Program-made: the position numbers and the translations under genes
The notes under the pieces: generated by a model
What the model saw: only the letters and a program-made list of their open reading frames with translations
Databases searched by the model: none
What the model was told of the DNA's origin: nothing
From: Cyanobacteria bacterium auto_48_18
GTDB lineage: Bacteria > Cyanobacteriota > Vampirovibrionia > Obscuribacterales > Obscuribacteraceae
Direction: 5' to 3'
Assembly: GCA_036170915.1 (NCBI GenBank)
Contig: JAVHQC010000036.1
Location: 32,001-96,000, forward strand
DNA length: 64,000 nt
Shown here: positions 1 to 64,000 of the stretch, one piece after another
Layout: each line of letters opens with the position of its first letter
Position numbering within the stretch: the stretch's first letter is position 1

Positions 1-1829
1 TAGCCATTGTGGTGGCATCTCTGGTGGCAAACCTGCTGCATTTCGATATTCCTAAAATTATTGATCTAGCGCCTTTGTCTAATCTCAATTTGATGCCTCA
101 TTGGCCTGAAATGCCTCATGGCATCCGTAGTTTTCAGCAGTATCAGGCACTGACCCTGTACGCAATTACTGTCTTTATGTTGGGTTCTATCGAATCGCTG
201 CTTTCGGCTACCGTAGCCGATGGTATGTCTATGCGTTCAAAACACAGGCCAGACCAGGAGCTGATTGGCCAGGGCCTGGCGAACTTTTTCATGCCTTTCT
301 TCGGCGGCATTCCAGTCACTGGTGTAATTGCCCGCACGGCCGTTAATATTACATCTGGTGCCCGTACCAGGCTCGCGGCAATTGTGCATTCTGTTGTAAT
401 GCTGTTGCTTACAATCGTTCTGGCTCACTGGGCCGAGCAAATACCCTTAGCTGCTCTGGCAGGTGTACTGGTCTTAACCGGGTACCGCTTGATTGAATGG
501 GACGAAGTACGCGAAATTTGGCGTGGCTCCCGCACTGAAGGTTGGATTGTTATCACCACCACACTAGCGTCGGTTTGTATAGATTTGACCGCTGGTGTTT
601 TGACTGGTCTACTGCTTACTTGCGTTCTGTTTGTTCACAAGATGAGCTCACTCAGTGTTGTTAGTGAAGTGGCTGAGGATGACGACCGAATTGATTCGGC
701 ACAACTTATTCCTAGTTGCAAATTCACCCGTACGTATCTTGTTGATGGCCCGCTCTTTTTTGGCGCTGCAGAGAGATTTACGGAAAGCATTTTGCTCGCC
801 CAGGATTTAAAAGCTCTGATTTTGCACATGCGCTCGCTCAATATGATGGATGTTACTGGCGTTGAAACGCTTATGGCCATTCGCTCTCAGCTCAAGCGAA
901 AAAATATTCGACTGGTGGTGGCTGAACTACTTGGCCAACCTCTAGAGATGATGAAAAAGACAGGCGGCTACGACAAAATTGGAGCGGAAAACATTTTTTC
1001 TGACTACAAAGAGGCACTTCTCGACGTCAACGAGAAGTTACTCATGAACGAGTGCCAGGGGTGCTCAGCTGCTCTTAATCCTGATTTGAAAAACAAACTG
1101 TCAGGCCCGCGCGATTGCAAACTTCGCAGTGCACTATTGATGGACAACAGTCGCATGACTAAGACATTAAAAGCGCGTATGGACCGTACGCAAAAGATTA
1201 AAACCGGTACGTTTCAGGCCCTCAGCCCTGACATAGCCAGATTGGTGCGAATAACCACCACAGAAGACATACCAAAGTTTTTGCGTGACACCCCCATCGA
1301 AACTCTACTTAAATGTCAGAACATGGGTCAGGTTGATGCCAATCAATCTGACGATCCAGACCTGGTTATCGGTATGTGCATCGACTACCGCAAATCATTG
1401 GCTTTGCCGCAAAACTGCGCCTACGTAATCAGGCGGACTGGAGCCAACATGGATGGTTCCGAATTTTCAATAGCTCTGGCTTTGTCTGGTGGCATTGAAT
1501 ATATGGCTTTGATTTGCCACAACCACTGCGTTATGTCAGATCCGCACGTAAAGCGAGGGGCTTTTGTTTCGGCTCTAACAGTCAATCACGGATGGAGTGA
1601 TGATCAAGCCTTGAGCTTCTTTGACCAGCATGCTTCCAGTCGGGAAATAAGTGACGCCATTGATTTTTCTATTAAGGAAGCGCGGCGGTTAAAGAATCTA
1701 TTCCGCGGCCTCAAAGTAGTGCCTATGCTGTTTATGTTAGAAGACAATTTGATCTACTTGGTCAAAGACTGGGTGAGAGAAAATGACGAGAATCAGACTG
1801 ACGATGAAGATTCGTATTTCGCCGACTGA
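1..1829 (+). CDS. SulP/SLC26 anion (bicarbonate/sulfate) transporter with STAS domain and C-terminal beta-carbonic-anhydrase-like domain; 5' end probably outside the window
   Basis: SulP motifs (ESLLSA, QELIGQGLAN, GVIARTAVNI..GA.TRLA), STAS (DGPLFFGAA, MDVTG), C-terminal CIDYR...HNHC zinc-ligand pattern; N-terminal TM helices missing. Confidence 0.9.
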   Translation, partial: AIVVASLVANLLHFDIPKIIDLAPLSNLNLMPHWPEMPHGIRSFQQYQALTLYAITVFMLGSIESLLSATVADGMSMRSKHRPDQELIGQGLANFFMPFFGGIPVTGVIARTAVNITSGARTRLAAIVHSVVMLLLTIVLAHWAEQIPLAALAGVLVLTGYRLIEWDEVREIWRGSRTEGWIVITTTLASVCIDLTAGVLTGLLLTCVLFVHKMSSLSVVSEVAEDDDRIDSAQLIPSCKFTRTYLVDGPLFFGAAERFTESILLAQDLKALILHMRSLNMMDVTGVETLMAIRSQLKRKNIRLVVAELLGQPLEMMKKTGGYDKIGAENIFSDYKEALLDVNEKLLMNECQGCSAALNPDLKNKLSGPRDCKLRSALLMDNSRMTKTLKARMDRTQKIKTGTFQALSPDIARLVRITTTEDIPKFLRDTPIETLLKCQNMGQVDANQSDDPDLVIGMCIDYRKSLALPQNCAYVIRRTGANMDGSEFSIALALSGGIEYMALICHNHCVMSDPHVKRGAFVSALTVNHGWSDDQALSFFDQHASSREISDAIDFSIKEARRLKNLFRGLKVVPMLFMLEDNLIYLVKDWVRENDENQTDDEDSYFAD

Positions 1830-1955
1830 CCATATCAAGTGCTCCCGGTAATTCCTAGATTCCCGTAGCTTGGTGTAGTTTCAATACAAATGGTGATGTA
1901 GCAAAGAAGCCCTCGGCTCAAGGCGCCAAAAGGTGGTGCTAAAATAGCTTTTCGC

Positions 1956-2039
1956 GCCCTTGTGTCGGAACTGGTATACGAGACGCACTTAAAATGCGTT
2001 GCCCGTAAGGGATTGAGGGTTCGACTCCCTCCGAGGGCA
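1956..2039 (+). tRNA. trnL: tRNA-Leu (anticodon UAA), intronless, CCA not encoded
   Basis: Acceptor GCCCTTG/CGAGGGC, anticodon arm ACGCA-CTTAAAA-TGCGT, long variable arm, T arm GAGGG-TTCGACT-CCCTC. Confidence 0.95.
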
Positions 2040-2165
2040 AATTTTTCAAGCAATGCTCGGCCCTTTGTCGTCATAATGCGGTAGCTGCGGTTTTGTGATA
2101 GAAACGCATCTGGCCAGGAAACCTGTTATTCAGTTTCGGTAGTCAGCAAAGAGAGTGTTTAAATC

Positions 2166-2723
2166 ATGAGTATAGTTGTTGCGTGTGTGAAGGCAAGCGC
2201 AGGCTTGTTTCTTGCTGTTTGCTTAGCTTTTCCTTCTGCCCTGGCCGAAGACATGACCCGTGCGCAAATGGTCAAGAACCTGCGTGCCGCTAACGAAGTT
2301 GCAAAGGAAATGAAGAAATTCGGACACCATCCATTTGGTGCTGTACTTGTAGCACCAGATAATGACCAGATCCTCATGCATCAAGGTAACGTAAATGTGG
2401 TGCGTCACGCCGAGACGGAACTGTCTCGGCGGGCTTTTGAAGCTTACCCAGCGGAATATCTGGCTAACTGTACGCTCGTTACCACTATGGAGCCCTGTGT
2501 CATGTGTGCCGGCAACGTTTACTTTGCCAATATCGGAAAAGTAGTGTTTGGAGGCACTGAAGCTACTCTTAGAAAGCTCACTGGCACTAGTTCTGCGAAC
2601 CCAACAATGAATTTACCCTGCAAACAGGTATTCGATTCTGGACAGAAAACAATTAAGGTGGATGGTCCGATTGCAGAAATGGATGACGAACTTACCGAAC
2701 CACACAAAGGTTTCTGGCACTAA
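2166..2723 (+). CDS. Nucleoside/nucleotide deaminase (CDA/TadA-like zinc fold) with predicted signal peptide
   Basis: PFGAVLV, HAE and EPCVMC motifs; hydrophobic N-terminus ending ALA. Confidence 0.85.
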   Translation: MSIVVACVKASAGLFLAVCLAFPSALAEDMTRAQMVKNLRAANEVAKEMKKFGHHPFGAVLVAPDNDQILMHQGNVNVVRHAETELSRRAFEAYPAEYLANCTLVTTMEPCVMCAGNVYFANIGKVVFGGTEATLRKLTGTSSANPTMNLPCKQVFDSGQKTIKVDGPIAEMDDELTEPHKGFWH

Positions 2724-2724
2724 G

Positions 2725-3123
2725 TTATTTGCTGACCATCGAGAAAATCGAGTAAAGATTTCCGTCTAGATCGTAGAAGTTTGTGCTCATGCCCACTTTG
2801 TCGTCGTATTCGCAGACCACTTCGCATTCACTTTTAAAAGTTACACCGCGCTCAACCAGCTCAGCTCGTGTCTCGTGCACATTGTCCACAGTAAACACAA
2901 CAATTGGTTGTGCTGTGGCTTTACCTGGATGTTTTTCACCGGGCTTCATGCCGTGGAGAGCTAAAGTGGTGCTGCCTGTTTCAAATTCAACCCAGCCACT
3001 TTCTTCGCTCTTGAGTTTCATGCCCAGAATGTCGCGGTAGAAAGGCACTGACTTTTCTGTATCTTGTACATAAACAATGACGTAGCTTAAAGTTGATAAT
3101 TTGACTTCTGCTTTTACTGCCAT
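2725..3123 (-). CDS. VOC/glyoxalase family protein
   Basis: VIVYVQD...FYRDILG and F.D.DGN motifs. Confidence 0.85.
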   Translation of the reverse strand: MAVKAEVKLSTLSYVIVYVQDTEKSVPFYRDILGMKLKSEESGWVEFETGSTTLALHGMKPGEKHPGKATAQPIVVFTVDNVHETRAELVERGVTFKSECEVVCEYDDKVGMSTNFYDLDGNLYSIFSMVSK

Positions 3124-3164
3124 TTTAACTTTTCCTTCTAGAATTTCTAACTCTATTTCTGAGC

Positions 3165-4004
3165 TTATTTTACGGATGCCAGTTCTTTGATGCGCACTCG
3201 GTTTTCCAGCAAGCCAATACCGGCCACTTCCATTTTGACTACGTCACCGTCTTGTAGCCAGGGATAAACAGCTGGAGTAAGCTCGGCACCAGTTGCATCA
3301 TAAGTAGCCATAAACTCTGCGATGCAGCCATTACCCACGGTGCCTGAGCCAAACAAATAGCCGGGTTGAATGGCAATATTTTGCTGACCTAACCAGGCGA
3401 AAATGCGGGGGAAACTCCAGGCGCTCTTCTGCCCGGTGGCTGGATGAGTATGATAAAGCGTATTGTAATTACTGCGTGATCTCTCCTGACCATTGATGGT
3501 CAAAATCATCTCCATGTCAAAGACACCGTGGTCGTCCATTTTTAGATCGGACGCTTTAACCAGCTTGGGGCCAATGCTTTTACCGATGACAAATTTGCTG
3601 TTGGTAGGGCCCAATCCTTCCATGTCTTTCTTTTGAATGTCTCGAGCAGACCAGTCATTGAGAATGGTGAAATAGCAATTTTCTTTGATAAATTCTAAAG
3701 CAGCCTTCTCATCGGTCAGCAGCGCCGATTTAGTCGTCAGGCAGCCGATTTCAAATTCATAATCTGGAGCTTTGACTATGGCTGGAATGTTTACTTCTTC
3801 GCCGGTGGCGAACATTTTGTCGGCTGGAATATCGACGACATAGTAGGCAGCATGGTCATACCAGGTGGGTGAAACTTCTACACCACGCTTAGCGCGAATT
3901 TGTCTGATGTGAGTTTCGAAACCGAGAAAATCTAGCAATACTTTTGGTTCAGGCACTGTCACACCAAAAAGCTCGACAGTGTTAGTTGAATTTTTATAGA
4001 GCAT
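3165..4004 (-). CDS. Fumarylacetoacetate hydrolase family protein
   Basis: DYEFEIG, NDWSARDIQ, GSGTVG, GDVVKMEVAGIGLLEN motifs. Confidence 0.9.
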   Translation of the reverse strand: MLYKNSTNTVELFGVTVPEPKVLLDFLGFETHIRQIRAKRGVEVSPTWYDHAAYYVVDIPADKMFATGEEVNIPAIVKAPDYEFEIGCLTTKSALLTDEKAALEFIKENCYFTILNDWSARDIQKKDMEGLGPTNSKFVIGKSIGPKLVKASDLKMDDHGVFDMEMILTINGQERSRSNYNTLYHTHPATGQKSAWSFPRIFAWLGQQNIAIQPGYLFGSGTVGNGCIAEFMATYDATGAELTPAVYPWLQDGDVVKMEVAGIGLLENRVRIKELASVK

Positions 4005-4174
4005 CTTGCTGGCCTCTTATTCGGTTGAAGCCTTGATTATCCCATGGGGTGGCTTTTCAGCTCTAAATCTCAAGCTTGCCCTTATAAAGCGGATGTCATG
4101 AGGCGCGGGTGTCGAAAGTTATAAGGCTATTGTCGTAGACTGTGAGCCGCTACCTTTAGGAAGGAAGACCATAA

Positions 4175-4546
4175 ATGATTCACTCGCAAGAATTTGAAGA
4201 TCTGGTGGCACAAATTAAGCCGCGCATTAAAGAAGTTAGCATCGACGACGTACTCGACTTTCAAAAAGAGAACAAAGACTTTTTGCTTGTGGACGTGCGT
4301 GAAGATCGCGAGTGGGCTGAAGGTCATGCTCCAGGCGCAATTCACTTAGGTCGGGGAATTATCGAACGGGATATCATCAAGACCGAACCGAACAAAGATC
4401 GAGCAATCGTTCTCTATTGTGGTGGTGGCTATCGCTCAGCCATGTCGGCGGATAATTTACAGAAGATGGGTTATACGAACATATTATCGATGGCCGGTGG
4501 CATGCGTGCCTGGCGCGAACGCAGTCTGCCTGAGGAGAAACCATGA
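4175..4546 (+). CDS. Single-domain rhodanese (sulfurtransferase)
   Basis: DVRE..EW..GH.PGA and active-site loop CGGGYRS. Confidence 0.9.
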   Translation: MIHSQEFEDLVAQIKPRIKEVSIDDVLDFQKENKDFLLVDVREDREWAEGHAPGAIHLGRGIIERDIIKTEPNKDRAIVLYCGGGYRSAMSADNLQKMGYTNILSMAGGMRAWRERSLPEEKP

Positions 4547-4707
4547 ACGACTGGTTTCGTGAATTCTTAGAGCTGCAGACAAAAGATCCGCAGGCATTTT
4601 ATTTAATGGTCGGGTGCATCGGTCTTTTAGTTTTTCTTTCACTCACCATCTTTGGTGGCTTTATTTGGTACCTGTATCGTGGTGACAAATCGGGCAAATC
4701 TGACTGA
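4543..4707 (+). CDS. Small (54 aa) single-pass membrane protein, not in ORF track
   Basis: ATG overlaps rhodanese stop (ATGA); MNDWFREFLELQTKDPQAFYLMVGCIGLLVFLSLTIFGGFIWYLYRGDKSGKSD. Confidence 0.65.
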   Translation: MNDWFREFLELQTKDPQAFYLMVGCIGLLVFLSLTIFGGFIWYLYRGDKSGKSD

Positions 4708-4809
4708 TAAAGTGGTGACTTTTGCCGCCAGGCGCCATTTTGTGAAGTCAAGAGTTGCCCTTCGTATTGATACTGCCCATAATATCGATATCCGATCTAG
4801 GGGTGTTAT

Positions 4810-5226
4810 ATGGCTGAATCATTACGACAACTAAAATTAATTGGCGATCCGCTCAATTTAGAAGGCCTAGAGCCGCTGCTCGAGCTGGGTCATGTCGAAC
4901 TGGTAGAAGACAATACCATTGCTCCTGGTGCCCTGCTAGATACCACCCCTGGTGCAATATCAGAAACCAGACTGATACTAGATTTGATGACACAAGTTGA
5001 GCTTGTTAATGAATTAGTCTTAGAGACGAGCTTCAAGCTGCAAAAAGCGCACGAATCGCTGCTGGTAATGGAAAAAGAGATTTTTGCACAAGACCTTCGC
5101 CTAGAGCGCATGAAAGATCTCGAAAGCAAAATTGTGGAATTGGAGACCTGGTTAGATGCGGCTGTAGCTGAGAATACCCTGCTCAAGCGCCCGTGGTACA
5201 AAAAGTTGTTTAACTGGAGATATTGA
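4810..5226 (+). CDS. Hypothetical coiled-coil protein with C-terminal PWYKKLF amphipathic motif
   Basis: Heptad-rich C-terminal half; followed by terminator. Confidence 0.65.
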   Translation: MAESLRQLKLIGDPLNLEGLEPLLELGHVELVEDNTIAPGALLDTTPGAISETRLILDLMTQVELVNELVLETSFKLQKAHESLLVMEKEIFAQDLRLERMKDLESKIVELETWLDAAVAENTLLKRPWYKKLFNWRY

Positions 5227-5246
5227 TCTCATTTATTTGGATTGAT

Positions 5247-5279
5247 AAAAAAGAGAGCGCTCATGCGCTCTCTTTTTTT
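5247..5279. terminator. Bidirectional rho-independent terminator
   Basis: AAAAAAGAGAGCGC-TCAT-GCGCTCTCTTTTTTT between convergent genes. Confidence 0.9.
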
Positions 5280-5303
5280 CTCGTAGCATGCGAGCATAAT
5301 GCG

Positions 5304-6725
5304 CTACTTACTACAAGCCTTACCAGCCGCTTCCAGCTTTATGGGCAACTCCGCTTTTTGCCAGGCCTGAGTGCCACCAATAACGTTAATCAGCTGGTCT
5401 CTACCATGCCTTTTAAGCAAGCTTATGGCCATACTTGAGCGATAACCAGCCGCGCAGATTACAGCGGTCTTCACGCCAGGCTCAACCGCCTCTAATCGCC
5501 TTTCGAGTTCGGTTAACGAAACGTTCTTAGCCTGTGGTACATGACCGGAGTCAAATTCGGCTGGTCTGCGCACGTCTAAAACTTTTAAATCAGGCTCTGT
5601 GTTCAGCAAATCAGCCAACTCGTGTACCGAAATCTGCTCGACGGTCTCAACAGCCTGACCAGCTTCTTGCCAGGCTTTCATACCACCTTCAAGGTATCCG
5701 CACACGTTTTCTAATCCAGCGCGAGCCAATCGTAGAACAGCCTCGTCAACTTGATTGTCTTCTGTCAAAACCAAAATAATGGCATGCTCTGCACCAAGGA
5801 CAGTGCCGCACCATGAAGCAAACTGGCCGCCTAAACCGACATTGTAAGCACCTTTTATGTGCCCTTCGCCAAATTCCGCGGGAGTACGCGTGTCCAAAAT
5901 AATCAGATCTGATTGACTATCCAATTTCGTTTTGAGTTGTGCCGGGCTCATTTTTGCAGTAGCCGACATATCGCCAAGCGAACTTGCTCCTGCGCGATTG
6001 GCCGCCACTGCACGTGAGAAATAAGCTGGTACTTCCATTAATTCAGCCGTAAGCATGGTGACAAATTCGTCTTTAGTCATCGGTTGCAACGCATAGTTAA
6101 ACTTCTTTTGGGCGGCAATTGTGGACGACCGATCACTAGAAATATTTTTACCGCACATTGAGCCCGCGCCATGGGCCGGGAAAACTTCTGTCTGCTCGGG
6201 CAAAGTCAAAATTTTCTGATGCAAGCTGTCATAAAGCAAAGCGGCCATATCGGCTGGCCCGGAGCCAGGCTTACCCACCAGATCAGGTCGCCCGACATCA
6301 CCAATGAAGAGCGTATCACCGGTCAAAAGTCTCATGGGCTCATCGCTATTTTTCTCTTGCAATAAAAGGCAAATACTGTCTGGTGTGTGCCCGGGCGTGG
6401 CCAGCACCTTAATGGTCATGTCTCCCAATTCAATAACACTGCCGTCTACAACCGGACGATGGTCAAAACCGGCCTCCGCCTTATCGCTGCATAAAATGAT
6501 TGCTCCAGTCAGCTCTGCCAATTCTTTGTGGCCACTGACAAAATCTGCATGGACGTGAGTCTCGAAAATGTATTTGATCTTGAGGCCATTTTTGTCAGCT
6601 TCTTCAATATACTGAGCCACATCGCGCTGTGGATCTACCACGGCGGCCTCACCCTTAGAACCGACCAAATAAGAGGCATGGGCCAGGCACCCGAGATAAA
6701 ACTGCTTGAAGAACACGATTAACAC
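5304..6725 (-). CDS. MBL-fold persulfide dioxygenase fused to two rhodanese domains (CstB/Blh-like)
   Basis: ETHVHADFVSG, TPGHT, GDTLFIGDVGRPDL, PAHGAGS.CG; last rhodanese has CAAGYRS. Confidence 0.9.
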   Translation of the reverse strand: MLIVFFKQFYLGCLAHASYLVGSKGEAAVVDPQRDVAQYIEEADKNGLKIKYIFETHVHADFVSGHKELAELTGAIILCSDKAEAGFDHRPVVDGSVIELGDMTIKVLATPGHTPDSICLLLQEKNSDEPMRLLTGDTLFIGDVGRPDLVGKPGSGPADMAALLYDSLHQKILTLPEQTEVFPAHGAGSMCGKNISSDRSSTIAAQKKFNYALQPMTKDEFVTMLTAELMEVPAYFSRAVAANRAGASSLGDMSATAKMSPAQLKTKLDSQSDLIILDTRTPAEFGEGHIKGAYNVGLGGQFASWCGTVLGAEHAIILVLTEDNQVDEAVLRLARAGLENVCGYLEGGMKAWQEAGQAVETVEQISVHELADLLNTEPDLKVLDVRRPAEFDSGHVPQAKNVSLTELERRLEAVEPGVKTAVICAAGYRSSMAISLLKRHGRDQLINVIGGTQAWQKAELPIKLEAAGKACSK

Positions 6726-6974
6726 TCCAAAACGGCAATTTAGTATACCGACAAATTGATCTTACACTTATGGAAAAAGGAGCGCCGTCGGCCTGCCTTA
6801 TGTTGTGTACTATATAGGCACTCTAGGATCTGGCGATAAGGGGCCCAAACGCATCTTCTCTTAGCGGAGATAGCCAGGTCGAATTTTATTTTTCCGCGTG
6901 TCCGCCCTGATAGGACGCCCTCGATATGAGGCTTCAGTGTAAAGTAAAAAAAGTGCCCTTGCTGGAGCGATTCT

Positions 6975-8636
6975 ATGACAGCGACAAAATCAGCACCGCC
7001 CAGTGGCTGGATTACCGCCGGGAGCCATCCCGATAGCTACGAGATGAGCCTTTTCACCGATTTCTGCTACTCAGGCACCAAGTGCGCTCGGCTGTGCTCG
7101 ACGATGGACGCCATCGACGGCTTCGGCACCCTAATGCAGTCAGTCAAGGCCAATGTCTATCGGGGCCAACGCGTTAAATTAACCGCGTTTATTAAATCAG
7201 AATCCGTCTACCATTGGGCCGGTCTATGGATGCGTGTCGACGCCGGGCGAGAGGTCGTCAGCTTCGACAATATGCAAAATCGCCCCATAAAAGACGACAC
7301 CGACTGGACCCAGTATCATGTCGTGCTCGATGTGCCCGAAAATAGCACGAGCATTTCTTTTGGCGTATTGCTCAGCGGTGCGGGTTCACTCTGGCTGGAT
7401 GACTTCGAGCTGGAGGTTGTTGGCCTTGACGTCGAATCGACTGACACGACGTGGGACGGCCGTTCCTGCGGCATCCAGTATCAAAATCTGCGGCCGATCA
7501 ACATGGACTTTTCGCAGGGGCTTCGCGACGACAGCAAAGAGTTTCCCATTGACGCTACCCCCGTCGGCTGGTTCAAACAAAAGTACGGCGAAGGTGATGT
7601 GGAAATCGGTTTGTCTAAATCATCACGCAAGGGCTCTCCGGTATCTGCTTTTGTAAAGGTCGATGGTGCCGTATGGGGATCACTTTTGCAGGCAGTGGGC
7701 GCGGATAGCTATGTCGGCAAGCGCGTTAAGCTCTCCAGCTCCGTTAAAACTGAATCGCTTGCGGGCAACGCCACGTTATTCTTCCGCACCGATGCTGGGC
7801 GCGAGCTGACCGTCTGTCATGACTACATGGAGGGACGCGAGCTGAAAGGCACCAACGACTGGACCGAATGTCAATGCGTGATCGACATCCCCGAAGGATG
7901 CGACAACATTTATATCGGCGGCGTGGTCAATGGCGATGGCACCGCGTGGTTTAAAGATTTCGCCTTGACTGCGGTTTCTGCCGATATTGCCACCACAGGC
8001 AAACATGGCAAGGCTAAGAAAAATAAAAAGCCCACGACCGCCGCCAGTAAAAAGAGTTTGCCTGCCGAACCACTCAATCTCGATTTTGAAGATGGCGAAT
8101 ATGGCAGCAAGAGTGGTGCTCATCGCTTGCCCATCGGGTGGATGGCTAGCGGTAGCCATCCCGATAGCTATAAGATGTGCGTGGATGACACGACCAAGTT
8201 TGCTGATAGCAGGTGCGCACTGATTGAATCGCGTCGCCATCCTCAAAGTGGATTCGGCACGCTGATGCAAAAGGTACATGCCGATTTTTGCCTGGGCAAA
8301 AAGATGCGTTTGAGTACACAGATCAAAAGCGAAGAGGTCGGTTGGGCCGCTCTGTGGATGCGCATTGATGGAGAGGATGGTGAAATCCTTGGCTTCGACA
8401 ACATGCAGAAAAATCCAATTAAAGGCACCACTGATTGGAATTATTACGAGTGCGTGCTTGATGTGCCATCGGGGGCTAAGGCCGTAGCATTTGGCGTGCT
8501 CCTGAGCGGCAACGGCAAAGTGTGGTTTTCCAAAGTGGCATTAGAGCCAGCGTCGGATGATGTCGAGGTTACGGATACCAAAAAGGATATGATTCAGGCG
8601 AGACAGCAGCCGGTGAACATGTGCTTTGAGGAATGA
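6975..8636 (+). CDS. Protein made of three tandem beta-sandwich (galactose-binding/CBM-like) domains
   Basis: Three repeats of GW..AGS.P..Y...FGTLMQ...G.R.KL....K....A.LW.R.D...DNM...PIKG.TDW..Y..V.DVP.....FGVLL.G.G..W, each followed by P.N..F. Confidence 0.75.
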   Translation: MTATKSAPPSGWITAGSHPDSYEMSLFTDFCYSGTKCARLCSTMDAIDGFGTLMQSVKANVYRGQRVKLTAFIKSESVYHWAGLWMRVDAGREVVSFDNMQNRPIKDDTDWTQYHVVLDVPENSTSISFGVLLSGAGSLWLDDFELEVVGLDVESTDTTWDGRSCGIQYQNLRPINMDFSQGLRDDSKEFPIDATPVGWFKQKYGEGDVEIGLSKSSRKGSPVSAFVKVDGAVWGSLLQAVGADSYVGKRVKLSSSVKTESLAGNATLFFRTDAGRELTVCHDYMEGRELKGTNDWTECQCVIDIPEGCDNIYIGGVVNGDGTAWFKDFALTAVSADIATTGKHGKAKKNKKPTTAASKKSLPAEPLNLDFEDGEYGSKSGAHRLPIGWMASGSHPDSYKMCVDDTTKFADSRCALIESRRHPQSGFGTLMQKVHADFCLGKKMRLSTQIKSEEVGWAALWMRIDGEDGEILGFDNMQKNPIKGTTDWNYYECVLDVPSGAKAVAFGVLLSGNGKVWFSKVALEPASDDVEVTDTKKDMIQARQQPVNMCFEE

Positions 8637-8752
8637 TGAGTTAAAGGAAACCACCCTAGGCAGCAGTCCTCCTAGGCACCAATCACATTAAGGGACGTAA
8701 TCCTTGCAGGAACTTTCCTTGTGAGTAGGTTGAACGGTCATTTCATAAATGC

Positions 8753-8782
8753 TTGCGTACCTGATTTATAAAGAGCTATAAT
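8753..8782 (+). promoter_or_regulatory. Sigma70-type promoter pointing into the 3' end of the DUF3800 gene
   Basis: TTGCGT (8753-8758), 18-nt spacer, perfect TATAAT (8777-8782); no + strand CDS downstream until about 9787. Confidence 0.55.
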
Positions 8783-8787
8783 TTTAT

Positions 8788-8826
8788 TGCAGGTCCGATC
8801 CAGCCACTGCTGGGGTAGGTTCTGCA
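8788..8826 (+). ncRNA. Candidate DUF3800-associated structured RNA (hairpin)
   Basis: TGCAGGTCCGATCCAGC-CACT-GCTGGGGTAGGTTCTGCA; starts at the predicted +1 and ends 3 nt from the DUF3800 stop codon; G-U pairs favour the + strand. Confidence 0.45.
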
Positions 8827-8829
8827 TTA

Positions 8830-9549
8830 CTATCTAATAATTCCATATGGATCACGCCTATGTGCCGCCTTAAAGCATATAGGTTCGAGTAATTCGAAGG
8901 TTTTATCTAACCCAAGGAGGACCTTTGCCGGCATAGGTCTTTCCTTTTGCATAAGTGCGTATGCGCAAAAATCTACCAGCTGGATGAAATACGATGCTTT
9001 CGAATCGCGGAAAAAAGGATCCTCGACAATACAGCCTAGTGGAATATTTTTCGCAGCCACTCCAGGAGACCACGCTCCAAACCGACTCGGAATATAGTTA
9101 AATTGCCGCATTCGTCTTATCATACGCGTAATAGCGCCCTCCTCACCTTCATCAAAAATTAGAACTGCATAGGTTTGGTGCTGTTGGGCAGTTCGGTTTA
9201 TGCGATTCAAGAGACGTTCTAATGCCCAATCGATGTTGCTATTTACCGAGTTTAACAGCAGCGTACCGGGTAAAGTGGACGCCATTGTTAGATACTCGCT
9301 GAATATTTCAATTCGACGATGCTTGCTTACGAAATGAGGGGGAGGGCAAATTTGTCCACGTCCTGAAGTAAATTTCCAAGCGTGCAGTTCTTTGCGAACG
9401 TAGATGTTGTCAGTCCTTTTAAGAAGTCTTCTATAGTCAAGAAGAGCTTTATAGACATTTAGCCACTGATCATCTTCGATCATCGCTGCCGAGAAGATGA
9501 AAGTATTCGTGATGGGATCTTTCGACTCATCGATGTAAGTGATATACAT
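8830..9549 (-). CDS. DUF3800 domain protein (RNase H-like fold, predicted nuclease)
   Basis: N-terminal YIDES, ELH motif, central FDEG, C-terminal DS..SYFIQLVDFCAY. Confidence 0.85.
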   Translation of the reverse strand: MYITYIDESKDPITNTFIFSAAMIEDDQWLNVYKALLDYRRLLKRTDNIYVRKELHAWKFTSGRGQICPPPHFVSKHRRIEIFSEYLTMASTLPGTLLLNSVNSNIDWALERLLNRINRTAQQHQTYAVLIFDEGEEGAITRMIRRMRQFNYIPSRFGAWSPGVAAKNIPLGCIVEDPFFRDSKASYFIQLVDFCAYALMQKERPMPAKVLLGLDKTFELLEPICFKAAHRRDPYGIIR

Positions 9550-9786
9550 TCGCCACCATTTTGTAGTTACCTCGATGTACCACAGTCCGCTCTTAGATCC
9601 TTAAGTCTGGCGATGAAATGTAGATTGCGCTATTCTGCAAACGGTTCTTTTGCCGGTTCAAAAATCACAGACTCCGCGCTAGAGACCCCGTCAAAGCTGA
9701 TGCTGAATTGTCATGCCCGATACGGTTTTTCACAACTACTTATCAAGCAATTAAAATGTAGTCTTACTCTTCCTGGGGAGCCGCAA

Positions 9787-12474
9787 ATGGCTTTTAAATT
9801 CTTTTTGGGCACTCGGTCCAAATTAAACTTGTCGTTGGCTCTAATCGCGGCCCTGCTGTCGGCATCCACGACTTGTCCAGCGATGGCCGAAAATACTGTG
9901 ACCGCGAAGAGTAAAATCGAATATCAGCGCTTACCGGCAAATTGCCGCCCCGAGCGTTACGACCTCTATTTTGAACCAGACCTGGAAACTGCAGAATTTG
10001 AAGGCACAGAAACCCTCTTCTTCACCCTTGACCGCGCAAGTAATGAAATTGTCCTCAATGCCGCAGATTTGAGCGTGTTTGAAGCTAGCATTGCGCAAAC
10101 AAAGCCAACTCACGGCGACTGGATCAAAGCCGAAATTGTAAAAGACGCACCTGGTGAGAAAGTCATACTGAAATTACCAAAGGCTCTTAAATCCGGCCAG
10201 TACGAGCTGTCCCTCAAGTTCAACGGCCGATTGTCTAAAAAGATGGAAGGTTTTTACCTCTCCACGTTTAAAGATAAAGACGGCAAAGAATTGCGCATTG
10301 CCACCACTCAGATGGAACCCACCGACGCCAGACGCATGTTTCCATGTTTCGACGAACCAGCTTACAAAGCGGCTTTCAAAGTAACCGTGGCAATTGATCC
10401 GACACTCTCTGCAATTTCCAACGCTGGTGTCGAGTTTGAAAAAGTTGACCAGCGTAAGAACAAAAAAGTAGTCACTTTTAAGGCTACTCCTCGCATGTCT
10501 ACTTATCTATTTGCTTTGATTGTAGGCCCATTCCAGTCTACTGAAGCGGCCGTGGTCAATGGTAAGAAAATTCGCGTCTGGTATACGGCGGGCAAAGAAT
10601 TGCTGGCACCATATGCGCTCTCTGCGGCCGCCAAACTTTTGCCTTACTACGAAAATTATTTTGGTCAGCCTTATCCATTAGACAAGCTTGATCTGATCGC
10701 AATTCCCGACTTTTCCGCCGGAGCCATGGAGAACCTTGGCGCTATCACCTTTAGAGAGAGTGCGCTGTTGGTAGACGAAAAGAATTCGGCACTCAGCTCT
10801 CGCATGCGGGTGGTCAATATAGTCGCGCACGAAATGGCACATCTCTGGTTTGGCGATCTGGTGACTATGAAATGGTGGGATGATCTATGGCTCAACGAAG
10901 CATTTGCCACATGGATGGCCGACAAAGCGGAAGACTTCTTGCGCCCCGATTGGCGCATATGGGACGACTTTGCCGTTGAGAGAGTAGGTACTCTAGACTC
11001 GGATGCCATTACGGCGACGCGCTCTGTGCAATCGCCCGTCAATTCTCCTAATGATGCTTTAGAGATGTTTGACGAAATCACTTATAGCAAAGGTGCTGCG
11101 CTGCTGCGCATGCTCGAGACTTATTTGGGCGAAGACAAATTTCAAAAAGGCATTCAAGCCTATATGAAGGCGCATGCTTTCAACAATGCATCTACCGAAG
11201 ATCTCTGGAACTCGCTATCAAGTGCTACCGACGGCAAAATCAATGTAGCCAAGCTTATGGATACCTGGGTGCATTCGCCAGGCTGCCCGCTGGTCTCTTT
11301 TGACGCAAAGACTCCCACAAACCTAGTTGTAACTCAGACCCGTTTCTTTTTAAATTCTGACGAGAAGGTCAAGCCGGCCCAGCCATGGCAGGTTCCACTG
11401 ATGCTTAAAAATGAGAAGAGTTCGGAGGCAGCTTTGCTTTCCAGCCAGCAGGCCAAACTAACAGTCAAATTCAAAGCTGCGCTTATTAACGGCACCGGCA
11501 ACGGTTATTTCCGCACCGGCTATAGTGCCTCTCAGCTTGAGCTTTTGCATGACCAGGCTCTGCTAAAGCAGCTTAACGTCAGCGAGCGTGTCTCGGTCTT
11601 GAGTGATGTGATGGCCCTGGCTGTTGCCGGCAAGCTGCCGCTGAATGACTACTTGTCGCTGACTCAGGTCTTTGCCCAAGACCAAGACCCTTATGTACTT
11701 GGTGTTCTCATTGGTCAACTCGGTCAGTTGGACGCAATGGTGGATGAACCAAGCCGCATGGCATTTCAGACCTATGTGCGCAAAGTGCTCAAGCCCCAGC
11801 TGGAGCGGCTCACGTATTTAAGGAAAGACTCAGACGACGATTTGACCGCTGAGGTCAGAGCCAGACTGATTAGGACACTTGGCACTATAGGTGGTGATCC
11901 TGAAGTTATCGCATTTTGTCGAGAAAAATTTGAGACTTACCTCAGCAATGTCAAATCTTTAGACGGCGATATGCTCTCGCCTATCGTGCAAGTAGTAGCG
12001 TACAACGGTGGCAGCACTGAATTTGCGCGCATTGAAGAGGCCTGGAGAAAATCAGTTACGCCAGAAGAGCGCAATCGCAATCTATTTGCTCTGGCGGCGT
12101 TTAGAGACCAATCTTGCATCGATAAAGCTCTCAATTTGAGTCTCGACAAAGATGTCAGAGCTCAAGATGCACCGCATTTTATGGGTCGCATAATTTCAGC
12201 ACAAGCCAGTCAACAACAGGGTTTTAAATTTTTAGGTGAGCACTGGCAAGAACTCTACGATAAAGTTGGTGAGAGAAAAATGCCAGATATTGTCGAGGCC
12301 TGTAGTTCTTTCAACAAACCAGGGCAACTTGCAACATTAAAGCAGTTCATCGATAGCCACCCTATGCCTTCAGGTCGTCGCAGTGCGGCCAAGACCATAG
12401 AATTTGCCACTATCGGCACGAACTTCAGGGCCAAACAAGGGAATACTTTAGCTCAATTCTTTGCCGGTAAATAG
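9787..12474 (+). CDS. pepN: M1 family aminopeptidase (PepN/puromycin-sensitive type) with signal peptide and ERAP1-like C-terminal domain
   Basis: GAMEN, HEMAH..NEAFA, YSKGA; start moved to ATG 9787 after GGGGAG RBS. Confidence 0.92.
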   Translation: MAFKFFLGTRSKLNLSLALIAALLSASTTCPAMAENTVTAKSKIEYQRLPANCRPERYDLYFEPDLETAEFEGTETLFFTLDRASNEIVLNAADLSVFEASIAQTKPTHGDWIKAEIVKDAPGEKVILKLPKALKSGQYELSLKFNGRLSKKMEGFYLSTFKDKDGKELRIATTQMEPTDARRMFPCFDEPAYKAAFKVTVAIDPTLSAISNAGVEFEKVDQRKNKKVVTFKATPRMSTYLFALIVGPFQSTEAAVVNGKKIRVWYTAGKELLAPYALSAAAKLLPYYENYFGQPYPLDKLDLIAIPDFSAGAMENLGAITFRESALLVDEKNSALSSRMRVVNIVAHEMAHLWFGDLVTMKWWDDLWLNEAFATWMADKAEDFLRPDWRIWDDFAVERVGTLDSDAITATRSVQSPVNSPNDALEMFDEITYSKGAALLRMLETYLGEDKFQKGIQAYMKAHAFNNASTEDLWNSLSSATDGKINVAKLMDTWVHSPGCPLVSFDAKTPTNLVVTQTRFFLNSDEKVKPAQPWQVPLMLKNEKSSEAALLSSQQAKLTVKFKAALINGTGNGYFRTGYSASQLELLHDQALLKQLNVSERVSVLSDVMALAVAGKLPLNDYLSLTQVFAQDQDPYVLGVLIGQLGQLDAMVDEPSRMAFQTYVRKVLKPQLERLTYLRKDSDDDLTAEVRARLIRTLGTIGGDPEVIAFCREKFETYLSNVKSLDGDMLSPIVQVVAYNGGSTEFARIEEAWRKSVTPEERNRNLFALAAFRDQSCIDKALNLSLDKDVRAQDAPHFMGRIISAQASQQQGFKFLGEHWQELYDKVGERKMPDIVEACSSFNKPGQLATLKQFIDSHPMPSGRRSAAKTIEFATIGTNFRAKQGNTLAQFFAGK

Positions 12475-13298
12475 TGCGCCACTACGTTTCTAGATTAGCA
12501 TCAGCCATAGTAGCTCTGGTTTACGCCAGTACCAGCGGGGTTTCTGCCTTTGAAACTCCGATACCACGGGTAATGCTCTGGTCTTGGCAGAAAATAGAAG
12601 ATTTGCGCTCGGTTGATGGTAAAAATGTCGGGGTAGCTTTTTTAGTGGGCCGTTTCACTGTGGACGGCCATAAGGTAAATTGCCAGCCGCGTCTGTCACG
12701 ACTGCAGCTGCCTGTCGGCTGTTACCGTGAAGCAGTCGCCCGTGTGGAGGTGAAATCACTACCACCAGAAGAAAAACAGTCCGAGGTCAGCGCAGAGCTG
12801 TCTGAAAAAATTGCTGATCTGGCAATGCGAAGTAAAGTCAATGCTGTGCAAATTGATTTTGATGCCAGACAAAATCAGCGGCAGTTCTATTTGCACTTAC
12901 TGCGAGACTTACAAAAGGCGCTGCCACAAGGCATGACACTTTCTACCACCGCTTTAGCCTCGTGGAGTCAGGGTGATACCTGGCTCAAAGATGCTGTAGA
13001 TCAAAAGCAAAATATCAATATTGATCATGTGGTGCCCATGTTTTTTACCATGGGTGCAGGTCACAGCAAAGCTTTGCAACTTTTGAAATCTCAGCTGCCG
13101 CTCACCTTTAACAACAAGCTAGCTATTGGGCTATCGCTTACAGATTCTGCAGCAATCGGCGTAGTTGCTCAAAGATTGAGCAGATTCAATCACATTTATT
13201 TGTTTTGCTCTCCCGGCTGGAGTCGCGAGAGCCTCAATGAAGCCGGCAAATTGATAGACATTAAACTGACTGAGGAGAACAAAATTGGCCATATTTAG
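12474..13298 (+). CDS. DUF3142-like exported protein (TIM-barrel, glycoside-hydrolase-like)
   Basis: VQIDFDA....FY..LL..L...LP....LS.TALASW pattern; signal peptide. Confidence 0.7.
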   Translation: MRHYVSRLASAIVALVYASTSGVSAFETPIPRVMLWSWQKIEDLRSVDGKNVGVAFLVGRFTVDGHKVNCQPRLSRLQLPVGCYREAVARVEVKSLPPEEKQSEVSAELSEKIADLAMRSKVNAVQIDFDARQNQRQFYLHLLRDLQKALPQGMTLSTTALASWSQGDTWLKDAVDQKQNINIDHVVPMFFTMGAGHSKALQLLKSQLPLTFNNKLAIGLSLTDSAAIGVVAQRLSRFNHIYLFCSPGWSRESLNEAGKLIDIKLTEENKIGHI

Positions 13299-15591
13299 CT
13301 TGAATAGAGTATTCAAAAAGAGTCTGGTAGCTGCTTTGGCCTGCCAATTGGGCCTTTTTTCAATGGTTCCAGCGTCAGCATGTGGGCCGTTTTATGATGA
13401 TGCAATTTATTCATATAGTCTGCATCCAGACCTGCCGCTTCAGTTTTTTGCCGAGGGCAATTTAGGGCTTGTTGAGCCGACATTCGCTCGTTCCTATCTC
13501 TTTGTCGCTTACCGCTATCTTAATGGTAAACCCCTGACCAATACTGAGCGTGAGCAAGCACTTAGTCTCTGGCGTTTTCGCCTTGGCACAGGTAGCAGCG
13601 ATGACAACTCGGCCAGCGAACTCTGGCTCAAGGCCCGCAATAAGGCAGCCGCTGGCTTAACAGGCATCGCTAAGTTAGACGATATCAACAAATATCGGCA
13701 AGCAGGTGGAGACGATGATTACAATCCCTATCTAAATTGTACTGCTGACGCCTTCACGCAGGCAACCAAAACTCTGCAAGACAAAATCACCAGATATGGT
13801 GCAGGCAGCAGTGAGGTCAAAGAATGGCTGGCAGCTCAAGACAAAGTCTTTTGCCATTGCGGTGGAAGAACATATGATTATTCTAAAAAGGTCACATCGC
13901 CTGAGCCTCCTTTCCCTGAGCCCGCTCCAGCTTCGGCAAGCGTAGAAGTTAAGCAAGAACGCGCCTATCAAATAGCAGCGGCCAATTTTTATGCCAAAAA
14001 TTTCGACGAAGCTGCTAAACAGTTTGGCTTAATTGCCCTTGATACCACTTCTCCTTATAAAAAGATTTCGGCTTATTTGGTGGCACGGTGCTTGATTCGC
14101 AAAGCTACACTGAGTACCAATAAGGGTGTTGATCAAGTGGCGTTGCTAGCCGCTCGCAATAAGCTGGTGGAGCTGCAAAATGATCCGGCATTGGAATCTT
14201 TAAAAGAAGGCGTGACCTCTTTATTGAGGTTTGTCGGTGTCAGACTTGATCCGGCAGTCGCATTGACCGACATAAGTAAACGCTTGATTTCAGGCAATGA
14301 TGCCACTTTTTATGACGATCTGGAAGGCTATGTTTATTTGCTCGACAATGCCTTTCAGGAAGACTCGGAAGAGTCTTCTACCACGCACAAAGTGGACGAT
14401 AGTAAGCTTGCTGCCGCTATGCGCGCCGATGATATGACCGATTGGATCTGGACATTCTCGAGCGATGACAAACAATCTACTGATCATGCAATAGAGCGCT
14501 TTCAGAAAGACAAAAGTCTGGCCTGGTTGATTTGCGCCGCTGCTAAGCTAAAAGGCAATGAGCCATTAGCTCCTGAAATTCTTGGTGCATTAGCCGCGGT
14601 GCCTAAGACCAGCGCGGCCTATGTCACAGCCGGCTATCAACAAGCGCGCATTCTATCGGCCCGCAGTGCCGACACAGAAGCAAGAGCCGTAATTGACACT
14701 ACCCTTAAGGCGACCAAAGCGCCGTCTGCCGTAAACAAATTGAATTTGCTCAAACTAAATCTAGCCAAGTCTTTAGACGAGATGCTGGCCCTTTCATATT
14801 GCTCACCGGCGCTTGTGGTCGGTGAAGCTGAAGGTGCCGTTCTGGCAGAGCAGTGGGCTGAAGACGACAAGAAGAAAGTTGTTGCCTATAAGACTCTTGC
14901 GCCTCTGCTGAGGCCCGAAGCGGCAGCGGTGCTCAATCAAAAATTGCCCCTGGCACAGTTTTTATTAGCTGCCGAATCAGAGCGTATTCCTAGAGGTCTG
15001 CGGTCTGATTTTGCTCAAGCAGCTTTTTGTCGCTCAGTGCTCTTGCACGATTCAGCCAGTGCTAGTAAAGCCGGCTTACTGCTGCGTAAGTCTATGCCTT
15101 CTTTGACCAGTTCTCTGACAAATTATGATCAGGCAGCACCAGACAGTAAAGACTTTAGCGCAGCATTTATGATGTTGAAAAATCCAGGGTCAAGACCTTA
15201 CATCACAGCAGGGGTGGCACGCACAACTGCTTTTAATCACCTTGATGATTATCAAGACAACTGGTGGGATGCCATTAAAGCTGATACTGCTGTGAAATAT
15301 CCTGGGCAGAGTTTCATCAAAGCAGCCGAGCTTGCCAAAGCAAAAGCTGAGCTGACTGTTGTAAACAGCGCCTCGCCAGCAGCGAACTATCTGGGTAAGG
15401 TTGTCACCGACTATGCCAAAACCCACAAGAGCGATCCAAGGGTGCCTGAGGCCCTGCATATGGTTGTTAGAGCCACCAAGCTTGGTGCTACCAATAGTGG
15501 TACCAGTGCCATGTCTAAATTAGCCTTCCAGTTGCTGCACCAGAATTACAAAGGTAATGCCTGGACACTAAAGACACCATACTTCTACTAA
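13285..15591 (+). CDS. Large exported helical-repeat protein (typical DUF3142 partner)
   Basis: Signal peptide then ACGPF; C-terminal DPRVPEALH.VVRATK...AFQLLH..Y...W..KTPYFY; overlaps upstream gene. Confidence 0.7.
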   Translation: MAIFSLNRVFKKSLVAALACQLGLFSMVPASACGPFYDDAIYSYSLHPDLPLQFFAEGNLGLVEPTFARSYLFVAYRYLNGKPLTNTEREQALSLWRFRLGTGSSDDNSASELWLKARNKAAAGLTGIAKLDDINKYRQAGGDDDYNPYLNCTADAFTQATKTLQDKITRYGAGSSEVKEWLAAQDKVFCHCGGRTYDYSKKVTSPEPPFPEPAPASASVEVKQERAYQIAAANFYAKNFDEAAKQFGLIALDTTSPYKKISAYLVARCLIRKATLSTNKGVDQVALLAARNKLVELQNDPALESLKEGVTSLLRFVGVRLDPAVALTDISKRLISGNDATFYDDLEGYVYLLDNAFQEDSEESSTTHKVDDSKLAAAMRADDMTDWIWTFSSDDKQSTDHAIERFQKDKSLAWLICAAAKLKGNEPLAPEILGALAAVPKTSAAYVTAGYQQARILSARSADTEARAVIDTTLKATKAPSAVNKLNLLKLNLAKSLDEMLALSYCSPALVVGEAEGAVLAEQWAEDDKKKVVAYKTLAPLLRPEAAAVLNQKLPLAQFLLAAESERIPRGLRSDFAQAAFCRSVLLHDSASASKAGLLLRKSMPSLTSSLTNYDQAAPDSKDFSAAFMMLKNPGSRPYITAGVARTTAFNHLDDYQDNWWDAIKADTAVKYPGQSFIKAAELAKAKAELTVVNSASPAANYLGKVVTDYAKTHKSDPRVPEALHMVVRATKLGATNSGTSAMSKLAFQLLHQNYKGNAWTLKTPYFY

Positions 15592-15605
15592 ACTACAAAA
15601 GTTTT

Positions 15606-16643
15606 TTAGTGTTTCTTTTGCTGGGCTTCCCAGGCTCTCAATTTTTGCACGCCCACCTCAAAGTCTTGCGGCCGGCTATAAAAATTGTGTTTGCCATTGT
15701 TGAAAGCAGGGTCGCGTACATAATAGATATAACCGCTCTCAACCGGGTTTAAGGCCGCGTGGATTGAATTCTGACCCGGCGAACCCACCGGCCCTGGTGG
15801 CAGCCCGTAATATTTTCGAGTGTTGTAAGGAGACTTCAGATCGAGATCACTTTGGTACACGATACCGTTGCCCTTCCATTTTCCAATCATTTTTGAAGCG
15901 TAAACAATGGTAGAGTCCATTGCCAGGGGCATTTTGCGGGCGATGCGATTGTTGATTACCGATGCCACTATTGGCCGCTCCTGCTCAAGCTTTGCTTCTG
16001 TTTCGATAATCGATGCCATGGTTATTGCTTTATGGGCAGTCAAAGCATATGGATTTCTTTCCTTTTCCCACACTGTGCGAAAACGTTGCACCATAGCAGC
16101 AATGAGCTCTTGTGGCTTAGTATCAGACTGCACAAAATAGGTGTCAGGAAAAAGGTAACCCTCCAGATTGCTGACAATCGGATCAATGTCTGCAATCAAA
16201 CTAACTTTATTCATCAGCGCAAGAGCACCCTTGCGATCAATTTTCAGGCTTTTAATTTTGGCCATAGCATCGGCGATTTCAAATCGTGTCCAGCCCTCAA
16301 TCACAGTTAGCTTGTTGAGCTCAATGCCTCCAGCTTCTAACGTGCTCAGCGCTTCCAGAGGGGTTATTGGCGACTTGAAGCGATAATCACCAGCCTTTAT
16401 GACGGGGTTTGCACCAGTAGAGCGAATATACAGTTTCAAATAAAGTGCTTTATCAATAATGTTCTTTTTTTCAAGCTTGCTTAAAATCTCGTCTAGAGAC
16501 ATGCCGCGCGTCACTGCAATCAAATCATTCTGACCGTCGTGATTGTGGCTCTCTTTCAACTTTTCATTTAGAAGATATCCAGCAGCAGTCAGAGCCGCCC
16601 CGATGAGCACCACGAAGGCAAGCAAGAATTTTAATGCACGCAT
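15606..16643 (-). CDS. mltG: Endolytic transglycosylase MltG
   Basis: N-terminal TM, LEGYLFPDTY, ASIIETE, SPYNT....GLPPGP. Confidence 0.95.
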   Translation of the reverse strand: MRALKFLLAFVVLIGAALTAAGYLLNEKLKESHNHDGQNDLIAVTRGMSLDEILSKLEKKNIIDKALYLKLYIRSTGANPVIKAGDYRFKSPITPLEALSTLEAGGIELNKLTVIEGWTRFEIADAMAKIKSLKIDRKGALALMNKVSLIADIDPIVSNLEGYLFPDTYFVQSDTKPQELIAAMVQRFRTVWEKERNPYALTAHKAITMASIIETEAKLEQERPIVASVINNRIARKMPLAMDSTIVYASKMIGKWKGNGIVYQSDLDLKSPYNTRKYYGLPPGPVGSPGQNSIHAALNPVESGYIYYVRDPAFNNGKHNFYSRPQDFEVGVQKLRAWEAQQKKH

Positions 16644-16661
16644 AGGGTCACGGTTTGAGCA

Positions 16662-17594
16662 TCAGGCGTTGGGAGGCAGCGACAAAGACCATTCATTGTT
16701 GCCGTCCTGGCTGTTTTGTTTAAAGTAGAGGAAGTAGCGCACGATTTTTTCTTTGCTTTTGGCTTTGGCTGTCTGACTCTGAGTCTTGCCTTTGCCCTGC
16801 ACTTCCACCATTACCGGATCGCTTTGAACGTCGACTTCATTACTCACCAGCAGCGGCTTTTTATCTTCCCTATAGAGCTTAACTCTGTCCCCCTCGATCT
16901 TAAAACTAAGACCAGCAGTATCAAGTGGCTCTAATTTGATTGCAGGATTGCGCAAAACTGAAGCCTCGCGCACCAGAATTTTGTCAAAGAAACTGGCGCT
17001 CTCAGGGCAGAGCTTGCGCTCGTCATCGAGGGAATCTTTGTAGATTGCCTTTAATTTGTCTCCCTTATGTTCATTGAGCGCATTCCAGTAATTTTGAAAT
17101 TCTCGCTCGATGGCCTTCTTGTCATCATCACTCAAGCTTTCAATTTTGCTAGTAGCCTGATCCGAAGGCAAACTAAAGGAAATTTTCTGCGTCGTCATGG
17201 CTCGTGATAATTGGTCTGCCGGCAATACCAGTTTGGCCAACTCTTCTTTTTTAGGCCCTGCGGTGCGTTTTTCCACCAGCAAATTCATGGGCGTTTTGGT
17301 ATCGCTGATGTATTCCACAGCAAGTTCATTCAGTCCAGGACGAACAAAACCCGAAATATTGACCGGTAACGTCAGTGTAATAATTGGCGCGGTTAGTATG
17401 CCTGCGCCGTTAATAGTGGCTTGTTTGACTGGCATAGCACGACCATTGAAAGTAAGAAAATAACCAGTCAATTCGCGCTTTTCTGCAGCACTGATTTCGG
17501 TAGATTTAGCAACTTGGGCTATGGCCGGCGCTTGAAATCCCAACCAGAGTAGATTGAGGCAAACAATTGGAGCTATTGCAGCTTTTGCAAACAT
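16662..17594 (-). CDS. Hypothetical exported protein
   Basis: 310-aa ORF with signal peptide (PAIA-Q). Confidence 0.7.
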   Translation of the reverse strand: MFAKAAIAPIVCLNLLWLGFQAPAIAQVAKSTEISAAEKRELTGYFLTFNGRAMPVKQATINGAGILTAPIITLTLPVNISGFVRPGLNELAVEYISDTKTPMNLLVEKRTAGPKKEELAKLVLPADQLSRAMTTQKISFSLPSDQATSKIESLSDDDKKAIEREFQNYWNALNEHKGDKLKAIYKDSLDDERKLCPESASFFDKILVREASVLRNPAIKLEPLDTAGLSFKIEGDRVKLYREDKKPLLVSNEVDVQSDPVMVEVQGKGKTQSQTAKAKSKEKIVRYFLYFKQNSQDGNNEWSLSLPPNA

Positions 17595-17749
17595 AATTGA
17601 TCCTGACTCACTTAATGACGAATTAGCACTAACGGCGCCAATTTTAGCATCTCCAATTTGCCAAATTAACGCTGTTCTAGACCTGAGTTGAGTGCCTTAT
17701 CGGAACAGTGAGGTGATACTGCCGTCCTTAATTTATACTAAGAGCGTTT

Positions 17750-18802
17750 TTGAGAGTTGCTTTGCAAAAAAATCGTCTACTCACATTACCAGAACTTACC
17801 ACTACAGCTCTCGTGCCTCTGGCGCTGATCATGGCTTTAGTTGTGGTTGGAAGCCCAGCTGCGCAGGCTGATGCACCTCTTTTGGCACCACCAATAGGTC
17901 AAGCGCACGCCAAGCAGTCTTTGCAGGCCTTGCAGGGAAATGTCACTTCGGTAGACGCAGCTCAAGATATGGCCGGCCAAACCAGAGTAAATCTCAATGC
18001 CGCCCACGCCATTGCTAACTTTATTGATTTACCGCCGGTTACAGGAAAAGCACAGAGCGCAAGGGTAGATCCGTTGGTCTTCAGAGCGTGGCTGTCGAAG
18101 GCTCATCCTGACTTTGTCCTGAGCGGTTCAGCCAGCGATGCAAGCGCTGTGGTAGAAGTGGCTGGACAGTGGGATAAAGCTGACAAAACGCTTTCAAAAT
18201 TACAAATTCCTTACCAGCATGTTAAAGCCGGTCAACTTACGCCTGAAATGCTTGCTGGTACGAAGGTTCTCATTATTAACTGTGCAGGACAAATAAAAAG
18301 AGACAGGCTGCAGACGGTACGTGATTTTGTCAAAAACGGTGGTTACTTGCTAACTACTGACTGGGCTTTAGACAACATGGTGGCGCAAACTTTTCCCGGT
18401 TATATCAGCTGGAACAAAGGTGTAAATAAAAAAGACATTTATGATGCTGAATATCTCTCACCAGACCCGGTGCTTGCCATTAACACAGTACGTAGCGCCT
18501 TTTGGAAACTTGATGCGGCATCGCATCTGATACGCATTCTTAAACCGGATGCGGTGCGCGTGTTAATAACAAGTCGGCAGTTAGCAGGAGAAGATCCAGA
18601 CAAAGCAGGTGTACTTGCTGTAATCTTTCCCTTTGGTCGCGGTTACGTTTTGCATATGGTTGGACATTTTGATAACAATGCCAAAATAGCAGTGGGCAAT
18701 TTCTTGCCTGATTCATCACCGGCAATCGGTATCAGTCTCAGGCAGGCGATAGCTACAAACTTCATTGTTGCAGGAATGACAGGAAAAAGGCTGCCTTATT
18801 GA
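17750..18802 (+). CDS. Hypothetical exported protein with class-I glutamine amidotransferase-like domain
   Basis: KVLIINCAG...VRDFVKNGGYLLTTDWAL; G.GYVLH.VGHF. Confidence 0.55.
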   Translation: MRVALQKNRLLTLPELTTTALVPLALIMALVVVGSPAAQADAPLLAPPIGQAHAKQSLQALQGNVTSVDAAQDMAGQTRVNLNAAHAIANFIDLPPVTGKAQSARVDPLVFRAWLSKAHPDFVLSGSASDASAVVEVAGQWDKADKTLSKLQIPYQHVKAGQLTPEMLAGTKVLIINCAGQIKRDRLQTVRDFVKNGGYLLTTDWALDNMVAQTFPGYISWNKGVNKKDIYDAEYLSPDPVLAINTVRSAFWKLDAASHLIRILKPDAVRVLITSRQLAGEDPDKAGVLAVIFPFGRGYVLHMVGHFDNNAKIAVGNFLPDSSPAIGISLRQAIATNFIVAGMTGKRLPY

Positions 18803-20103
18803 TGTCCACTATTCTATTTGAAGTTGTGATCATTTTTCTTCTGATAATTTTAAACGGCGCTCTCGCCATGTCAGAGATTGCCATTATCTCGGCAAGAAAG
18901 ACTAAACTGCAACATTGGGCTGAGAACGGCGATCTGGGCGCGCGCACCGCACTCAAAATTGCAGCCTCACCAAACGATTTTCTCTCCACTATTCAAATTG
19001 GCATCACCACTATTGGTATTTTTGCTGGTGCCTATGGTGGCGCTAATATAACAGATGAATTAACTCTGCTGTTTAAGCCATACCCAGAGCTGGAGAGGCA
19101 TGCGGCAGGCCTGTCTATTGCTGTTGTTGTAGTTACCACTACATATTTTTCATTGATTTTAGGCGAGTTAGTTCCAAAGCGTCTAGCATTGCACGCACCA
19201 GAATTGGTGGCAAAATATGTGGCAAAACCCATGAGCGTGCTTTCAAGCTTTGCCAGGCCTCTGGTGCATTTACTGAGCGGTTCTACCAACTTAATTTTAA
19301 AGGCAATGGGAATTAAAGAATATAGCGAGACTCCGGTCAGTCAGGCTGAAATTCATGTGATGATTGAACAGGCTGCTGAAGCCGGTATCGTCGAAGAAGC
19401 GGAGCAGGAAATGGTGGCGGAAGTGCTTCGCCTCAGCGACCGCAAAGTTACAGCACTGATGACGCCACGCCCTGATATCACCTGGCTTGACGGTAATCAA
19501 AGTCTTGAAGCAGTATTGAAAGAAGTTGCCGAAGCTACCCATTCAAAATTTTTAGTATGTGACGGTACCGTTGACGAAGTCTTGGGCGTGGTAGAAACTA
19601 AAACCATTCTGCTCACCGCCCTCGACCAAAAACATTTGTTAGTGCGCGATTTGGTGGTGCAGCCGCTTTACGTGCCGCAAAACACTAACGCCTTACAGCT
19701 GCTTGAGCGTTTTCGCGACGCCCAACAGCAGATTGCTCTGGTCTTAGACGAGTACGGTGGTTTGCAAGGTCTGGTGACCAGTGATGATATTTTTCACGCC
19801 ATCGTAGGCGAATTACCTGGCCATGGAGATATTCCTAAATGGAACACAATAGAGCTCTCAGCCGGAGTTTGGTTACTTGATGGTCACATGCCCATAGAAG
19901 AATTTTTGGATCGCTTCGAACTGCAACGAGACCTTGATGATGGTGGCACATACCAGACATTGGCCGGATTCATCATTGCTCGAATGAAAAAAATTCCAGC
20001 AGTAGGTGAGCGTTTTGATTGGCATGAGCTAACGTTTGAAGTGATAGAACTAGATCGTCAGCGCATCGACAAAATTAAGGTGTATAAAGCCGTTAGCAGC
20101 TAA
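18799..20103 (+). CDS. Hemolysin/CNNM family protein (DUF21-CBS-CBS-CorC)
   Basis: LNG..AMSEIA, STIQIGIT, GELVPK, MTPR, DEYGG, TLAGF. Confidence 0.92.
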   Translation: MMSTILFEVVIIFLLIILNGALAMSEIAIISARKTKLQHWAENGDLGARTALKIAASPNDFLSTIQIGITTIGIFAGAYGGANITDELTLLFKPYPELERHAAGLSIAVVVVTTTYFSLILGELVPKRLALHAPELVAKYVAKPMSVLSSFARPLVHLLSGSTNLILKAMGIKEYSETPVSQAEIHVMIEQAAEAGIVEEAEQEMVAEVLRLSDRKVTALMTPRPDITWLDGNQSLEAVLKEVAEATHSKFLVCDGTVDEVLGVVETKTILLTALDQKHLLVRDLVVQPLYVPQNTNALQLLERFRDAQQQIALVLDEYGGLQGLVTSDDIFHAIVGELPGHGDIPKWNTIELSAGVWLLDGHMPIEEFLDRFELQRDLDDGGTYQTLAGFIIARMKKIPAVGERFDWHELTFEVIELDRQRIDKIKVYKAVSS

Positions 20104-20104
20104 T

Positions 20105-20797
20105 TTAGGACTTAACGTTCGCGTAATCACTTAAGAGTAGAAATTTGGTATCTGCATCCTCTTCAATGGTGCGGGGCGGGCAACCGTGAATGAAACAGTT
20201 GTCTACCGCATCATCGTTAAGCGAGCTGACTTCCCCTACCAGCACAGCATTATCTCTGGCGCAACCACAAAATTGATGGCAAAGCATGGGTGGAATGCTG
20301 ACACTTTCGCCTGGTTCGAGAATGAGCTTTTCGCCCACATTTAATTTTCTTGAAATGCCGTCAACTTCAACTATTACCGGCCTGTCAGCCAGGCTCTTCT
20401 CGTCTTTGGCGGCCCAACCCAGTTCAACCTCTAATCTACCGCCACCACGATTGAGCAAATCTTCAGTTTTTTTCCAATGAAAGTGCCATGGCGTCACCTG
20501 GCCTGGTCGCACCATCATTGCTTTTTCCGCATAGGTTTTACTGGTCTGCGGTTTGTCATTTAATAGCAAGCCGTTTCGAATGATAAAGAGCAAGAGCCCA
20601 CGCTCAGCAAACCGATTTGAGCCAAAATCGGTGACGTTCCAACCTAAACCATGGGTGCGTACTTCGTCGGCTTCAGAGCCAACCTGGCGCCACTGGTCGG
20701 AGGTCCAGGTAGACCATTTCGGCAGTTTAAAGCTATGTTTGTCAAAGAAATCGATTGCTTCTTCGATAATTTTATTGATCTCACTTCTTTTCATCAC
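20105..20797 (-). CDS. D-lyxose/D-mannose family sugar isomerase (cupin)
   Basis: MKRSEIN, GW.VTDFG, YAEK, P.HFHWKKTED, GEVSS.NDD..DN. Confidence 0.9.
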   Translation of the reverse strand: MMKRSEINKIIEEAIDFFDKHSFKLPKWSTWTSDQWRQVGSEADEVRTHGLGWNVTDFGSNRFAERGLLLFIIRNGLLLNDKPQTSKTYAEKAMMVRPGQVTPWHFHWKKTEDLLNRGGGRLEVELGWAAKDEKSLADRPVIVEVDGISRKLNVGEKLILEPGESVSIPPMLCHQFCGCARDNAVLVGEVSSLNDDAVDNCFIHGCPPRTIEEDADTKFLLLSDYANVKS

Positions 20798-20846
20798 CTG
20801 ATTATAAGGCTTTGACAGCCTGGTTCTACAACTAGCAATTTAAAAT

Positions 20847-21755
20847 ATGCGATTACGAGCTCTTGAATTTTTCTCCGGTATTGGCGCCTTTGCACAGGCG
20901 GCTGCTGATCACAATATTGAAGTGCTTGCCGCTTACGATCAAAGCCAGTGGGCAAACTTGGCTTATGAGAAAAATTATGGTGTCAAACCGATATCACGCA
21001 ATCTCGATAATATCGCTGTGGCATCACTTCCAGAAGCTGATATCTGGTGGTTGTCACCCCCGTGCACGCCCTACACAAGGCGTGGTCTGCAGCGTGACAT
21101 AGCGGACCAGCGTGCTAAGTCTTTATTGCATTTGATTAGTTGCATGCTTGCAAAAAGACCACCTGTAATCATCGTTGAAAATGTTGAAGCTTTCCTTCAA
21201 TCAAAAATGCGCAGTATTTTAGAAGATGCACTGGTGGAAGCAGGCTATTACTTCAGTGTCATTCATCTAGACTCAAGAATGTTTGGCGTACCAGTGGCCA
21301 GGCCGAGAGTGTTTGTAGTAGCTACCCTCAAGCCTCACGCATTGAGTGCACCTCCCATAGTCGCCACTCAATCTCTAAGTGACATCATTTCAACAAGCAA
21401 GGACAGTGCATACGATCTATTTCTTGATCAAAATGTAGTAAGCAGATATGAAAAGGTTTTGAATGTTGTAGCTGCCGAAGCTTTGAATGATTCCGGCACC
21501 ACCTTGATCTGTTTCACCAGTGGATACTATCAATGTCGCAAAGCCAGCGGCTCCCTGCTTCGCTTATCGAATGGGCTCACGAGATACTTCTCTCCTGCTG
21601 AGATTTTGGCCTTGTTGGGCTTCGACTCAAGTTATAGTTTGCCCGATCATTTTAGCTTGCCTATCTGCTATCGTCTTGTAGGCAACAGCGTTGATGTACG
21701 AGCAATCAGCTATTTGCTCGATAATTTAGTGGGGGCAGATGAGACGCGAGCCTGA
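20847..21755 (+). CDS. C5-cytosine methyltransferase of Dnmt2/TRDMT1 type
   Basis: LEFFSGIG, SPPC.PYTR, ENV, R.R, CFTSGY (Dnmt2 CFT motif), RYFSPAEILALLGF, YRLVGNSV. Confidence 0.85.
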   Translation: MRLRALEFFSGIGAFAQAAADHNIEVLAAYDQSQWANLAYEKNYGVKPISRNLDNIAVASLPEADIWWLSPPCTPYTRRGLQRDIADQRAKSLLHLISCMLAKRPPVIIVENVEAFLQSKMRSILEDALVEAGYYFSVIHLDSRMFGVPVARPRVFVVATLKPHALSAPPIVATQSLSDIISTSKDSAYDLFLDQNVVSRYEKVLNVVAAEALNDSGTTLICFTSGYYQCRKASGSLLRLSNGLTRYFSPAEILALLGFDSSYSLPDHFSLPICYRLVGNSVDVRAISYLLDNLVGADETRA

Positions 21756-22386
21756 TAGAAAACGCAATAGTTTTGAGCCGCGGCGCCCGAGACAATTTTT
21801 CCCTCATGTCGACCGTTCGTATATTGCATTCTACAAACCCTATGAAGTGCTTAATCAATTCACTGCTGATGGTAGCGATAAGCAGACTCTAGCACCATTT
21901 GGTTTTCCAAAAGACTGTTATCCGGTGGGTCGGCTCGATTATGATTCAGAAGGGCTTTTGATTTTAAGCAATGACGGGCGGCTCACCACTGCTCTGTTCG
22001 ACCAGTCTGACCCGCACCCGCGGACGTATCTAGTGCAAATCGAAAAAGAACCAACAAATGAGAGTTTAAAGCAGCTGGAAGATGGTCTCATGATCGAAGG
22101 CCGTCGCACTAAACCAGCAGAAGTTTATTTAATCGAAGGTGAGCCGGAATTACCTGAGCGATCGAAGCCGATTCGCTTTAGAAAGACCGTGCCGACATGT
22201 TGGCTCGAACTAACTCTTTGGGAAGGTCGCAATCGGCAGGTGAGAAAAATGACTGCCAGCATAGGTCACCCAACCTTGCGATTAGCTCGTGTAGCCATTG
22301 GTTCACTCAGCCTTTTCGAGCTTGGACTGAAGCCAGGTGAGTGGCGCGCTTTAACCGAAGCTGAGGTTTTGAAACTCTTTGCTTAA
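21739..22386 (+). CDS. RsuA/RluE-family pseudouridine synthase
   Basis: GRLDYDSEGLL, EGRNRQVRKMTA.IGHPTLRL.R; no S4 domain. Confidence 0.92.
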   Translation: MRREPDRKRNSFEPRRPRQFFPHVDRSYIAFYKPYEVLNQFTADGSDKQTLAPFGFPKDCYPVGRLDYDSEGLLILSNDGRLTTALFDQSDPHPRTYLVQIEKEPTNESLKQLEDGLMIEGRRTKPAEVYLIEGEPELPERSKPIRFRKTVPTCWLELTLWEGRNRQVRKMTASIGHPTLRLARVAIGSLSLFELGLKPGEWRALTEAEVLKLFA

Positions 22387-22422
22387 GGTATAAAGAAAGT
22401 CTAGATTGAGCCGCACGAGCGC

Positions 22423-24984
22423 TTGCTTATGTCAAATCGAGACAACGACTTTCACAAAAAGCGTGAGCAAGGCGAGCATAATTCGTCTCAAGAAAGCTTG
22501 ACTCTCAATATCAAAAATAGTTTTGAGAAAGCAGCGCACCAGGTTAGCGATGTACTAGGTCAGGCACAAAACGAAATCATTTTGCGGGTAACGGGCGCGC
22601 CTGTAGCAACACAATATGTAGCCAGCATTTCACCGGCTCTTGCCTCGCAGTACGCGCGCGGTCGTGAGATAGTCTTGGCCAGAGAAAGCAATGGAAAATC
22701 CACTGTTGATTTAACAGATCTCAATGCCACGCAGCGTAAGGCGGTTGAAACATACCAGAGGCTGCATAGCGATTTGCCGTCAAAAATACCTTTTTACAAC
22801 AAAGAAATTTTAGCCCGCGATCTTGATCGCGACATTGTACGCAAAGCCTCATCGCAAAACGTCTCAGTTAAAACTGACACGGCGGCACCACCAGGCGCTA
22901 GCGAAAAAGTAAGCAGTACACATGCCGCTGTAGCAAAGGCTAAATTTGTACCTGAATCAGCTACCGAGAAAAGTCATAGCCAGCTGGCTAGCCATTCAAA
23001 TAACGGCCAACACGCACAAGCGACCAAAAACGATAAACATTTGGACAGTGTGCGACCAGCTTCGCCAGTACCAACTATTCAAAGCGAAACCAGAATTGCC
23101 AGTAAAGCTGCTAGTAAAACTAATAGTGGTATTGAAAGAAATGACAATGCTAGCCGCAGCACTGAACCAGTGAAATCTTCGGCTAAAGCTGCAGACACGA
23201 TCCCAGCAATAAATGTGCCCAAGGAAAATCTAGTCAAGGCCAGAGACTTGAGTGCGCCTGGCAATGCTTTGATATCGGCTTTAGAGTCAAAACCAGTGGA
23301 AAGACTGGCTAAAAACAGTAGCATTAACAGTTTTAGTTTGAGTTCTAGTTTGGTACAGACAAGTGAAAGTCCAGCTGTTGAACAAAGACGCCCGGAGCAA
23401 ATTGCCGGCAAAACAATTTCTATTAACACAAACAACGAGCAGCCCTATGAGCAGCCTGCTAAAAGTGCGAAGGGCATTGAGCTCACTAAACAGGAAAAAT
23501 TGAGGGCAATGGAAGCACCATATAAGGTGCTCAATATTGACAGCGAAAAATTGGCTAATATCACTGCGAAGATTGCAGATCCATCGCCAAGGGAGGCAAA
23601 AGATCCAAAAGTTCCAAATGAACCAACAGATCCAAAAGAAGTTAAAGATATAACCAGCCCAAATAAGCCGCAATTTGCTACCGCTGATAAAAACGATGCG
23701 CTGCCACCAATTGATTGTGCCGACCGCGGCTTCTCAGCCCCTGAGGTGGGCAAGCGAGATTTGAATTTGCGTCCAATATTGGCCAGCCAATCAAAAATCA
23801 TTGATGCTATCGAGCTAGAATCTGTGAAAGTGCGCCGCACTATCGATCAGGATTTAAGAGCGACTACTGCATGTATCAAAGTAAGATTGCAACCGGAGCT
23901 AGCCAGTTTCCTGCGCACTCAAAGCCTGCAAAGCCGAGATTCAGTAGTTGAGGCGGTAGAAAAAGAGAAAGCGACAAAGACAATAGAAAATGTAAAGGCA
24001 ATAATTGAGCAGAAAGAATTTAGAAGGTCATTAACTGATAAGAGCGGAGATTTCTCAAAGTCGGCGACGACAAGCAATCCCCGCGCATCTACTAAAGCTG
24101 AGAGCGCGCACAAATCAAGTGCAGAGAGTAAATCAAAAGCAGATAAAAACGCTGGCAAAACTTACGTTGCGGTGGTTCGGTTTGACCATAACCACGGCTT
24201 CAAAGCCATCGACAGACAACACCACAAAGCGGATGGACTGCCGCTGAAACCCGGCTCGGCTGCCAATCAACTTATTGGTGACAACACAATAAAAGCAGCA
24301 GGCGAGACAAAAGTTTCAAGCCGAGAATATAAATTTACCTGCAGCGATAAAAATCAAAAATATCTTAGTGGGCCAGAAATCGCCCTGGCCGCCATTATTG
24401 CACTAGCTGGTACAGCCAAGCTGCGCCCTGAAGCCAGCGCTTTGCAAAATGAATCAGTGGCCGTAATTCAGAATTACAATCTCGATTTTATAGGCGACGA
24501 GCCAAACTTGTCAGACTGCAAAATCAAGACTCAGGGAAAACATGGTGCATCAACTGATGCGACAGAGCCGAATAAGGGCACTAAATCTGAGAAAACCGCG
24601 GTGCTTATGCGGCCGAAAGTTTTAATTGGTGCAGACGATACACTGGTTGATATTGCCGAACAACTATTCAATGATGCTGGTATCGGCTGGCTTATTCTCA
24701 ACATCAACGACGACCTCGAATCTTTGGTTCTTGAAGGAAAAACCATAGTTAGATTGCGCAGCCGGCAAGAAATTTTCATTCCGGTCTATCAAGACATTAT
24801 TGATTTTCAGAAAGTACGCACAAAAGAGATGACTGGTCAGAATTTGATTACCATTGTGGAAGAAAATCAGATCGATCGCGAAATTTTAAACATAATCATG
24901 GCACCGCTGGCAGGTGCGAGCGAAAATAGTGATCCGCTGCAGAATTGGCAAATTGCATTGCCACAGAGTCGCGAACGCGAATAA
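22423..24984 (+). CDS. Large low-complexity hypothetical protein with C-terminal LysM-like motif
   Basis: S/K/E-rich middle; DDTLVDIAEQLFND...GWLI..IN.....L..RQEIFIP. Confidence 0.6.
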   Translation: MLMSNRDNDFHKKREQGEHNSSQESLTLNIKNSFEKAAHQVSDVLGQAQNEIILRVTGAPVATQYVASISPALASQYARGREIVLARESNGKSTVDLTDLNATQRKAVETYQRLHSDLPSKIPFYNKEILARDLDRDIVRKASSQNVSVKTDTAAPPGASEKVSSTHAAVAKAKFVPESATEKSHSQLASHSNNGQHAQATKNDKHLDSVRPASPVPTIQSETRIASKAASKTNSGIERNDNASRSTEPVKSSAKAADTIPAINVPKENLVKARDLSAPGNALISALESKPVERLAKNSSINSFSLSSSLVQTSESPAVEQRRPEQIAGKTISINTNNEQPYEQPAKSAKGIELTKQEKLRAMEAPYKVLNIDSEKLANITAKIADPSPREAKDPKVPNEPTDPKEVKDITSPNKPQFATADKNDALPPIDCADRGFSAPEVGKRDLNLRPILASQSKIIDAIELESVKVRRTIDQDLRATTACIKVRLQPELASFLRTQSLQSRDSVVEAVEKEKATKTIENVKAIIEQKEFRRSLTDKSGDFSKSATTSNPRASTKAESAHKSSAESKSKADKNAGKTYVAVVRFDHNHGFKAIDRQHHKADGLPLKPGSAANQLIGDNTIKAAGETKVSSREYKFTCSDKNQKYLSGPEIALAAIIALAGTAKLRPEASALQNESVAVIQNYNLDFIGDEPNLSDCKIKTQGKHGASTDATEPNKGTKSEKTAVLMRPKVLIGADDTLVDIAEQLFNDAGIGWLILNINDDLESLVLEGKTIVRLRSRQEIFIPVYQDIIDFQKVRTKEMTGQNLITIVEENQIDREILNIIMAPLAGASENSDPLQNWQIALPQSRERE

Positions 24985-25122
24985 GATTAAACATGCCTGA
25001 GACTTCGCAGAGCTGGAACATTGACGTTCTGGCTGCTTTCGAGGTAAAACGTCTACGCTCTAGTTTCGCAAAGTGGAACCGGATGCATTCATAATTGGCG
25101 CGCGCAACAGGGAGCTCAGTCC

Positions 25123-26148
25123 ATGGAATTTAGACAGTTGGGCAATTCAGGGTTGAAAGTACCTGTATTAAGTTTTGGCACCGGAACATTCGGTGGCAAT
25201 AATGAGTTTTTCAAATCGTGGGGAGGATCGGATGTCAAAGAGGCAACAAGGCTTGTTGACCTTTGCCTCGATGCTGGAGTTAACTTTTTCGATACCGCAG
25301 ACATTTATTCAAATGGATTGGCTGAAGAAATTCTAGGCAAGGCCGTTGGCAAACGTCGCGACAAAGTTCTAATTTCTACCAAAGCAACATTCAGATTTGA
25401 CGAAGGTGAGAACAGCGTAGGCTCTTCCAGGCATCACTTGATTGCTTCTTGTGATGCCAGCTTGAAGCGCATGAACACAGACTACATCGATATTTACTTT
25501 ATGCATGGTTTTGATGCGTTAACGCCCATTGAAGAGACCATGAGTACTCTTGATGGGCTGGTTAAAAGCGGTAAGGTTCGCTATGTGGGCTGTTCGAATT
25601 TTTCAGGCTGGCACTTGATGAAGTCGCTAGCCATCTGCGAAAAATATGGTTGGGCTAAGCATATTTCGCATCAGGCCTACTACTCGCTAATCAGTCGTGA
25701 GTTTGAATGGGAACTTATGCCTTTAGGACTTGATCAAAAAATTGGCACTATGGTCTGGAGCCCACTTGGTTGGGGTCGGTTGACCGGAAAACTGAGACGG
25801 GGCGCTCCCCTGCCTGAAACCAGTCGTTTGCATAAAACGTCTGAGCAAGGACCACCTGTAGATGATGAACATCTGTATAGAGTTGTGGACGCACTAGATG
25901 TGGTGGCGGCAGAAACAGGAAAGTCTGTTGCTCAAATTGCTCTTAACTGGCTGTTGCAAAGGCCCACCGTAGACAACGTAGTTGTTGGCGCACGCAACGA
26001 AGAGCAACTGAAGCAGAATCTGGCTGCAGTGGGCTGGAATTTGACTGACAGCCAAATAGCAAAGCTCGATGCCGCCAGCGATATACAAACTATCTATCCT
26101 TACTGGCACCAGAGGCAGTTTCAGGAGAGAAATCCACTACCTGTTTGA
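25123..26148 (+). CDS. Aldo/keto reductase
   Basis: LG.SGLKV, FFDTADIYS.G..EE, TDYID, GKVRYVGCSN, WSPL..G.LTGK. Confidence 0.95.
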   Translation: MEFRQLGNSGLKVPVLSFGTGTFGGNNEFFKSWGGSDVKEATRLVDLCLDAGVNFFDTADIYSNGLAEEILGKAVGKRRDKVLISTKATFRFDEGENSVGSSRHHLIASCDASLKRMNTDYIDIYFMHGFDALTPIEETMSTLDGLVKSGKVRYVGCSNFSGWHLMKSLAICEKYGWAKHISHQAYYSLISREFEWELMPLGLDQKIGTMVWSPLGWGRLTGKLRRGAPLPETSRLHKTSEQGPPVDDEHLYRVVDALDVVAAETGKSVAQIALNWLLQRPTVDNVVVGARNEEQLKQNLAAVGWNLTDSQIAKLDAASDIQTIYPYWHQRQFQERNPLPV

Positions 26149-26161
26149 AAGGACAGATTGG

Positions 26162-26944
26162 TCATTCGTAACCAAACTCGCTGAATAACCAGTCTTTCTG
26201 TTCTTTGTTCTGGCTTTCCAGATCTTCGCGAGTTAAAAGTCCGCGCATAAAGGCTTCATAAATAAGCCTTGTGCGTGGATTATAAATTTCCAGCCCGGCA
26301 CTCTCTTTTAGATAGCTTTCTTCCCCTTTGAGCAATTTGTTCAACAAGTTTGAAAGGCGATTCTGAGCGCCGCGATATGAAATGTGCTCTTTTCTGGCGA
26401 TGGCCTTATCTGTTAGGCCAATAGCAATATCCATTAACGTCTCGTATTCAAGATCGCTTATAGCACTGGTTTTGTCGCGTAAACGGTGGCGAACCTCTTC
26501 GACTAGAGATGTGACGTACGGCAGATCATGAATGAGAATTTGCTCAATGGCGTCAGCTAACACAGAATCGTTTTCACTTTTTAGAATGTAGCCATGAATC
26601 GCTTCATCAGGCACTATCTTGCCGAGCTCGCGTATGTAGGCTTCATGGTGAAACTGTGACCAGAACAAAATCTTCAGCGATGGCTGCTCTTTCCAAATTT
26701 CGGCTGCAGCCTTGATGCCGTTAAGTTCTGGCATAGCAACATCCATGAGGACAAAGTCAGGTTTCATCAGCCTGGCTTGACGCACGGCCTCCAGCCCGTC
26801 GGACGCTTCTTCAATACCTGTAACAGAGAGACTATGTTTATCGGCAACCAGGGTGATCAAGGTTTTCCCATGCTGGCGCAAAGTAGGTAAGTCTTCTGCA
26901 ATGAGTATTGTGAGCGCTTTCTTTTTTGATAACTCAGACTGCAT
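26162..26944 (-). CDS. NarL/LuxR-type response regulator
   Basis: REC (IAED, PDFVLMDVAMP.LNG, GYILK) plus HTH (GLTDKAIA). Confidence 0.88.
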   Translation of the reverse strand: MQSELSKKKALTILIAEDLPTLRQHGKTLITLVADKHSLSVTGIEEASDGLEAVRQARLMKPDFVLMDVAMPELNGIKAAAEIWKEQPSLKILFWSQFHHEAYIRELGKIVPDEAIHGYILKSENDSVLADAIEQILIHDLPYVTSLVEEVRHRLRDKTSAISDLEYETLMDIAIGLTDKAIARKEHISYRGAQNRLSNLLNKLLKGEESYLKESAGLEIYNPRTRLIYEAFMRGLLTREDLESQNKEQKDWLFSEFGYE

Positions 26945-28028
26945 GTTGATCCTTTTTGATTGCAGGTAAATCGATGGTGACAGTCGTACCGTTCGGTGAA
27001 TTGTTTTTCCAGCTGATTAACGCTCCGACAAGATCAGCGCGCAATCGCATATAGCGCAGCCCCCGGGAATCACCCCGTTCCTTTACCTGAAAACCAATGC
27101 CATCATCTGTGATGCTCAAGCGAATGCGATCATCAATCGATTCAAGAGATATTCTTACCGTTTTCGCTTGTGAATGCTTTATTACATTATTGAGGGCTTC
27201 CTGGGTCAGGCGAAACAGCAATAGCTGCTCTGTTTTGTTAAGCGATTCAAGCATTGTTTCGTCAATGCCCTTGATAAATCGCCCCTGTAAACCGGCTTTG
27301 TGCACCATGTCGCGAGTTAACTGGTCTAAGGCTGCGCAGAGTCCTAAATTCTCCAGTACCGACGGAAATAGACTTTCCATCACCTCTCGAATGTGAGAGA
27401 CAGTGGTATCAAGAGATTTCTCCACCACCTGCAGATGTAGATTTCCATCGTTGGGCAGGCACTGGGACAATTGTGACTTAATCGTCTTAATTTCATTGAG
27501 TACCTGATCATGCAAGTCAGATGCCAGGATGCGCCGATCAGCCTCATCCTGTTTAAGCAATGCCAGACGGGTTTGATTTAGTTCGTCATTTTTAATAGCC
27601 AGCTCAAAGTAACGGCTTGTTTGCTTTTCTTCTGCATTCTTAAACGAACGTGCCAAAAGACCAAGTGCAAAGCTCAATGCAGTGGCGATAATTGCGCTAA
27701 GTAAACTGAAGCGCCCCGTCCATTGCCAGGTTAGCCATGCCAGGAAAGTGGCTATGGCGTAGACTTGAACAAATACAATGGGCAAGTAATTTGAGCGCAC
27801 TCGCAAAGCTGCCTCGCTAGCAAGAAAAGCCGTAAGCACCACTGCTGGTATCACTCGCCAAGCGTCAAGTTTGCCTGCGACTTGCGGTCTAAGGCCAATG
27901 GTTTCAAACATCTTTTGGTCGAAGGAAACAAACTGAGAGGCGGCAAGAACGGCTACGATCGCTGCGAGTGCCGGAAATATCAGGCGCAATAGATCTGTTA
28001 GGCTGCGAGTGGATAGAGCACTAAGCAA
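26934..28028 (-). CDS. Membrane sensor histidine kinase (HisKA_3/NarX type)
   Basis: ASDLHD H-box, QEALNNVIKHS, DDGIGF; four TM segments. Confidence 0.9.
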   Translation of the reverse strand: MLSALSTRSLTDLLRLIFPALAAIVAVLAASQFVSFDQKMFETIGLRPQVAGKLDAWRVIPAVVLTAFLASEAALRVRSNYLPIVFVQVYAIATFLAWLTWQWTGRFSLLSAIIATALSFALGLLARSFKNAEEKQTSRYFELAIKNDELNQTRLALLKQDEADRRILASDLHDQVLNEIKTIKSQLSQCLPNDGNLHLQVVEKSLDTTVSHIREVMESLFPSVLENLGLCAALDQLTRDMVHKAGLQGRFIKGIDETMLESLNKTEQLLLFRLTQEALNNVIKHSQAKTVRISLESIDDRIRLSITDDGIGFQVKERGDSRGLRYMRLRADLVGALISWKNNSPNGTTVTIDLPAIKKDQHAV

Positions 28029-28031
28029 AAT

Positions 28032-28952
28032 TTATTTCCGTAAAGCGCTGGGTTTCTTCTCTATTTTTTGATTCCCTGTACTCGGTTTATTCAATTCTTT
28101 TTGAAACTCAGATTTGGGTTTCATTTTCTCCAGATAATGCTTGGCCAGCCAATACTCCACAGAGTTAACTACGCCGTGGTTGCTGACAAACGAGAGCTTG
28201 TTTTGAGCTGTGGACAAATCTCCTTTTCCATAGGCATCAAGACCAAGAAATGCCTGACATTGCGCAAGATCGTAGGTGCTGTCTTCGGCTACTGATAAAA
28301 GTTTTTCCTGATCAATTTTGCCTTGCCAGTATTTCAAAAGTGGATATGGCCACAGTAGGCGGTCGAGCTTTTTTATGCCTTGAGCGCTTAATGCTTCCAA
28401 CTGTTTGTCATCGTGTGACATGCGAAATGCCAGGCAAGACAACACGGTGGCATGGGTGGCAAAGTCTGATTTCCACCCGGTGCGCTCAAGCCAACTTAAA
28501 GTATTTTTTGCTAACTGTCCTGGATTGTCACTGATTAGATAGGCACCGGCTCGATTGACTATGGCGTATTTATCCTTAGGGTCGATGGCTAGGGCCGCGT
28601 CAAAGTCTTTTATAGCCAGTTGTGGTCGATTGCTGCGAAAATAAACCACACCTCTGATGGTATAGGCCAGGCCATTTTTGGAATCAATGGAGATTGCCTT
28701 GGTCAGGTCGTTCAAGGCCGCCTGATAATTTTTCAATTCACTATATGCGGTGCCTCGGTCAACCAAAGCCGTGGCAGAATTTGCGTGCTTCAAGGCGGCG
28801 CTAAACTCGGTAATGGCTAGTTTGTACTGCTCCCGCTGCAAGAAATCTTTGCCTACTTCGTAATGTCTGTCGAATTCAGCAGAAGCACTGGCTCCTGGCA
28901 ACAATGTAGTCAGGCATACGCCTAGGCCGATGGCCAATTTTCGAACGTTCAT
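28032..28952 (-). CDS. Exported TPR protein (NlpI-like)
   Basis: Signal peptide; TPRs (ALVDRGTAY, AYTIRGVVY); C-terminal EY..A. Confidence 0.8.
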   Translation of the reverse strand: MNVRKLAIGLGVCLTTLLPGASASAEFDRHYEVGKDFLQREQYKLAITEFSAALKHANSATALVDRGTAYSELKNYQAALNDLTKAISIDSKNGLAYTIRGVVYFRSNRPQLAIKDFDAALAIDPKDKYAIVNRAGAYLISDNPGQLAKNTLSWLERTGWKSDFATHATVLSCLAFRMSHDDKQLEALSAQGIKKLDRLLWPYPLLKYWQGKIDQEKLLSVAEDSTYDLAQCQAFLGLDAYGKGDLSTAQNKLSFVSNHGVVNSVEYWLAKHYLEKMKPKSEFQKELNKPSTGNQKIEKKPSALRK

Positions 28953-29144
28953 AAATCCATTCCTGATGATCCCTGGGCAATTTTAGATCTCCAGCCGCCT
29001 CTAAGGCACCTTTATGAACCATATTTCTATAGAGCTATTGTTACTGGTACTTTACAAGCAGCTAAGAGATTTAAGAGCTGTGCTTCATTACCGCCGGGCT
29101 GGGTATGAAATTTATGGCGTTTAATTTTCCTTTGAGGTTGGACA

Positions 29145-31412
29145 GTGCAAGGTGGTGGTTGGTCTAACGCGGATAGTGACTGGCAGTTAAAGAGGCTGCA
29201 GCACGATTCGGTTAAAACTGTTGATAAAGTCGTGCAAACTGTTCGTACAGTCCTGCAGGAAGAAATTGTCGCCCATGGTCAGGAATACGAGAAGATGTTC
29301 GGTAAGTCTTCTGCGCAGTACAGTGAATACGTCAACATGATCATGGAAAAGCTTGAGCAGCTGGGAGTTGCCCCTCAAGCCGTGATGGAATGGCTTGATA
29401 AGACTGCTGCTGACGGCTCAATGCCTGATAATAAATTGACTTTGTCTATGCGCGATGCCCAGTCAGAAACTATTCCGCAAATTCGACTAGCAATTCCCTT
29501 AAGTGAGCAACTACAGCCACAACAAGATTTTGGCGATGTGCCAGCACCCGCGCCTCTAGTGAATGCCGGTAGTTTACCTTTTTCAGCTTTTCCGTCGGCC
29601 CAGGTGCCGACTCCTCTCGCTGCACCCGCCTCGTTTCCGCCTGCGGTCACTAACTGGCACGCTGCGCCAGACATGGATATTACTGTTCCTCACCACCAGG
29701 CTGCAATCGCAGATACGGTGACGAGTCCGTGGGGTGTACCGGCACCAAATGCCCAACCACCGGTGGCTGCGTCTCAACCATCAGGATGGAATGTGCCCTC
29801 ACCAGCCAAAACTGGACAGAACTTTGCCATGGTTGAGCCAGTAAAATCCACGGCCTCATTGATTGCCTCTAGCTGGGACAATGACTCATCGTCTGCACAG
29901 GCTCCCGCCGCACCAGCTGCTGTTCAAAGTGGATCTACGTGGATTCCTAATGCTGCCACAACAGCTCCCGTGCAACCTATTGCTTCGTCCAGTCATAATC
30001 CTGCAGGCGGCAACGCCTTCTCGTCTCACAGTGCTTCGGCTTGGGCCTCACCTCAACCTTCGTCAGTCGGCACTAATACCCCTAATTCCTTACCGGCCTG
30101 GCCGGTTAATCCGGTAGCATCGTCTCCAACTCCTGCTTCTCCGCCTACGCCTACTCCTGCGCCTGCTCCGACTCCTACTCCTGCGCCTGCTCCTGCGCCT
30201 GCTCCAACTCCTCCACCTGCATCCATTCCTCCGCCTGCACCTCAACCCGCTCCGCCGGTGCATGTGCCTGCCCCTGTAACAGCCTGGACACCGACTGCGG
30301 TGGAGGCAGCACCGGTCATCGAGTCACAGTGGGCTGCTCCTCAAATTCCTATTCCGTCACCGACACTCGGACCAAGAAGTTCTCCCTCCATCATGACTGC
30401 TGGACCGGTTCCCGCGCAGCAGGCGGTGCCGACTACGCCACCAGCTACGATGCCAGCGGCATCTGCACCGACACCAGCTGTGATGCCATCATCACAGGTC
30501 TTTGCCGCCATGCCTACGCCAGCTCAATTGGCTCCGAAGCCTTTGACCCAGCAGGGCCTGCCGCAACTGAACCCACAAGGGCAGCCACTTCCCCATCAGT
30601 CTCAGCCGATTCAGCAACAACAACAACAGCAACAACAACAGCCAGTACAGCAGGTGCAGGCGCCACCACAACCAGTGCACGCCGTGCCCCAAAATCCGTT
30701 CAATCAGAGACCAACCACTCAACCTGGCCTACCAAAGCCATTCCCAGTTCAGCAGCCAGTTCAGCAGCCAGTTCAGCAACAACAAGCTAGTCAGCCTCTT
30801 CAGGAAGTGGCAGAATCTCGCCCATCACGCCCAGCTACTGGTGGTTGGCCAGCAGGTCCACCACCAAATCCTTACGCTGCGCAAGACAGCGCTAGTCTTA
30901 CACAAATTACACAGACACCACAGACACCACAAACACCTCAGAGACCGCAGGCACCACAGGCGATGCCGCAGGTCCCTCCTCAGCAAGTTGCGCAACTACA
31001 ACCACAACAACAACAACAGCGAATGCCGGTGCAGCAGCAATGGGTGCCGCAACAGCCACAACCACCTGCCCCTCAGCAAGCCCCCGTTCAAAATCAGTGG
31101 CCCCAGCAGGCACAACCAAATCCACAGCAGCAGCCGCCGAATCAATGGCAGCCGGCTCCACAACCGCAAGCACCGAGACAGTCAGCAGCACCGATGCCGG
31201 TGCAAGCTCAATGGCAGGCGACACCCGCACCACAGGCCCCACCTGCACCAGCTCATTTCGTCAACATTCCTAGCGTTGCCTTGAATAGCAATGGCAACGG
31301 CAACAATGGTGGCAATGGCAATGGTGCTCCAGGAAACGGGATGGCATACCAAATGCAAGGTAGTGAAAGAGATGAGGCAGAGAAATACGATCCGGCTACG
31401 GCCTGGGATTAG
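29145..31412 (+). CDS. Pro/Gln/Ala-rich low-complexity protein with helical N-terminal domain
   Basis: 755-aa open frame, GAGG RBS before GTG, PTPAP and poly-Q tracts. Confidence 0.7.
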   Translation: MQGGGWSNADSDWQLKRLQHDSVKTVDKVVQTVRTVLQEEIVAHGQEYEKMFGKSSAQYSEYVNMIMEKLEQLGVAPQAVMEWLDKTAADGSMPDNKLTLSMRDAQSETIPQIRLAIPLSEQLQPQQDFGDVPAPAPLVNAGSLPFSAFPSAQVPTPLAAPASFPPAVTNWHAAPDMDITVPHHQAAIADTVTSPWGVPAPNAQPPVAASQPSGWNVPSPAKTGQNFAMVEPVKSTASLIASSWDNDSSSAQAPAAPAAVQSGSTWIPNAATTAPVQPIASSSHNPAGGNAFSSHSASAWASPQPSSVGTNTPNSLPAWPVNPVASSPTPASPPTPTPAPAPTPTPAPAPAPAPTPPPASIPPPAPQPAPPVHVPAPVTAWTPTAVEAAPVIESQWAAPQIPIPSPTLGPRSSPSIMTAGPVPAQQAVPTTPPATMPAASAPTPAVMPSSQVFAAMPTPAQLAPKPLTQQGLPQLNPQGQPLPHQSQPIQQQQQQQQQQPVQQVQAPPQPVHAVPQNPFNQRPTTQPGLPKPFPVQQPVQQPVQQQQASQPLQEVAESRPSRPATGGWPAGPPPNPYAAQDSASLTQITQTPQTPQTPQRPQAPQAMPQVPPQQVAQLQPQQQQQRMPVQQQWVPQQPQPPAPQQAPVQNQWPQQAQPNPQQQPPNQWQPAPQPQAPRQSAAPMPVQAQWQATPAPQAPPAPAHFVNIPSVALNSNGNGNNGGNGNGAPGNGMAYQMQGSERDEAEKYDPATAWD

Positions 31413-31442
31413 TCAGGGCACTAATGGTAATTTCAAATTGCT

Positions 31443-32027
31443 CTAGTGGCTTTCGCTGCTGTTTGCTTCGAACTGAGGTCGCGACGCAATTGAGCGGTGG
31501 TTTGGCGTTTCAACCCATGATTTGAGATTTTCGAGGCGACGGCGAATATCCTTTAAAATCGATGAACACGCCACTTGATTGGCAAAAGGCAAAAAGGTTT
31601 TCGGCTCACTAAAGGTATTCAACGTCACTTCGGTACGCTCACCGTTACCGATAGGAGTCAGTATCCATGAGCCTTCAAACGATTTCAATTTTTCAGATGT
31701 AACCATTGAAAAGTCAATGCGTTTGTAAGGTGTTTCGACTTCTTTATAGGTGCAACAAGCACTGCCTATCAAAGGCAATTCACTAAAATGTTCCTCAATC
31801 AAAGCTACATTTTCATGATGAGAAACCAGCTTTCTTCTGTGAGGCTCTTTAATGCGAGATTCCTGAATTGCTTCAAAAACAGCCTGAGGTGAGCCTTCAA
31901 TTACGACCGAAGATTCAGCGCCATGATGCACCCTATGATTTGCGAGGGCCTCACTGTTCCAATTAGCGCCGAAAAAAGTAGAAAAAAGGCATGCCGAAGC
32001 AACTAACAGTCTTGTCTTGGTTGTCAT
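31443..32027 (-). CDS. SRPBCC/START (polyketide cyclase-like) exported protein
   Basis: I.F.M....LKSFEGSW.L.P....T.V; signal peptide. Confidence 0.75.
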   Translation of the reverse strand: MTTKTRLLVASACLFSTFFGANWNSEALANHRVHHGAESSVVIEGSPQAVFEAIQESRIKEPHRRKLVSHHENVALIEEHFSELPLIGSACCTYKEVETPYKRIDFSMVTSEKLKSFEGSWILTPIGNGERTEVTLNTFSEPKTFLPFANQVACSSILKDIRRRLENLKSWVETPNHRSIASRPQFEANSSESH

Positions 32028-32276
32028 GATCGTTGATATCCCGAGAGTGCCATGGAGAGGCTTAACGGCGCATTATCTCACTTAAGGTAAGCACCCATTA
32101 TTGCTCATCAGTAGACTTACTAAGATGTCAAAACTTTTAGGAGTGCGCCGGTTGTCATTAGTATTTCCGGTCAAACCCTTGCCCGTGCCGATTTAGCAAT
32201 TACTAGAGGTACTAATACTATAATAAGCAAGTTGATGGTAAAGATGTTTCAGTGTTGAAACGTGTGAGGTTAAACG

Positions 32277-32717
32277 ATGGCTCGGCCTTATTCCAATTTA
32301 AAGGTCATAGTTGGCAAAAGATCATTCGCCTCCATAAGCGCATGGTTACTGGGCTTCGTTGTACCGGTTATGGCACAGAACACTATAGTGGCGGGCGAAG
32401 CCAAAGCACCGGTTACACATCAAGGTAATGCTTTTTTAGAAGCTCTTTTTCCTATTCTCAACAACATCGCACTTGTGGCACTTGTTGGAGTTGTAGTGTT
32501 CGGTCTGATCTGGCTTTTGCAGCGAAAAAAATCAGATGCAGGTGCTGCTGCTGAGGGCGAGGCAACAGCCGATGCCAAGCCTGCCGAGGCGGAGGCCACT
32601 GCTGCACCAGCAGCTCAATCTGCAGAAACGGTTTCAGAAGACAGTCACACAACCGAGTCTAAGTCAGACGAAAGCAGCGAAAAAGTTGACGAAAGCCAGG
32701 CAGAAAAGTCAGTTTAG
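32277..32717 (+). CDS. Hypothetical membrane protein with acidic tail
   Basis: Signal-like N-terminus, one TM, E/S/A-rich tail; GAGG RBS. Confidence 0.65.
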   Translation: MARPYSNLKVIVGKRSFASISAWLLGFVVPVMAQNTIVAGEAKAPVTHQGNAFLEALFPILNNIALVALVGVVVFGLIWLLQRKKSDAGAAAEGEATADAKPAEAEATAAPAAQSAETVSEDSHTTESKSDESSEKVDESQAEKSV

Positions 32718-32775
32718 TTAACTGGTGAGCTCTGCGCACCGAATGTGGTGCCCCTGATTTTACAATTCAAAGAAG

Positions 32776-34386
32776 TTAGCTTTCTGATGAATTGACAAGT
32801 TTTGCTTGAGCCAGGGCGCCGGCCGAATTAGGATCAGTAAAGCGCATTGATATTGCCACCATCTCACCGTTATCGGTAGGTATAGTGGTGATGCGCAATT
32901 CCACTTCATCTTCTTCTACTCTGGTGGTGAACTTTTTGTCTTGAGGTTTGTCTATCGACTGCGGATCAAGGCCGGCTATAACTTTATATGAGCCCACCAG
33001 AGCGGTATGAATTTCCAACGGCAACATGCAATCTGCAAGAAGTTCACCGTGCAGAAAATAGCGCAGAGCAACTCCTGTGCCATCCGGTTCAAGATGAATA
33101 TCTGAGCAACGCTTCTGTGTTGCTTTACCAATAATTTCATGAGCTAGCAGCATCACTGAGGCGTTCTGAGCCTCTTTCATACGATGAATATCTGTTTCTT
33201 CTTCACTGCCCCCAAGTTCAGATTCCACTACTTCTTCAAGAAGTTTGCGATTGGCGCTGGCATTAAGCGCGCTCTGACTCGACTCGAGCAGGTGACTGGT
33301 GACATTGGCGAGGGCTGCTTCCATGATGATCTCCGCCTGGGCCAGTTTGCTGTCGCTAGCTGACGGCACCACTCTAAGGTCTTCCGGTTCAACCTTAGAA
33401 ACAGGATCAGGCAATGCAACTGGCTCTGTTGCTTGAATCGGCTCAGGCTGTGCAATTGTTTCAATATTTTCAGGCGCCTTGGTCACCACAGCAGGCTCAG
33501 AAACAGCCTCAATTACAGAAGATTCAACTACCGAAGCCTCAACTACCGAAGCCTCAACTACCGAAGCCTCAACTTTGACCACCGAATCAAAGTCATCGTC
33601 ATCATCGTCGTCACCAAACAGAGACTGTAAGTGTTTTTTCGCAGGCACTTTTGCCACAGGCTTTACTGGCTCTGCGACAGTCGCTTCTGGGGCGGGAGTA
33701 CCGTTACCATTCGGAACAGGAGTCAATAAACTTGGAGCACTTGATGCACTTGATCCAACTGACGTCTCCACTTCCGACGACACTTTCGGCTCGAGCTTGT
33801 TCTCTTGTAGCTCTTTTAACTGATTAATTTCACCTACTTCACCTACTTCACCTACTTCACCGACTTCGCCTATCTCAGCAGCCTCGCCACCATAAAGCAC
33901 TTGCATAGCGTGCTCAAATTCGTCGGCGGTACAAACAAGCTTTTTCAGATGTCCGCTACGTAGCTGAACCCGCAGAGTGTCGAGGGCAATTAGATCGTCA
34001 GGGTTAACCATGGCCACTGTAAATTGTGTGCCGCTGTTGGCCACTGGAATGAGCTTAAATTTGCGTTTAGTTTCCTCAGAGACCAGATCGGCAATTTCGC
34101 GGCTGGGCACATTTTTTGAAAGAGCTATGAAATTTACACCAAATTGCAGCTCAAGCGAGTCTTTGAGCTGATGGTAAGACACCAGACCCATGCGGTCGAG
34201 AATGAGGGTCAATCTCTCTCCCGACCTGATCTGCTCATCGATTGCACCAGCCAGCTCTTCAGGCGTAATGATGCCAATATCGACCAACAGGTCGCCAATC
34301 TCGTTACCACTAACTGACAGCGGCTCTCCTGAAGAAATACTAGTGGGGCTCATTGGGTGTCTGTTTGAAAAAGTAGAGGAAGCCAT
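32776..34386 (-). CDS. PilB/GspE N-terminal-domain protein (MshEN + N1D + N2D) lacking the ATPase domain
   Basis: IGDLLVDIGII, VAMVNP.D..ALD, SDIHLEP...PQD...LRITTIPT..GE; ORF ends before any Walker A. Confidence 0.8.
   Translation of the reverse strand: MASSTFSNRHPMSPTSISSGEPLSVSGNEIGDLLVDIGIITPEELAGAIDEQIRSGERLTLILDRMGLVSYHQLKDSLELQFGVNFIALSKNVPSREIADLVSEETKRKFKLIPVANSGTQFTVAMVNPDDLIALDTLRVQLRSGHLKKLVCTADEFEHAMQVLYGGEAAEIGEVGEVGEVGEVGEINQLKELQENKLEPKVSSEVETSVGSSASSAPSLLTPVPNGNGTPAPEATVAEPVKPVAKVPAKKHLQSLFGDDDDDDDFDSVVKVEASVVEASVVEASVVESSVIEAVSEPAVVTKAPENIETIAQPEPIQATEPVALPDPVSKVEPEDLRVVPSASDSKLAQAEIIMEAALANVTSHLLESSQSALNASANRKLLEEVVESELGGSEEETDIHRMKEAQNASVMLLAHEIIGKATQKRCSDIHLEPDGTGVALRYFLHGELLADCMLPLEIHTALVGSYKVIAGLDPQSIDKPQDKKFTTRVEEDEVELRITTIPTDNGEMVAISMRFTDPNSAGALAQAKLVNSSES
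33525..33573. repeat. Coding 15-bp tandem repeat (VVEAS x3)
   Basis: TCAACTACCGAAGCC repeated three times. Confidence 0.85.
33828..33869. repeat. Coding 9-bp tandem repeat (GEV x4)
   Basis: TTCACCTAC units. Confidence 0.8.
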
Positions 34387-34451
34387 ATACTCATGACGAA
34401 ACTAGAGTCATATTATTGATTTTCCCGATGAAAAAAGCGGCTAAACCTGCG

Positions 34452-35417
34452 TCAATGTAATGGATCGAAAATTTCCAGAGGCAAATCTCGACCATTAGAA
34501 ACATCCTTGAGCTTGGTTGGCCTGAAAAATTTTTGCATGCGACGAAAGGCTGGCGTGTCCGACTGATCAAAGTGTACCTCCACTCGTTTAAGATGCTCCA
34601 GGTTCTTCAAGCAGCGCAGGCCCTCTAAGGTAACTTTCGTACCCACAAGATTAATACCGGTGAGGCTTTTGGCGGGTAGCAGCCTAACCAGCCCCTGATC
34701 GGTTATGCCCGAATTAGTACAGAGCTTCACGGTCCTCAGCTTCGGCAATTTGGCAATAGTATCCAAATCAGTGTTTGTCAGTCGGCAGGCGTCCAGACGT
34801 AAAGCCTTAATCTCTTTGCACTCGGCCAGGTCGGCAAAGCCATCTTTACCGAGAGTGTTAAAGCCGAGCTGAAGATTATCCAGCTTCTTCAACTTACTCA
34901 AATACTTGAAGCACTTGCTGCTACACAATGTTCTTGACGCACCGAGAAAAGTAAGGTGAGGTAGCAGCTCTGAAATGACCTTAACGCCGCCATCTGAAAT
35001 ATCAGTGCGATCTATTTCGAGGTGGGTGAGTTGGCGGAAATTTTTCAAAAAACCGATGTTATTGTTCTTGAGCGGCAAACTTTGCAGACCAAGAAAATGC
35101 ACGGGTGCTGTCGCCAGGGCAGCGGTCCAGGTTCTATCACTTGAATCGTCTATCAACTGCAAGAAAAATTCTTTTCCCGCAGGAATCTCTACTCTGCCCT
35201 TTGCCACAGCAAACTTTTGCAGATGGCTGGTTGAAGGGTGGCCTTCTTCGTTGTAATCAAACAGCAACACTGAGCCGACCACATGGTTTTCGGGAAAGTT
35301 CAACACCACTGATTTAGCAGGGGCGGCAGCCGCTGAATTCATTGAAAAAAGCATGGCCCCGGCCACAAGCAAGGTCTGATAATGGCGGGTAAATATATCA
35401 ACTGCAGGCTTGCACAT
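34452..35417 (-). CDS. Exported leucine-rich repeat protein
   Basis: L..L.L..T.I.D.G repeats; signal peptide. Confidence 0.85.
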   Translation of the reverse strand: MCKPAVDIFTRHYQTLLVAGAMLFSMNSAAAAPAKSVVLNFPENHVVGSVLLFDYNEEGHPSTSHLQKFAVAKGRVEIPAGKEFFLQLIDDSSDRTWTAALATAPVHFLGLQSLPLKNNNIGFLKNFRQLTHLEIDRTDISDGGVKVISELLPHLTFLGASRTLCSSKCFKYLSKLKKLDNLQLGFNTLGKDGFADLAECKEIKALRLDACRLTNTDLDTIAKLPKLRTVKLCTNSGITDQGLVRLLPAKSLTGINLVGTKVTLEGLRCLKNLEHLKRVEVHFDQSDTPAFRRMQKFFRPTKLKDVSNGRDLPLEIFDPLH

Positions 35418-35422
35418 TCGGC

Positions 35423-35941
35423 TTAAATGCTTCCGGCAACAATTTCAATCAATGGTTTGTTTGAGGTCTGGTCGGTGACAATGTCGCCTACAGAATAGTG
35501 GCAACGCTCTCTGACGCCGACAAAATCTACATTGACGTCGCTCATGGTCGCAGCGATAGCTTTAAAAGCATCTTGGCCGGCTTTTTTGTCAAAACGCCTG
35601 ATCAACGCGGCGGCATAAAGTCTGCCTGCCGGGCTGCCATTGAGACAAATCCATTCAAGGTCAGCTTTGCTTTTAACTCCGCTTTTGCATGCATAGCTAA
35701 TAGCGCCGCTCATCTTACCGTTTTTGAGGCCAGCTTCTTCCAGCTGTTTGGCTGTAGCAATGACGGTAAGCTCAGGGCTCATTGCTCGCTCTGGCGGCTT
35801 GGGTGCGTCTTTTTGAATTACCATTTCGACGCTGGGCTCAGGAAAGGCAGGCATCTGCGCCTCAGCCCGGGTTGATTGAACAAAACAGAGCGATAAAACA
35901 AAAAGACTTTGAGGCAAAAAGGTAGCTCGAGTCATTTTCAT
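35423..35941 (-). CDS. Hypothetical exported protein
   Basis: Signal peptide (AEA-Q); SPAGRLYAA motif. Confidence 0.65.
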   Translation of the reverse strand: MKMTRATFLPQSLFVLSLCFVQSTRAEAQMPAFPEPSVEMVIQKDAPKPPERAMSPELTVIATAKQLEEAGLKNGKMSGAISYACKSGVKSKADLEWICLNGSPAGRLYAAALIRRFDKKAGQDAFKAIAATMSDVNVDFVGVRERCHYSVGDIVTDQTSNKPLIEIVAGSI

Positions 35942-35977
35942 ACTTATCGCTCTGTTATTCGGTTCAGATATTTTTAT

Positions 35978-36568
35978 TTATTTGACGCCGATCAGATCTA
36001 CTTCAAACACCAGTGTGGCATTTGGTGGAATATCAGCGCCGGCCCCTCTGGCTCCATAACCAAGAGCTGGTGGAATTGTCAGTTTGCGCTTACCGCCGGG
36101 CTTCATGGTGGCAACACCTTCGTCCCAACCTTTGATCACTGATCCGGTACCGATTTGAAATTCAAATGGACGGCCGCCATGATCGTAAGAGCTGTCGAAT
36201 TTCTTACCGTTAGTAAGCCATCCGGTGTAATGAACAATAACGGTTTGACCGTTCTTAGGTGATTCACCTGCGCCGACTTTGAGATCTTCGATTACCAGAC
36301 CTGTTGGTGTGGTGGTGCTTGAAGTTTGTGTCATGGAATTTGCTCCGCTGGTAGTGACGGTATCTGACGTAGTGCCACCGCTGGCAGTGGCATTGCTGGG
36401 CAGTGGGCTGGCCAGGTCTGTTGCTGATGTGGTGGTCGTGGTTGTGGTCGTTGTTTCCGCAGAATTTGAAGCATTCGAACAGGCAGTTGTTGACAGGCCG
36501 GTTAAGGTAGCCAAAGTGAGAGCTAAAAGTGTTGATGCTGGCGCTAATTTACGCATACGGGTCCTCAA
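35978..36568 (-). CDS. FKBP-type peptidyl-prolyl isomerase, probable lipoprotein
   Basis: [46 protein letters not shown] lipobox-like, Thr-rich linker. Confidence 0.95.
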
Positions 36569-36630
36569 TAGTACTGATTGAATTCAATCTGATAGGCCAA
36601 AGTTATAGCAGAACCGGCTGAGAAAACCAT

Positions 36631-36669
36631 TAGACGAGCAAGTAGACGAGCAAATAGACGAACAAGTAG
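36631..36669. repeat. Intergenic 12-bp tandem repeat x3
   Basis: TAGACGAGCAAG TAGACGAGCAAA TAGACGAACAAG TAG. Confidence 0.85.
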
Positions 36670-36775
36670 TCAGTGTTCGTAATCACCCCATTTACGCCAC
36701 CGGCCGGGCCGTAGATGATCATGACAAGCAAATTAAAAATCACTTTCACCCCAGAAATCTTCTAAATCATCACCT

Positions 36776-38428
36776 ATGCCTAAAGCCAGTCACAGTTTAG
36801 ATTCAAGTACAGGCGCCGAAAAGAATTTCGATGCTCAACTCAACAGTAAACTGGCAGACGAATCAATCAGCACTCGCTTACTTGCCTCTTTAGGTACCGG
36901 CGATGCTTCCAAACCGGCTCGCACCATGACAAAAGCCGCTGTTGTCGTCGAAGGCACTTTGACCGGTCTCGTTACCCATGGCGTGTCAGAAGCAGCTAAC
37001 AACCCCGGCCGATTCGGCGCTGAAATTTTAGGCGCCACCGCTCTCACGGTTGCCATGAAAGGCCCATCTTGGGTCAAACTCCCGGCTCTGGGAGTTGTGG
37101 CTGTTGGTACATACGCATTCGGTGCGCACGCGCTTGAGTCGGGCCTTAAGGCGGCGTCGATTACACAAAACATGACCGAAGGCAATCTGGCCGAAAGTCG
37201 TGCTGCAATCAGTGAAACCTTAGGACCTCTGGCCTTTGACTCGCTACTTATGGTCGGCTCAGGCTACGCTGGCACCAAGCTGGCCGGTGTTTTACCAAAA
37301 AGACTGCCCACCGTATCTTTTGAAATGTCTCCGCAACTGGCTTTTGAAGGCGGCGCCATGGCAACCTCTGGGCCTCGTTTGCGCTTTGACTATGCACCTG
37401 AAAGTGTGGGCGCAAAAGACAATATCATGGCCATGAGCAACTCCCATGACGGAACTGGTGGTGGCAGCTCGAGCAAGCACATACAAAAAGATGGCTACAA
37501 GATAGTTTCATCTCGCGGTTCGCGTGGTGAAGACGTGCAGCTGGTCGATCAGATGCCGGCAATGAAACCTGTAGAGCTTCTTCATGGTGACCATTCGATT
37601 TCAAATATTCGCGCGAACGGCAAAGTTACCATCGGATTTCCTACCGGCGAAGCGCGTATGTTCGACCTCGGAAAACCAATTAAACGGGTTACCGTAAGTG
37701 AATACGCTGGCGGTCAAAAACAGTATCGTCTCAATGAAACAGCTTTGCCCAATATGGAAGTGAACAATCTCAATCACGAAGTCAAAGCAGTTTTAGCCAA
37801 CGGCGATAAATTGCACATGGTCGACAATGTGCCAGATGGCCACATGAATTTCAATCACCAGGACGGCCTCAAATCATGGGTGGAATATTCAGGGCGGCTG
37901 GTTTTCCAATTGCCCAATGGTGTTTTGACAGAAGCGGTTATCCCCAGCAAGATTGCCAATATAAAGCTCACAGAGCGACTTGACGGCAGTAAGCTTTTTG
38001 AATTTCTAAGCCCTGAAGGTACTGTTCTACCTCAAAAAGTAGAATTGCCATCAACTGCAGCCAAAGCCAAATCTTTTGATGAAATCTCTCAGTGGCGTGA
38101 TTTGAAAAATTACCTCGCCGGTCGCCCCAACACCAGTGGTACCAGCCATGGTTTTGAATTGCATCGTGTGGAGCCTGATGCTGGTGGTGCAATTCATCAG
38201 CAGCAGTCGCATAAAGAGAGCTTCCCGTTTTGGAATCCAAAGCTCAGATCGCAATCAACTGAAAGAGCTATGGCTCAGCACGTTGCTGGTGTTGATCCGC
38301 GCACCATGCGTGGCAATGATCTGGAAACACCAGCCGACATGATGTTGGCCCAGCAAGGCCACAGCTGGATTACAAAGAGATATCTTGATGGCCTTGATCG
38401 TCAAGACAGTCCTTATGGCAATCACTAA
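36776..38428 (+). CDS. Hypothetical protein (Gly/Ala-rich hydrophobic N-terminal helices, beta-rich C-terminal part)
   Basis: 550-aa ORF; no family recognised. Confidence 0.65.
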   Translation: MPKASHSLDSSTGAEKNFDAQLNSKLADESISTRLLASLGTGDASKPARTMTKAAVVVEGTLTGLVTHGVSEAANNPGRFGAEILGATALTVAMKGPSWVKLPALGVVAVGTYAFGAHALESGLKAASITQNMTEGNLAESRAAISETLGPLAFDSLLMVGSGYAGTKLAGVLPKRLPTVSFEMSPQLAFEGGAMATSGPRLRFDYAPESVGAKDNIMAMSNSHDGTGGGSSSKHIQKDGYKIVSSRGSRGEDVQLVDQMPAMKPVELLHGDHSISNIRANGKVTIGFPTGEARMFDLGKPIKRVTVSEYAGGQKQYRLNETALPNMEVNNLNHEVKAVLANGDKLHMVDNVPDGHMNFNHQDGLKSWVEYSGRLVFQLPNGVLTEAVIPSKIANIKLTERLDGSKLFEFLSPEGTVLPQKVELPSTAAKAKSFDEISQWRDLKNYLAGRPNTSGTSHGFELHRVEPDAGGAIHQQQSHKESFPFWNPKLRSQSTERAMAQHVAGVDPRTMRGNDLETPADMMLAQQGHSWITKRYLDGLDRQDSPYGNH

Positions 38429-38430
38429 AA

Positions 38431-39051
38431 TCAGCCGATGGCGTCTTTAAGAGCACTATGCGCAGCCAGATATTTAGTGGTAATCGAAAGCACCTTAGCC
38501 TCTTGAGTTAGCCTGCCATGCGTGTCTTGCAGCTCCAGTAAAGCTTGCTGGTCTTCAGGTACACCATACATGGTGCCGGCCACCCAGTAAGACAAACTGA
38601 GTGGGTCTGATGGTAAATCTTCCGGCAGCTCAACCTCTTTATCAGTTAGCTTGCCGCTGAGTTTTAGAATATTTTTGATACATTCTAAAACTTCCTCAGT
38701 CACCTGGTCGAGATCTTCGCTACAGGGGCCGTCTTCAAGCCATTCGATTTCGCCTTGCAGGTATGGCAGATCTTCAATAGTGCGCAGCACTTTGAAGCGC
38801 CTTCTACCCTGAGTGAGAATATTCATGCGGCCATCGGGCAACTTTTCGCATTCTAAAATTTCGGCAGAAGAACCAACTGAGGCCGCTTGTGAGCTGCGTG
38901 GATCGTAGAGAAGCACACCAAAAATTTTGTCACCAGTCATAATTTTCGCAACCATTTGCCGGTAGCGAGGTTCGAAAATATGCAGTGGCAGCGGCGAGCC
39001 TGGAAAAAGCACCACATCAGGCAGTGGAAATAAAGGAATAATTTGTGTCAA
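38431..39051 (-). CDS. Lon protease N-terminal (substrate-binding) domain protein
   Basis: IPLFPL..VVLFPG..LPLHIFEPRYR.M, DGR.NI...G.RRF. Confidence 0.92.
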   Translation of the reverse strand: MTQIIPLFPLPDVVLFPGSPLPLHIFEPRYRQMVAKIMTGDKIFGVLLYDPRSSQAASVGSSAEILECEKLPDGRMNILTQGRRRFKVLRTIEDLPYLQGEIEWLEDGPCSEDLDQVTEEVLECIKNILKLSGKLTDKEVELPEDLPSDPLSLSYWVAGTMYGVPEDQQALLELQDTHGRLTQEAKVLSITTKYLAAHSALKDAIG

Positions 39052-39066
39052 CCACTGTCTCCAGAG

Positions 39067-40086
39067 CTATGATCGGCCCGCATTGCCAATTGAGGGCGGC
39101 CTGACAGGCGTATAAGCGCAGCAACCAGGTGCGCACTTATCACTGTTATCAGCCACGTTAGTTGATCTTAGTCGTTCTTCGACCATATCTCCCATCATTT
39201 TTACAAAATTAGCATTGGTGCCGGCCGTGCTGGTGCGCACAAATTGCATGCCAAGCTCACCCGCAAGGTCTTTCGCCTCGGTGTCCAGGTCGTAAAGAAT
39301 CTCCATATGATCAGAAATGAAGCCGATGGGATGAACCAGAACATTTTTAGTGCCCTGCTCAACGAGAGTGCGCATATGGTCCAAGATATCTGGCTCTAGC
39401 CATGGCTGGGCGGCAGGCCCGCTGCGGCTCTGGTAGACGAGTTTATAGTCAGTGATGCCGAGCTCTGAGGCAACTTTGTCACAATTTTCTTGCAGCTGTT
39501 TTACATAATCGCAGTTGTCAGCCATAGCCATAGGTATGCTGTGAGCGGTAAAGGCTACATGCACCTGAGAACGATTCTGCACTGGAAACGTCTCCAGGCC
39601 TGCTTTGACGTGCTCAATATTTGCTAGAACAAAAAGCGGATGTTTGTAATAGACAGGAATTTTGTCAATCTGCAAATCTTCAGCCTCGGCTTCAACCTTG
39701 GCTTTCTCAATATCTTCCAGATACTGTCTGCAACCAGAATATGAACTGTAGGCAGACGTGACGAAGGTGAGCACCCGTTTGATGCCCACCTCCTTCATCT
39801 GTCTGAGCGTATCAGTCAAAAGCGGATGCCAGTTGCGATTGCCCCAGTAAATCGGCAATGAAATGGAACGCAATTTCAATTCACTTTCAAGCGCGGCAAT
39901 CAACTGGCGATTCTGCTCGTTAATTGGGCTGACGCCTCCGAAGCGCTCGTAGTGATGAGCAACTTCTTTCATGCGCGCTTCAGGCACGTTTTTGCCCCGC
40001 AATACATTGGCTAGAAACGGCATTACGTCTGCCATTCCTTCAGGGCCGCCAAATGAAAGAAATAGCACGGCATCGTAATTTTTCAT
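39067..40086 (-). CDS. hemH: Ferrochelatase with C-terminal Cys motif
   Basis: SFGGPE, GG.SP, FTAHSIP, YQSRSG, WLEPD, GFISDH.E.LYDLD; C...CC tail. Confidence 0.95.
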   Translation of the reverse strand: MKNYDAVLFLSFGGPEGMADVMPFLANVLRGKNVPEARMKEVAHHYERFGGVSPINEQNRQLIAALESELKLRSISLPIYWGNRNWHPLLTDTLRQMKEVGIKRVLTFVTSAYSSYSGCRQYLEDIEKAKVEAEAEDLQIDKIPVYYKHPLFVLANIEHVKAGLETFPVQNRSQVHVAFTAHSIPMAMADNCDYVKQLQENCDKVASELGITDYKLVYQSRSGPAAQPWLEPDILDHMRTLVEQGTKNVLVHPIGFISDHMEILYDLDTEAKDLAGELGMQFVRTSTAGTNANFVKMMGDMVEERLRSTNVADNSDKCAPGCCAYTPVRPPSIGNAGRS

Positions 40087-40325
40087 TTTAGATTACTGGT
40101 CAATTTATCGAGCACTTCACCCTCTTGTGGAAAACGGCCGGTTTGCTTTTTAGAGAAAATCAAATTGCCGTCAACCTCTACTTCGAAAACGCCACCAGAA
40201 GACTGATGTATTGTTGTTGGATAGTTAAGTAGTTTGTTGATATCGGCTGCCAAACTGACAGCCCTAGATTTGTATCCTCAAGAACCACAAAAAGTTATGG
40301 ATACGTTTGGTTTATGCTCGCTCAT
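40083..40325 (-). CDS. SelW/SelT/SelH (Rdx) family selenoprotein, 80 aa, CxxU motif (not in ORF track)
   Basis: AAGGAG RBS; MSEHKPNVSITFCGS-U(TGA 40280-40278)-GYKSRAVSLAADI...SSGGVFEVEVDGNLIFSKKQTGRFPQEGEV; stop overlaps hemH ATG. Confidence 0.92.
40245..40263 (-). promoter_or_regulatory. Putative bacterial SECIS element of the SelW-like gene
   Basis: GGCUGUCA-GUU-UGGCAGCC stem-loop; G-initiated loop begins 22 nt after the UGA. Confidence 0.75.
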
Positions 40326-40342
40326 ATTGTCTCCTTTTGTTA

Positions 40343-40786
40343 TCACTCTAAAAAATCATTGTTGCGGATGTAGAGCTGTAGCTCTTCAAGATGAGTAACT
40401 TCATCTAAAATAATGGCTTCGTACATCAATTTAAGCACGATATCTTTTTGAAACTCGCGCAACTGCTCTTCATACATTTGAATGTGGCTTTCTTCCATGG
40501 CGATGTCTTCTTGCAGCATTTCAAGAAGAGTTTGCTCACCAGGTTCGCCTACTTCTTCCATTCTTACTGATGGGTGACCACCAAGCGCCACTATTTTTTC
40601 ACCCAGATGAGTGGCGTGCACCATTGAGCCCTGCACCAGACTGCGGAACAGCTTGACGAGCGGCCCGCGCCCGGGACCAAGCACGATGAATGAATGATGC
40701 AGATATCTGACTAGGCCAGCCAGCTCGCGCTCTAACGCCAGATTGAGGGCGGCAATTACTCTTTTCTTGTCAACTGTTGTTTCCAC
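40343..40786 (-). CDS. Bacterioferritin-like (ferritin-fold) protein
   Basis: LN.AL..EL....RY..H, M.HA..LGEKIVALGG.P, DE..H. Confidence 0.85.
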   Translation of the reverse strand: METTVDKKRVIAALNLALERELAGLVRYLHHSFIVLGPGRGPLVKLFRSLVQGSMVHATHLGEKIVALGGHPSVRMEEVGEPGEQTLLEMLQEDIAMEESHIQMYEEQLREFQKDIVLKLMYEAIILDEVTHLEELQLYIRNNDFLE

Positions 40787-40865
40787 AGCTTAATCCCCGC
40801 CTTGTGCGATAAATGGTAGATATAAATCCAATGATTAGTCCCATAATTTTAACTCACAGAATCAA

Positions 40866-42230
40866 ATGCAGACACTAACTAATATCAAGAGGACGCTCGC
40901 CTTTTCCCTGGTTCTTGCAGGGGCGGTTGCCTTCTTTGCACCCTTAGCGTGGGCTGCTGCTGAGAACGATATGTCAGTAAGACCACTGGCAGGAACATTG
41001 AACAATACGGCCGTGCTTAATAGTAATTGCCCTGAACTGGTGACTGGTGAGGGCATTTTGGTATCAACACTGTGTGGAGACGGCCGCGACGTACCGCAAA
41101 ATCACCTGAATTTCAAATTTAAAAATGACTTTGCTCTCTTCTTTCACCATATCAATAAGCAGAGCGAGGAAGACGCCAAGAAGACACTTTACGTTAGCTG
41201 GATTGCTTTCAATCCGCAGAAAAAAGCTGCCAAATTAATCGTTTCTGAAGAAGCTTCTTATCTGAGCCAACCTGATGCTCCTTTCGTCGAACGTCCGGCT
41301 TTAGCTCCCGATCCCGATAATATTCTTTATTCAGGCCCAGGAGACAGACTGACAGCTGATTTTATTCATGGCGCAAGATCAGCACAAGATTTACCCCTGA
41401 CTGTAACTGTGCCGGCGGGCGAAATGGCCATCGTCAGGCAAATGGATGTGCCTGTGGCAGATTTAAAATTTCACCATAACGGCCGTTCATTTTATGCTCG
41501 CGGCAATATCCAAGGGGCTCTTAATATGGCCACCATTGCAACTTTTTCAGAGTTAGGCCCACCTTCGTTGGCAGAGCTTGAAGCACTATTGCAGCGCTCG
41601 CTTTTAGCTCAACCTAGAGAGTACGAAAAGCTGGCGCCTACACCGGATGATTTTAAAGGTCGTTTTGTTTATGGCCGAGTGGCCGGAGTGCAAAAGGGAG
41701 CAAAAATTGAAGCTGCCCACAGCGTCACTCTTAGTAAAGCCAGTGAGGTGACGCGCAATTTTCCCATCAGTGCGCTAGTTAAGGGAACATTCGGCACCGG
41801 CGAAATTCAAAGTGCACCGCTTTTGCGCCGCTACCCCGACACCGCATATAGTGCCCATGGTAACTACTGCGTTGATTATAAAGTCAACTTGACCATCCAC
41901 AATAAAGATTACATCAAACGCAAGCTCTATGTCGGTTTTGATTGCCCGCTTAAAACAGACATAGATGAAATGAAGTATGCCGAACTGCCTGAAAAAGCAG
42001 TATTTTTTCGCGGTTCGCTGAAAGTTTCATCTGAACAATATGAGCGCTTTTATCATTTTGTACTACACAAAGGAGAAGCGCTTGAGCCCTTTGAGAGTTT
42101 TGAAATCGAACCAGGGCAGACACGTACTGTCACCGTGGAACTATTTTATCCACCAGATGCGACACCACCCCAGCTGCTTAAATTTTACAGCCCGCAATCT
42201 GAAAGCGAAGTTTCACCAGGGGCGATTTGA
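40866..42230 (+). CDS. DUF3370 family exported protein
   Basis: VRPL.G.L....VLNSNCPE.V..EGILVST, YLSQPDAPF, YGRVAGV, Y.AHGNYCV.Y, YPPDATPPQ. Confidence 0.85.
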   Translation: MQTLTNIKRTLAFSLVLAGAVAFFAPLAWAAAENDMSVRPLAGTLNNTAVLNSNCPELVTGEGILVSTLCGDGRDVPQNHLNFKFKNDFALFFHHINKQSEEDAKKTLYVSWIAFNPQKKAAKLIVSEEASYLSQPDAPFVERPALAPDPDNILYSGPGDRLTADFIHGARSAQDLPLTVTVPAGEMAIVRQMDVPVADLKFHHNGRSFYARGNIQGALNMATIATFSELGPPSLAELEALLQRSLLAQPREYEKLAPTPDDFKGRFVYGRVAGVQKGAKIEAAHSVTLSKASEVTRNFPISALVKGTFGTGEIQSAPLLRRYPDTAYSAHGNYCVDYKVNLTIHNKDYIKRKLYVGFDCPLKTDIDEMKYAELPEKAVFFRGSLKVSSEQYERFYHFVLHKGEALEPFESFEIEPGQTRTVTVELFYPPDATPPQLLKFYSPQSESEVSPGAI

Positions 42231-42243
42231 AAAGTACCAGATA

Positions 42244-43365
42244 CTAAGGCGCACTAGAATTTATTGCCTGATCGAGATCCTTCCAGAGATCGCTTGCATC
42301 CTCGATACCAACACTGATTCTCAAAAGTGCCGGCGGCAAATGACCTTGTCCAGGAATTGCCGCCCTGCGCTCAATAGTCGACTCGACTGCTCCCAAGCTG
42401 GTGGCATGTCTGATTAATTGCACGTTCTTGCAGACAGCATCTGCAAAATTTGCACTGCCTGCCACATCAAATGAAATTATGCTGCCAAAACCTTTAAGGA
42501 CTCTTTTAGCCGTTTCATGCGTTGCATGTGACGGTAGTCCTGGATAACGAACTTGGGTCACCAAGCCATGTCCGGAAAGTTTCTCAGCCAGAAATTGAGC
42601 CGTTTGCTGAGCCCGCTCCAGTCGCAGAGCCAAAGTGCGTACACCACGAACAGCCAAAAATGACTCAAGCGTGCCGGGAGTAGCCCCTGTCAATTCGCGA
42701 GATTTCCGCAAGCCATGCCACAGTGTTGCATCCCTTGTGGTGGCAACACCTGATAAAAGATCCGAGTGACCGCCAATGAATTTTGTCGCTGACTGTATCG
42801 AAACGGTGGCACCAAAATCGAGCGGTTGTTGGTTTAAGGGAGTTGCGAACGTATTGTCAACTGCTAAAATCGCTCCTGGTTTGCGAGGCGACGTACAGAT
42901 TTTGTCGATATCGACAACCGCGAGCAGCGGATTTGACGGAGACTCAAGCCAAACAAGGTCGGCGTTTACGCAGGCGTTGATCCAACCTTGTGTGTCTTCC
43001 ACAGGTATCCGTAATACTTTCCAGCGCCCTTTTTCCGCACCCGAAAGCACCAGGCCTGCTACACCCTGATAGCAGTCGTCCGGAAGTGCAACTACGGCTC
43101 CAATCGTAAGCTGGTCAAAAACTGCAGCTATAGCAGCCATACCCGAAGAAAAAGCGACCGCTTTGCCTGTCTCAAGCCCGCCTACGATATCTTCCAGGGC
43201 CTCCCAGGTTGGTGTGCCATCATCGCGAGAATATTCGCGTCCGCTGCCTATAATGAAGTTTGATGCTGGCACCATCGGAACGTTCAATGGTGACCCGGCT
43301 TCCAAAAACCTGCCAGCTCCAACAAGCCAGGACGCCGGTTGAATTTCTGAGGGACGCTTTTTCAA
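42244..43365 (-). CDS. Cys/Met metabolism PLP-dependent enzyme (cystathionine gamma-synthase/lyase family)
   Basis: YSR...PT, FSSGMAA, ESPSNP, VDNTFATP, SATKFIGGHSD, SLG.VES, RISVGIE; probable TTG start overlapping upstream stop. Confidence 0.9.
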   Translation of the reverse strand: MKKRPSEIQPASWLVGAGRFLEAGSPLNVPMVPASNFIIGSGREYSRDDGTPTWEALEDIVGGLETGKAVAFSSGMAAIAAVFDQLTIGAVVALPDDCYQGVAGLVLSGAEKGRWKVLRIPVEDTQGWINACVNADLVWLESPSNPLLAVVDIDKICTSPRKPGAILAVDNTFATPLNQQPLDFGATVSIQSATKFIGGHSDLLSGVATTRDATLWHGLRKSRELTGATPGTLESFLAVRGVRTLALRLERAQQTAQFLAEKLSGHGLVTQVRYPGLPSHATHETAKRVLKGFGSIISFDVAGSANFADAVCKNVQLIRHATSLGAVESTIERRAAIPGQGHLPPALLRISVGIEDASDLWKDLDQAINSSAP

Positions 43366-44891
43366 TTTGATACTCCAGAATATGTCTCTAATAATCCCTT
43401 TTCTTCCCGCCGCCACCAGTGGCCGGTTTTAAAGATAGTTGCTGGGGTCTCCAACTTATAATTGAAGATTCTTACACGCAAAAATTTGGGTGGCTCTTGA
43501 TTAAAAGGATTAGTCTGCACCAAACTCAAGACACTCTTGTCGTTGCGAGATAAGGCGCTAAGAAAGCTAACAAACCAGCGGCTTGGCTGCATTCCAGCCT
43601 GAGCATTGAGTGCTTCGAACCAGAGTTGCCAATCAAGACGTGGCATGTGTGGCGCTACTACCGGCAGTGGCCTATCGAGAGCGCCGATTTTGTAATGAAA
43701 TTCATATGCTCTGTAGTTCGTACCGTCGCTACTGCCTTCAATAATTAGCTCAGGCCGCTCCCTGGTCATGCTGGCAAAGAGGCCATAGCCTGCTGATATG
43801 CCCCAGCTCTGGCACAATGAATATGCAAATCTGGCTGGAGCAGGCAACATGTAGAAAAATTCACGGCCTGACGTAGTTAAGGCCAGGCTTATCGAGCTCG
43901 CAAATACAATAATGGTCATGGCCGGATAAACCATTAGCTTTTCCAGCACGATAAGACCCTTGCCGCTATTGTCTTTAAATGAAGCCGATTGACCAAGAAG
44001 CCAGTTTTGCAGCCATGTGAGGCGCAAAGTAGTCAAAAATTTCTCCAGATCTTTTTCTTGCAGCCAGGAGAGTGTCAGGGCGAAACTCAATAGATTGAAA
44101 AATCCGTAATTGCCAGAACAAGCAATGGCAACTTGCAAAAGACAAAAGAGAATTGCGGCAAATCGGCGCAGGGTAGCGGTGGTAAAGAGCAAGAAGGGCA
44201 CAAGCACTTCGATTATTAGAGTTGCCGCACAAGCCGCTTGGCTCACTAGAAGTGGCATCTGCTGACAAAATATAGATAGTGGCGTTGGTAGTGGCTGCGT
44301 TTCAAAATGATAGGTGAGCGCGGTTAGACTGAGCCAGCTCGAATCATTTGCCGGCTCAGTAAAAAGCTTGACGTAACCAGATGAGAACATTAAGCGGAAA
44401 GTTAACCAGGCAAGCGCTAAAACGGCCAGGTTGCGGCTTTTGGATGAAAAAGAGAAGAGTTGACTGCGGCCGAGAAAAATGGAAATGAATCCACTTTCAA
44501 GCAAAAGCATGTCCCATTGAAAAGAGAGAAAATCTTGGCCCACTGAAACTATAGACAAATAGCAAAGATAAAGTGCAAGGAGCACAAAGGGCTCAAGCAC
44601 TGCAAAGAAGAGCATCAGCGAGAGCAAACATCCCACCACCGTGACAGCTAGAAGAGTATTGAAATGCGGAGCAAAAAGTAAAAAGGAGGGCGAGCTGAGT
44701 AAGCCAGGCACAATAATATTCTGCTGTGATTGCGCTGCCTGTGCAAACAATGCCGTCACCGGAGCAATGCCTTGATCTCCATACAACCCTTGTAGTTGCG
44801 GCAGCAGCGAGGCAAAAGCACAGAAGTAGACTACTGCTAGAAGTCGCAGATATAGAGCAATAATCAGATCTGGAGATTTTTGCAGAATCAA
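43362..44891 (-). CDS. Lipase maturation factor (LMF1) family membrane protein
   Basis: GQDFLSFQWD.LLLE.GF, YHFETQPLP, GNYGFFN, YGLFA.MT..R.E..IEGS, PHMPRLDWQLWF. Confidence 0.92.
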   Translation of the reverse strand: MILQKSPDLIIALYLRLLAVVYFCAFASLLPQLQGLYGDQGIAPVTALFAQAAQSQQNIIVPGLLSSPSFLLFAPHFNTLLAVTVVGCLLSLMLFFAVLEPFVLLALYLCYLSIVSVGQDFLSFQWDMLLLESGFISIFLGRSQLFSFSSKSRNLAVLALAWLTFRLMFSSGYVKLFTEPANDSSWLSLTALTYHFETQPLPTPLSIFCQQMPLLVSQAACAATLIIEVLVPFLLFTTATLRRFAAILFCLLQVAIACSGNYGFFNLLSFALTLSWLQEKDLEKFLTTLRLTWLQNWLLGQSASFKDNSGKGLIVLEKLMVYPAMTIIVFASSISLALTTSGREFFYMLPAPARFAYSLCQSWGISAGYGLFASMTRERPELIIEGSSDGTNYRAYEFHYKIGALDRPLPVVAPHMPRLDWQLWFEALNAQAGMQPSRWFVSFLSALSRNDKSVLSLVQTNPFNQEPPKFLRVRIFNYKLETPATIFKTGHWWRREEKGLLETYSGVSN

Positions 44892-45409
44892 TTTAAAAGA
44901 GCGGTGCCGTTGTTATAAATTTTGGGCCACATAGCTTTAAGCCAATAAGTAAAGTGATCAGGGTTGGCTTGCATTGCACTGTCTAATTGGGCCAGTGAAA
45001 ACCAGCGCCAGTCCATTACCTCAGCACTATTGGGCATGGCATCGCCGCTAAAGCGGCCAAGAAATACGTGATCAAATTCGTGTTCAATCAACCCTTTGTC
45101 GAGTTGCACCTGATAAATAAACGAAAAAGCAAATTGTAAATCGGCGATGATACCCATCTCAAATTGCAAGCGAATAGCAGCAGCATCAACTGTGGTTTGA
45201 CCCGGCTCAGGATGCGTGCAACAGGTATTGCTCCACTTACCTGGCGAATGATATTTTTCCATAGCGCGTTGCTGCAATAATATTTCGCCTTGATCATTGA
45301 AAATGATTACTGACACAGCTCGGTGTAGCCGACCTGTCTGGTGAGCCAGCAGCTTCTCTGACTGCCCTAGCTCTTGGTCTAGAGTGTCAACCAGAATTAC
45401 ATCGGTCAT
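44888..45409 (-). CDS. idi: Isopentenyl-diphosphate delta-isomerase type 1
   Basis: LHRAVS, LLQQRA..KYH.PG.WSNTCC.HP, EHE.DHVF. Confidence 0.93.
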   Translation of the reverse strand: MTDVILVDTLDQELGQSEKLLAHQTGRLHRAVSVIIFNDQGEILLQQRAMEKYHSPGKWSNTCCTHPEPGQTTVDAAAIRLQFEMGIIADLQFAFSFIYQVQLDKGLIEHEFDHVFLGRFSGDAMPNSAEVMDWRWFSLAQLDSAMQANPDHFTYWLKAMWPKIYNNGTALLN

Positions 45410-46518
45410 GGTTTGCCCACTTTATCTAGCCAGGCTGTCAAACGAGTAAAAGCAGTAGATTTAGAGTCGACGGAAACATTCGCCGATATCGGGGGCGAAA
45501 TGCTGCTGCTCTTTTCAGGGCTTTTTGCGCGACCAAGTGCGTTGAGTGCATGGAATGTCAGCTCTCTAAAAATTTGGAAGTCAGATTCATCCCATTTTCC
45601 GGAGGCAGTGGGCACCAGCGTTTCCATTTGCCGAACGGTTTCTAAAGACAACTGATTGTTGTCTACAAAATTAGCTATGTGAGACGCTAAGATGGTAGTC
45701 GCTTTCTGCAAGAATTCTGCCTCTGTCTGACCATGCAAAGGCAGCCTGTTTTGGAAAAGCTTCATCAGCCTGATGGTGTCCACAGCGTGCAGCATATGCC
45801 TAGCATTGGCTGTGGAAGTTGAAGCAGCATGGAATCTAAAATCGCACAATTCTTGATCGACAAAATAATATTGGCCGCCGTTAATTATCCGCAACCAATA
45901 CTCGAGATCACCCAGCTGATGAAATTTAGTATTGAAACCATCACCAACTAAATTGCTGCGAAATGCCACCGTACATGGTTCGCCAATAAAATTATCAATA
46001 TAAAGCAAAGAAGCTTTGATTACTTCGTCGGCGCTGACAGGCGTATTGACGGGAAAATACTTGGAGGCTGAATTGACCATGCCTTCCAGATTGATGGCAG
46101 CGCCAGACTCGTTTATCCAGCGACGTTTGACACTAACTAAGGCTACATCAGAAAAGTTTGTCAGTACATCATGTACCACATTCAGCATGTTAGCGTGAAG
46201 AATATCGTCTTGGGCAAAAGGTTTTACTACTGGTGCTTTTGCCAATTTGAGACAGGCATTGTAATTGGCGAACAAACCAAGATTGGTGGAGTTGCTTGAC
46301 CAGCGAATGCGCTTGTCTTGTTGACCATAGCGATCAATTATTTCAACAGAATTATCAGTGGAAGCATCGTCGCAGATGATCAACTCAAAATCACTAAGAG
46401 TCTGAGCTTGAATGCTTTCAATAGCTTCGTTCAAATATTTGGCGCCGTTATAAACCGGCATACAAACAGAAACTAATGGTGGCATTGTCTTTCCTTTAAA
46501 TGCATCATATAAGGTCAA
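45406..46518 (-). CDS. Family 2 glycosyltransferase
   Basis: VSVCMPVYN, DDASTD, QDD, NFIGEP, D.EYWLR. Confidence 0.9.
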   Translation of the reverse strand: MTLYDAFKGKTMPPLVSVCMPVYNGAKYLNEAIESIQAQTLSDFELIICDDASTDNSVEIIDRYGQQDKRIRWSSNSTNLGLFANYNACLKLAKAPVVKPFAQDDILHANMLNVVHDVLTNFSDVALVSVKRRWINESGAAINLEGMVNSASKYFPVNTPVSADEVIKASLLYIDNFIGEPCTVAFRSNLVGDGFNTKFHQLGDLEYWLRIINGGQYYFVDQELCDFRFHAASTSTANARHMLHAVDTIRLMKLFQNRLPLHGQTEAEFLQKATTILASHIANFVDNNQLSLETVRQMETLVPTASGKWDESDFQIFRELTFHALNALGRAKSPEKSSSISPPISANVSVDSKSTAFTRLTAWLDKVGKP

Positions 46519-46554
46519 AGGCTGCCGGTCATGAACCTCAGTTTAGAATCTAAT

Positions 46555-48069
46555 CTAATGTTCTTCAAGTTGTCTATTGCGCCCTTTGCAGTACCAGAAT
46601 ATGGGTATGCCAGCTAGAAGTATGACCAGGCCTGTCAATTGCGCTACCCAGTGAACACAAACAAAGGCTGCATAAGCCCAGACAGACATTGCGATGAGAG
46701 CCATCACCCAGGCTAGCAAATTGCCACTCTTGCCGATTCTAAAGGGCCTGGCGAGGTCAGGATCAGTATGACGAAGGCTGATCAGGCAAAATCCGTAGAG
46801 AATTGCCACAAAGGCGTACATAAATCCAAAAGTATCACCAAGGAAAGCGTAGGCATCAGGAAATAACTTAGTTCGCGCTACCAGATTTGCTCCGATGGCA
46901 ATAAGTGAGATAAACCAGAACTGGAACCACAATGAATATTTCGGCACCTGAGTGATTGGGTCAAGTTGGGCAAATTGAGAAGGAAAAAGTTTAGTTTCAG
47001 CCATGGAGTAGCTTACTCTCGCTGCTCCCAACAAGGCGGTAAAGCCGCAGCCAACGATGGATGCCACCACGCAGGCACTAAATAACTGACCGCAAAAGGC
47101 GCCACCCAGCCAACCGGCGAGGGCAGGGCAAGTCGCCTGCACTGTAGTACCAGGTACAAGCAGGGTGCTCTTATCGCCACTGAGCTCATATGGCGTACAA
47201 ACGCTCACGCTCAAACACATAATCAGATAAATTGCGGTGATTGATAGCAAAGTCAGGATCAGACCTCTAGGCACGCTGCTTTTGGCATCGGCCGTTTCAG
47301 ATGAGACACAGCACGATAACTCCAGAAATGAGAAACCGGCCATAGCAAGCATCAGTACCGAAGAAACGTTGGCAAAAAAGTCGCTGCCACCACTCGGATT
47401 TGAAAAATTCAAAGCATACTTAAATGACCATTGAGGCGAAGTAAAAACTAAGACTGCAAAAAGCACCACCATACCAAGTTTCATAATGGTAAAGATGTTG
47501 CTGGCACGGCTGGCTTTGCCTATGGGTAAAAGATTGAGAAAGGTGGTGGCACCAAAGAGGGCCAGAATTACTAAGGGCCCGAACCAGAGCGGAGTTTCTC
47601 CACTGCCCCAGATATTAGAGCCGAGTAAATTAGTCAAACCATTAGCCATACAGGCAAGGCCAACAATTAGTGATGACCAGAACAACCAACCCGTGAGAAA
47701 GCCTAAAAGCTCACCACTGGCTGGAAACACTCTTTTGAGAGCGTAATACTTAAATACATATGGCCCACCAGCAGTGGGAAACATGGAGGATAGCTCCATC
47801 AAAATCAAAGTCAAAGGCAATGACAAAACACCGGCCAAGAGCCAGGCGAACAGACAGGCGGCTGTGCCAGATCTTGCCAACATGGGGCCATGCATAAGCC
47901 AAGCCATTGAGCCAATAATGGTGCCAACACCGAGCATCCATGAGCCGAAAGAACTGATGCCGATCTTCAGGTTGGCACCAATTTGCAGTGGTGACAAACT
48001 TTTGCTTGCCGAAAGATCAGGTCCAAGCTCATCGGACATAGAATGTAAAGCTCCGCCACTATCTGGCAA
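46555..48069 (-). CDS. APC family amino acid permease
   Basis: GTIIGS, ELSSMFP.AGGPY, GF..GW, RPFR; about 12 TM segments. Confidence 0.9.
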   Translation of the reverse strand: MPDSGGALHSMSDELGPDLSASKSLSPLQIGANLKIGISSFGSWMLGVGTIIGSMAWLMHGPMLARSGTAACLFAWLLAGVLSLPLTLILMELSSMFPTAGGPYVFKYYALKRVFPASGELLGFLTGWLFWSSLIVGLACMANGLTNLLGSNIWGSGETPLWFGPLVILALFGATTFLNLLPIGKASRASNIFTIMKLGMVVLFAVLVFTSPQWSFKYALNFSNPSGGSDFFANVSSVLMLAMAGFSFLELSCCVSSETADAKSSVPRGLILTLLSITAIYLIMCLSVSVCTPYELSGDKSTLLVPGTTVQATCPALAGWLGGAFCGQLFSACVVASIVGCGFTALLGAARVSYSMAETKLFPSQFAQLDPITQVPKYSLWFQFWFISLIAIGANLVARTKLFPDAYAFLGDTFGFMYAFVAILYGFCLISLRHTDPDLARPFRIGKSGNLLAWVMALIAMSVWAYAAFVCVHWVAQLTGLVILLAGIPIFWYCKGRNRQLEEH

Positions 48070-48080
48070 ACAATTTTACC

Positions 48081-49802
48081 CTAAGCATTATCACTCAGGC
48101 AGGCAAAATCATATCTTAGCGATTTGCCGATTTCATCGGTGGAAAGAGTCGCTGTGTCGCGCGGCAATAGTTTACTCATAGCAGCAGGACTACCGGCTAC
48201 GATTAGCTTCTGGCTTACCCTTCCAGCCAGCAGATACGTAAAATATTGCAGTTTCCACTCAGTCAACTTTTCAATAACAGGGTCAAGTCCAATTAAGATC
48301 ACCACCTTGGCGGTCAGCGCTCTAAACTGAAATAGAGAGGTCTCGAGAACAGTTGGTTTTCCTTGTGGTTTACTCAATTGACGACTGCTTTTCAATCTGC
48401 CGTCAAATTTGAAGCGCCGACTGCATTTTTCATTTCCGGCATGCAGAATGACGATATCACTGGCAGTATAGCCAGACGAAATCAGATCGCTAACAAGAAA
48501 CTCGACTGTTTCACACAACTCACCATCATTTCGAGTCTCATAAAGCTCCATTATTTCTCGGACGTTTGGTTTTCGATCAGGTAAAAGCATTTGCTCTAGA
48601 TCTAAAGTTCTTTTTGCAGTCGGTACCAGACTGAGACGATTGAAGGCCAGTAGTTGCGGATCGTAGAAATAGAGATAAAGCCCTTTGACGTTGTCTTTCA
48701 AACAGTGTTTGAGTGCTCGCCACATACTTGGACCGAAACAATGTCCTTCAATGGCAATTACTACATCGAACTGAATCTCTGGTCGCAATTGTGATGCTTC
48801 AACTAATAATTCAGGAAAGATTTCATTGAAAATTCTTGTACTGATGTATTTGGGAGTTTTCAAACTTGCAGCCTGAGCCGCCCAGTGACACAGTGCGTGA
48901 AAGGTCGATATTGTCAGTTCACCAGCCTGAAGAAGTTTTTCATTGTTTTCAAGATCAATGGCATATTGTTGACGTAGATGAACAGCTAACATGCGTGAGT
49001 GATTGACGAGTAAAACTTTCTTACCCGCAGCTGAAAGCTTCATGGCCAGACCATAAGCAATCTCGGTTTCGCCAATGCCATTGCCGCCGCATATATTTAT
49101 TGTGCTCACGTCTTCAGTCAGCATGCTTAGTTCATGCACCAGATTTGTCATCTTTCTATTTTGCCACTCTGGCTCAATTGAGGGCTTCTCAAGCTGATCG
49201 TCCGATGCAAAAAGCTCGGCTGCTCGCCGCTGCGCTCTTAAAACTTGATAGAGAGCTGAGCGCATGAATTTTGCCACTAGATCACTAAGCAGGCCTTCAA
49301 CCAGATCGCGCACTATCTTTGACTGCAGTCTCGCTTTTAACCTGATCAAAGTTTGTCTGGTTTCAAGAGCTGTCAGTCGCAATCTAAAGGCTATAGAACT
49401 ATTAGAACATGACTGACGACCATAAAATCCATAAAGCAATCTGGCCACCGTAAATAGACGTTTGCCTTCGTCAGTGGTGCCCATCTGCTTACTTAGTTGC
49501 TCAAACAATTCAGGACAAACCGGCGCATAATCGAGGTGTTTGAGAATTTGCACAGTAAGTGATTCACAGCCGATTTTCTCTAAAAGCATGTCAAATGTCA
49601 TTGGCGTATCGTAAATAGCGCTGAGCATGCGTTCAAAGGCTCTTAGCTGCACCATCTGCGCCAGATTCTTGATGATCACCGGTGCTGTTGATTGATCAAA
49701 TAACTCCGTGGGCAGTGGCTGAAGAGTCTCTGTATCTCTGTAATCATCAGAAGCTAACGCAGCACCAGCATGGGCGGTGAGAATTTCGACCATAATGTAC
49801 AC
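48081..49802 (-). CDS. Degenerate superfamily-1 helicase-like P-loop protein
   Basis: GGNGIGET (Walker A-like), TFH, FDVVIAIEGH (Walker B-like), F.D..Q, F.AL.A.VVI. Confidence 0.6.
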   Translation of the reverse strand: MYIMVEILTAHAGAALASDDYRDTETLQPLPTELFDQSTAPVIIKNLAQMVQLRAFERMLSAIYDTPMTFDMLLEKIGCESLTVQILKHLDYAPVCPELFEQLSKQMGTTDEGKRLFTVARLLYGFYGRQSCSNSSIAFRLRLTALETRQTLIRLKARLQSKIVRDLVEGLLSDLVAKFMRSALYQVLRAQRRAAELFASDDQLEKPSIEPEWQNRKMTNLVHELSMLTEDVSTINICGGNGIGETEIAYGLAMKLSAAGKKVLLVNHSRMLAVHLRQQYAIDLENNEKLLQAGELTISTFHALCHWAAQAASLKTPKYISTRIFNEIFPELLVEASQLRPEIQFDVVIAIEGHCFGPSMWRALKHCLKDNVKGLYLYFYDPQLLAFNRLSLVPTAKRTLDLEQMLLPDRKPNVREIMELYETRNDGELCETVEFLVSDLISSGYTASDIVILHAGNEKCSRRFKFDGRLKSSRQLSKPQGKPTVLETSLFQFRALTAKVVILIGLDPVIEKLTEWKLQYFTYLLAGRVSQKLIVAGSPAAMSKLLPRDTATLSTDEIGKSLRYDFACLSDNA

Positions 49803-49895
49803 CCCTCAGTCAACATAATTACTGATGCTAAGGGTGAGCATGCTTAAGGACACTGTGCATAAGCACAGTGTTATAGGAGCAATCTTTTATCGTTT

Positions 49896-51104
49896 CTAAT
49901 TATTGTGTGTTTTTTTCTTACTCTGCTTTTGAGCATCTGCTTCGGCTTGAAGCTTTTGCTCGATGGTCATAGAAGCTGACTCAGGAGCAGGAATGGCTGC
50001 GGGAACAATTTTTGAATCCTTATTGTTGCCGGTAACCTGATTTTCGATGGTCATTTTATTTTCTAAACTAGTTTTGTTATCTGCATTAGTTTTAGCTTCT
50101 GAATTAGTTTTAGCTTCGCTATCGACTTTTGTTTCAGCGCTGACTTTAGTTTCTTGATTCTCGGTTTTTTTGTCACCAGCGGCAACAGAAGCTGATTCAG
50201 ATGCAGTGAAGTGACTTTGAATGGCAGCGGCTTCGTCAGGTTTTCCGTTTTTTGTCAGCAAAGCTGAATATGATTTCACCAGTCTGGTTTGAATGTCGCT
50301 ATAACCCGCTTTGTTTCTGTCAATCTTATCGAGTGTTTCCACCAGACCACTGTAAAGACTCGCGGCATCAGCTTTGCCTGCGGCGTTGGCGACATCGGCC
50401 CATTCTAATCTAGCTTTGAGCGCATCAGTGCTGGTGGCACCGAATTGTCGCTCTTTAATTTGTGCTACCTGCTGAAAGAATGGCACTGCCTCTTTCTGGC
50501 TACCTGTGGTGTTGTACAGAATTCCTAATTTGGCCAGGGTGTCAAGGCGCTGATAACTGCCTGAGCCGTCTTGTTTGGTGATGTAAATCAGTGCGTTTTT
50601 GTAGCAAGACTCAGCTTGAGAAGTATGTTTCTGCTGTGCATAAACGTCACCAAGTAAGGTAAGCATTTGCGGCATGGCCGTATCACTGTAGCCCCAGATG
50701 GAATTACGAATGCCGATGGCGTCACGCAATAATGCCTCAGCCATTTTTAAATCTGGCGGTTTGGCTGCCATTTTGGATTTGGCTTGTTCAAACTCTTTGA
50801 CTGTTTTAGCACCTAACATTGCGGCCTTTTTAGGGTCGATGGTGGCATTGCCTAGTGCGTCAACCGACATGGCTGAGTTGCTGACACTGGCGGCTTGTGG
50901 TGTCATCCCTGGTACCATACGATATGGACTGGTCATGGCGTTTACTGTTGCCGGTGATGGGATACCTTTAGGCATTGCCATGAGCCCACCATATTCCATC
51001 ATGGCTTGCGCTCTAGCGGCTTGTACACCTAAAAATTGACAGCTGATTAGATTCGCTGTGGCTAGTAAAATCAGGCTTTTGGACACATCCCTGGTCATCG
51101 TCAC
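49896..51104 (-). CDS. Exported TPR protein with C-terminal 6-aa repeats
   Basis: Kinesin-light-chain-like TPRs; ETKVSA/ETKVDS/EAKTNS/EAKTNA repeats. Confidence 0.75.
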   Translation of the reverse strand: MTMTRDVSKSLILLATANLISCQFLGVQAARAQAMMEYGGLMAMPKGIPSPATVNAMTSPYRMVPGMTPQAASVSNSAMSVDALGNATIDPKKAAMLGAKTVKEFEQAKSKMAAKPPDLKMAEALLRDAIGIRNSIWGYSDTAMPQMLTLLGDVYAQQKHTSQAESCYKNALIYITKQDGSGSYQRLDTLAKLGILYNTTGSQKEAVPFFQQVAQIKERQFGATSTDALKARLEWADVANAAGKADAASLYSGLVETLDKIDRNKAGYSDIQTRLVKSYSALLTKNGKPDEAAAIQSHFTASESASVAAGDKKTENQETKVSAETKVDSEAKTNSEAKTNADNKTSLENKMTIENQVTGNNKDSKIVPAAIPAPESASMTIEQKLQAEADAQKQSKKKTHNN

Positions 51105-51107
51105 TCC

Positions 51108-51152
51108 TTTTAGCTGCGAACATTTTAGCTGCCAAAATCTTAACTGCCAACA
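51108..51152. repeat. Intergenic 15-bp tandem repeat x3 adjacent to the TPR gene RBS
   Basis: TTTTAGCTGCGAACA TTTTAGCTGCCAAAA TCTTAACTGCCAACA. Confidence 0.75.
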
Positions 51153-51344
51153 TCAACATGGACAGCATAAACAGCACAGACAAATTATGCCCTGCATTGG
51201 CGTGGTTTATCTTATTTATACTCTTCCCGGTCCTTAGTTACACTCTTGATTAAGACTGTGCTGAAAACCTGCTGCACATATTGCTAGTGGGTACAATAAA
51301 GTGTCGAATCAATTCACAGTTTCACAATTTCTACAGGTAGCATT

Positions 51345-52493
51345 GTGTCCAGCAATCAGAAATCAGTGCGAGTAGGCGAGCTTTTAGTCGATGCTCAAAT
51401 AATAAGCTCAGCTGAAATGACGGAAGCCATTCAGGTGTCGAAGCGTCTCGGAGTACCCATCGGCCGGGTACTGATGATGAGTGGCAGTGTACGCCATGAC
51501 GAACTGGCGGCTTCTTTACAGATTCAGCCCCTGGTGCGCGAAGGGCAAATTCCTTATGAGGCCGCTATTAGCGGTCTTAAACGTGTTCACCAGTTGCGCA
51601 TGACTATGGCTGATGCCCTGGCGCGAGAAGATTTGCGGCCAGACCTGATAGACAATCCAGAATATCTGGGCGAGCTTTTGCTCGATTCTAATCTTGTCGC
51701 TCCTGAAGATATGGAAAAGGCGATTCAAACCAGTATGGCATCCGGCATCCCGCTTGGCAGTGCTCTGGTCTTGCAAGGTTTGCTTTCACCGGCCCTATTT
51801 CCATCTTTGCAGCGCATTCAGCGCCAGTTGGTAGAAGGCACTATCAGTCGCGAAGACGGTATTAAAGAAGTTCAAGACACTTTCGTACACTGGCTCAAAG
51901 CCGAAGAGTCTAAAGATCGGCCTGATGTTGCACTTGAGTCTGGTGATGCCATTGCCGCCGACGACCATTATGAGGCTCCACAAGCGCCGCCGGCCACAAA
52001 CAATGGCCACAGTAGTCACAAAAAAGATGCGGCGCCGGCAGCTCCTGCCGCTGTTATTCCTCAGCCTGAGCCCGTGAAAGCTAAGGCTGAAAGTGTGGCC
52101 GAGGTCAGACTGGTAGATCTGCTTAAAAGCGCCGGTGTGTTTTCACAGGCCGACGTACAGAGACGCTACGAAGCCATGCTCAAAGATCCGGTACGCTCAG
52201 CCAAGTTTTTCTTCGAGCTGGGTCTGTTGGCCGAAGAAGATATAAAGAATGCTGTACGCAGTCACGCTCTGATGACTAAAGGCAGCCTGACCAGAGAAGA
52301 AGCAATTTTCGCTCTCAATAGTTGCCGCACTGCTGACTTGGAAAAACAGTTAACCACTGCGGCGCCGAACACTGCCAGAGTCGACCGCTATATGGATAAA
52401 GAACAGCGCAATGTGATGTCAAAAGTTCTTGGCGGCGCTCTCTTCGGAGCCTTAATTGCTGGTTTTACTTTCTCTAACCGTGGCAAAAAATAG
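51345..52493 (+). CDS. Multi-MshEN-like repeat protein with C-terminal membrane anchor
   Basis: RVGELLVDAQII, PIGRVL, YLGELLLDSNLV, PLGSALV..GLL, RLVDLLKSAGV; C-terminal TM. Confidence 0.7.
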   Translation: MSSNQKSVRVGELLVDAQIISSAEMTEAIQVSKRLGVPIGRVLMMSGSVRHDELAASLQIQPLVREGQIPYEAAISGLKRVHQLRMTMADALAREDLRPDLIDNPEYLGELLLDSNLVAPEDMEKAIQTSMASGIPLGSALVLQGLLSPALFPSLQRIQRQLVEGTISREDGIKEVQDTFVHWLKAEESKDRPDVALESGDAIAADDHYEAPQAPPATNNGHSSHKKDAAPAAPAAVIPQPEPVKAKAESVAEVRLVDLLKSAGVFSQADVQRRYEAMLKDPVRSAKFFFELGLLAEEDIKNAVRSHALMTKGSLTREEAIFALNSCRTADLEKQLTTAAPNTARVDRYMDKEQRNVMSKVLGGALFGALIAGFTFSNRGKK

Positions 52494-52507
52494 CCATTAA
52501 GTTGAAT

Positions 52508-53695
52508 CTAACTAGAAGTAGCGGCGGATGTTGTCTTTGCCGCGTCCATTACATCAACTGCATCTACCAGCGAGCCGCCCAGGGCGATCTTTTCTACAGC
52601 CAGACTCTGGCGGTTGAAAAAGACGAAATCTGCAGCTTTGCCGGGTTCAAGCGAACCAATGAACTGATCAGCGCCAATGATGCGGGCAGGGTTGAGCGTA
52701 GCCATCTTAATGGCCTGAGCAAAGGTACAGATTCCCCACTTGACCATATTTTGCACTGCTTGCTCAAGACTGATAGATGAACCAACCAGCTCGCCGCCAG
52801 ATGTACCGATGGCGGCCCGGTCAGTGACAAGAATGCTTTTCTCGACTCCTTTGAGCGCAAAAATGAGAGCACAAGCCGCCTTGTCTAAGTGCAGACCATC
52901 AGCAATCAAGCAACAGGTGACCTCATTATTGAGCAAAGCTGCACCTACTGCGCCGAGCTGGCGGTGATGCAGTGGCGGCAGGGCGTTAAATGTATGGGTC
53001 ATAACCCTTACGCCTTGTTTGAAGGCAAGATTGGCTTGATCGAATGTAGCGTTGGAATGGCCAAGAGCGACGACAATACCCTGCTTTTGCAAAAATTCGA
53101 TGGCTTCACCCTGGCCGTCGCCTTCGCAAGCAGCCGTAAACAAAGCAACTGCAGGATCGCACAGGCTTTTGGCATTGGCAGTAGTAAACGGAATTATCCA
53201 CTGAGGCGGATGAACGCCAGGGCGTTGGGGCGACAGACATGGACCTTCCAGGTGAATGCCTATCATGCGCGACAGGGGTGGGCTTTCAGCACCAGTGTTA
53301 AGCAGCTGGCGACTTGCACCCTGCGCTTTAAGGAAGGCAATGTTCTTAACTAGATGGCTAACTTCGGCAGTGATGAGCGTGGGCAGAAAAGCCGTAACTC
53401 CATGGCTGAGTAACTCGGCGCGCATAGCTTTGATTTTCGCTGCTGAGCCAGTGGTCTCAACAAGATTTTGCCATAGATCGCAGTCAGGTCCGCCATTCAT
53501 CTGCAAATCAATCAAACCAGGCGTGACATAACAGCCTGCGGCATCAATCTTTTTAAATGTCTCCTGACCGATTGCCGAACTTTGCGGTAAGTTATCTCCG
53601 ATATGGAAAATCTTGCCGTCATGCGTCCAAAGTCGAGTCAGTCTTTCTTTTTCAGGTGTAATTAAGTAACCGTTCTCAATAACCAGACTATTCAT
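52508..53695 (-). CDS. nagA: N-acetylglucosamine-6-phosphate deacetylase
   Basis: PGLID.Q.NG, HLEGP, GHSNAT, HTFNA, DGLH, VTD, NPA. Confidence 0.88.
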   Translation of the reverse strand: MNSLVIENGYLITPEKERLTRLWTHDGKIFHIGDNLPQSSAIGQETFKKIDAAGCYVTPGLIDLQMNGGPDCDLWQNLVETTGSAAKIKAMRAELLSHGVTAFLPTLITAEVSHLVKNIAFLKAQGASRQLLNTGAESPPLSRMIGIHLEGPCLSPQRPGVHPPQWIIPFTTANAKSLCDPAVALFTAACEGDGQGEAIEFLQKQGIVVALGHSNATFDQANLAFKQGVRVMTHTFNALPPLHHRQLGAVGAALLNNEVTCCLIADGLHLDKAACALIFALKGVEKSILVTDRAAIGTSGGELVGSSISLEQAVQNMVKWGICTFAQAIKMATLNPARIIGADQFIGSLEPGKAADFVFFNRQSLAVEKIALGGSLVDAVDVMDAAKTTSAATSS

Positions 53696-53936
53696 TGGTA
53701 CTCATTGCTATCAATTGACATCCTTAACAAGCTGTAGTATCGCTTGAGTTCTCTTTGCAAGCACAGTTTTCTCAAGTATGATGGATGAAGGCTATGCGCA
53801 GTCTAGATTTTATTATCCTTCTTCATCTCTTTTAGATAAATAAGAGAACAGATCCTTACCAAAGGCTGGGTAGGAGATACAATTCTTAGTTGAACAAATC
53901 TTCAGTTGAACCCATGCAGTAACTCTTGTCAGGTCT

Positions 53937-54434
53937 ATGCCCGAAATAAATTCTTCCAGCGCTTCTTCTACCTCGCAACCTGCGGCATCTGCTTCAGATG
54001 CTGGGTCGCTTACTTTGAAGCTGTTGGAATTGCAAGAAGCACTGGTGCAATCGCAAGAAAAAAACCTGATGCTTTCTGCGCAACTGCGAGAACTTGAGCG
54101 TACAGGTCGCGATGGCGAAGATTTGAAATCGGAACTTATTAACCAGGGCCTGCTACTTACCGATAAAAGTCGCGAAAATAAACAGCTGCATCAAGAACTT
54201 GGTCGCATCACCAGTTTGCTTGAGCAAAAATTGCAAGAAGTAGAAGAGTTAAGAGCGTCGGTGGTGGAGCTTGGCCACCAATTGAAGACTCGTGAGTCGG
54301 AACGCGATTTGCTGGCAGTAATGCTAAATGAAGCCGAAAACGCTCAACGTCGTCAGACAACAGAAGAAACCTACCAGCAAGTGGCGAAAGACACGCCGGG
54401 CTGGCTCAAAGCCTTTAAGGGCAAAAACAACTAA
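53937..54434 (+). CDS. Coiled-coil hypothetical protein
   Basis: Heptad repeats, C-terminal GWLKAF. Confidence 0.7.
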   Translation: MPEINSSSASSTSQPAASASDAGSLTLKLLELQEALVQSQEKNLMLSAQLRELERTGRDGEDLKSELINQGLLLTDKSRENKQLHQELGRITSLLEQKLQEVEELRASVVELGHQLKTRESERDLLAVMLNEAENAQRRQTTEETYQQVAKDTPGWLKAFKGKNN

Positions 54435-54437
54435 ATT

Positions 54438-55406
54438 TTGAACTCAAATGTAGACCTCATTGCTAAAGAACTGCTGGCCGGTAACAGGCGGGCTCTCGGT
54501 CGCGCTATTTCGCTGGTTGAAAACGGTGGAGCCGATGCCACCAGTCTGGTGCACGAACTTTACCAACATACGGGCAAGGCTCATATCATTGGCGTCACGG
54601 GCTCACCAGGAGTGGGCAAGTCGACTTTAGTAGATGCACTGATAACAGAATGCCGTAAAGAAGATTTGAAAGTGGCTGTGCTGGCTGTAGATCCTTCAAG
54701 CCCATTTACCGGGGGAGCCATTCTTGGTGACCGCATACGCATGCAAGGACACACTTTAGATCGTAATGTATTCATTCGCTCTATGGCTAATCGCGGCCAC
54801 CAGGGCGGAGTTTCACTGGCAACTTATGATGCCATTCGCATGCTCGAAGCTTCCGGCTATCAAGTCATAATTATTGAAACCGTTGGTGTAGGCCAATCTG
54901 AGCTGGCCATTGCTCAGCATGCCGACACCACTATTTTGGTTTTGATGCCAGGATCAGGTGATGATATTCAAGCAATCAAATCTGGCATCATGGAGATCGG
55001 CGATATTTTTGTGGTCAATAAAGGCGACCTGCCTGGCGCCAATAAATCGGCCAGCGAGATTACAGCTTCTTTAGAGCTAAATCATTTTCAAACTTCGTGG
55101 CGTCCACCCGTGGTGCTGGCTATTGCTGAAACTGGTCAGGGTGTTGACCAATTGTGGCAGGCAGCCAAAGATCACAAAAAATTTCTCACAGATGAAAATC
55201 TACTCGACTCAAGACGCAGTTTGCGCATTCGTGCTGAACTTTCAGAAATAGTGGCCGATATTGCTCGGCGCAACTTGCAAGGCTCTATGGATAGTGACAG
55301 CGTGCGTCAAATTTTGAGCCAGATCGTCAACCGCGAAGTTGATCCGCACACTGCCGCAATGAATTTATTGCCTGGCTTATTTAACGGCGTCACTTGCCGC
55401 TCTTAG
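54438..55406 (+). CDS. meaB: MeaB/ArgK (MMAA) GTPase metallochaperone
   Basis: GSPGVGKST, AVDPSSP.TGGAILGDRIRM, ETVGVGQSE, NKGD. Confidence 0.95.
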   Translation: MNSNVDLIAKELLAGNRRALGRAISLVENGGADATSLVHELYQHTGKAHIIGVTGSPGVGKSTLVDALITECRKEDLKVAVLAVDPSSPFTGGAILGDRIRMQGHTLDRNVFIRSMANRGHQGGVSLATYDAIRMLEASGYQVIIIETVGVGQSELAIAQHADTTILVLMPGSGDDIQAIKSGIMEIGDIFVVNKGDLPGANKSASEITASLELNHFQTSWRPPVVLAIAETGQGVDQLWQAAKDHKKFLTDENLLDSRRSLRIRAELSEIVADIARRNLQGSMDSDSVRQILSQIVNREVDPHTAAMNLLPGLFNGVTCRS

Positions 55407-55612
55407 CTGCTTCTATATAGCCTCTATATGCAATGCATGAGCTTAGTTGATACCGCCGGTGATGTGACTGCTTTAGAGCAGATAAATTTGATAATTCTCT
55501 AAATAGTTTCATATTCCCGCAATACGGCTGGTACTGGGGAAGACTACAGTTCCTTACTGATATGTCATCAAGATCTAGTGCGATCGTATATGCACCCACT
55601 ATCTCAAGCGGC

Positions 55613-55641
55613 TTGACGTGCGGGTATCAGCACAATAGGAT
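55613..55641 (+). promoter_or_regulatory. Sigma70-type promoter of minCDE-rodA
   Basis: TTGACG-17 nt-TAGGAT about 75 nt upstream of minC. Confidence 0.55.
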
Positions 55642-55717
55642 GGTAACGTTGAACTTCACATTTGTTTAGCCGGTTCAACCTTTCCCTTATAACCCTCTAC
55701 CCGCGCGGATTACTTTC

Positions 55718-56575
55718 GTGTCTAAAATTGCCATAATCAGTCAACCAGATCAGGGCGTCTTAATTGATGTCGGCGGTTGTTCATCACTTAAAGAAGCACT
55801 GGAACATTTAAGTTCGACTCTGCAATCTTCCAATCAATTTTGGAAAGGTCACAAGGTCATTCTTGGCCTGGGTGGCATTGAGCTCACCGTGGCACAGGCA
55901 GCGCAAGTTTTAGCGCTCGCTAAAGGCGTTGGTGTATTCCCTGAAGAAGTTTATTCCAAGAACGAAAAAACCAGAGCCGCCTTTTTAGAAAACAGCGTCA
56001 AGGTGACTAACAGCTTGCCCATGTCGCTACCCAAGATCAATGTTGATATTCCGCTTGGTGGCATACCATTTGCTACTGCTGATGCAGACAGTGACTCAGA
56101 ATCGCAAAATAAAAATGTGGTGCTCGATGTCACCATGATTGAAATGGAACATGACACCGTTGAAGATACGCCGCTGCCTGCCGCCAAAGTTGAAGTAGAC
56201 AAAGATGGCGCTGTAGTGACTACAGTTTTGCCACAAGTGCTTTATATCAAGCAAACCTTGCGCTCGGGCCAGGTAGTCAGCCATAAAGGCGATCTGGTAA
56301 TTGTGGGTGACGTTAATCCGGGGGCTGAAATTTTAGCCGAAGGTGACATTACAGTTTGGGGAAGTTTGCGTGGTATCGCTCACGCTGGTATCGGCGGTAA
56401 TACCGAAGCCGAAATCAGAGCGCTTAACTTGCAGCCGATTCAAATTCGAATTGCCCACGCGATTGCCCGCGCTCCCGACCGCCCGCGCATCACTTATGCG
56501 AACGGCACGGGCCCTGAAATTGCCCGCATAGTCGAAGGCAAGATTCGCATTCAAAAAAACAAGATTGAAAACTAG
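55718..56575 (+). CDS. minC: Septum site-determining protein MinC
   Basis: TLRSGQ...GD.VIVGDVNPGAEI.A.G.I.VWG.LRG.AHAG. Confidence 0.95.
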   Translation: MSKIAIISQPDQGVLIDVGGCSSLKEALEHLSSTLQSSNQFWKGHKVILGLGGIELTVAQAAQVLALAKGVGVFPEEVYSKNEKTRAAFLENSVKVTNSLPMSLPKINVDIPLGGIPFATADADSDSESQNKNVVLDVTMIEMEHDTVEDTPLPAAKVEVDKDGAVVTTVLPQVLYIKQTLRSGQVVSHKGDLVIVGDVNPGAEILAEGDITVWGSLRGIAHAGIGGNTEAEIRALNLQPIQIRIAHAIARAPDRPRITYANGTGPEIARIVEGKIRIQKNKIEN

Positions 56576-56639
56576 AAATCTAATTCTAGTTCCCAAAGTT
56601 TCTTACAGTCATTATTACAAAGCCATACGAGGATACTAA

Positions 56640-57455
56640 ATGAGCGGACGAGTAATCGTAATCACCTCCGGCAAGGGTGGTGTTGGCAAGACAACAGCTT
56701 CTGCCAATATCGGCGTGGCTCTTGCCTCCACAGGGGTGAGCGTTGCCCTGGTGGATATGGATATAGGACTGCGCAATCTCGACATCTTGATGGGTCTCGA
56801 AAACCGCGTGGTCTACAACCTGGTTGATGTGGTGGAAGAGCGTTGCAAACTGCGCCAAGCTCTGGTCAAAGACAAAAAGTTGCCAAACTTGAGTCTATTG
56901 CCCGCAGCTCAAACCAGAGACAAATCAGCAGTCAATGCTGAGCAAATGAAAGCTCTCTGCGGCGAACTGAAAAGCATGTACGATTTTGTGCTCGTTGACA
57001 GCCCGGCTGGTATTGAGCAAGGTTTCCAGAATGCTGTGGCTGGTGCTGACGAAGCTATTGTCATCACCACCCCTGAAATGTCTGCCGTGCGTGACGCTGA
57101 CCGCATTATCGGTTTGCTTGAAGCTCGTAAAGACGAAATTAAAGAATATCGCCTGGTGCTCAATCGTTATAGACCAACAATGGTGGCCAATAACGACATG
57201 ATGAGCGTTGACGATGTGCTCGAAATTCTTTCTGTAAAACTGCTTGGTGTAGTGCCTGAAGATGAAGACATCATCATCTCCACTAACAAAGGCGAGCCCA
57301 TTTCCGGCACCGACAACATCAGAGCTGGCCTCGCATATCGCAATATCGCTCGTCGCATTCGCGGTGAAGATGTAGCGATAATGGATCTTGAATCTAAGAA
57401 TTCCACCTGGATCAACAAGATCGTCAGCTTCTTTAATCCCACAGTTAGAGTTTAA
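56640..57455 (+). CDS. minD: Septum site-determining ATPase MinD
   Basis: SGKGGVGKTT, DIGLRNLD..MGLENR, DSPAGIE, C-terminal amphipathic helix. Confidence 0.97.
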   Translation: MSGRVIVITSGKGGVGKTTASANIGVALASTGVSVALVDMDIGLRNLDILMGLENRVVYNLVDVVEERCKLRQALVKDKKLPNLSLLPAAQTRDKSAVNAEQMKALCGELKSMYDFVLVDSPAGIEQGFQNAVAGADEAIVITTPEMSAVRDADRIIGLLEARKDEIKEYRLVLNRYRPTMVANNDMMSVDDVLEILSVKLLGVVPEDEDIIISTNKGEPISGTDNIRAGLAYRNIARRIRGEDVAIMDLESKNSTWINKIVSFFNPTVRV

Positions 57456-57469
57456 GGGAGGAGGTAACA

Positions 57470-57733
57470 GTGCAAATGCAAATATTCAACTGGCTCTTCC
57501 CCGCAAAAGGCGACGACGTTCGTTCTACAGCCAAAGACAGAATGCGCAGCATGCTGACTCATGACCGTTTAGAGCTGCCCGCCGGCCGTCTGGAAACCCT
57601 GGAAGAAGAGCTTATGGCAGTGGTCGGCCGCTACTTTGAGCTTGATAAAGACACAACTCACTTCGATCTGCAACAATATGAGCGTCGGGCCAGCTTAATC
57701 GCTAATTTCCGATTGCTTCGCTCCAAGTGCTAA
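57470..57733 (+). CDS. minE: Cell division topological specificity factor MinE
   Basis: AKDRM..ML.HDR; position after minD. Confidence 0.9.
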   Translation: MQMQIFNWLFPAKGDDVRSTAKDRMRSMLTHDRLELPAGRLETLEEELMAVVGRYFELDKDTTHFDLQQYERRASLIANFRLLRSKC

Positions 57734-57761
57734 TTCTGATTAAGAGCATAATGCAGATTTC

Positions 57762-59063
57762 GTGACTTCTCGAGTCGCTCCATCATCACTAATCCCGTCC
57801 GCTGTGCGGAGCCTGTTCAATGTCGTCAACGGCATCGACTTTTGGCTTCTCGGAGCGACGGGATTTTTGATTGCGGTGGGTTTGAACGTGCTGCATTTTT
57901 CGCAGCATACTCAAGGCTATTTTGATAAACAGTTGAGCTACATGTACGCCGGTCTGGCCCTGATGGTGATCGTCAGCCGTATTCCCCATAAATTATGGAC
58001 GAATAAGTGGATGGTCAGTTTGATGTACTTAGTCAATCTTGGACTGCTTGTAGCCGTTATGCTCAAAGGTCACGCCGCCCAGGGGGCGCAGAGATGGCTG
58101 GCGCTGGGACCGATCACACTACAGCCTTCCGAGCTGGCCAAACTAGTGGTAATTTTTTCACTGGCCGCCTGGTTGAGAAATCATCGCATCAATTCGTTTT
58201 TTGATATTTTCAAAATACTGGGCATCATGCTTGTGCCGGCAGTGCTGGTATTCAAGCAGCCAGACTTAGGCACGTCTCTGACTTTTGGTGCCGTCTTCCT
58301 TGGCCTTTCCTACTGGTCGGGTGCCACGGTGATGGACATTCTGGTGCTGATTAGCCCTTTGCTTTCGCTCATTCTCAACGCGCTTAATCTGGAGTGGTGG
58401 CACATGTTTTTAGGAGCCCTGGCTGTGGTGCTCTTAATTTTCTGGCGCACATTTGATTGGAAGATTTGGATTCGGCTGGCCATGATTGTTGTGGTGATGG
58501 CGGCAAATTATGGCTGCGGCGAGGCCCGGCCACATCTCTGGGGTTTACTGAAAGAGTATCAGCAGAAGCGGCTCACCAGTTTCGTAAATCCATATGACGA
58601 CCCCAGGGGCTCTGGTTATCATATTTTGCAAAGTTTAATCGCCATTGGCTCTGGTGGCATCAGTGGTGCTGGTCTAGGACACGGCAATCAGGCCCAGGGC
58701 GCATTTATCCCTGAACGACACACCGACTTTATTTTTGCTGTGATCGGCGAAGAGTTAGGGTTTCGCATCTGTCTACTTATTGTCATCGCCTACGGAATAA
58801 TTTGTCTGCGAGCTCTGTTTATTGCCCATCAATCCAGGGGTGACCCCGCCGGGGCGGCTATGGCTATTGGTCTTATGTGCATGTTTCTCTTTCACGCTTT
58901 CATCAATATTGGCATGACCATCGGCTGTATGCCGGTGGCCGGTGTGCCGCTGCCATTTCTCAGTTATGGCGGCACGGCTTTGATTGTCGATCTCGTTGCC
59001 ATCGGCCTGTTGCAGTCAATTTATTATCACAACCCTAAAGAAGTGAAAGACGACTGGGGTTAG
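57762..59063 (+). CDS. rodA: Rod shape-determining protein RodA (SEDS family)
   Basis: GAQRW, QPSELAK, QPDLGT, HTDFIF..IGEE.G, LPFLSYGG. Confidence 0.93.
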   Translation: MTSRVAPSSLIPSAVRSLFNVVNGIDFWLLGATGFLIAVGLNVLHFSQHTQGYFDKQLSYMYAGLALMVIVSRIPHKLWTNKWMVSLMYLVNLGLLVAVMLKGHAAQGAQRWLALGPITLQPSELAKLVVIFSLAAWLRNHRINSFFDIFKILGIMLVPAVLVFKQPDLGTSLTFGAVFLGLSYWSGATVMDILVLISPLLSLILNALNLEWWHMFLGALAVVLLIFWRTFDWKIWIRLAMIVVVMAANYGCGEARPHLWGLLKEYQQKRLTSFVNPYDDPRGSGYHILQSLIAIGSGGISGAGLGHGNQAQGAFIPERHTDFIFAVIGEELGFRICLLIVIAYGIICLRALFIAHQSRGDPAGAAMAIGLMCMFLFHAFINIGMTIGCMPVAGVPLPFLSYGGTALIVDLVAIGLLQSIYYHNPKEVKDDWG

Positions 59064-59217
59064 ATAACACTATCAATATAGGGCCCGCCTGCGGCTAACA
59101 TAGATATTTCGTACTTTGTTCCAACGTTGTTCACACTATGCAAGCATAATTTTATCTGTAAGCCTCGTGGCACGATTTGGTGGTCTAGGCAAACGAACGC
59201 GATTTTAGCTTGCGCCA

Positions 59218-59253
59218 AAACGCAGAGAAATTTTCGAAAATTTCTCTGCGTTT
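59218..59253. repeat. Perfect 36-bp palindrome downstream of rodA (possible terminator)
   Basis: AAACGCAGAGAAATTTTC|GAAAATTTCTCTGCGTTT. Confidence 0.9.
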
Positions 59254-59313
59254 CGGACACTTAAAATCAATCACCTGCCCCGAATACACCAAACAATACT
59301 CAAAGAGTCAAAC

Positions 59314-59766
59314 TTGAATTTCGAAATTGCCATTCTACTAGTAAACGCTTTTTCCACCTGGTTTATGACTGGCTTAATTTGGTTCGTTCAAGTTGTTCAC
59401 TATCCATTGTTTGATGGAGTTGGTGCCGAAGACTTTCAACGCTATGCAAACAGGCATCGCCATCTGACTTCACTTGTCGTGGCAGCGCCAATGTTGACTG
59501 AAGCTTTTAGTTCGGTGGTTCTGGCAGCAACTTGGAGCCGTGCGTACACCTGGTTATTGTGGCTCAATTTTGCCTTAGTCATAGCAATTTGGATTTCCAC
59601 AGCACTCTGCTCAATTCCATGTCATGAAAAACTTTGCGCTGGTGGCTATGTAGCCACGACACATCACTGGCTGGTTTTGAGCAACTGGTCGCGTACCTGC
59701 CTATGGACTATGAGATCACTAATTCTTGCTTTTGTGATTTACAGCTCGTTAACGAAAGCAAATTGA
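59314..59766 (+). CDS. Hypothetical four-TM membrane protein
   Basis: GLIWFVQVVHYPLF...H; four hydrophobic helices. Confidence 0.75.
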   Translation: MNFEIAILLVNAFSTWFMTGLIWFVQVVHYPLFDGVGAEDFQRYANRHRHLTSLVVAAPMLTEAFSSVVLAATWSRAYTWLLWLNFALVIAIWISTALCSIPCHEKLCAGGYVATTHHWLVLSNWSRTCLWTMRSLILAFVIYSSLTKAN

Positions 59767-59774
59767 TAATTGCG

Positions 59775-60104
59775 CTACTGCTTGGCAAATAGTTTATCCG
59801 CACCGTCACCTGGTTTCAGACGGTACAGGGCGATCAGGGCATAGATAGACATAGCGATGTTGCCGAGAAAAACAACAGCAAAGAACCACAATATTTTCTT
59901 TAAGAGTGATTTCTCCCGATAGCAGATCCAGAGAAAGAATGAGAGAAACGCGAAGTAGGCATCAAACAATGTGGCCTTGAACCAGGGATCGTTTAACACC
60001 ATTGGTGGTATCATCAAAATATTTTCGTGAGCGGCAGCCCAGATAGTTATGGCAACCATGGCTACGAAAATTGCAGCATAGAGTAATCTCAATAACAGAA
60101 TCAT
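59775..60104 (-). CDS. DUF1475-like small membrane protein
   Basis: PWF.ATL.DAY..F..F..W..YRE, LGNIAM..Y. Confidence 0.75.
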   Translation of the reverse strand: MILLLRLLYAAIFVAMVAITIWAAAHENILMIPPMVLNDPWFKATLFDAYFAFLSFFLWICYREKSLLKKILWFFAVVFLGNIAMSIYALIALYRLKPGDGADKLFAKQ

Positions 60105-60763
60105 GACTTGAAATTCTTGTTTGGAGTCTCAACCCTGGTCTTAAGAGCGTTCAAAACTGTCGGTAGATAACCTTTGACTTGCGACGCCAGCAACCAAGGC
60201 GGCAGAATCAATCCACCATCTAAATGAATGCTATACACAACAGATGTAGCTGCAGTTTTGGCCATGGGCTTAAGCTCCCAAGTTCCCATCACTTCTTTAA
60301 ATGAACCCGACCGTCTTTTCCACTTAATCAACCCAGGTTTTTTCTCGGTCAAATTAACGACATAATCAAATTTGACTGGTCCACCTGGCTTGACCAGCTG
60401 CCTGACTAATTTCACTTCGCCCTCAGAGCCGATTACCTTACATAGACTTAGATTGGCGAAAATTTCAGGAGCCTTGTCATAATCGACTAAGGTATCCCAT
60501 ATTTTTTCTCGAGGTGCGTTGATTGTCACAGAACCAACCACGTAGGTGAGACCATCGCGTTTTTCGATTTTGACGATGGGCTTCTCACCAGCTTCGTCAC
60601 TATTCATGGGAATGCTCTCTTTGTTTGCCTGTTGAGCATATGCGCAGGAAGGATTAACTATGAGAAATGGGGCAACGCAAAATGGGCCCATAAAAAGAAG
60701 GCCAAAGCTGAATAGACTCGACAAAACAGTCTTTTGATTCACATCACTTTCCAGAGAAAACAC
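60101..60763 (-). CDS. SRPBCC/START (cyclase/dehydrase) family protein
   Basis: I.APREKIW..L.DY, GSFK...G.W.L; start uncertain. Confidence 0.8.
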   Translation of the reverse strand: MFSLESDVNQKTVLSSLFSFGLLFMGPFCVAPFLIVNPSCAYAQQANKESIPMNSDEAGEKPIVKIEKRDGLTYVVGSVTINAPREKIWDTLVDYDKAPEIFANLSLCKVIGSEGEVKLVRQLVKPGGPVKFDYVVNLTEKKPGLIKWKRRSGSFKEVMGTWELKPMAKTAATSVVYSIHLDGGLILPPWLLASQVKGYLPTVLNALKTRVETPNKNFKS

Positions 60764-60770
60764 AAGTAAG

Positions 60771-60792
60771 GCCGGCGGTAGAGACCGCCGGC
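60771..60792 (-). terminator. GC-rich hairpin after fasciclin gene
   Basis: GCCGGCGGT-AGAG-ACCGCCGGC, followed by a T-rich tract on the - strand. Confidence 0.6.
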
Positions 60793-60801
60793 GATCTTCA
60801 C

Positions 60802-61365
60802 TTATTCAGGCATTAACACTGTATCAATTACGTGGATTACTCCATTTGAGCATTTGATATCAGTAGCAGTAACCGTAGCATTTCCTACCATCACTTTACC
60901 GTCTGCTTGCTTAATAGCAACACTTGAACCTTCAAGAGTCTTAGCCGACTTCATTTTTACTACTTTACTAGCCAATACTTGACCATTGACAACGTGGTAG
61001 GTGAGCACTTTGGTGAGCTTGGCCTTATCGGCGAGCAAACCGTTGAGAGCGTCAGCAGGCACCTTGGCAAAGGCGGCATCATCTGGCGCAAAAACTGTGA
61101 AAGGGCCTTTACCCTTGAGAGTCTCGACCAAGCCGGCTGCACCCAAAGCTTTGGCCAATGTACCAAACTTGCCTGCGGCAACAGCAGTATCGACGATGTC
61201 ACTGGTGGCTGCATCCGAGGCTTTTTTTGTTTCGCTGCTCGCTACTTTAGTAGAGCAAGAGGATCCAGCAAGGGCAGCAGTGAACGGGGCCACGGCGCAG
61301 ACGCAGGCTAACGCAAATACTGCGCCTGAAGTCATGTAGGTGCGTTTCGATTTAGTTGACAACAT
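60802..61365 (-). CDS. Fasciclin (FAS1) domain exported protein
   Basis: [40 protein letters not shown]. Confidence 0.95.
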
Positions 61366-61422
61366 AATTTCCTCCCGCTGCCACTAGTAGGCAGCAATAT
61401 TTAACTGGTGACTGAAAGAATT

Positions 61423-61448
61423 TTGACTCAAAATACATTTATAGTCAA
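61423..61448. promoter_or_regulatory. Candidate TetR operator in divergent promoter region
   Basis: TTGACT-N14-AGTCAA inverted repeat. Confidence 0.45.
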
Positions 61449-61488
61449 TCCTCTAGTCGTTAATTGTAAAATGTGTCAGGAGAGAAGA

Positions 61489-62109
61489 ATGAATCAAACG
61501 CGACGCGGGAAAATTTTAGAGTCGGCAACCTGGCTATTTGGTTACTATGGCTTTGAAAAGACCACTGTTGACGATATAGCTGACCGAGCGTCAGTCAGCA
61601 AGGGTTCTGTTTATCTAGAATTTCAGAACAAAGAAGCGATTTTGGTCGCAGTTGTTCAGCAATTTACAAGCCGCGAACTTGAGCGCATCAATCGACTTTT
61701 GAAAGAAGCAAAGGCGCCCTACCTTGAGGTTTTACGCGAGCTTCTATACGGTCATGTTATGTCGTACTGGTCAATCGCCAGCGGCCAGTTACATAGCCCC
61801 GAAGTTATTGCTTCGGCAAACCCTTCGATCATGGCTGAAATTATCAACTTTCAGAGTGCAATATTTTTACAGATTGCATTTTTACTTGAGAAAGCCGCAA
61901 CTAACAAAGAAATTGCGCCGGCAAAAGCGGCTGACGAATATTTCTTTCAGGCCGAACTTGTCTGCTATCTTTTGGCCGCCTTATTCCCGCCTTACGACAG
62001 ACTCAAAGCACGAGACCCCGCGGCGTTTACTGAAGCAACTTTGCGCAAATACGCAGAGAGCATGATCACCATGACCTTGAATGGTGTTCGCTCGAGCGGT
62101 GTATTGTAG
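61489..62109 (+). CDS. TetR/AcrR family transcriptional regulator
   Basis: ILESA..LF...GFEKTTVDDIA..A.VSKGSVY..F.NKE; ATG 61489 after AGGAG. Confidence 0.93.
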   Translation: MNQTRRGKILESATWLFGYYGFEKTTVDDIADRASVSKGSVYLEFQNKEAILVAVVQQFTSRELERINRLLKEAKAPYLEVLRELLYGHVMSYWSIASGQLHSPEVIASANPSIMAEIINFQSAIFLQIAFLLEKAATNKEIAPAKAADEYFFQAELVCYLLAALFPPYDRLKARDPAAFTEATLRKYAESMITMTLNGVRSSGVL

Positions 62110-62150
62110 AAGAATCAAGAATCTTGGTTCAGTTTCAGGAGAATTTTTCT

Positions 62151-62963
62151 ATGAGAACGATCAAGGCGTGTGGCTGTGGGTTCATCGCCTTGGTCGCTTG
62201 TTTTATTCTTTGTGCGCAGGCTTTTGGGCGTCAAAGCTGGAATCAAGAAGAAGCTGTTAGGCGCGTGCAATCGGTGATCACCCAAGAAGAGGCCAACGAT
62301 TTCCGCTGGGACAAAATTGACTGGCTGGTGGACGCAAAATTAGCTGCCAGTAGATCGCAAGCTGAACACAAGCCAATTTTGCTTTACTTTTTCCTCAAAG
62401 GCGATATTGGTCCGAAGGCGGCGCCTTGCTGACCAGGCGGACGCTTGATGAGGACGGTCTGTCTCTCTAATGAAATCGTGCAAGAGAAAGTAAACGCTTC
62501 GTTCATTCCACTGAAGGTTCAAATCGATCGCGGCACTGCAAAATTTCCCCTGGATTGGCCGGCTCTAAAAAATTGGAAAACTACTTACGCCCTGATGGGT
62601 GGCAGTAAAGCTACGGGCATCACTGCCTGTGTAGTGGTAAGTCCAGATCTGAAATTGCAGTTGGGCAGCACTGGCTCTGCGTTCGTTTGGGAACTGTTTG
62701 ATTCAATTGCTTATGATCCTGTGAAGTTCGCTGCCATGCTTGATGCTTCCTTAGCGAGATCTTCTCAATACGAAAAGATCCTTTCAACCGGTGCTACAAA
62801 CGCAAAAGAACTTCATCGCTTTCGCCATGAGCTTAGTCAGGCATTACAAAAGGAAGGCAGATTTCATTTGCCTCCTCGCGGATTTACCATTGAAGGGGCT
62901 AAAGAACTTTTCCGTCAGACTGGCGACTTAAAAGACGACATGGGTAAACGCCGTTCCAAATAA
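62151..62963 (+). CDS. Exported thioredoxin-fold selenoprotein (C-U motif, selenoprotein N-like), 270 aa; joins the two track ORFs 62124-62432 and 62445-62963
   Basis: Both ORFs are in the same frame and separated only by TGA 62430-62432: ...AEHKPILLYFFLKGDIGPKAAPC-U-PGGRLMRTVCLSNEIVQEKVNASFIP; SECIS-like hairpin follows. Confidence 0.85.
62447..62467 (+). promoter_or_regulatory. Putative bacterial SECIS element
   Basis: GAUGAGGAC-GGUCU-GUCUCUC bulged stem; G-initiated loop begins 23 nt after UGA. Confidence 0.65.
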
Positions 62964-62982
62964 ATGTTTGTCTTGGTGTTTT

Positions 62983-63645
62983 CTAGACCGGCACAGCCGC
63001 TGGATTAAAGACTATTTCGGCATCAAAGGCGCCAGCCGGCTGATCATGCAATTGCAAAAAGCTTTCAGCAATCACTGCAGGGTCGAACGCGGTACCAGGC
63101 GCCACGATACCACATATGGTGACAGTGGCTACATGTATTCCTGATGAACTTAACTCTTGATGCAGGCACTGATTTAATGCTCTAAGAGCCGCCTTACCCA
63201 CAGACAGCGCTGTCACTTGAGCTGCCGGTTGCAATGCGTAGCCTCCACCAGTGAAAAGAATAGTGCCTTTACCGAGGTTTTTCATCCCTGGAATTACTGC
63301 TTGCGACGCGGCCAGTGCGGGCGTGACATTGACACCTAATGATTGGCTGAATTTCTCAGCGTCAACACGAGAACCTCTGCCTGGCGTCAAACTAAAAGCA
63401 TTAAAATGAAGTACTTCTATTTCTCCATGTTTTTCTGCAATTTCTGCTAGACAGGTTTTTAACTCTTCTAAGTTAGAGACGTCGAGCTGCCAGGCCGAAG
63501 CATTCTCACCTAATTCGGCACAAAGACCATCAAGCTTTTCACGATTTCGCGCGCACAAGGCGACGTGATAACCGCGGCCTAAAAACGCTTTGGCCACCGC
63601 CTGACCTACACCTGCTCCTGCTCCAAGCACTACGCATGTTGCCAC
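62983..63645 (-). CDS. Short-chain dehydrogenase/reductase (atypical, no catalytic Tyr)
   Basis: VVLGAGAGVG, FNA, GTILFTG, L.VGKAALR. Confidence 0.88.
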   Translation of the reverse strand: MATCVVLGAGAGVGQAVAKAFLGRGYHVALCARNREKLDGLCAELGENASAWQLDVSNLEELKTCLAEIAEKHGEIEVLHFNAFSLTPGRGSRVDAEKFSQSLGVNVTPALAASQAVIPGMKNLGKGTILFTGGGYALQPAAQVTALSVGKAALRALNQCLHQELSSSGIHVATVTICGIVAPGTAFDPAVIAESFLQLHDQPAGAFDAEIVFNPAAVPV

Positions 63646-63724
63646 ATCAATAACCTCACGATGACACTAACGAACCATCGTAGTGGAAATTTCGATGTAT
63701 TTTCCCAGTTTAAATTACAAGTTA

Positions 63725-64000
63725 TTACCCAGGACACTTTGAAGTTGGAATTGTGGCTTTGAGAATCGGAATAAATTGAACGGGGCCCAGGCCATGCGTT
63801 GTAGGTCTTGCAAGTCTTAGCTCAAGCACTTTCTGTTCGTCAGTGATTTCAACATTAACGAGATATTTTCCCAAGATGTCGTCACTGTTTGTTCGCGCGT
63901 TGGCAGTCTTCACTGCCTCACGCAATACAGCCTGGCGATCGCAGAGAGGTGTTTCCTCAAAAATTTTCACCGCATCCAATGTTTCTGTAGCATTTGCCAT
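63725..64000 (-). CDS. Hypothetical protein, possibly 5'-truncated by window end
   Basis: Open frame reaching the window edge. Confidence 0.45.
   Translation of the reverse strand: MANATETLDAVKIFEETPLCDRQAVLREAVKTANARTNSDDILGKYLVNVEITDEQKVLELRLARPTTHGLGPVQFIPILKATIPTSKCPG

Follow-up and report, generated by a model that had tools for sequence, protein, structure and literature searches.

A Selenoprotein Gene Missed by Annotation in the Cyanobacterial Phylum and Its Apparently Uncatalogued Superfamily of Thioredoxin Fold

Introduction

Does a TGA codon that separates two short open reading frames end one protein, or does it encode selenocysteine (Sec, U) in the middle of a longer one? The question is raised by positions 62151-62963 of the window, the 64,000-nucleotide stretch of DNA analyzed here. 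An earlier note on this DNA, made from the sequence alone, had read the two frames as one gene for a hidden, secreted selenoprotein with a motif resembling that of selenoprotein N (SELENON), a human muscle-disease protein.

Reading Frame and TGA Codon

The gene is located on the plus strand at 62151-62963, from an ATG at 62151 to a TAA at 62961-62963, and encodes 270 amino acids with Sec at position 94. The 270-codon frame contains one TGA only, codon 94 (62430-62432). This codon directly follows a cysteine codon, forming the Cys93-Sec94 pair (TGC TGA, 62427-62432, +). The sequence also has a ribosome-binding site, AGGAG, at 62137-62141 (+), 9 nt ahead of the ATG. Translation with table 11 yields two ORFs of 102 and 172 amino acids, and the 3' part is entered in databases as a ~168-residue protein. 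The single frame split after a Cys, the AGGAG site, and the division of the gene by standard annotation had all been claimed in the earlier note and are found as described.

Two comparisons argue that the TGA did not arise by misassembly: a 2.3-kb stretch is identical (0 differences) in a public contig, possibly from the same source sample, and the ortholog in the related genome G006, 91% identical, carries the identical TGA. Kept in relatives and in the public contig, it is not the isolated nonsense mutation or sequencing error that would have spoken against a selenoprotein. A crude pN/pS against the G006 ortholog is 0.12 on the 5' side of the TGA and 0.19 on the 3' side. Purifying selection acts on both halves of the frame.

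Conservation of the TGA in Homologs

Homologs were found in 8 of 61 genomes by protein search, and all ten matches (10/10) have one TGA, in the same column by translation. Eight metagenome loci were fetched. Seven span the site, two of them sharing one gene, and 7/7 read C-U-P-G-G-R; the eighth begins 3' of the site. A database search blind to fragments shorter than 148 amino acids returned 69 matches, with 63 starting at M100 and two at residue 99, just past the TGA, and three of full length. Of 15 stop-free homologs that span the site, 11 possess Cys where the others have U. The other four, with D, G, G, or no Cys, are of the non-Cys kind that the earlier note had counted against its reading; the homologs otherwise show the TGA or Cys that it expected at position 94.

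The Cys at U-1 is not universal; some Sec forms carry T or G there. Arg98 (U+4) and Arg101 (U+7), encoded at 62442-62453 (+), are invariant in 12/12 close members, at the offsets of R466 and R469 in SELENON. Cys160 (62628-62630, +) is also invariant in 12/12 and is present in at least 90% of 66. It lies two residues past the cis-Pro position (Thr158) and is a candidate resolving or structural cysteine.

Close homologs in databases are named from Verrucomicrobiota, and atlas clusters are mostly from Verrucomicrobiota and Planctomycetota. Single-Cys homologs are present elsewhere in the cyanobacterial phylum. The three loci read (L047, L048, L052) are longer, with open frames of 430-535 codons and the sequence S-C-A-N-S-R-F-F-R. 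One copy in the close subfamily (L037/L121, G102:C18) is disrupted near its active site by frame shifts and stop codons. A phylum-wide profile search matched 136 of 401 genomes, a number not counted as the range of the family; most of these matches are weak, partial, and in long stop-free frames, and they are probably ordinary DsbH/Trx7 proteins.

SECIS-Like Hairpin

A bSECIS-like hairpin, GAGGAC-GGUCU-GUC(U)CUC, is located at 62450-62467 (+), with its loop at 62456-62460. The earlier note had placed a stem-loop with a GGUCU loop 23 nt past the UGA, and it is the loop that starts after a 23-nt spacer. With 5 nt in the loop and 6 bp in the stem, the geometry fits the published bSECIS model (3-9 nt loop, G in the first two places, 16-37 nt spacer; PMC13188914), whose energy limit is -7.5 kcal/mol. 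The 26-nt hairpin alone folds at -5.6 kcal/mol, weaker than the model's -7.5, which is reached by 6/10 close-subfamily loci. Shuffled sequences fold as well as the 61-nt region does (z -0.44), and the hairpin is not the MFE structure of the longer region.

Hairpins in matching register, at about +18 to +35, are observed in all four subfamilies. Codons V+25 and L+31 are identical in 10/10 close loci. Mean codon identity among these ten loci is 0.73 in the hairpin (4 codons) versus 0.41 outside it (17 codons), and in the 28 loci of a second subfamily it is 0.83 (7 codons) versus 0.44 (18 codons). Such values point to synonymous constraint on the hairpin.

A hairpin test, with thresholds chosen after the hairpins were known and applied to related sites, is passed by 21/23 sites and by 13/616 true TGA stops. 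Synonymous recodings (500) pass at 2.4% for the TGA site at 62430 and at 1.6-25% for the others. A formal covariation count on 9 sequences is not significant (141/500 shuffles), since loops of 4 nt and of 5 nt are aligned together in it. Rfam gives no match at gathering score, and promoter and terminator scans are at or near chance.

Selenocysteine Machinery of the Host

The host genome encodes selB and selD, both exceeding their cut-offs, and a tRNA-SeC with anticodon tca detected by ARAGORN. Neither selA nor SepSecS as its substitute was found in the 86%-complete assembly, so the selABCD set looked for since the earlier note is recovered for selB, selC, and selD and not for selA. The selA gene is present in 5/5 relatives that have the selenoprotein gene and in 13/14 other genomes of the genus. 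In G006, selA adjoins a gene that we take to be rlmB-like. Host contig C27 begins within the Gly-rich 5' part of this same gene, and the other G006 neighbor of selA has no ortholog in the host assembly; the absence of selA is therefore likely an assembly gap.

In the host SelD, the UxxK position is occupied by Cys. Directly behind selD, at C6:162726-163361 (-) of the host genome (G000), is a gene for what is presumably a TusA/YedF-type selenium-metabolism-like protein. The 86%-complete genome yielded no gene for a photosynthetic reaction centre, and we infer that the host belongs to the cyanobacterial phylum but does not photosynthesize.

The TGA is kept across homologs, Cys takes its place in most stop-free homologs, and selB, selC, and selD are present. 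The hidden selenoprotein proposed earlier is upheld on these grounds: codon 94 is almost certainly decoded as Sec, and the gene is a real, unannotated selenoprotein gene.

Probable Export Signal, Fold, and Active Site

Residues 8-22 are the most hydrophobic stretch of the protein and are followed by A-Q-A. Hydropathy suggests a probable cleaved signal peptide of residues 1-24 (62151-62222, +), with the putative cut placed after A-Q-A. An L-V-A-C lipobox-like word at residues 14-17 offers an alternative reading of the N-terminus. All read-through members examined (19/19) have a hydrophobic N-terminus and no later transmembrane-like segment. The protein is predicted to be exported, as the earlier note had supposed.

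The thioredoxin-fold domain is composed of residues ~49-208 (62295-62774, +) and belongs to the DsbH/Trx7/AGR/UAS subtype. Two AF2 runs concur, with pLDDT of 85.6 and 85.5. The closest structures are 3f9u (Z 11.5, rmsd 3.2, 126 aligned), 3ph9 (10.2), 2lst (10.0), 3ira (9.8), and 2ec4 (9.6). These top matches are all DsbD-gamma/DsbH/AGR/UAS thioredoxin domains, and Foldseek concurs, in agreement with the fold first proposed. PDB sequence searches returned designed helical repeats and weak Trx-fold matches. Viral folds gave no match at E<=0.001, and plasmids gave no match.

In the AF2 model, the redox residue sits at the head of the helix that follows strand 1, which places the protein in the thioredoxin fold. 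U94 immediately precedes helix 95-105, in the register of the first, attacking Cys of CxxC proteins. The classical CxxC motif is absent, and the second Cys position is held by glycine (U94-x-x-G97). The cis-Pro is also absent; a profile alignment puts Thr158 opposite the G-I-P proline of 3fk8.

Neighborhood

The selenoprotein gene is preceded by a TetR-family regulator (61489-62109, +; TetR_N, E 1.3e-14), 41 nt upstream and co-oriented, although this link is not conserved. A fasciclin-domain gene, divergent from the TetR gene, also lies upstream, within 60802-62109 of the window. On the other side, a short-chain dehydrogenase gene (62983-63645) converges on the selenoprotein gene. Fifteen loci compared by eye have no shared neighborhood, and their neighbors give no substrate clue. 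Further upstream in the window are what we take to be an ordinary minC-minD-minE-rodA-like run (55718-59063, +) and, ahead of it, presumably a MeaB/ArgK-like GTPase (54438-55406).

A Superfamily of Sec Proteins in the Order

A scan of the host genome kept 19 of 2125 TGA candidates. Five are thioredoxin-like genes, namely the one described above and four others, and 14 remain candidates. Three of the others are paralogs, predicted to be exported, with T-U-S-A-G-N-S-L-R in the same column (L106-L108; C22:441063-442460, -; C22:55243-56436, -; C16:90909-92045, +). Each has a hairpin (-7.8 to -10.7), and none belongs to an NCBIfam family. The fifth candidate selenoprotein, which is less closely related and has the motif V-P-G-T-W-U-P-G-K, is encoded at C5:71207-72241 (+; L109), is also predicted to be exported, and has a hairpin. 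It has only weak matches, to TsoB, Trx7/PDZ, and VPGUxxT models.

Non-overlapping profiles of the close subfamily and of the other subfamilies match each other over 71 columns (probability 98.2%, E 5e-14). A joint superfamily profile matched 91/107 genomes of the order. Among the 150 matches listed out of 273, 145 have one TGA and 5 have none, with the U column verified for the fetched loci. Relatives often carry a subfamily with C-U-T-N-A-R. Its fuller form, G-x-L-D-D/E-x-F-C-U-T-N-A-R-L-A-R (L016, L017, L076-L105), is the best fit to published SELENON residues. Cys-Cys versions of this subfamily occur in selA-positive genomes (L095, L096). L096, the only one folded, has a retained stem and an altered loop, as expected after a recent Sec-to-Cys switch. 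Trx7-like proteins that combine U-G-G-C (UxxC) with a tail resembling helical repeats are encoded in G255 (L117:519-1178, +) and G134 (L118:572-1516, -) and are probably further selenoproteins.

Genomes of the order contain both selA and the family (80), selA only (6), the family only (11), or neither (10), in a cross-count that takes one unlisted selA-negative genome as G121. The family is absent from 6/7 selA-negative genomes that are at least 90% complete, where kin are not independent. Formate-dehydrogenase-like matches are found in 83/107 genomes of the order, none over the cut-off and none with an internal stop, and the host genome has no such match at the thresholds used. The superfamily may thus explain why the order retains selA-D without a Sec formate dehydrogenase. 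That it is the main Sec user of the order is a lead only, because 14 of the 19 kept TGA candidates in the host are outside the five thioredoxin-like genes.

Members of the superfamily are cut in two by gene callers, and neither the catalogue nor the model libraries consulted contain the superfamily. In scans of 5, 11, and 5 proteins, every Pfam and NCBIfam model stays below its cut-off. The nearest NCBIfam model, NF041383, scores 16.7 bits against a cut-off of 275, and no subfamily member scores above 19 bits. The accessible part of a 119-family 2026 catalogue (PMC13188914), compared by names and motifs only, includes no SelN-like family and no fitting motif. Selenoprotein N and thioredoxin are unmentioned in the accessible part of the deep-Sep report (PMC12013277). 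The literature searched gives no description of the family; subscription papers, theses, and supplements were outside its scope, which may affect novelty. The thioredoxin-fold superfamily is therefore apparently uncatalogued.

Residues Shared with SELENON

The available portions of the SELENON papers describe a SCUG motif and R466 (PMC12839072), R469 (PMC8639696; PMC3541580), W453 (PMC6438913), and, in isoform 2, Asn449 and the peptide 423-432 (PMC7474598). In SELENON the attack is made from the Sec position, and partners are trapped by a C427S/U428C variant (PMC7474598). Among 30 Sec-form members of the superfamily, C-1 occurs in 27, R+4 in 26, R+7 in 30, N+21 in 18, and D-5 in 13. The sequence matches are suggestive of a SelN-like protein by resemblance, and the protein is not filed as a SELENON member. 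A SELENON-like layout of the catalytic domain is likewise supported as a resemblance.

Whether the resemblance reflects descent was addressed by targeted searches. The resemblance is not shown as homology because these searches returned no SELENON sequence. One domain region, compared with long proteins in a word-limited, weak search, produced 78 candidates, none at E<=10, and an equally word-limited and weak three-fragment profile gave 473 candidates with 10 matches of bacterial type. SELENON was also not found in the atlas, which gave hypothetical and Trx7 clusters only, or in PDB searches. The accessible parts of PMC8584023, PMC10298544, and PMC3473315 contain nothing on bacterial SELENON homologs. 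Judged from the residue pattern, homology of the domain to the SELENON catalytic domain is somewhat favored.

The leading alternative, with a little less than an even chance, is convergence within the DsbH/Trx7/UAS branch, where a bacterial Sec family would be related to SELENON by fold only. It agrees with the unmatched SCUG motif (S-2 in 1/30, G+1 in 0/30, and W-9 in 0/30), with N+21 in 3/6 and R+4 in 1/6 ordinary CxxC controls, and with the absence of SELENON from the matches of word-limited searches. It does not account for C-1 and R+7, which match SELENON and are found in 0/6 controls. One subfamily moreover has D-5 in 13/13, a residue that the start of an Asp-N peptide implies for SELENON in the accessible account.

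The chances are even for a broader reading, in which the domain belongs to a large, uncatalogued, exported Sec superfamily with at least four subfamilies and up to 8 copies per genome. This superfamily would be either the prokaryotic origin of the SELENON catalytic domain or its sister group, and it would keep the Sec machinery in the order in place of formate dehydrogenase.

Proposed Function and Alternatives

The best explanation of the locus, and one we hold to be quite probable, is an exported (periplasmic) thioredoxin-fold selenoenzyme. SelB on the hairpin 18-35 nt past the UGA would bring Sec-tRNA, giving a 270-residue precursor that would be exported and cut near residue 24. U94, at the N-terminus of the active-site helix, would most likely attack an oxidized envelope substrate, e.g., a protein disulfide or a sulfenylated Cys. 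Either C160 or the vicinal C93 could resolve the mixed Se-S bond, C93 in the way proposed for the CU motifs of thioredoxin reductase and SELENON. The enzyme would then be re-reduced by an electron donor in the membrane, of DsbD/CcdA type. Export, the role of U94 as nucleophile, the resolving step, and DsbD/CcdA recycling are drawn from general thioredoxin chemistry and the fold. The job of the protein would be that of an envelope thiol-disulfide reductase, an assignment that is slightly favored.

A different function is unlikely. The selenoprotein could be a peroxide scavenger or a metal/metalloid binder, with CU and C160 binding Hg, Cu, or As. CU motifs are found in the metal-handling selenoproteins SaoL, HgcA, and MbdU in the accessible part of the catalogue (PMC13188914), and both the CxxC and the cis-Pro of ordinary reductases are missing from the protein. 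The structural matches argue the other way, as all the top ones are DsbD-gamma/DsbH/AGR/UAS thioredoxin domains, and no recognizable metal-resistance neighbors are seen by eye in 15 loci.

It is very improbable that the TGA is a real stop, whether in a pseudogene, by error, or between two small genes, the second starting from M100 behind an AGGCGG word. Such a stop would suit the missing selA and the ~168-residue database protein, but the TGA occupies one column across homologs of 30-90% identity in four subfamilies. A break would also cut one domain at its active site, and Cys replaces the TGA in intact homologs. The pseudogene and two-gene readings are rejected for these reasons. Genome-wide reading of TGA as Trp or Gly has nothing in its favor and is refuted, because TGA is an ordinary stop in the host (616/2318 frames of at least 300 codons end in it), with Cys in the homologs' column and tRNA-SeC present. 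Decoding as Sec in an exported thioredoxin-fold protein is the reading carried forward here.

Comparison with Known Systems

The DsbH/Trx7 branch of the thioredoxin fold includes Thioredox_DsbH (PF03190), Thioredoxin_7 (PF13899), DsbD-gamma, AGR2/AGR3, and UAS. The 270-residue protein shares their fold subtype, with weak, sub-cut-off Pfam matches. Unlike these proteins, it has C-U-x-x-G for CxxC, Thr at the cis-Pro position, an additional helix inserted at 137-148, and further helices at both termini.

The VPGUxxT selenoproteins (NF041382/NF041383) and Trx7/PDZ proteins (NF041199) are the best NCBIfam matches and are likewise bacterial Sec proteins of the Trx7 branch. The motif differs, and the 270-residue protein has no PDZ domain. 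A bacterial SelN homolog of Candidatus Poribacteria is reportedly described in an unpublished thesis. It is said to be a single long protein close to SELENON, in contrast to the short, multi-copy family described here.

For SELENON itself, the SelN-like claim of the earlier note stands in part. Like SELENON, as described in the available portions of its literature, the protein is predicted to have a thioredoxin domain around Sec on the luminal or exported side (PMC7474598). Cys directly precedes Sec, Arg occurs at U+4 (R466) and U+7 (R469), and Asn occurs at U+21, with Ser at U+23 in the 270-residue protein. Unlike SELENON, the protein has PCUP in place of SCUG, sharing CU but not S-2 or G+1. 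It has no EF-hand match in a Pfam scan and no membrane-anchored N-terminal region, and its SECIS lies within the coding region. If the SELENON link is true, soluble proteins of 25-30 kDa with natural Cys forms would open the SELENON active site to direct tests of its chemistry and structure. They would serve as small models for an active site that is unsolved, PDB searches having given no SELENON entry, and for the disease arginines R466 and R469.
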